Source: a virus (Duplodnaviria; Caudoviricetes). Taken from it: DNA of 24,457 nt. The translations under genes and the position numbers were made by a program. Of this stretch, positions 1-24,457 are shown piece by piece. Under the pieces are notes generated by a model. It was given only the letters and a program-made list of their open reading frames with translations, did no database searches and had not been told where the DNA came from. Each line of letters opens with the position of its first letter. The first letter of the stretch is position 1. Location of the stretch: IMG/VR virus record IMGVR_UViG_3300025071_000050, positions 1 to 24,457 of that record. One strand, written 5' to 3'.

Positions 1-894
1 TCCTCTTACACCTCCGTCTGGAGAATTTCCAACTGCTACCTTTAAGTTTCCTTCAGAAAATGTTACGTCAGGGTCTGCGTCTAAAGGATTCATAGTAGCA
101 AAGTTATTTGTAGGGCTGTCAGGAACTACATCAGTTGAAGCTAAATTATTAACAGCGTAATGATTGTTGTTACCACTTGTATCCGCACCTATACCACTTG
201 AATTTTGACTAGTGCCTGTTTGTTTGAACTGTAATCTATAACCATTAGTACCAAAGGTAAGTCCAGAAGTATCTTTAGGAATCCATATGTCGTTTTTAAG
301 TTCGCCAAATGATGCTGGTGTTAGGGCTGTGCCATCTATAAAGTTTATTTCAGCTAAATACCCATCAAAGTAGAGGCTAGTAGTATTGTCTCTTCTACCA
401 ATAGCGTGTTGAACAGCGGTATTTATTCCACCATCAGAGTTTTGTGCTGGATAAGTGTTTACTTGAGCAGTAGCAAGAGCATCCTCAACACCATTAACAT
501 ATAATCTAAGTCTGTTAGCGGCTGTTCCTTGAGTTGTATCTAACACATACAAAACGTGATACCAAGCTGATAAGTCACGAGTTTTAATTGTGCTATATCT
601 TAATGCTCTTGTTCCACCATAAGTACCATCAAATCCCATATTAGATTCAGCACTGTCTATAATTAATGCGTTAACTACTCCCGCAATGCTAAAAAGAACT
701 TGGTCGTCATCATTTAAACTTTTTTTAACCCAAGCACTCCAAGACCAAGTTTTAAGATTACCAGCAGAGCTAGGAGTAAAACTTAAATATGCATTATCAT
801 CATCGTTAAACCGCAGTGAGTTACTTATCTCATGTCCATACAACCCACTAGATGCATTATACATCCATTGTGATGAACCAAAAGGACCACTCAT
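1..894 (-). CDS. LamG/concanavalin A-like lectin-domain virion protein (putative receptor-binding); truncated at the window edge and absent from the ORF track
   Basis: ATG at 894 overlaps the tail-fibre stop (TAATG). The frame is open to position 1: MSGPFGSSQWMYN...SLRFNDDDNAYL...TWSWSAWVK...WYHVLYVLDTT...RLYVNG...IGRR...FDGYLAEINFIDG, a typical LamG-like pattern. Confidence 0.85.
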   Translation of the reverse strand, partial: MSGPFGSSQWMYNASSGLYGHEISNSLRFNDDDNAYLSFTPSSAGNLKTWSWSAWVKKSLNDDDQVLFSIAGVVNALIIDSAESNMGFDGTYGGTRALRYSTIKTRDLSAWYHVLYVLDTTQGTAANRLRLYVNGVEDALATAQVNTYPAQNSDGGINTAVQHAIGRRDNTTSLYFDGYLAEINFIDGTALTPASFGELKNDIWIPKDTSGLTFGTNGYRLQFKQTGTSQNSSGIGADTSGNNNHYAVNNLASTDVVPDSPTNNFATMNPLDADPDVTFSEGNLKVAVGNSPDGGVRG

Positions 895-3080
895 TATGAG
901 AACGCCAGTTGAGGTGCGCCAAGCAGTATACGCCCTGACGCTGCTACAACATAAGGTATAATGTCTGTAGCACTTGCTGTACTTGTTAGCGTTATGCCAG
1001 CACCCCCTGCGGTTTCATAGTCTGTGCCTAGAGACAATGTACGTCCACCAGTTCCATCTTGTATGAGTGTGATAAACCCTGACTGTCCTACTTGCTCAGT
1101 GCTTGGGTTAACTAAGGTAGTATTACCTGTGAGTGTAAGTACAAAGTTTTGATTTGCGGCAAAGTCTAGTGTGACGTTACCTGTGTTGCTTGTGTCTGTG
1201 TCTGTTGTAGCAACGGCTGTTCCTGTGACTGTTATGCCAGTTGCGCTGGTGGCAATTTTAGCTGCGTTGTTGTGATATAAAGAAACAGCACCATCAGCAA
1301 CGCAGTTTACATAGGTTTCCGCAGCTGCATTTCTTAATATAATATTTGTTCCATCAATCAAGAAATTCCCAGAACCTGTTTCTTGGATTAAAAAGTTTGT
1401 TCCATCGTGATACACTTGTCCGTGCGCACTTGCGCCAAAAGAAAGTCTATCATCCGAACCTCCACTACTGTTGCCTAATGTAATATTAGCCCCGTTCATA
1501 ACCAAATTGCCTGTTACAGTGCCACCAGCTTTAGGCAGTGCAGCATTAGCAGTTGTTGTTGTGCTTGTAAGTACAGCATCTCTAGTAGCAATATCCACAC
1601 CATCAAAAGTAGAGTTGGTTGTAATTGCTCCAGTCATAGCACCGCCAGACTTAGGCAGAGCCGCGTTAGCTATAGTGGTAGTAGCATCTACATAAGCTTT
1701 AGTGCTTTGCTGACTAGGTGGTCGAGTTGCAGAGTTACTTGCCATGTTATCTTCGTCAATAAGACTTAATCCAGCGTTAGCATCTACATAAGCTTTAATA
1801 GATTGTTGTGTAGCTAGTTTAACAGCTGAGTTTGAACTCATATTATCTTCATCAGCTATGTCTGTAATAGTAACAGTGCCATCTGAGAGAGAGCCAAACT
1901 GTATTGTGCCTGATGCAGTGACAGATGTTATGTTTGGATTAGCACCTGACCCAGCTAGTGATGCCATGTCAGCTATTACCGCAGATGCAGATAATGTATT
2001 CATGTCGCTAATTATATCTGACGTAGCTAAAGCATTAAGGTCACTAATTATATCTGATGTAGCTAATGCGTTCATGTCTGATATAATGTCAGACGTAGCT
2101 AGTGCGTTCATGTCGCTAACTATATCGCTAGTAGCTAAAACATTTAAATCAGTAACAATATCTGACGTAGCTAATGTGTTTAAATCACTAATAACGTCAC
2201 TGTTAGCTAACAAAGCCATATCTGCAACTATATCTGTAGTAGCTAAAATTGCCATATCAGCAACAACAGCACTTGCAGATAATATACCCATGTCCTCAAT
2301 GACTGCCGATGTTCCTAACAAACCCATTGCCGTTACATTTGCAGATGTACCAAGTAATCCCATGTCCTCGATAACAGCAGATGTAGCTAATAGCCCCATG
2401 TCCTCAATAACAGCAGAGGTAGCAAGCAAACCCATATCTTCTACAACAGCAGATGTGCCTAATAAGTCCATATCAGCAAGAACCGCAGTAGCAGAGAGAG
2501 CGTTCATGTCTGAAACAGCGTCACTAGTGCCTAATAGAGCCACTGAGGCGGCATTGGCTGATACTGTCTGTACGTCAGAGGTAGAAGGGCCAGCCTCGAC
2601 TGCACCAGTAGAAGCATTAAAGGCAAGAACCTTACCTTTTCGTGTAGCTACTGCTGGAAGAGTCAATGAAACAGCCGTATCAAAGTCAGTTAGCTGTAAA
2701 GAACGATTAGATTTGTCATTAAGGTCAGCAGCAATCGCAGTAAATCTATCTAGCTCTGTATTTAATGAGGATATTTGGAATGAACCTTGGGCTGGAAAGT
2801 CTGTTACTCTTTCTAAAGCAATGTCTCTAGTAATAACAACCGTACTACCTCCACTAATTCCAGTGACTGTATTTCCTGATGTTGTAGTTATTGTTCCTGT
2901 ACTACCATCACCTCCACTAACAGTGTAATGCGTGGTTAATGTTTTAGTAGTACCATCAACGATAAAGTTAAGGTCAGCATCAGCAAAGAAGCCAAAAGAT
3001 ACTGCAAAACTTGTCTGTGTTGCATCGGCTGCTACTGTATACGATACTCTTGGTGAGTTATTTGCTATTACTATTGTCAT
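894..3080 (-). CDS. Tail fibre protein (T7 gp17-like N-terminal anchor, repetitive stalk, C-terminal adaptor)
   Basis: N-terminus resembles podovirus fibre anchors (SFAVSFGFFADADL...YTVSG...LNTELDR). It is Ala/Thr/Ser/Gly-rich with ATQQSIKAYVD and LPKxGGxxTG fibre repeats, has RBS GAGG, and follows the internal virion genes. Confidence 0.88.
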   Translation of the reverse strand: MTIVIANNSPRVSYTVAADATQTSFAVSFGFFADADLNFIVDGTTKTLTTHYTVSGGDGSTGTITTTSGNTVTGISGGSTVVITRDIALERVTDFPAQGSFQISSLNTELDRFTAIAADLNDKSNRSLQLTDFDTAVSLTLPAVATRKGKVLAFNASTGAVEAGPSTSDVQTVSANAASVALLGTSDAVSDMNALSATAVLADMDLLGTSAVVEDMGLLATSAVIEDMGLLATSAVIEDMGLLGTSANVTAMGLLGTSAVIEDMGILSASAVVADMAILATTDIVADMALLANSDVISDLNTLATSDIVTDLNVLATSDIVSDMNALATSDIISDMNALATSDIISDLNALATSDIISDMNTLSASAVIADMASLAGSGANPNITSVTASGTIQFGSLSDGTVTITDIADEDNMSSNSAVKLATQQSIKAYVDANAGLSLIDEDNMASNSATRPPSQQSTKAYVDATTTIANAALPKSGGAMTGAITTNSTFDGVDIATRDAVLTSTTTTANAALPKAGGTVTGNLVMNGANITLGNSSGGSDDRLSFGASAHGQVYHDGTNFLIQETGSGNFLIDGTNIILRNAAAETYVNCVADGAVSLYHNNAAKIATSATGITVTGTAVATTDTDTSNTGNVTLDFAANQNFVLTLTGNTTLVNPSTEQVGQSGFITLIQDGTGGRTLSLGTDYETAGGAGITLTSTASATDIIPYVVAASGRILLGAPQLAFS
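1959..2534 (-). repeat. 16 tandem 36-bp (12-aa) degenerate coding repeats in the tail fibre
   Basis: Units such as LATSAVIEDMGL and LATSDIISDMNA; the DNA period is 36 bp (e.g. cccat at 2395 and 2431). Confidence 0.92.
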
Positions 3081-3100
3081 TTTACTACCTCATTTTGCTC

Positions 3101-3136
3101 CTGTTACCAACTTATTAAATATTTTTCAACGCACAA
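3101..3136 (-). promoter_or_regulatory. Putative late promoter for the tail fibre module
   Basis: TTGTGCG-TTGAAA-17 nt-TAACAG, directly after the upstream stop codon; motif shared with three other sites. Confidence 0.65.
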
Positions 3137-6100
3137 TTAATCCATTCTTCCAAAGGTTCTTCCTAGTTCTCTCATTTCTTTCTTAATAAACCATAGTTTA
3201 AGGAAAGGAAGTATTTGTAAAAACTCTTGTGTACCCTCTCCAAATTTTCCTTGAAAAATATCAGCACTAGCTCTACCGTAAGATAAAGAAATATCTGGGC
3301 CAGCTCCTAAAAGACCAGCTATTCCATCTGCTAAATTTTGTTCTGCACCATATTTTGCTGACACCATGCCATTAGTAAAATTCTTTCCTGTCATTTCTAT
3401 GCCTGTGTGTAAGCCAGTATAAAGTAAATCACTATATATTCCGCCAAGACCACCGTAATCAAAAGCCCTTAACATTTTAGTGTCCCAACTATCTTTTTCT
3501 TTAACAAAATCTGGAACCCTTAATTCATATTGTAAGTAACCAAGACCCATAAACGCGGCTATAGTTATAGCTTTATTTTTGTTTTGTCCTTGTACCATTG
3601 AGCCTTGTATTTTGTTAGCAGCTGCCATGAGATAAGAATAAAACTGTAACGGCATGTTAAGCAAACCACTCTCAACCCTAGCGTACCCTCTATATCTTGG
3701 ATGTTCTTTTAACCCCATAGTGCTGGCAATATGCATAGGAAGAAACATTACTCCATCAGCTAGAATTGGTTTATCTGCTGGTGTACCCATTAGAATAGTA
3801 TTTAAAATACCATCAGTCATTGCAGCTCTAAATTTTTCTGTTGTACTTTTCTCTACTAGACCTTCTTGTTGATTTCGAATTTCAGTTAAGGCCATATCAT
3901 TTATAACATTTTCATAATCTACGTCTGTTACAATTGTTGGTTCAGTAGCTTTCTCAGGTTTAACTGGTGACTTGTATTTGTAAAGTTTTACTTTCTTTAA
4001 ATCTTTTAAATCTTTAACTGCTTCAGAAGCAGAATTATAAAATACCCAAAATCCGTCAATGTCTTCTAATTCTTTTCCACGCTTACCTTTAAGATAAGCA
4101 TATTCTAAGTCATTGAAAAATATTTCTTCAGCTGGTTCAATGTCCATTTCTTCAGACCTTGCCCCCAATCCTTGCGCTTTTTTAAATTCTGGAATTTCAT
4201 TTACATGAATAATAGCTATAGGTTTTTTACCTTTAAGCGCAAAGTTTGCCTCACCGTATAAGTTAGAAGCAAAATTACTTCTGAATACTGGCTCTCTACC
4301 TCGGCCCCTAAAACCAACGCTTAAATCGTCTTCGCTAAGTTGGTCAACATTAAATTTTTTCTTAATAGCCCTCATATCAAAAATAGCAATATAATCACCA
4401 TATCCAGAATCATAATGGGGCATCCCAAGCATTACGCCACCACCACTAAAACCTTCTTCCAGTATCTCACTAGGATTACCTGTTAAATGATAACCTAAAT
4501 CCATATTTCTACTTATATTGTCATCAAAAATTCCTTTGTTAAGATACTCTACTAAGTCTTTTCTTGAAAAACCTTTTGGTATACCTCTTCGAAAAACTTT
4601 TTGAGTTCCTTTAAGACCTAAACTTTGCGCACTATTATTGGAGTGCATAATTTCATGAATCTTAACAAACTCAACCCATTCTTGTGGAGTTTTAAATGCA
4701 TCTGCTGGGAGTGGTTTAACGCCTTTTACTTTTGGATTTGTCCAAGGCTTGCTATCAAATTGAGCCGCAACATATTCTTCATCAATATAAATTGTACCAT
4801 TTGGTCCCTCTGATTGCCTAAAGAAAGCTGATTTATTTTTTCCTTTACCTTTAATAGGGCCAACTACTATGTCTGCTTTTGTAATTGGCATATCAATATT
4901 TGATTTCCAATTAGAAATATTAGCTAGATACAAACCTGATGCACCCTTTTGCCAAGGAGACTTAGCAATTTTTCCAGCTGTTTTAAAATCAATTCCATTT
5001 CTTAATAGCCAGTGTTGTTCAAATGTATTCGCTTCTCCCTTAGTCCATTTAATAGAATAATCAATAATACTGTGCTGTCTGTTTAAACTTTCCCAATGTT
5101 TTAAAAAGGCTGTAAGAGGAGCAAGACCGTTTAATTTATAAAAAGCATCAGTACCTTTTTCCCAGACTTTTGCTGTTTTAGATTGACCACGCATCTCGTC
5201 TGATAAACGAATTTGCGCTCCACCAATTTCCATCTCTAAAGCTTCTGCGTATTGTTCTTTTGTTTCCCTTAATGCTTGCTGAATCTCTGGCGCTCTTTTT
5301 AATAAAGCAAATAAGTTTTTAAATACTGTACCAACTTCATGGTTCATAAACATTACTGCTGGCTCAGTAATTGTAGCAAGACCAGCAGAGCCTAAGAAAT
5401 TTAAACCAGCCGCAGATTTCATAACATAAGCAATTTTATTATCAATCCTAGAAGGGTCATCAACAACACGCCCTACTATTCTGTCGTACATAACTAAAAA
5501 TTCTTTTCTAGCTTTATTAATTTTAGCTGTAGACATGTTATTTGAAATACCATCTTCATCAATTTCATCTAAAAGGTCATCTATACTACGCCCACCATAC
5601 ATTTTCTCCCATTCAATTCTAGGACCGAGACGCTTTACATATTCATCCATAACTTTAATAGGGTCTGCTTCAATAAACTCTAAAATTTCTTTGTTAGAAA
5701 TATCTAACTTTCTACCTAACTGATGCTTAGAAGCACCAATACCCATAAAAATAGAATCAGGATTTAAAGGGTCGTACTCCCCTTCTTCTAAGATTTTTTT
5801 AACTGTTTCTTCAGCACGAAGAGTTATAGATTCTATAGTATCTGATTTGTTTGTTGAAGTTCTTGAGTAATGATTAATAATTGTTTTTGTAAATCCTACT
5901 CTATTAGCTTTTATTTTAGTCATATCAAAATATCTAGGGAAATAAACAGTTTCATTTGCTGGCATTACAGGGTTTTCACTAGCTTCTTTTAATAATGCTT
6001 CTTGTTCTTTTATTTCTTTTTCTAATCTAGCTTGCCTTCTTTTAAGAGAAGCTGTTGTTTTTTTATTAGTTGGAAGTTTTAATTTTGCATTTGCATCTTC

Positions 6101-7483
6101 AAGGCTTGCTGTTAATCTAGCTATATTTTTTTTAAAACTGTCAACAGAACCAATAAGTCCAAGCTTTCTAAGCTCTACTTCCTCATTCTTAAAAAACTTA
6201 GTAATTAATTCTGCCGCTTCTTTTTGTTTTACACTCATTCTATAACTAGGGTCATCTTTTATCCTAGCTTTATTTACTTCAATCATCCAATCTTCCATAG
6301 TCATTCTGTTTTTTTGAAGCGGATTTAAATTAGCTAGTTTGTTTCCTGTATTTGTAAGGTTCATTCCAGCACCTTCTGTCATTCCCCCTATTTCTTCGCC
6401 CCATAGTTTTTGAAGTTGCGCTCTTAAAACAATAACTTTTGATGTGTGCAATTTTGCTAGGGTGTAAATAGATGGCCCTTGAGTTAACCCCATTAAATTA
6501 CCAACTGTCATTAAAGCATGGTCACCACCTAATTGATGCATATAAGCTTTTGTCTTAGTTAGATTGCTATTTAAAAAACTTTTAAAAGGTACTGGTACAA
6601 ATCTTAAAAAGAAATTATCTTTTTTGTAAATATCATTAGGGTCTTTAGTTTTCCAATATTCTATTGTTCGAACAGATAATTCTCTATTTAAATTATAAAT
6701 TTCCTGTGTATTTTTTGTATTTTTTATAAGCTTTTTTAATTGGTCATTTGTATATTTACCGTATGCTCTATCTTTAACTGATGGCATATTATTAATTTCT
6801 TCAGGAGTAAGGTCATCTAATCCTTTTGTTAAAGCATTGTAATCATCCATTAATTTATTTAAATTTCTAGCTTTAATAGCTGAAGGTGTTCTAATTAAAC
6901 CTTGCAAAAAACCACCGAAAACAAAAGCAGCTCCCATATTGATTGGAGTTTCATAAGGTATAGAGGTAGGGTCAAATGGCGCTCTAGCTGCTTCAAACCC
7001 ACCTTCAATTATTGCATTAGATAACCCAACTTTTGCTATAGAAGCCAAGAAACGAGCTTCTCCAACTCCAAAAGGAAGAGCAAGAAGATTAATAGGATTT
7101 AAAAGTTCAGCAGGTATTAAATATTTATACGGAGCAGAAGCTAATGTTTCTCTTACTTCTATTCTTTCATCTAAATCTTGTAATCTTTTAGTAAGTTCTG
7201 GTTGGCTAGTAACATCGCCAAAAGTATGTATATAAGGAGCATGTCTTGGTTTAAAAGATTCATTTCCTATAATATTAAACTCAGGGTCATCTACACCATT
7301 ATAACCTTTAAATGTTTTAGCATTTTGAATATGAGTTATTATAGGGCTTGTAACTCTTTGATAAGTAGCTTTCCAAACTTCTCCAAAAGAAACATTTTTC
7401 TCTATTGGACCAACACCAAAATGTTTATTAGGGTTCCAGATTTCTTCATTATCAAACCCATTAATCATTTTATTAATCTCCAA
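3137..7483 (-). CDS. Large internal virion/ejection protein (positional T7 gp16 analogue) with inserted enzymatic-like domains
   Basis: 1448 aa, last of three genes between tail tubular B and the fibre. It has hydrophobic Gly/Ala-rich segments, a coiled coil, a YFPRYFD motif and an HEIMH motif. Confidence 0.75.
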   Translation of the reverse strand: MEINKMINGFDNEEIWNPNKHFGVGPIEKNVSFGEVWKATYQRVTSPIITHIQNAKTFKGYNGVDDPEFNIIGNESFKPRHAPYIHTFGDVTSQPELTKRLQDLDERIEVRETLASAPYKYLIPAELLNPINLLALPFGVGEARFLASIAKVGLSNAIIEGGFEAARAPFDPTSIPYETPINMGAAFVFGGFLQGLIRTPSAIKARNLNKLMDDYNALTKGLDDLTPEEINNMPSVKDRAYGKYTNDQLKKLIKNTKNTQEIYNLNRELSVRTIEYWKTKDPNDIYKKDNFFLRFVPVPFKSFLNSNLTKTKAYMHQLGGDHALMTVGNLMGLTQGPSIYTLAKLHTSKVIVLRAQLQKLWGEEIGGMTEGAGMNLTNTGNKLANLNPLQKNRMTMEDWMIEVNKARIKDDPSYRMSVKQKEAAELITKFFKNEEVELRKLGLIGSVDSFKKNIARLTASLEDANAKLKLPTNKKTTASLKRRQARLEKEIKEQEALLKEASENPVMPANETVYFPRYFDMTKIKANRVGFTKTIINHYSRTSTNKSDTIESITLRAEETVKKILEEGEYDPLNPDSIFMGIGASKHQLGRKLDISNKEILEFIEADPIKVMDEYVKRLGPRIEWEKMYGGRSIDDLLDEIDEDGISNNMSTAKINKARKEFLVMYDRIVGRVVDDPSRIDNKIAYVMKSAAGLNFLGSAGLATITEPAVMFMNHEVGTVFKNLFALLKRAPEIQQALRETKEQYAEALEMEIGGAQIRLSDEMRGQSKTAKVWEKGTDAFYKLNGLAPLTAFLKHWESLNRQHSIIDYSIKWTKGEANTFEQHWLLRNGIDFKTAGKIAKSPWQKGASGLYLANISNWKSNIDMPITKADIVVGPIKGKGKNKSAFFRQSEGPNGTIYIDEEYVAAQFDSKPWTNPKVKGVKPLPADAFKTPQEWVEFVKIHEIMHSNNSAQSLGLKGTQKVFRRGIPKGFSRKDLVEYLNKGIFDDNISRNMDLGYHLTGNPSEILEEGFSGGGVMLGMPHYDSGYGDYIAIFDMRAIKKKFNVDQLSEDDLSVGFRGRGREPVFRSNFASNLYGEANFALKGKKPIAIIHVNEIPEFKKAQGLGARSEEMDIEPAEEIFFNDLEYAYLKGKRGKELEDIDGFWVFYNSASEAVKDLKDLKKVKLYKYKSPVKPEKATEPTIVTDVDYENVINDMALTEIRNQQEGLVEKSTTEKFRAAMTDGILNTILMGTPADKPILADGVMFLPMHIASTMGLKEHPRYRGYARVESGLLNMPLQFYSYLMAAANKIQGSMVQGQNKNKAITIAAFMGLGYLQYELRVPDFVKEKDSWDTKMLRAFDYGGLGGIYSDLLYTGLHTGIEMTGKNFTNGMVSAKYGAEQNLADGIAGLLGAGPDISLSYGRASADIFQGKFGEGTQEFLQILPFLKLWFIKKEMRELGRTFGRMD

Positions 7484-10400
7484 CTATATCAAAAATTTTA
7501 TCAAATAAATCAGGTTGGTCTTTTATTTCAAACAATATTCTAGTAAGTTCATCTGTTTCTACTCTGTTATTATTTGCATTTAAAACCATTGTTTTTCTAT
7601 TGCTGCTTTCATCTGCTTTTACCAGTGTGTAAGTTCTTTTATTTTTACCTTTTCCAACATCAAAACGAGTAGCCTTATTAAAATCAATACTATTTAAAAC
7701 AGTAGTATCTAATTGAATTGCAGATTCACTCAACAAAGGTTTAGTAAGTTTAAGTTTACGAGCATAGTCTAATCGAGCTTGTGCTATTCTTTCGTTTTCT
7801 ATTTTTATTTGCTCATTAATATCATCACTATCAGGAAGACCTGATGTTTCAAAAGCGTCTCTTAACTCTTTCTCAGAAAATCCAGGCATGTCTAACTTAT
7901 CAGCATCGTTAATTACTACAGGAACATATTGACCTTCTATTATTTCATGAGGCCACCATGTTATAGCATTAGCAATTTCATCATTTGGAACTAAAACAAC
8001 TCTTTTATAAGCAGTGTTAATACCTAATTTTGCTTCTGCTTCTTTTATTGAAATAGGGTTTATTCTTTCATGAAGTTCTTCATCAAGTTTTTTAAGAGTT
8101 CTAACAGCAGTTTTGCTAATTGGTTCGCTAGGCCATTCAATGCCACTTGCTATAGCTCTTTCTTTTGCAGCCTTAGGAGTTAATATTGCACCATCCCATA
8201 CAGTAGGTATTAAAACTTCATTTCCATCAATCTGTACTATTGTAGTAAATACAGTTTGCAGTTCACCACTTTCATTTGTAGAAGTTTTTTGCTCTGCAAT
8301 ATTTCTTAAATGATGCAATACTATTGGACTACTTTCTGTAGTAGATGAACCAGCATTAAACCCTCTACCCATCATATATTCTGATGTACTATTTTCAGGA
8401 CGAATTACAATTTTATCAGATAAAGTATAACCTAATCTATTTAAATCTGTTTCAACATTTGTTTTTACAAATTTATTTATTTCTGGGTCAACAAAACGAA
8501 GGTCAAAACTGAAAGCTGTTCTTGCACCTGTTACGTCAAGAATTGTATTATCTATAACAAATTTTTCTTCGTAAGCTTGTTTTAATCTTTCTTTAACTCC
8601 TTCTTCAGTATAACCAGCGGCAACCATATATTCAAAATAATCATTAAACTTCTTATAAAGAACTGGATTTAAAATGTTTTCTTCTGCTTCAATGCTTTCA
8701 AGAATAAAATCAGAAGCTTTAATAGGTTCTTCTTCTTCTTTAAAAAGAAATGATTTTATTTTTAAAGCTTTATCTTCAGCACTCATATTGCCTAATAATT
8801 GAGCTGCTTCAAAAATATTTTTACTACCTGTTAAACTTTCTATATTACTAATAGTTTCTATAAAATCAATTTGTTTATCAGTAAGAACACTATTACCTCT
8901 TATAAGATTAATTCTTTTTTCAGTGTCTGAGTCTACAAAATTATTATATTGACCATAAAATTCAAGTAACATTTTAAAATCTGGCTCAAATGCTGAACCA
9001 TTTACAAATCTATTTGCTAATGCTGAAAAATCATCTGAACCTGACTTAATTAATATGGACCAATATTGATTGTTTCGAAAATCAAATTTAGAGTCAAACC
9101 CTGATTTATCTTTTTGATTTACTCTTCCAACCAGAAATCTATTTATTTCATGTTGTTTTTCTAATTTAGCTATTTCAGCTCTTTCAACAGTTTCAAAATC
9201 AATAGTAGCTGTATTAATATATCCAGCTACTTTCTCATGACTATTGCCATACCCTGCCCTTAAGACAGAATCTGCAAAATCTTGTAGATAATTAACTGAA
9301 ACTTCTTGTGGCCCATCAGCAGTGCCAGTACCTTGAGAAAATGCAAATTGATTTAACTCACTTGCGTTACTACCATTACTTCTTATATACATTTCTAAAG
9401 CTCTTAAATGAACTGTTTTAATTTCAGGACTCTCTGTAAGATTATTTATCATGTTATTTTGAAGAGCTGTATGAATATCAATTATATAATTTTCTCGTGC
9501 TGTTACAGTTAAATCTAACTCAATACTTTTTTTATTAATATGTGTTCTAATTTTTAATAAATCTTTTGCACTGTAGTCAGGTTTAGCACCTATAATTTCT
9601 ATTTCTTTAATTATATCATCAGATAATTGAAATTTTTCTATGTTTAGTTTTATTTTTTCGTTAGCAACTTTTCGACGGTCTACCTCGTTCTCAAATTGTT
9701 TATCGTCTACACGATTAACATATTCTGTAGCATTTCCAATTTGATTTCGATTGTATATATTTTTATTATTATGCAACCAAGTAGTAATAGTTTTAGTTAA
9801 TTTACTTGGTAGTTTTCCATTTTTATCTTTTACAAAATTATTAGGCATAGCTAAAGCTGCTCTAATAGTATCTAAGCTATCACCACTATATGCTATCATG
9901 TAATCTATAAGATTAAATCTTATATCACTGTAATCTTTCTGTAATGCTTCTTGAGCGTTTATTCCTAAGTCCTCAAATCTACCAGCTTGAACACTTGCAG
10001 CTATTTGTTTTTCTTGCTTTGCTATTAATGAAGATGCTTGTTCTAAAAAAGCAGTCATTTCTTGTGCGTTATTAGGTCTCCATGCTCCATCTTCTACATC
10101 TCCATCTGTAGCAATTGTTCTACCAAAGAGAGCATCATTAAAAGTTTTATATATTTCTGTGCTACCGTCATTAACTCTTGTAGTATATTCTTGAAATTCT
10201 TGTGCTTGCCATTCAACTGCTCTTCTATCTAAAACAGGTGCAAAGGTTTGAGCAAAACTCACAAGCTCACTTCTAAATTCTGGTGGAATATCACTAAACT
10301 TCCATCTAGAATTAGGGTAGCCTTGACGAGACTCTAAAGTTTCATAAGTATCATCTCCTGTTTTTATTCCATGAAGCCATTCTATAACATCACTTTTGCT

Positions 10401-11165
10401 TAATACTTGTTCTTTAGACATTTGCTCAATACTTGTTTGTATTATTCCTTTCCACGAAGATAAATTAATATCTCTTATTCCTGCAGTATGTTCTCTTTGA
10501 CTAATAACACCAGAGGTTAAACCATCATTTAAAAGTTTAGTACTCTTTTCTAATAATAAATTTCTTTCATCTTCTAAAAGTGCAATAGAAAGCTTATCAC
10601 TAACTTGAGTTGTTTCAGAAATAATAAAATCATTTTGCTCTACTAACGCTTCTCTTCTTCTAGTTTCAATAAGGTTCATTTTAGTAGAAGCTAAGTAAAA
10701 AGTCCCAGCTTCTTCTATCATGCTTTTATACATACCCTCTGGAGCATTATTAACCATACCAGATAAATATTGAGAAAATTTTTCTTCGTATGCTTGAGGA
10801 GAAATTTTATTTATTAATGCAAATTCTTTAGATTTTAATTGTATTTCATCAGATATTGATTTTTCAAATCTACTATCAATTATTCTTTTGTAAGCAACTC
10901 TAGCATCAGAGTTCATATTGTATAACTCTAAAGCTTCTAGCTTACCTGTAGTTGGATTAATTGTTCTAACTTTATCTATATCTTCATTTAAAGCTAACTC
11001 TTGTGCTTCATTAAGAGATTCTTTTTTTAAAGTATTAAAAGCTGTTGATGCTACAGTTTTTGCATTAGCTCTAATTGTTTCCCAAAGCTCAGACTCACCT
11101 GTATTAATCCTAGCAACACCTATTGGCGCGTTAGTAACTGTTCTTTTTTGTCTAAGTACTGGCAT
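7473..11165 (-). CDS. Internal virion/ejection protein (positional T7 gp15 analogue)
   Basis: 1230 aa, appears largely helical, syntenic position; stop overlaps the start of the next gene. Confidence 0.7.
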   Translation of the reverse strand: MPVLRQKRTVTNAPIGVARINTGESELWETIRANAKTVASTAFNTLKKESLNEAQELALNEDIDKVRTINPTTGKLEALELYNMNSDARVAYKRIIDSRFEKSISDEIQLKSKEFALINKISPQAYEEKFSQYLSGMVNNAPEGMYKSMIEEAGTFYLASTKMNLIETRRREALVEQNDFIISETTQVSDKLSIALLEDERNLLLEKSTKLLNDGLTSGVISQREHTAGIRDINLSSWKGIIQTSIEQMSKEQVLSKSDVIEWLHGIKTGDDTYETLESRQGYPNSRWKFSDIPPEFRSELVSFAQTFAPVLDRRAVEWQAQEFQEYTTRVNDGSTEIYKTFNDALFGRTIATDGDVEDGAWRPNNAQEMTAFLEQASSLIAKQEKQIAASVQAGRFEDLGINAQEALQKDYSDIRFNLIDYMIAYSGDSLDTIRAALAMPNNFVKDKNGKLPSKLTKTITTWLHNNKNIYNRNQIGNATEYVNRVDDKQFENEVDRRKVANEKIKLNIEKFQLSDDIIKEIEIIGAKPDYSAKDLLKIRTHINKKSIELDLTVTARENYIIDIHTALQNNMINNLTESPEIKTVHLRALEMYIRSNGSNASELNQFAFSQGTGTADGPQEVSVNYLQDFADSVLRAGYGNSHEKVAGYINTATIDFETVERAEIAKLEKQHEINRFLVGRVNQKDKSGFDSKFDFRNNQYWSILIKSGSDDFSALANRFVNGSAFEPDFKMLLEFYGQYNNFVDSDTEKRINLIRGNSVLTDKQIDFIETISNIESLTGSKNIFEAAQLLGNMSAEDKALKIKSFLFKEEEEPIKASDFILESIEAEENILNPVLYKKFNDYFEYMVAAGYTEEGVKERLKQAYEEKFVIDNTILDVTGARTAFSFDLRFVDPEINKFVKTNVETDLNRLGYTLSDKIVIRPENSTSEYMMGRGFNAGSSTTESSPIVLHHLRNIAEQKTSTNESGELQTVFTTIVQIDGNEVLIPTVWDGAILTPKAAKERAIASGIEWPSEPISKTAVRTLKKLDEELHERINPISIKEAEAKLGINTAYKRVVLVPNDEIANAITWWPHEIIEGQYVPVVINDADKLDMPGFSEKELRDAFETSGLPDSDDINEQIKIENERIAQARLDYARKLKLTKPLLSESAIQLDTTVLNSIDFNKATRFDVGKGKNKRTYTLVKADESSNRKTMVLNANNNRVETDELTRILFEIKDQPDLFDKIFDIVGD

Positions 11166-11177
11166 TAGAGATTCCTA

Positions 11178-11633
11178 TTATTTATCTGATTTCTTTCTTG
11201 AGTCTCTGTAAGAAGATATACCCCCCATTATATCACCAAAGGCATTAATAGTAGCAGACCTTAAAACATTTTTTGAACCAGCTCTTAAACTTGCCGCTTC
11301 TATTTCTGTTTTTCTCATACTAATTAGACTTTGATTAGTAGCAACTCTTATGTCTTCTGACACTATATCTTTTTGATTATCAAAAAAAGCTTGCATACTA
11401 GGGTCATCTGCTCTTCCTAGATTTGCAAACATATTTTCATTAGCTGACATATCATTTTGATATTCATTCATTCTTATTATAGCAGATTGTTTAGTTTGTG
11501 TATCCATTAAACTACGGTCAATCATTGCAAGCTTTGCACTTTGCAACGCCTGTCCAGCTTTAACTCTTCCGCTTTGAATAGAGCTAAAAGCTGATAAACC
11601 TGTACTAGCGATTGCTAACCATGGAATTGCCAT
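11178..11633 (-). CDS. Small internal virion protein (T7 gp14-like)
   Basis: 151 aa with a hydrophobic Ala/Ser/Gly N-terminus and a helical Q/A-rich body; directly follows tail tubular B. Confidence 0.7.
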   Translation of the reverse strand: MAIPWLAIASTGLSAFSSIQSGRVKAGQALQSAKLAMIDRSLMDTQTKQSAIIRMNEYQNDMSANENMFANLGRADDPSMQAFFDNQKDIVSEDIRVATNQSLISMRKTEIEAASLRAGSKNVLRSATINAFGDIMGGISSYRDSRKKSDK

Positions 11634-14218
11634 TATATAATTACCTCTGCTATTAATCCATTAACCTGTATAGGTAGAGGTTCTGCTTGAGTCACTTCTA
11701 TTTGTGGGTCATCACTATATCCAAGTAATCTAAACTCTCTTTTACCAGTAACAGGCGTTCTTATCTTTGACATATCATCAGTAACTTGTCTTATTGTTAG
11801 TGCTGTATTGTTTACACTTACTGCTAATGTATTATTTAAATCTAAGAAAACACTTCCTATTGCTCGAGGCAATCCTGTAACTGGGCCATTGTCAGCAGTT
11901 AAATCAATAGGATTAGTCTTTAAAGTAACGTCAAACTTATATCCAATTTCTGCTGTAAGAATAGCCTCAACATCAGATACATCAGCTTTACCACCAGATA
12001 CTACTACATCACCATAATAATTTGTATTGCTTACTACACTAACAACTGCACCATTAGCAAACTCATCACTTACAGTAAAAGCACCTGTAGTGCTGGTATA
12101 AGTCTTAGCTACATCTAAATTAACTGTGTCTTTAAACTCACATAAAATATATTCCTGAGTACCAGCACCAGTATCAATAATAATATTACAGAACACTTTG
12201 TCATCAATAACACATATAGATTTAAAAGAACCTCTAGTTGTAAACTCAACCCACCCAGCTCGTTTTTCTGTTCTGTTAGAATTAAACACAGCTACAGTGC
12301 CATCGTCATTTACCATAAATATATAAGATTCATTTCTATTTATTGCACCTCTAAGAACAGACTGCTCAATAGGATTCTTAATAAGATGCGATGAAATAGA
12401 AGAAATAGAAGATGCAGTATACGAACCTTCTGCGTCTGAATAAATGTATTCTCTAACAATAGAACCATTCTTTTGCACAAATACTGTGCCACCATCTAAT
12501 GACTCAGGACGAATCCATGTGCTACCATAAGGTGTTTGTTTTCTTAACTGTGCATTAGTTGGAGTTATTGCGTTACCTAGATATGTAGGCACAAATAATT
12601 CATTACTAGCTGTAAATATTTGCAAATCTCTATTAGACACTAAATGTCTTATTTCGTTTACTTCACCAGTAGCCGCAATCAATTGTATTGAATCAGAATC
12701 ATTTGCTGTACCTACATCAAAGTTCCAGTAAGCATTTGTTTTGCTCATCCATATAGCATCAGGCTGTGAGCTTGTTCCACCAAATACTAATCTATTTTCA
12801 TGGAAAGTAACGGCTGTAGGAAATCCTCTCAAAGAAGAAAAAGTTTGCTCTTGCCAATCCAATGTAGCCGCACCAGTAGTAATTTTAATAGAAGCACCAC
12901 CACCATCTTCACTAGCATTAGCATCAGCGTTAGCTGTAAATGTGTATGTATTCTCATCTATAATAGCCAAGATAGCTTCTGAATTATTTAAATTACCTAC
13001 GGCAATACCGCCAACAGCCGCAGCATCAGAAATAACAATAGTCTCACCGCCTACAAAACCATGGGCTATATGAGTAACTTCTATTACTGCACTTCCAGAT
13101 GCTGTCCTAAATGCGTTATTAATTAATGTTTGTTGTAATACTTTTAATATTGTTCCTGTAGCAGTAGTGCCATTAGTAACTGCTGTTATAAGTATTTCTG
13201 AGTTACCATACTTTATTCGTGTACCAACATGAGCTGATACAAAATAAGATGCACTAGTTGTTAAAGTCTTACCTGTACCAACAGCTGTAGCGTTAACTGC
13301 TAAAGTTACGCCAGTATCTTGGAAAGGGTAATATGGTTGGAATGTATCAGTAACAATAGAGTCAGACGTTAATGTATCAAATACTTTTACTTCCAACTGA
13401 AAAGCAGTTGCACTAGTCCTTACTAATAAACGTGGTTTAAAAAGTGTATGACATATCCACATTGTGTTTCCATTTTGAGCAAATGAATATTCATTTATAT
13501 ACTCATCATCAAATGGAATTGCATTGCTATCTGCATCAGCCGTTAATGTAGCTACTAAACTTGTAACACCTGTTGATTGTAATACTCTAAATACTCTCAA
13601 CTTAGCGTTTTCTATAGACACAATATATTGAAAACCATCTGAAAATATAAACGGAACTAATCTACTTTGCATATCAGCACCACCAGTAAAATTTGTTACA
13701 GCTAATCGTGTGCTGTCTGCTGTTGTTACTGTTAAATTAGTGCCAGATTGAGGAAAATCTCTTTTAACAGTTACTACTGCCGCTGCTGGATTGGCTACTG
13801 TAAATCCTGATATTGCATTTATAGCTGCAAAAATAAGGTCTGCCGTTACATTATTAGATGTATTAGGTTTATAATAATGAGTATTGCCAGACGCGGCAGT
13901 AGGAGTACCAGCTCCAACCGCTTCAGACTCTAGTGTAATTTCTGTTCCATCATGTGTAAAAAACTTTATTTGAGTGCCAACAGCAATGTTAGCATAGTCA
14001 GCTACTGTAATTGTAAATGATGTTTGCTCTACAGTAATATCGTACTCGTATATTTTTTCAGTGCCAGCACGTTTAATTACACCTCCTTCACTTCTAAGCA
14101 GAAAGTTTTCTACACGTTGAGCTGAAGCTGAATACACAGCGGAGTCTGTTCTTGATATTGCTGACGGACTTATTTCACCAAACTGAAAATTATTTACTGG
14201 TACTCGAACTTTTCGCAT
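11633..14218 (-). CDS. Tail tubular protein B / nozzle (T7 gp12-like)
   Basis: NNFQFGEISP, ENF...GGVIKRAGT, GFPTAVTFHENRLVFGG, WMSKT...FD and C-terminal QAEPLP motifs; 861 aa. Confidence 0.9.
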   Translation of the reverse strand: MRKVRVPVNNFQFGEISPSAISRTDSAVYSASAQRVENFLLRSEGGVIKRAGTEKIYEYDITVEQTSFTITVADYANIAVGTQIKFFTHDGTEITLESEAVGAGTPTAASGNTHYYKPNTSNNVTADLIFAAINAISGFTVANPAAAVVTVKRDFPQSGTNLTVTTADSTRLAVTNFTGGADMQSRLVPFIFSDGFQYIVSIENAKLRVFRVLQSTGVTSLVATLTADADSNAIPFDDEYINEYSFAQNGNTMWICHTLFKPRLLVRTSATAFQLEVKVFDTLTSDSIVTDTFQPYYPFQDTGVTLAVNATAVGTGKTLTTSASYFVSAHVGTRIKYGNSEILITAVTNGTTATGTILKVLQQTLINNAFRTASGSAVIEVTHIAHGFVGGETIVISDAAAVGGIAVGNLNNSEAILAIIDENTYTFTANADANASEDGGGASIKITTGAATLDWQEQTFSSLRGFPTAVTFHENRLVFGGTSSQPDAIWMSKTNAYWNFDVGTANDSDSIQLIAATGEVNEIRHLVSNRDLQIFTASNELFVPTYLGNAITPTNAQLRKQTPYGSTWIRPESLDGGTVFVQKNGSIVREYIYSDAEGSYTASSISSISSHLIKNPIEQSVLRGAINRNESYIFMVNDDGTVAVFNSNRTEKRAGWVEFTTRGSFKSICVIDDKVFCNIIIDTGAGTQEYILCEFKDTVNLDVAKTYTSTTGAFTVSDEFANGAVVSVVSNTNYYGDVVVSGGKADVSDVEAILTAEIGYKFDVTLKTNPIDLTADNGPVTGLPRAIGSVFLDLNNTLAVSVNNTALTIRQVTDDMSKIRTPVTGKREFRLLGYSDDPQIEVTQAEPLPIQVNGLIAEVII

Positions 14219-14802
14219 TAACTACGCCTTTGAGTAATATACCTACTAGTATTAAATTTTCTATTTGTTTGTTGCTGAGAGTCACTTGCTCTAGCTTTAG
14301 CCATAGACACTGCGGCTTTTGTGTCCATCATGTTAGCCATAGCTGTATCTCTAGCTATTGATACTGCAAACATACTAGCTAATGTATACTCAACTGCTAT
14401 TGTAAAATACGAAGGCCAGTCTACTTCTACTGCCCTAAATGTATAATCAGCAATTAAAATTTCAGAACTGCTAGAATCACAGAATACTTTATCACCGTAT
14501 GTCTGATACTCTATTGGAAAATCACCTACAGTTACTGCATGTAACATTATTAAATTAGACGGCAATTGATACGCGGCATCATATCGCCCTGTAGGAGCAT
14601 CAGATAGTAAACCTAATACTGCTTGTTCTGTTGCAAAACGCCATCGACAATTAGTTAATGCCGCCCTTGCTATATCCTCATACATATTAGAAGCAACAAG
14701 TGCCTCATTAGTAGAGTCTTCAAATGAAGTTATAGGCTCTGCACCGATTAAGATTAAAGCCCTCGAACATACATCTATTGATGAATTTGCTGGTGTTGCC
14801 AT
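14218..14802 (-). CDS. Tail tubular protein A / adaptor (T7 gp11-like)
   Basis: DVCSRALILIGAEPITSF...WRFA...YQLPS motifs; 194 aa; synteny. Confidence 0.9.
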   Translation of the reverse strand: MATPANSSIDVCSRALILIGAEPITSFEDSTNEALVASNMYEDIARAALTNCRWRFATEQAVLGLLSDAPTGRYDAAYQLPSNLIMLHAVTVGDFPIEYQTYGDKVFCDSSSSEILIADYTFRAVEVDWPSYFTIAVEYTLASMFAVSIARDTAMANMMDTKAAVSMAKARASDSQQQTNRKFNTSRYITQRRS

Positions 14803-14809
14803 ATGTAAT

Positions 14810-14833
14810 TTGGGGGGCTGTTAAACCCCCCAA
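14810..14833 (-). promoter_or_regulatory. GC-rich hairpin between the SD and the start codon of tail tubular A
   Basis: Minus strand reads TTGGGGGG-tttaacag-CCCCCCAA, an 8-bp perfect stem with no U-tract after it. Confidence 0.7.
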
Positions 14834-14837
14834 TCCT

Positions 14838-15101
14838 CTAATCAGAGTCTGTTTCTGCTATAGCAGTTCCGTCAGAAACGTCTACAACACTACCAGTATT
14901 ACTTAACACAGTAACAAAACTTGATGTCGGAGCATTACTGTCCGCTACAAGAATTACGTCACGTATATTAAGCATATTTGCCGCGTTGTTAAAGTATCCT
15001 GCACTATTAACAGTTGCGATTGCGTCGACCGTTTGATACGCCCAGAAGTTAAATCCACTTCCTCCAGCTAATCTAATTAGTCCACTTGCTGCATAAGCCA
15101 T
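14838..15101 (-). CDS. Small virion protein, probably capsid decoration/cement
   Basis: 87 aa, predicted beta-rich, RBS AAGGA, immediately downstream of the major capsid gene. Confidence 0.65.
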   Translation of the reverse strand: MAYAASGLIRLAGGSGFNFWAYQTVDAIATVNSAGYFNNAANMLNIRDVILVADSNAPTSSFVTVLSNTGSVVDVSDGTAIAETDSD

Positions 15102-15119
15102 TTTAAAGTCCTTTCTTTA

Positions 15120-15932
15120 CTAGCCGTTATTGTCAAGAACTTCGTAGATACCATTGTCGTCTATCGCAACAGACCCCATTGACATCATTGAAGTGGTTAG
15201 ATGAGAAGCTTTCTCAGGGATATAATTTACCTCTGTAGAAACATCAGCATTAATACCAAGACCAATAGCTGAAGTGTGATAAGCCATATTTTTACCGCCA
15301 GCAATTGCACTGGTTGAGAAAATATTAAGACCTAAGAAGTTCTTCATTGTCATTCCACCAGCAAACGGAAGATTTTGCTCACCTACATAATCAGATGATG
15401 CGAACTCTTCGATTAAGAATAAGTCTGCAAAACCTTTAGGATGCATTGCCAAATATCTTTGGTTGTCTTCTGGAACTTCTGCCGCACCCATTGTTTCAAA
15501 CAATGATAGTAAATCAGCTATTTGAACAGCAGAACTTGTATCATGTATTTGAGTAGAGTTTGCGCCAGCGTCTAGGGCCGCAACAATAATAGCATCTGTC
15601 TTACGACCAAGGGCCGCAGCTGCAGATTGAGCTACTGCTTGACGCTCATTGATATTGGTTTTTAACTCATCGAGTTTATCAATATATTCAGCGGCATAGA
15701 AGTCAGCCATTGTTGCTTCAACGGTTGTGTGGGCTAGCTCCATTGGAGTTACCATACCGTTACGAGATTTAGTTGTTGCTTCACCTGTTCCGATTTTTTG
15801 GAACCTTGCTATGTTGCCAGTTACGTTAGTAGTTCTGACAGTGTTACGCAGTTTAGAACCCATACGCTGATACGCTAAATGCACATCGGACTCGAACTGT
15901 TTGATGAAGGCTGTGTCTATTGAGTTTGCCAT
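15120..15932 (-). CDS. Major capsid protein
   Basis: MANSIDTAFIKQFESDVHLAYQRMGSKLRNTV, AAAALGRKTD and LGLNIF motifs typical of podoviral HK97-fold capsid proteins; RBS AAGG. Confidence 0.92.
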   Translation of the reverse strand: MANSIDTAFIKQFESDVHLAYQRMGSKLRNTVRTTNVTGNIARFQKIGTGEATTKSRNGMVTPMELAHTTVEATMADFYAAEYIDKLDELKTNINERQAVAQSAAAALGRKTDAIIVAALDAGANSTQIHDTSSAVQIADLLSLFETMGAAEVPEDNQRYLAMHPKGFADLFLIEEFASSDYVGEQNLPFAGGMTMKNFLGLNIFSTSAIAGGKNMAYHTSAIGLGINADVSTEVNYIPEKASHLTTSMMSMGSVAIDDNGIYEVLDNNG

Positions 15933-16018
15933 TACAGCTACCTTTCATTAATTTGCACAATTATTTATATCGTGGGTGTCTGCTTCACATGGTCATTGTA
16001 GGTATCCAAAAGGGCTAC

Positions 16019-16531
16019 TCAATGTATTACAGGCCGTGATTCTAAATTATAAACATTTTTTTTTGACAAATTGCAACGCACAAAATGAACATAATTAATA
16101 TTTTCTCCATCAACTACAACATCAACGTCAAATCCAAGCCAAATTGCCCACTGTATTATGCGCTCATTGCTTTCTAATATGTTCATATTAAGTTTATAAT
16201 AGTTTCCATGTAGAAATTCTACTAACTTTGGGGATGCTTTTAAAAAACTAAACCAATTTTTCTGCATATCTTCTGCAAACATTGCCCACATTAGCCCAGT
16301 TTGATAGCCGTCAGGCTCTACACCTACAATGCCTAGTGGTTTATTATCTTTCTCAACCACATAAACATTCTTTTTTCTAACAAATTCCATAAAGAAATCT
16401 AAAGGTTCTCTGTTAAATAGAGATAACTCAAACTTATTTTCTTCACTAAGTGTTTCTGAAAGAGGAATAACGTGTTTCATATGAGCAGGAACTAGGGTTA
16501 AAAGCCCCTGCTTCATAAGCCAATCAGCCAT
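16019..16531 (-). CDS. GNAT-fold / DUF2833 (T7 gp13-like) protein
   Basis: PLGIVGV...GLMWAM...LNMNILESNERIIQWAIWLGF matches the N..xx.W...LGF pattern of gp13-like proteins. Confidence 0.7.
   Translation of the reverse strand: MADWLMKQGLLTLVPAHMKHVIPLSETLSEENKFELSLFNREPLDFFMEFVRKKNVYVVEKDNKPLGIVGVEPDGYQTGLMWAMFAEDMQKNWFSFLKASPKLVEFLHGNYYKLNMNILESNERIIQWAIWLGFDVDVVVDGENINYVHFVRCNLSKKNVYNLESRPVIH
16046..16083 (-). promoter_or_regulatory. Putative late promoter for the major capsid gene, embedded in the 3' end of the GNAT-like gene
   Basis: TTGTGCG-TTGCAA-19 nt-TATAAT. Confidence 0.65.
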
Positions 16532-17249
16532 AAAGCTTCTTGAATCCGTCTTCTATAGTCTTAACGTAAGCAGGGTCACGCTGGCTTACATTGTGGTATC
16601 GAGGGTCAAGCATCATAGTTCTTAAATCAGACTCATTAATTTTATCTACTGAATCTGTAGTAGAATTTAATGACGCGCCTTTCATGTTTTCCATAATATG
16701 CTCTAAGGCAACAATACCTTCATGGGTCTCTGCCATGCGTTCTATTGCTGGCATTAACTCCTCAGGGAAAAACTTATTAGCAAATGCACTAGCTGCATTA
16801 GTTCTATCTAAAGCTTGGTCGCCTAGTTTAATCATCTCATCGTCAATGTTAACTTCATTACCAGCAATAGCGTTCATATATTTTTCAATACCAGCAGAAA
16901 ATACATCCTGACCATAACCATTCTCAAATGAATGTTCAGACCACCACTGTAACAGCTCACTTTCAATAGCCTCACCTTCGTCTATGTTCTCAGGTAATGT
17001 ATAATCACCTTTGTTTTCTGGACGATTCTCATACTTAGTTCTATTAAACTCTTCTTCTATTTCTTTACGAAGAGTTTCATCTTTATTACCTAGCTTAGAC
17101 TCTAGCTCTTTATAAGCTTTGGCTAGGTCTTCACCTGTTTTGTATTTTTCAGGCAACCATTCTGGTCTGTCAGTAGTTTCTACTGGCTCTACTGCCTCAG
17201 TTGTTTCTGCAACTTCTTCTGTTTGTGTATCTAATAATGTTTCATTCAT
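16524..17249 (-). CDS. Capsid scaffolding/assembly protein (T7 gp9-like)
   Basis: Acidic N-terminus, RPEWLPEKY...LAKAYKELESKLG, C-terminal DPRY...DPAY; lies between portal and capsid genes. Confidence 0.88.
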   Translation of the reverse strand: MNETLLDTQTEEVAETTEAVEPVETTDRPEWLPEKYKTGEDLAKAYKELESKLGNKDETLRKEIEEEFNRTKYENRPENKGDYTLPENIDEGEAIESELLQWWSEHSFENGYGQDVFSAGIEKYMNAIAGNEVNIDDEMIKLGDQALDRTNAASAFANKFFPEELMPAIERMAETHEGIVALEHIMENMKGASLNSTTDSVDKINESDLRTMMLDPRYHNVSQRDPAYVKTIEDGFKKLYG

Positions 17250-17503
17250 TGATTTTTCCTATGTGCATGTTGTATGCGCCTCTCTAAAAGACCAACTATA
17301 TATCTCTGACCTTCCAAATGACGCAATTCCTCAGTTGTAACATTCGGGCCATTTACCATCTCTATTGTTATAGAGCGTAAATACTTTAAGACTTCCTTGC
17401 CAGTGGGAGACTCTAGCAAGGAAGCTATATTTTTACTTATCTGTGTATCTGTATTGGTATCTCTTTGAAAACCATCAACTCCAATATTAACTTTACTGGG
17501 CAA
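17246..17503 (-). CDS. Bbp19-like small protein
   Basis: SPTGKEVLKYL...LEGQRYIV motif; directly downstream of the portal gene. Confidence 0.75.
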   Translation of the reverse strand: MPSKVNIGVDGFQRDTNTDTQISKNIASLLESPTGKEVLKYLRSITIEMVNGPNVTTEELRHLEGQRYIVGLLERRIQHAHRKNQ

Positions 17504-19082
17504 TCATTTGCTCCTGTTCTTCTGGTTGACCTTGAGGCTGACCTTGCATCTGTTGCATTTGTGCCATCTGTGCCGCAGCTTCTGCAATTTGCTTGCGTTG
17601 CTCTTCATCCCTAATCAAAGCGTCAGGAACACCAAACTTCTTAGCTAAATGCACTGCTGTTTCCTCACCATCAATTAACATGTTTAACATCTCAGGCCCA
17701 AACACACCACCAACTAACTCTAAGAACCTAGATACTGAACTTATATCTTGATTTGCTTGGGCTTGTGCTAGTGGAGATATAGATTTTACCTTAACTTCTC
17801 TACCATTTACGACAGGTATTTCTATTCTACCCTGTTTTTTAAGGATATATATTAGTCTTTGAAGCACAGGTTGTACTAATTCTGCCTGTAATCTACCAAA
17901 TGCAGACCCCATTCTGCGTGATAAATCAGCCATTCTCTCTGCAACTTCGGTTGCTGAAGCTGGTGTTCTGTCAGGATTACCTAACATATCGTTGTATAAT
18001 GCACGTTTAATATTCAATCTCATGTCACTTAGTACCAACTGCGCTACATCAAAGTTACCAGCGGCTTGTATAGGTTGCAATCCAGCAGAGCCTATACCCT
18101 TTGGTATAATAGACCCCGGAACTAGCTGGATAGTATCTACGTTAACCACACCGTCATCTTCCATCTGGTAAATGCCAGAGATAGACATCTGTGCATTTTC
18201 CAAGATAAGCTCGATAGTTAAGTTAGTAGTCTTAATTGCACTAAGAGCGTTCATTAGTGGGCCACGACCGTATACTTCACCAGCACACTTGCTCCATCTA
18301 AAGCAAATAAAAGGATTAGACCCTACACCTGACATCTTTTCGTAGTAAACAACACACTTTGTAGTCATACATATAGCGTAATGTAGGTAAGCTTCTTCGT
18401 TTTTAGTACTATAATCCCTACAAACAAGCTCTAATAATGTAGTTGTTTGGTCTCCAGCGTTACTAATCCTGTCAGCAATCTTTGGTGGCATGGCAGAATT
18501 AGGGTATAACTGAGGTATTTGGTCAAACCTAATCTTCTTTCTTTCCCTAAATACATGGTCAATCTTATCATCTGGCCCAGTATCAAGGACAACATGAGGC
18601 AGAGGAACAGCAGAAAACACTACTGGGTTTAAGGAATCACCTTCTTCAACAACAAGTACACCAGTGCCTACAGCTAAATCCATAAAGGATTCATGCACCT
18701 CTTGAGAGAAATTAGAGTTCTGTATTATTTCAAATACATACTCTGTTACTTCATCGAGGTCGTTGTTAATTGGGTCACGCTCTCCTTTAGGAATCTCAGA
18801 ACCAGCCACAAGGTCAGCCCACCTAGCAAAATTGGGAACAATACCAGACTGCAAACGAGAAGCGAACTCTTGTACACCCACCACAGCAGTCTCGTCGAAT
18901 ATTTTATCATCTCTTCTTTGACCGATACTTTCACTATAAAAAGACTCCCTCATAGGTAGCGCGTACTCGTAACACTCCTCGAACAAAGGCACAAAGTTTT
19001 CCCTTAGAACCTTTGCTTTTTCGTATCTATCCATATACTTCTTGGCAACTGGGTCGTCACCATAGTTGCTTGAAGATTCCAT
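17493..19082 (-). CDS. Portal protein / head-tail connector (T7 gp8-like)
   Basis: IFDETA, SNF, DLAVGTG, RW...GEVYGRGP, SATEVAER and SPLAQAQ motifs; Q-rich C-terminus. Confidence 0.93.
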   Translation of the reverse strand: MESSSNYGDDPVAKKYMDRYEKAKVLRENFVPLFEECYEYALPMRESFYSESIGQRRDDKIFDETAVVGVQEFASRLQSGIVPNFARWADLVAGSEIPKGERDPINNDLDEVTEYVFEIIQNSNFSQEVHESFMDLAVGTGVLVVEEGDSLNPVVFSAVPLPHVVLDTGPDDKIDHVFRERKKIRFDQIPQLYPNSAMPPKIADRISNAGDQTTTLLELVCRDYSTKNEEAYLHYAICMTTKCVVYYEKMSGVGSNPFICFRWSKCAGEVYGRGPLMNALSAIKTTNLTIELILENAQMSISGIYQMEDDGVVNVDTIQLVPGSIIPKGIGSAGLQPIQAAGNFDVAQLVLSDMRLNIKRALYNDMLGNPDRTPASATEVAERMADLSRRMGSAFGRLQAELVQPVLQRLIYILKKQGRIEIPVVNGREVKVKSISPLAQAQANQDISSVSRFLELVGGVFGPEMLNMLIDGEETAVHLAKKFGVPDALIRDEEQRKQIAEAAAQMAQMQQMQGQPQGQPEEQEQMIAQ

Positions 19083-19336
19083 TAACTAAACCTTTGACCG
19101 AAATTAGAAGTGCTTCCTGATGATGGGTTAAGCATTGAGTAACGCTTTTTACTGCTAGAACCACCTCTTCTTCTTAATGTTTTAGCCGCTCTCTCAGTAA
19201 TAGCTAAATCTTTATCTTCTTGCTTTTGCTCAGATATATCCAACTGCACTTCTCTTGCCGCCTCATCTGCATCAGCTTGTTGTTGTCTTGTTAGCGCGGC
19301 AACATTCGGGTCTACTTTTGGTTTTGGTAAGCACAT
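19082..19336 (-). CDS. Small virion-associated protein upstream of the portal gene
   Basis: MCLPKPK start, helical middle, basic/Gly-Ser tail; RBS AAGGAG; typical position. Confidence 0.7.
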   Translation of the reverse strand: MCLPKPKVDPNVAALTRQQQADADEAAREVQLDISEQKQEDKDLAITERAAKTLRRRGGSSSKKRYSMLNPSSGSTSNFGQRFS

Positions 19337-19365
19337 AGTTTTCTCCTTTAAGGTTTGTTACTTAT

Positions 19366-19402
19366 TCTGTAAGCACAGAATAAAAAATTTTGCAACTCAC
19401 AA
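19366..19402 (-). promoter_or_regulatory. Putative late promoter for the portal/head module
   Basis: TTGTGAG-TTGCAA-18 nt-TACAGA directly after the TerL stop; the -10 lies within a 9-bp inverted repeat. Confidence 0.6.
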
Positions 19403-20926
19403 TTACATTCTAGCCCACAATCCTTGTCTTCTTCGTGGCTTATTAGTTCGTGCAAACACATCAAAGTTGCGTTGTACTACTGTAGCTTGCGCTGGTTTCT
19501 GGTTACTTATAAGGTTTCTACCTTCTCCAGCCCCTAATAGTAGGTACTGTAAGGCATCATGTATGTGTGAATACATATTCTTATCTGGTTTATCTGCGTA
19601 TCTTTCTCCAGATACTTCCATTCTGCGGTAGGAATACCCACCTTCGAATCCTTTTATAAGCGTTGAGCATCTTCTGTCTAGAAGAAACGCTGGCTTTCCT
19701 TCGGACATTTTGTTTAATTGTGATGAGACAGCCTCCAATCTTAGGTCAACAGAGTTACTTGGTGCAGGAACTGCTCTTAATCCAGCCCCTCGAAGTATGT
19801 GGAATGGTGTAGATTCATCAGTCTGCGCTCTAAAATCCCCAGCAGGGTCACCGAAAATAAGAACATCAGGACAGTCAGGAAAGCGTGTAGCGAGTTCTTC
19901 CCTTAGTACTTCCGCAAACCTAACGATACCCATGTCTATGGCTACAATCTCGGACTGTATCAGCCATCTACCACGAACCTTCTGTCCTAATACTGCGGCT
20001 GGAGTAAGCCCAAAGTCTATTCCTACATAAAGAGGCAGAGAAGCAGCCACTGGGATTTCTTCTTTAGCAACGTGTGTGTCAGTTACAAACATAGAATATA
20101 CAGGCTTTCCGTCTTGGATTGTGCCTAGTCTATTCATAACATACACATCAATCCAGCTTTTTGTTTTACCCTGTACTAGATTAGGATAATAACTCTTTAA
20201 CATATTCTTTACATTCTCAGCTACCTTATTAGGTGCATAGTTCTCTATCTCTCCGTCCTCATCCTTTAGCTCAACCATCCCAGAGGGCTGGGTATAGAAG
20301 CTCCAGTTAGTAGGTTTAACTAACATCTTAGCCTGTTCTCTAGGTATATGGTCAGGAACAGGAACCTCTCCAGACATAATAGGCCACCAATGGTCTTCCT
20401 CTGGTGCGTTAGTATCAGCAATAACCCCAGTCCATGTAGGGCCACCATCGCGCATAGAAGGAAAACGACCCACTCTCATAGTACACGCATCAATAATACT
20501 CTTGCCTAACTCTCTAGCCTCGTTAATCCAGATGCCAGTAACCTCTAGCGACAACAGTTTCTTTACATCCTCAGGTCTATCAAGAGCTAAAAAAATTACC
20601 TCAAGGTCTATATCACCCTTCTTAATGCGATGAGTATAAGGAACAGACCAATTAAACTTACCCCACTCATTCTCTGGAAACCAATCTAACCAAGTCTTAA
20701 TTGTAGTAGTTCGAAGCTGGGGATTGGTATTTCGTATGATAGCCCACCGACTCTTACGTATTCCATCAGCAGACTTCTCCTGACTTAACGCCCTGCGAAA
20801 CACCTCAATGCAACACGCAACAGACTTACCACTACCAACAGGACCTCGAATACCACGAAAAAAAGTATTGTCCTTCATAAAGGTCTTTAATACTTCCCCA
20901 TCAGGCTTGTACTTAAAGTCAATCAT
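19403..20926 (-). CDS. terL: Terminase large subunit
   Basis: Walker A GPVGSGKS, Walker B-like WINEARE, DTN coupling motif, nuclease motifs GIDFG, GDPAG and HIHDALQY. Confidence 0.95.
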   Translation of the reverse strand: MIDFKYKPDGEVLKTFMKDNTFFRGIRGPVGSGKSVACCIEVFRRALSQEKSADGIRKSRWAIIRNTNPQLRTTTIKTWLDWFPENEWGKFNWSVPYTHRIKKGDIDLEVIFLALDRPEDVKKLLSLEVTGIWINEARELGKSIIDACTMRVGRFPSMRDGGPTWTGVIADTNAPEEDHWWPIMSGEVPVPDHIPREQAKMLVKPTNWSFYTQPSGMVELKDEDGEIENYAPNKVAENVKNMLKSYYPNLVQGKTKSWIDVYVMNRLGTIQDGKPVYSMFVTDTHVAKEEIPVAASLPLYVGIDFGLTPAAVLGQKVRGRWLIQSEIVAIDMGIVRFAEVLREELATRFPDCPDVLIFGDPAGDFRAQTDESTPFHILRGAGLRAVPAPSNSVDLRLEAVSSQLNKMSEGKPAFLLDRRCSTLIKGFEGGYSYRRMEVSGERYADKPDKNMYSHIHDALQYLLLGAGEGRNLISNQKPAQATVVQRNFDVFARTNKPRRRQGLWARM

Positions 20927-21117
20927 TTGTCAGCAATACCACTGTCACGACCAACCCTTAACAGTCTAGCCACAGTAGAAGGAGCTAAAGAATCAATAAG
21001 CTTGTCAGCCTCATAGTCAGTAACAAACTCCTTAGGATGATGCTTGAAGTTAACCCTCTTTACTATCTTCCTCAACATATCTAACTCCGAACCCTTAATC
21101 GTACTAATAAAACTCAT
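20923..21117 (-). CDS. Hypothetical protein (64 aa) coupled to TerL
   Basis: RBS AAGG; ATGA overlap with the TerL start. Confidence 0.75.
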   Translation of the reverse strand: MSFISTIKGSELDMLRKIVKRVNFKHHPKEFVTDYEADKLIDSLAPSTVARLLRVGRDSGIADK

Positions 21118-21197
21118 ATCGAACCTTTCTCAAGAAAAATGCTAGTGGTAGACCTATTGCAACACAGTGACCGAATGTTTTAAGCCCCCCCTCTGCA

Positions 21198-21575
21198 TTA
21201 CGACAGGTCTATAGAGACACGAATGTCACCAGCTACCTGCACTTGACTCCTATCTATTGGCTTGAACCCTGCTCTGTCTAGCAAGTCCTTGCTTGCTTCC
21301 AGCTGAACATACTCACTCTTAGCACCCTTACTCAGTCCTGCTAACTGGTATACAGCTGCAGGAGCAAGTCTACTAAACTGTTCTGTCACCACTGTCATCA
21401 AGTGCTGTTGCACGTGTGCTGTCTTCAATGCCTTTTGTGCTGTGACTCTACCGCTGTCACCTTCTGCGTATCCTGCGGTCTTTGCAGCTTGCGTGACATT
21501 CCCTCCATTTGCTACATATGCATCAACTAAAGCTATCTGTCTTTTGGTTAGTTTTCTTACTGCTACTTGGTTCAT
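21198..21575 (-). CDS. terS: Terminase small subunit
   Basis: LTKRQIALVDAYV..GGNVTQAAKTAGY HTH motif; ASKDLLDRAG C-terminal motif. Confidence 0.88.
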   Translation of the reverse strand: MNQVAVRKLTKRQIALVDAYVANGGNVTQAAKTAGYAEGDSGRVTAQKALKTAHVQQHLMTVVTEQFSRLAPAAVYQLAGLSKGAKSEYVQLEASKDLLDRAGFKPIDRSQVQVAGDIRVSIDLS

Positions 21576-21614
21576 CTCTTGTTACAACCCCCTCTCCTTA
21601 CCTCTCCCCCTTCA

Positions 21615-21651
21615 CAGATAGCTTGTTACAAATGTACGTGTCAACTCACAA
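21615..21651 (-). promoter_or_regulatory. Putative promoter of the late operon upstream of terS
   Basis: TTGTGAG-TTGACA-18 nt-TATCTG; perfect sigma70 -35 plus the shared upstream extension. Confidence 0.7.
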
Positions 21652-22061
21652 ATCAAACTACTGTCATAAGTATGCTAAAGAAGCACCTTATTACTGCTAT
21701 CTCACCCAGAATCAGCCTCGTAGTTCCGCCTTTAGTTCGCTGGCTCTGTCATTTCTCACCATGAATTGTCCAAATAGAGTCACCTCAAAGCCATCTTAAC
21801 CAACCACAACAATCTCGAGAGGTCAGTACCTATATCGAGGATGGCTTTGTCACGACCTGTCTACTCTTGCAACTGACACTAGCCTACTCATTCCGTCTTT
21901 TCTTATTCACGAAGCCGATTGTTACCTTCATGCTACAGGCTTACGAAAGCTCGCTTTTTGTCTAGGTAATGTCTTGCCGAAATGTTCATAACTTGTCGAA
22001 GAGTAAGTCACTATTGCTTGAGAAGTTTATGTTGAATGAAATCTTTCTTATGTGAATCTGT

Positions 22062-22354
22062 TCCTGTCATATCGCGAGGGAAATTCCTCGTGTCTTGTCT
22101 GCCATATCCTATCTGGTCAGAAAAGAGAAACGGACGTATCCATACACGACCTTGTGCGGATGCTATTCCACCTTTGGTGGGCATCCTTTATTGAATAGAC
22201 CCTCGTCAGTTTATCTTGTCCGATGGTTGTGGCTAGGTCGTGGTTTATTTAATGCCTATTTATTTAACCACGCTAGATATTATCTGTTGGCTGGGCCAGA
22301 TAGGATATGGCTGTCAAGTCTAAGTACGAGGAATTTCCCTCGCGTATAACAGGA
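22062..22354. repeat. Long nested inverted repeat (candidate structured RNA or cruciform)
   Basis: Perfect 19-bp (22073-22091/22326-22344) and 16-bp (22101-22116/22296-22311) complementary arms, plus a 6-bp outer pair (22062-22067/22349-22354). Confidence 0.9.
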
Positions 22355-22361
22355 GATTAAC

Positions 22362-22757
22362 ATGAAAGATTTAATTAAACATAAACTAGCAATAGCAACT
22401 TACTCTTCAACAAGTTCTGAACAGCAAGACGACTACCTAAACAAAAAGCGAGCTTCCGACGCTATCTATTCAGGTAACAATCGTCTTCAGTTCTTTAAGA
22501 AAAGACTACATGAGCAGGCTACTAAGATGTCAGCTGCAATCGCAGACAACGATGACAAAGCCATCCTCAATCTAGCTACTTGGATTGACCTCTCCGAAAA
22601 GATTGTTGCGGTTGCCCAAGATGACTTCGATGCCGACCAGTCTGTATTCGAACAACTACATGGCGAGAAATGGCAGGCCAACGCGCCATCTAAAGCCCGA
22701 ACTACTCATCTAACTCAGGATGAGATAGAAGAAATCAAAGAAAGGTATGCTTCATAG
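22362..22757 (+). CDS. Hypothetical helical protein, first gene of the divergent early arm
   Basis: Strong RBS CAGGAG 6 nt before the ATG; 131 aa; coiled-coil character. Confidence 0.85.
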   Translation: MKDLIKHKLAIATYSSTSSEQQDDYLNKKRASDAIYSGNNRLQFFKKRLHEQATKMSAAIADNDDKAILNLATWIDLSEKIVAVAQDDFDADQSVFEQLHGEKWQANAPSKARTTHLTQDEIEEIKERYAS

Positions 22758-22772
22758 CATACTTACTTTATC

Positions 22773-22796
22773 GAGGTAGGCTTTCGGGTCTACCTC
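22773..22796 (+). other. UUCG-tetraloop hairpin after the first early gene
   Basis: GAGGTAGGCT-TTCG-GGTCTACCTC, a 10-bp stem with two G-U pairs that form on the + transcript; no U-tract. Confidence 0.7.
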
Positions 22797-22815
22797 ACAG
22801 CAAAAGGACAGACTG

Positions 22816-22899
22816 ATGGCACAAGATTTAATCGGAATTGTAGCTCTATGCGTTATCGTTGCAGGCGTGTTACTGATAGGTGAGGGTTTCGGCTTATAG
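22816..22899 (+). CDS. 27-aa single-pass membrane peptide (below the ORF-track cutoff)
   Basis: AAGGA at 22804-22808, 7-nt spacer, MAQDLIGIVALCVIVAGVLLIGEGFGL*. Confidence 0.7.
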   Translation: MAQDLIGIVALCVIVAGVLLIGEGFGL

Positions 22900-23016
22900 C
22901 TGGCACCTTCACAGTCCTGTTGCAAGTACTGTTACCAAAGGGAGGATGCCTCCCCCGAGAGCGACACCTATAAGATACAATTAGAAAGTGAATCAATTCA
23001 TTTAAAGGAGAATACA

Positions 23017-23886
23017 ATGTTAGATACAATTACGCATGACTATGACTTCCAAGTAGTAGAAGAGAAAGCATACTTGGCAGATGGTACAGCAATACCAGAC
23101 ATGAAGATACTTAGACATCCAGATACAGGGTTTATTCTAGGTAGACACAGCAGTAATTACAAACCTATCAACTACGAAGAGATGGTTGATAACTTACTAG
23201 TTGGTCTTAATAACTCAGACATATCTCAAGATTACACTACTGATATCAAGGTACATAACGGTGGACGTAAGCTTAAAGCTACTGTGTTATTCAATGACAT
23301 AACAATCAACCCATCCCCTCAACTCAATGACCTAACTCATTACAGAATCAATATGTTTAGTAGTCATGACGGTACTTGGCCTTACATTATTAGTGCCGAT
23401 GGCTTGCGATTAACCTGTCTAAATGGACAGACATTTGCTGACCCACTATCTAAGATAAGACTCAAGCATACCTCAAGGGTAAGCATAGATGATACAGCTA
23501 GACATGTGCTTAACAATTACGAGACCTTCAAAGATAAAGAAGAAATGTGGAGTGAGTATGCTTATACTAGTATCTATGAGACAGAGGTAGAAGATTTTTT
23601 CAAGGCTAATATAGTTAAGAAGAAAACATATTCATCAGTCAGGCATAACAACGAGCGTCAGTTAGAAAACCTGATGAGTTTATATCACGACCATTCTAGC
23701 TGGATGGGTCACAACAAATGGTCTTTGTATAATTGTCTTACATCATGGGCTACTCACACTGACTTCACTGATAACTCAGGCAAGCGTCTGTCTAAGAGTC
23801 CACACAATACCTCAGTAGAAAGGGAAGCTATGATTGCTAAAGCAATGGACACTGAATACTGGCACACATTAGGTAGAAAGTTATGA
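23017..23886 (+). CDS. DUF932-family protein
   Basis: LGRHSSNYKPINYEE, FSSHDGT, RLTCLNGQ, KHT and KWSLYNCLTSWATH motifs; RBS AAGGAG. Confidence 0.85.
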   Translation: MLDTITHDYDFQVVEEKAYLADGTAIPDMKILRHPDTGFILGRHSSNYKPINYEEMVDNLLVGLNNSDISQDYTTDIKVHNGGRKLKATVLFNDITINPSPQLNDLTHYRINMFSSHDGTWPYIISADGLRLTCLNGQTFADPLSKIRLKHTSRVSIDDTARHVLNNYETFKDKEEMWSEYAYTSIYETEVEDFFKANIVKKKTYSSVRHNNERQLENLMSLYHDHSSWMGHNKWSLYNCLTSWATHTDFTDNSGKRLSKSPHNTSVEREAMIAKAMDTEYWHTLGRKL

Positions 23887-24065
23887 GCATAATTAAATGT
23901 AATGAGTGTGATGGCACTGGTATGGTAGACAACTACTATGCTAGTCCATCATACAACCCAACGTCCTCTGACTACGGAGTAGCAGGGATGTCAAGCAACC
24001 CAAAGGTTTATTTTTCACACAAAGAAGAACTCTGCCTTAAATGTAATGGAGATGGACATGAGTAA
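23883..24065 (+). CDS. Small Zn-finger protein (DnaJ-type CxxCxGxG pair)
   Basis: CNECDGTG and CLKCNGDG; ATGA overlap with the upstream gene. Confidence 0.8.
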   Translation: MSIIKCNECDGTGMVDNYYASPSYNPTSSDYGVAGMSSNPKVYFSHKEELCLKCNGDGHE

Positions 24066-24447
24066 TCCAATGAATGAGCTAGATAAATTAGCAAGTGGCT
24101 TAGAAAAATTAAGCATACGACAAATAAAAGAGAAAGAAACTATATCGTTAGAAGATGCTGTGCAAAATAGTAAAGCTGAAAAATCACGTGAGTTTTTACA
24201 AGAAGCACACGGTATTGTGTATGGTGACAGACACGAAGAGTATGGTGATGCAGCTAATAACTTTGATGACATTGCTAGGATGTGGACTGACTGGAATAGA
24301 GGCTATCATTTTACTAAAGAAGATGTAGCAATGATGATGATAATGGTTAAGATAGCACGCTGTCATCAGAACTGGACTGAAGATAGCCTTAAAGATATCG
24401 TAGGTTATTGTACAATTCTACATAGATTTAAATTTCTTGATGATTAG
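24058..24447 (+). CDS. DUF6378-like phage protein
   Basis: GDRHEEYGDAANNFDDIARMW...DVAMMMIMVKIAR...DSLKDIVGY. The ATG at 24058 is preferred over 24046 because GGAG lies 6 nt upstream of it. Confidence 0.75.
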   Translation: MSNPMNELDKLASGLEKLSIRQIKEKETISLEDAVQNSKAEKSREFLQEAHGIVYGDRHEEYGDAANNFDDIARMWTDWNRGYHFTKEDVAMMMIMVKIARCHQNWTEDSLKDIVGYCTILHRFKFLDD

Positions 24448-24457
24448 TATTGACCAA

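What the first reader, a model, noticed from the sequence alone, without database searches (positions are those of the whole stretch)
22062..22354. ~290-nt rod-like inverted-repeat element at the head of the early arm that pairs with the first gene's RBS
Seen: two perfect complementary arm pairs (19 bp and 16 bp), separated by an asymmetric bubble containing a CTTG/CAAG pair, close a 179-nt interior. The outermost pair TCCTGT/ACAGGA covers the Shine-Dalgarno of the 131-aa gene. Inference: this could be an undescribed phage structured ncRNA or leader. One option is an RNase III-type processing stalk that releases the interior RNA and unmasks the RBS (T7 early mRNAs and rRNA precursors are processed this way). 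Others are a 6S-like RNAP decoy or a DNA-level cruciform, origin or injection signal.
Basis: partly seen in the sequence, partly recalled or inferred. Interest (0 to 1): 0.85.

Follow-up and report, generated by a model that had tools for sequence, protein, structure and literature searches.

The report
Fold-back DNA promoter in marine phages
In a widespread group of marine tailed phages, the DNA in front of the first early gene carries a long, imperfect mirror copy of that gene's start (here of the whole gene), and it likely folds into a hairpin that switches the gene on only when one DNA strand is exposed, a trick so far described for plasmids entering a cell as single strands.

Summary
The reported 290-nt rod is real, but it is only the core of a 1.1-kb imperfect inverted repeat (21667-22765). 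Its right arm is the leader plus the entire 131-aa first early gene; its left arm is a non-coding complement that tracks its own gene's substitutions. All 38 of 38 clusters of relatives with this gene family pair its ribosome-binding site this way, and so does cultured Pelagibacter phage Hodr. Wobble pairs favour the minus strand, the gene's template, 137 to 17, whereas hairpins after the gene favour plus, 39 to 0. DNA-type GCGNAGC mini-hairpins are enriched on the minus strand. The left arm carries a -35/extended -10 pattern (26 of 32; 0 of 32 on the gene's own strand), and the fold is poorly paired from -12 to +2. Best reading (0.6): an Frpo-like single-strand promoter for gene 1. How that strand becomes single is unknown, the promoter pattern was found post hoc, and it is weak in the window's own lineage. 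No sequence likeness to plasmids was found. This scan earlier noted similar logic on plasmids and ICEs; the notes shown held no tailed-phage case.

The parts
21667..22116 (-). Left arm: non-coding, imperfect complement of the gene-1 leader and whole ORF. On the minus strand it reads as a degenerate sense copy and is the predicted non-template strand of the fold.
   Evidence: alignment; stop codons in all three frames; matches its own gene at 41-44 diagnostic sites against 3-5 for relatives in the distal part.
22296..22765 (-). Right arm: leader plus gene 1 to 8 nt past its stop codon. Its minus strand is the template strand of gene 1.
22117..22295 (.). 179-nt interior (tip), with internal stems. 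About 80 nt shorter in the three closest relatives. In 11 clusters with a short tip it carries a C-G-N-A-G mini-hairpin on the minus strand; the window has no GCGNAGC.
22092..22120 (-). Predicted fold-back promoter boxes on the left arm: -35-like CTGACC (22120-22115), 17 nt, -10-like CAAGAC (22097-22092). Inferred, and weaker here than in most relatives.
   Evidence: family pattern.
22326..22361 (+). Predicted 5' UTR of gene 1: start near 22326-22332 (inferred), 5' hairpin 22327-22342, Shine-Dalgarno 22351-22355.
   Evidence: family mapping of starts to -38..-49 from the ATG.
22362..22757 (+). Gene 1: 131 aa, predicted helical hairpin, unnamed family of 116 clusters at 50% identity; function unknown.
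22773..22796 (+). Hairpin after gene 1 with a G.T pair on the plus strand; likely the RNA 3'-end stem (U-tailed in many relatives, not here).
21588..21644 (-). Separate terS promoter-like site (TTGACA, 18 nt, TATCTG) followed by a conserved G-rich tract; lies outside the repeat.
21198..21575 (-). Terminase small subunit, head of the divergent late arm.

Best explanation
The element is a long imperfect inverted repeat whose minus strand, the template strand of gene 1, likely folds back as single-stranded DNA and is predicted to form a host sigma-70 promoter that drives gene 1 only in that folded state. In the fold the left arm would serve as non-template strand and supply the -35 and -10 boxes, with mismatches leaving the -12 to +2 region partly open. 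RNA polymerase would copy the right arm from about 30-45 nt before the start codon. In duplex DNA these boxes point away from gene 1, and gene 1's own strand lacks a correctly spaced -10 in most relatives. The extension of the left arm over the coding sequence (to the terminator hairpin in two relatives) would give the polymerase a double-stranded template for the whole gene. Shown: the repeat, its conservation and co-variation, the strand bias, the motif positions. Inferred: that the molecule is DNA, that it is a promoter, and the start site. Unknown: what exposes the strand; resection of an incoming genome end is my best guess.
For: (1) Strand: isolated wobble-type mismatches favour minus 137 to 17 in 40 clusters (32 vs 3 clusters, 5 ties), while hairpins just after gene 1, found in 46 of 59 clusters, have G.T on plus 39 to 0. 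Four-fold sites of minus-strand genes show no deamination skew (C 169, G 167, A 909, T 1263). Tandem mismatches on minus are the types I recall as stable (5'TG/3'GT 11, 5'GA/3'AG 7, 5'GT/3'TG 0). (2) DNA: GCGNAGC in the terS-gene 1 spacer of 59 clusters occurs 33 times on minus and 7 on plus; 30 shuffles give mean 7.9, maximum 14. A C-G-N-A-G mini-hairpin with co-varying closing pair sits at -101..-110 in 11 clusters. This motif class is much more stable in DNA than RNA and occurs at ssDNA origins and N4 promoters (PMC13037366, passages). (3) Promoter: TTGCRR, 17-19 nt, TGnNA on the left arm in 26 of 32 clusters tested (8 of 40 lacked the anchoring hexamer), 0 of 32 on the right arm, at most 3 of 32 at other spacings, shuffles mean 1.8, maximum 8. 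Pairing in the fold is 0.88-1.0 at -24..-20 and 1.0 at -15/-14, drops to 0.35 at -11, 0.23 at -7 and 0.15 at -1, and returns to 0.92-1.0 at +4..+8; predicted starts fall 38-49 nt before the ATG, at or just ahead of a conserved 5' hairpin (n=26). In other gene-1 subfamilies a TTGAC-like hexamer sits beside the tip, with (C/T)A at spacer 16-18 on the left arm in 14 of 18 and on the right in 2 of 18 (2 of 20 had no hexamer). No conserved duplex promoter for gene 1 was found. A missing -7T is usual in Alphaproteobacteria (PMC8407463, abstract). (4) Long arms end 8, 23 and 27 nt after the stop codon in the window, L045 and L029, the last two covering the terminator hairpin.
Against: No experiment, and no stranded RNA data. 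Nothing shows how a tailed dsDNA phage would expose this strand: the early arm of an identical phage has no relaxase or HUH Rep hit. Both promoter rules were devised after looking at the same sequences, so neither test is blind, and clusters are related, so counts overstate independence. In the window's own lineage the signal is weak: the -35 matches 4 of 6, there is no TG on the left arm, the right arm also offers a TG-preceded CA at spacer 18, and the window has no GCGNAGC. GCGNAGC is reversed inside gene 1 (7 minus, 23 plus), and GNRA-type hairpins also lean to minus in the spacer of core clusters (33 vs 11 at stems of 2 or more). T.T and C.T mismatches on minus are common, which fits RNA at least as well. 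The left-arm boxes could simply be an ordinary leftward promoter. The core alone folds equally on both strands in the window (-64.9 vs -65.3 kcal/mol).
Confidence: 0.6

Rival explanations
1. The folding molecule is a minus-strand RNA. It is either a 6S-like open-promoter mimic that binds host RNA polymerase, or antisense read-through that folds onto the left arm and so shields gene-1 mRNA, or a leftward sense-mimic small RNA that pairs with an antisense RNA.
For: G.U, tandem UG/GU and U.U preferences on minus. Arms always cover the RBS and sometimes the whole mRNA. Minus-strand promoter-like sites lie in the tip of some clusters (L042, L044, L049, L055, L059).
Against: No conserved minus-strand promoter in or after gene 1. 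DNA-type mini-hairpins at a fixed position. No Rfam match, 6S included. A conserved -35 sequence is expected for DNA read-out (own knowledge).
Confidence: 0.15
2. It is a single-stranded DNA structure with a replication or end-protection role: an RNA-polymerase-primed single-strand origin, a block to fill-in synthesis, or a fold-back cap for a resected genome end. Gene-1 expression would be incidental.
For: The same strand and mini-hairpin evidence. Plasmid ssDNA promoters also prime and stall complementary-strand synthesis (10.64898/2026.01.09.698686, passages). The phage encodes a YqaJ/RecE-like exonuclease and an ERF annealing protein. Fold-back priming could generate longer arms.
Against: Does not explain predicted starts just before the 5' hairpin and RBS, arms ending at the gene-1 terminator, or the lack of another promoter for gene 1. 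Not exclusive of the best reading.
Confidence: 0.12
3. One reading: a plus-strand transcript from near terS folds back, hides the RBS, and is opened by RNase III or by a switch of start sites.
For: The plus strand folds strongly (z -10.8), and the RBS region is paired in 38 of 38 core clusters. A.C mismatches could be kept to weaken a plus-strand duplex.
Against: G.U on plus is about the rarest mismatch class although transitions should supply it, while the plus-strand hairpins after gene 1 show the opposite bias (39 to 0). No conserved rightward promoter upstream of the left arm.
Confidence: 0.07
4. Neutral inverted duplication kept alike by template switching between arms, or an assembly or amplification chimera.
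For: Arm length varies widely, and long arms need three changes on the gene-1 tree. Multi-base compensations look like templated repair.
Against: Kept in 38 of 38 core clusters whose proteins are as little as about 20% identical; strand-biased mismatches; conserved bulges and bubble; present in a cultured isolate.
Confidence: 0.03

Closest known systems
Frpo1/Frpo2 and ssi1-3 (class 1) and class 2/3 single-strand promoters of F and IncI1 plasmids (PMC9849209, PMC11541004, PMC12672017; passages read)
   Same: A long stem-loop upstream of early genes, on the strand that serves as template, with -35 and -10 boxes rebuilt in the fold and predicted to be silent in duplex form. A cultured relative has an ArdC-type anti-restriction gene in the same early arm.
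   Different: No sequence likeness to any plasmid at E 0.01. Found in tailed, terminase-packaging phages with no transfer origin seen. The arm runs on over the RBS and part or all of the gene, to its terminator in two relatives; the passages read do not describe this for plasmids. Their supplementary structure figures were not seen, so the arm-by-arm anatomy was not compared.
Phage N4 virion-RNA-polymerase hairpin promoters (PMC13037366, passages)
   Same: A dsDNA phage using a single-stranded promoter with a GNA-triloop hairpin for early genes.
   Different: N4 uses a 5-bp stem and its own T7-like polymerase. Here the stem is 70-450 bp with sigma-70-type boxes, and no polymerase hit was found for the large virion proteins.
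6S RNA and T7-type RNase III processing stalks (recalled)
   Same: Rod shape with an internal weakly paired region.
   Different: No Rfam match; the selected strand is opposite to the mRNA; DNA-type loops.

Membership tests
Frpo/ssi single-strand promoters | Long stem-loop on the template strand upstream of early genes | tested here: met
Frpo/ssi single-strand promoters | -35 and -10 boxes rebuilt in the fold | tested here: inconclusive
   Pattern in 26 of 32 and 14 of 18 clusters, but post hoc, non-canonical and weak in the window itself.
Frpo/ssi single-strand promoters | Sequence homology to plasmid ssDNA promoters (class 1) | tested here: not met
   No blastn match of 21600-22800 in 72,556 plasmids at E 0.01.
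Frpo/ssi single-strand promoters | [quoted passage not shown] | tested here: not met
   Terminase, portal and capsid genes; no relaxase hit in the window or in the early arm of an identical phage.
Frpo/ssi single-strand promoters | Active on ssDNA, inactive on dsDNA | not testable with these tools
   Needs in vitro transcription.
N4-type virion RNAP promoter | C-GNA-G hairpin on the template strand | tested here: inconclusive
   Positionally conserved in 11 clusters with 2-bp stems; no GCGNAGC in the window.
N4-type virion RNAP promoter | Virion-encapsidated RNA polymerase | tested here: inconclusive
   The 1448-aa and 1230-aa proteins look like internal virion proteins; no polymerase hit. The genome record is a fragment.
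6S RNA | Match to the Rfam family model | tested here: not met
   window, E up to 5; 8 relatives, gathering scores.
RNase III processing stalk in an early mRNA | Pairing selected on the mRNA strand | tested here: not met
   Wobble bias is on the opposite strand.
RNase III processing stalk in an early mRNA | Cleavage by RNase III | not testable with these tools
   Needs an assay.
Single-strand origin of a rolling-circle replicon | HUH Rep-driven rolling-circle replication | tested here: inconclusive
   Only an O-like initiator was found in the early arm; not every small ORF has a family.

The most novel reading that the evidence does not exclude
These tailed dsDNA phages use exposure of one DNA strand as the switch for their first gene. 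When the entering genome end is resected, the surviving strand snaps back on a built-in mirror copy, rebuilding a complete double-stranded gene from promoter to terminator, and the host polymerase makes gene-1 protein, possibly a protector of DNA ends, exactly when the genome is under attack.
Probability: 0.3. Interest if true: 0.95.

Novelty: new variant of a known kind. Interest (0 to 1): 0.85.

Why it matters
Host-polymerase single-strand promoters are described for conjugative DNA, which enters cells as one strand. A family-wide one at the head of the early arm of tailed dsDNA phages would mean these viruses pass through, or sense, a single-stranded state at a defined place, which is not part of the usual picture of their infection. 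It yields direct tests in a cultured system (Pelagibacter phage Hodr) and marks an unnamed first-gene family as a candidate for countering host DNA-end processing. The window's version, a mirror copy of the whole gene that keeps pace with the gene's substitutions, is unusual whatever the mechanism.

Tried and rejected
Rfam: three weak matches below gathering score in the window, none in 8 relatives. Gene-1 function: no Pfam, PHROG or NCBIfam family; Foldseek gave nothing at E <= 0.001; VIA-align gave only generic helical hairpins, best Z 10.7, within the range expected for helical bundles; the ESM Atlas gave no usable hit for a relative. A Gam-like role is therefore a guess, not a result. RNA runs: one 176-nt contig identical to part of gene 1 in a seawater metatranscriptome; contigs give no strand or ends and DNA can be present, so it is not used as support. 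Strand-specific deamination as the cause of the wobble bias: rejected. A conserved duplex promoter for gene 1 or for an antisense RNA: not found with a matrix built from 32 terS promoters. A fixed genome end: 7 of 50 contig ends lie within 250 nt upstream of terS, with equal counts in two other bins, so no conclusion. A second rod elsewhere: none among 162 windows of 300 nt, nor in the rest of the early arm. The permissive arm alignments over-extend, so only mismatches flanked by three pairs each side were counted, and L033-L035 were dropped as unreliable. The one hit in prokaryotic genomes (L167) lies next to terS and is probably a phage contig in an archaeal bin. Literature searches that found no phage case in their listings; most subscription journals are not in the library.

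Full report
Observation. The repeat finder showed seven more nested inverted repeats around it. Aligned as a whole, the element runs from 21667 to 22765: a left arm of about 450 nt, a 179-nt interior, and a right arm made of the leader and the whole 131-aa ORF, ending 8 nt after the stop codon. The alignment has 368 Watson-Crick columns, 72 mismatches and 69 gap columns, the longest perfect run is 19 bp, and the left arm has stop codons in all three frames. Two other contigs at 99.9-100% identity hold the same repeat.

Setting. The window is part of a podovirus-like genome. Terminase, portal, scaffold, capsid and tail genes run leftwards; gene 1, a DUF932 gene and a DUF6378 gene run rightwards. 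The closest cultured relative found is Pelagibacter phage EXVC031P Hodr (terminase 64% identical), which has the same divergent layout. In a phage identical to the window over this region, the rest of the early arm encodes small HTH proteins, a RusA-like resolvase, an O-like initiator, a YqaJ/RecE-like exonuclease and an ERF annealing protein, with no polymerase, relaxase or HUH Rep hit. Hodr has an ArdC-type anti-restriction gene in the slot of the DUF932 gene. The host of the window's phage is not known; an alphaproteobacterium is inferred.

Conservation. Of 168 sequences held (the window included, many contigs fetched twice), 158 had terS; 145 held the full terS-to-gene-1 region and fell into 59 clusters. 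Gene 1 matched the family profile at E < 1e-20 in 38 clusters. In all 38, at least 8 of the 18 bases around the RBS and start codon pair with a far-upstream arm in the plus-strand fold. Among the other 21 this held for 5, of which L049 and Hodr look real and L033-L035 were later dropped. Most of the other subfamilies still have a shorter rod upstream of their first gene. The left arm matches its own gene best in 33 of 40 clusters; the misses are close sister clusters except L118, which showed no signal. In the window, at sites where the gene differs from its nearest relatives, the distal left arm follows its own gene 41 to 5 and 44 to 3. A consensus fold of four sequences, two of them the same contig, has 27 of 175 pairs with changes on both sides. 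Arm length varies: about 100 nt into the ORF in L005, the whole ORF in the window, L029 and L045, most of it in L082, needing three changes on the gene-1 tree. Templated repair between arms may produce part of this co-variation, but would not by itself keep the arm over such distances (inference).

Which strand folds. In the window 29 mismatches are G.T on the minus strand and 2 on the plus strand. Counting only mismatches flanked by three pairs each side, 40 clusters give 137 to 17 for minus, 32 clusters to 3 with 5 ties. As an internal control, hairpins within 90 nt after gene 1, found in 46 of 59 clusters and often U-tailed, have G.T on plus 39 to 0. Four-fold sites of minus-strand genes show no excess of G or loss of C, so strand-specific deamination does not explain it. 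Tandem mismatches read on minus are mostly 5'TG/3'GT, 5'GA/3'AG and TG/TT, with no 5'GT/3'TG; that these are the stable types is recalled. The whole element folds better on minus with DNA (-317.5 vs -269.8) and RNA parameters (-581.6 vs -484.5), although the 300-nt core alone does not.

DNA or RNA. GCGNAGC occurs 33 times on minus and 7 on plus in the spacers of the 59 clusters, against a shuffled mean of 7.9 and maximum of 14; there is no bias downstream or on the late side, and the bias is reversed in gene 1. In 11 clusters with a short tip a C-G-N-A-G mini-hairpin lies 101-110 nt before the ATG, with the middle base varying and the closing pair switching between G-C and A-T. A review describes this motif class as much more stable in DNA than in RNA and places it at ssDNA phage origins, ssiA and N4 promoters (PMC13037366, passages). 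Against this, the window has no GCGNAGC, GNRA-type hairpins also lean to minus, and frequent T.T and C.T mismatches suit RNA. DNA is favoured, not shown.

A promoter in the fold. No conserved duplex promoter for gene 1 was found, while terS has a clear one outside the repeat. Reading the left arm on minus, outward from the tip, 26 of 32 clusters have TTGCRR, 17-19 nt, then TG-n-N-A; the gene's own strand has this in 0 of 32, because a 15-23-nt insert, usually a small hairpin, follows the hexamer there. Eight of 40 clusters, the window among them, lacked that hexamer and were not in this count. Other spacings give at most 3 of 32, and shuffles a mean of 1.8. Mapped onto the fold, pairing is nearly complete at -24..-20 and -15/-14, low at -11 (0.35), -7 (0.23) and -1 (0.15), and complete again from +4 to +8; predicted starts fall 38-49 nt before the ATG, at or just before a conserved 5' hairpin (n = 26). 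That is about the extent of an open-complex bubble (own knowledge). In the other subfamilies the tip-side hexamer is often TTGACT or TTGACA, and (C/T)A at spacer 16-18 is on the left arm in 14 of 18 and on the right in 2 of 18. Lack of -7T is common in Alphaproteobacteria (PMC8407463, abstract; PMC7703639, search listing). Both rules were drawn up after seeing the sequences, and clusters are related.

Mechanism. Shown: the repeat, its co-variation, the strand bias and the motif positions. Inferred: the minus strand, when single, snaps back; the left arm acts as non-template strand; host polymerase starts near 22326-22332 and copies gene 1; long arms supply a duplex as far as the terminator, as in L029 and L045, where they end 27 and 23 nt after the stop codon, over the hairpin. 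Unknown: what exposes the strand. The minus strand has its 3' end at the left end of a linear genome, so 5'-to-3' resection of an entering end near terS would expose it, but I could not establish the packaging mode or genome ends. Supercoiling with SSB, or replication, are alternatives. Gene 1 is a confidently predicted helical hairpin (pLDDT 91) of an unnamed family with 116 clusters at 50% identity and no informative structural match.

Comparison. It works, if I am right, like Frpo/ssi and the class 2/3 ssDNA promoters of F and IncI1 plasmids (PMC9849209, PMC11541004, PMC12672017, PMC13478746 and 10.64898/2026.01.09.698686; passages only, no supplements). It is not a member by sequence or by setting. 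Searches for a phage case found none in their listings. Two pelagiphage papers were searched for relevant terms and gave nothing on this element (PMC12753301, PMC10504331; passages). Earlier notes of this scan describe the same logic on plasmids and ICEs; I had reached this reading before that look-up, and look-ups by place, sequence and phage-specific words returned nothing.

Verdict. Real, conserved and larger than reported. Most likely a fold-back single-strand promoter for the first early gene (0.6). Rivals are a minus-strand RNA (0.15), an ssDNA replication or end structure (0.12), the plus-strand leader (0.07) and neutral duplication (0.03). New variant of a known kind; interest 0.85.

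Noticed in passing
window 21588-21610 (minus strand) and relatives: A G-rich tract directly after the terS promoter is present in 57 of 59 clusters; candidate packaging-site, G-quadruplex or pause element.
   Followed up: partly
60-260 nt upstream of terS in relatives, e.g. L010, L020, L048, L067: A TAGTATG-type motif on the minus strand near the outer end of the left arm in 17 of 59 clusters, repeated as TACTAC on plus in L032 and L135; possible nick or protein-binding site.
   Followed up: partly
just upstream of the terS -35 in L045, L058, L060, L063, L067, L084, L147, L150, L153: A TGACG-N3-CGTCA-type palindrome, operator-like.
   Followed up: no
L030, L033-L035, L060, L061, L081: terS-gene 1 spacer: Spacers of 1.0-1.1 kb, several with repeated GCGNAGC-type mini-hairpins on the minus strand (8 such motifs in L034); may hold further ssDNA structures.
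   Followed up: no
window about 22226-22241; L040, L042, L049, L055, L059 tips: A GTTGTGGCTAGGTC-like tip motif is shared between lineages with about 22% gene-1 identity; in L042-like loci it overlaps a minus-strand promoter-like site.
   Followed up: partly
L086:5574-6458 (Hodr) versus window 23017-23886: Hodr has an ArdC-type anti-restriction gene where the window has a DUF932 gene; that both are typical of plasmid leading regions is recalled.
   Followed up: partly
L170:12705-12986 and 12976-13386: The O-like replication initiator appears as two overlapping ORFs matching the N- and C-terminal parts of one family.
   Followed up: no
window 1910-2495, in ORF 894-3080 (minus): 36-nt tandem repeats in a tail-associated protein with a weak LED-repeat match.
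   Followed up: no
L167: A terS-gene 1 locus of this phage group sits in a contig assigned to an archaeal MAG, probably a binning error.
   Followed up: no
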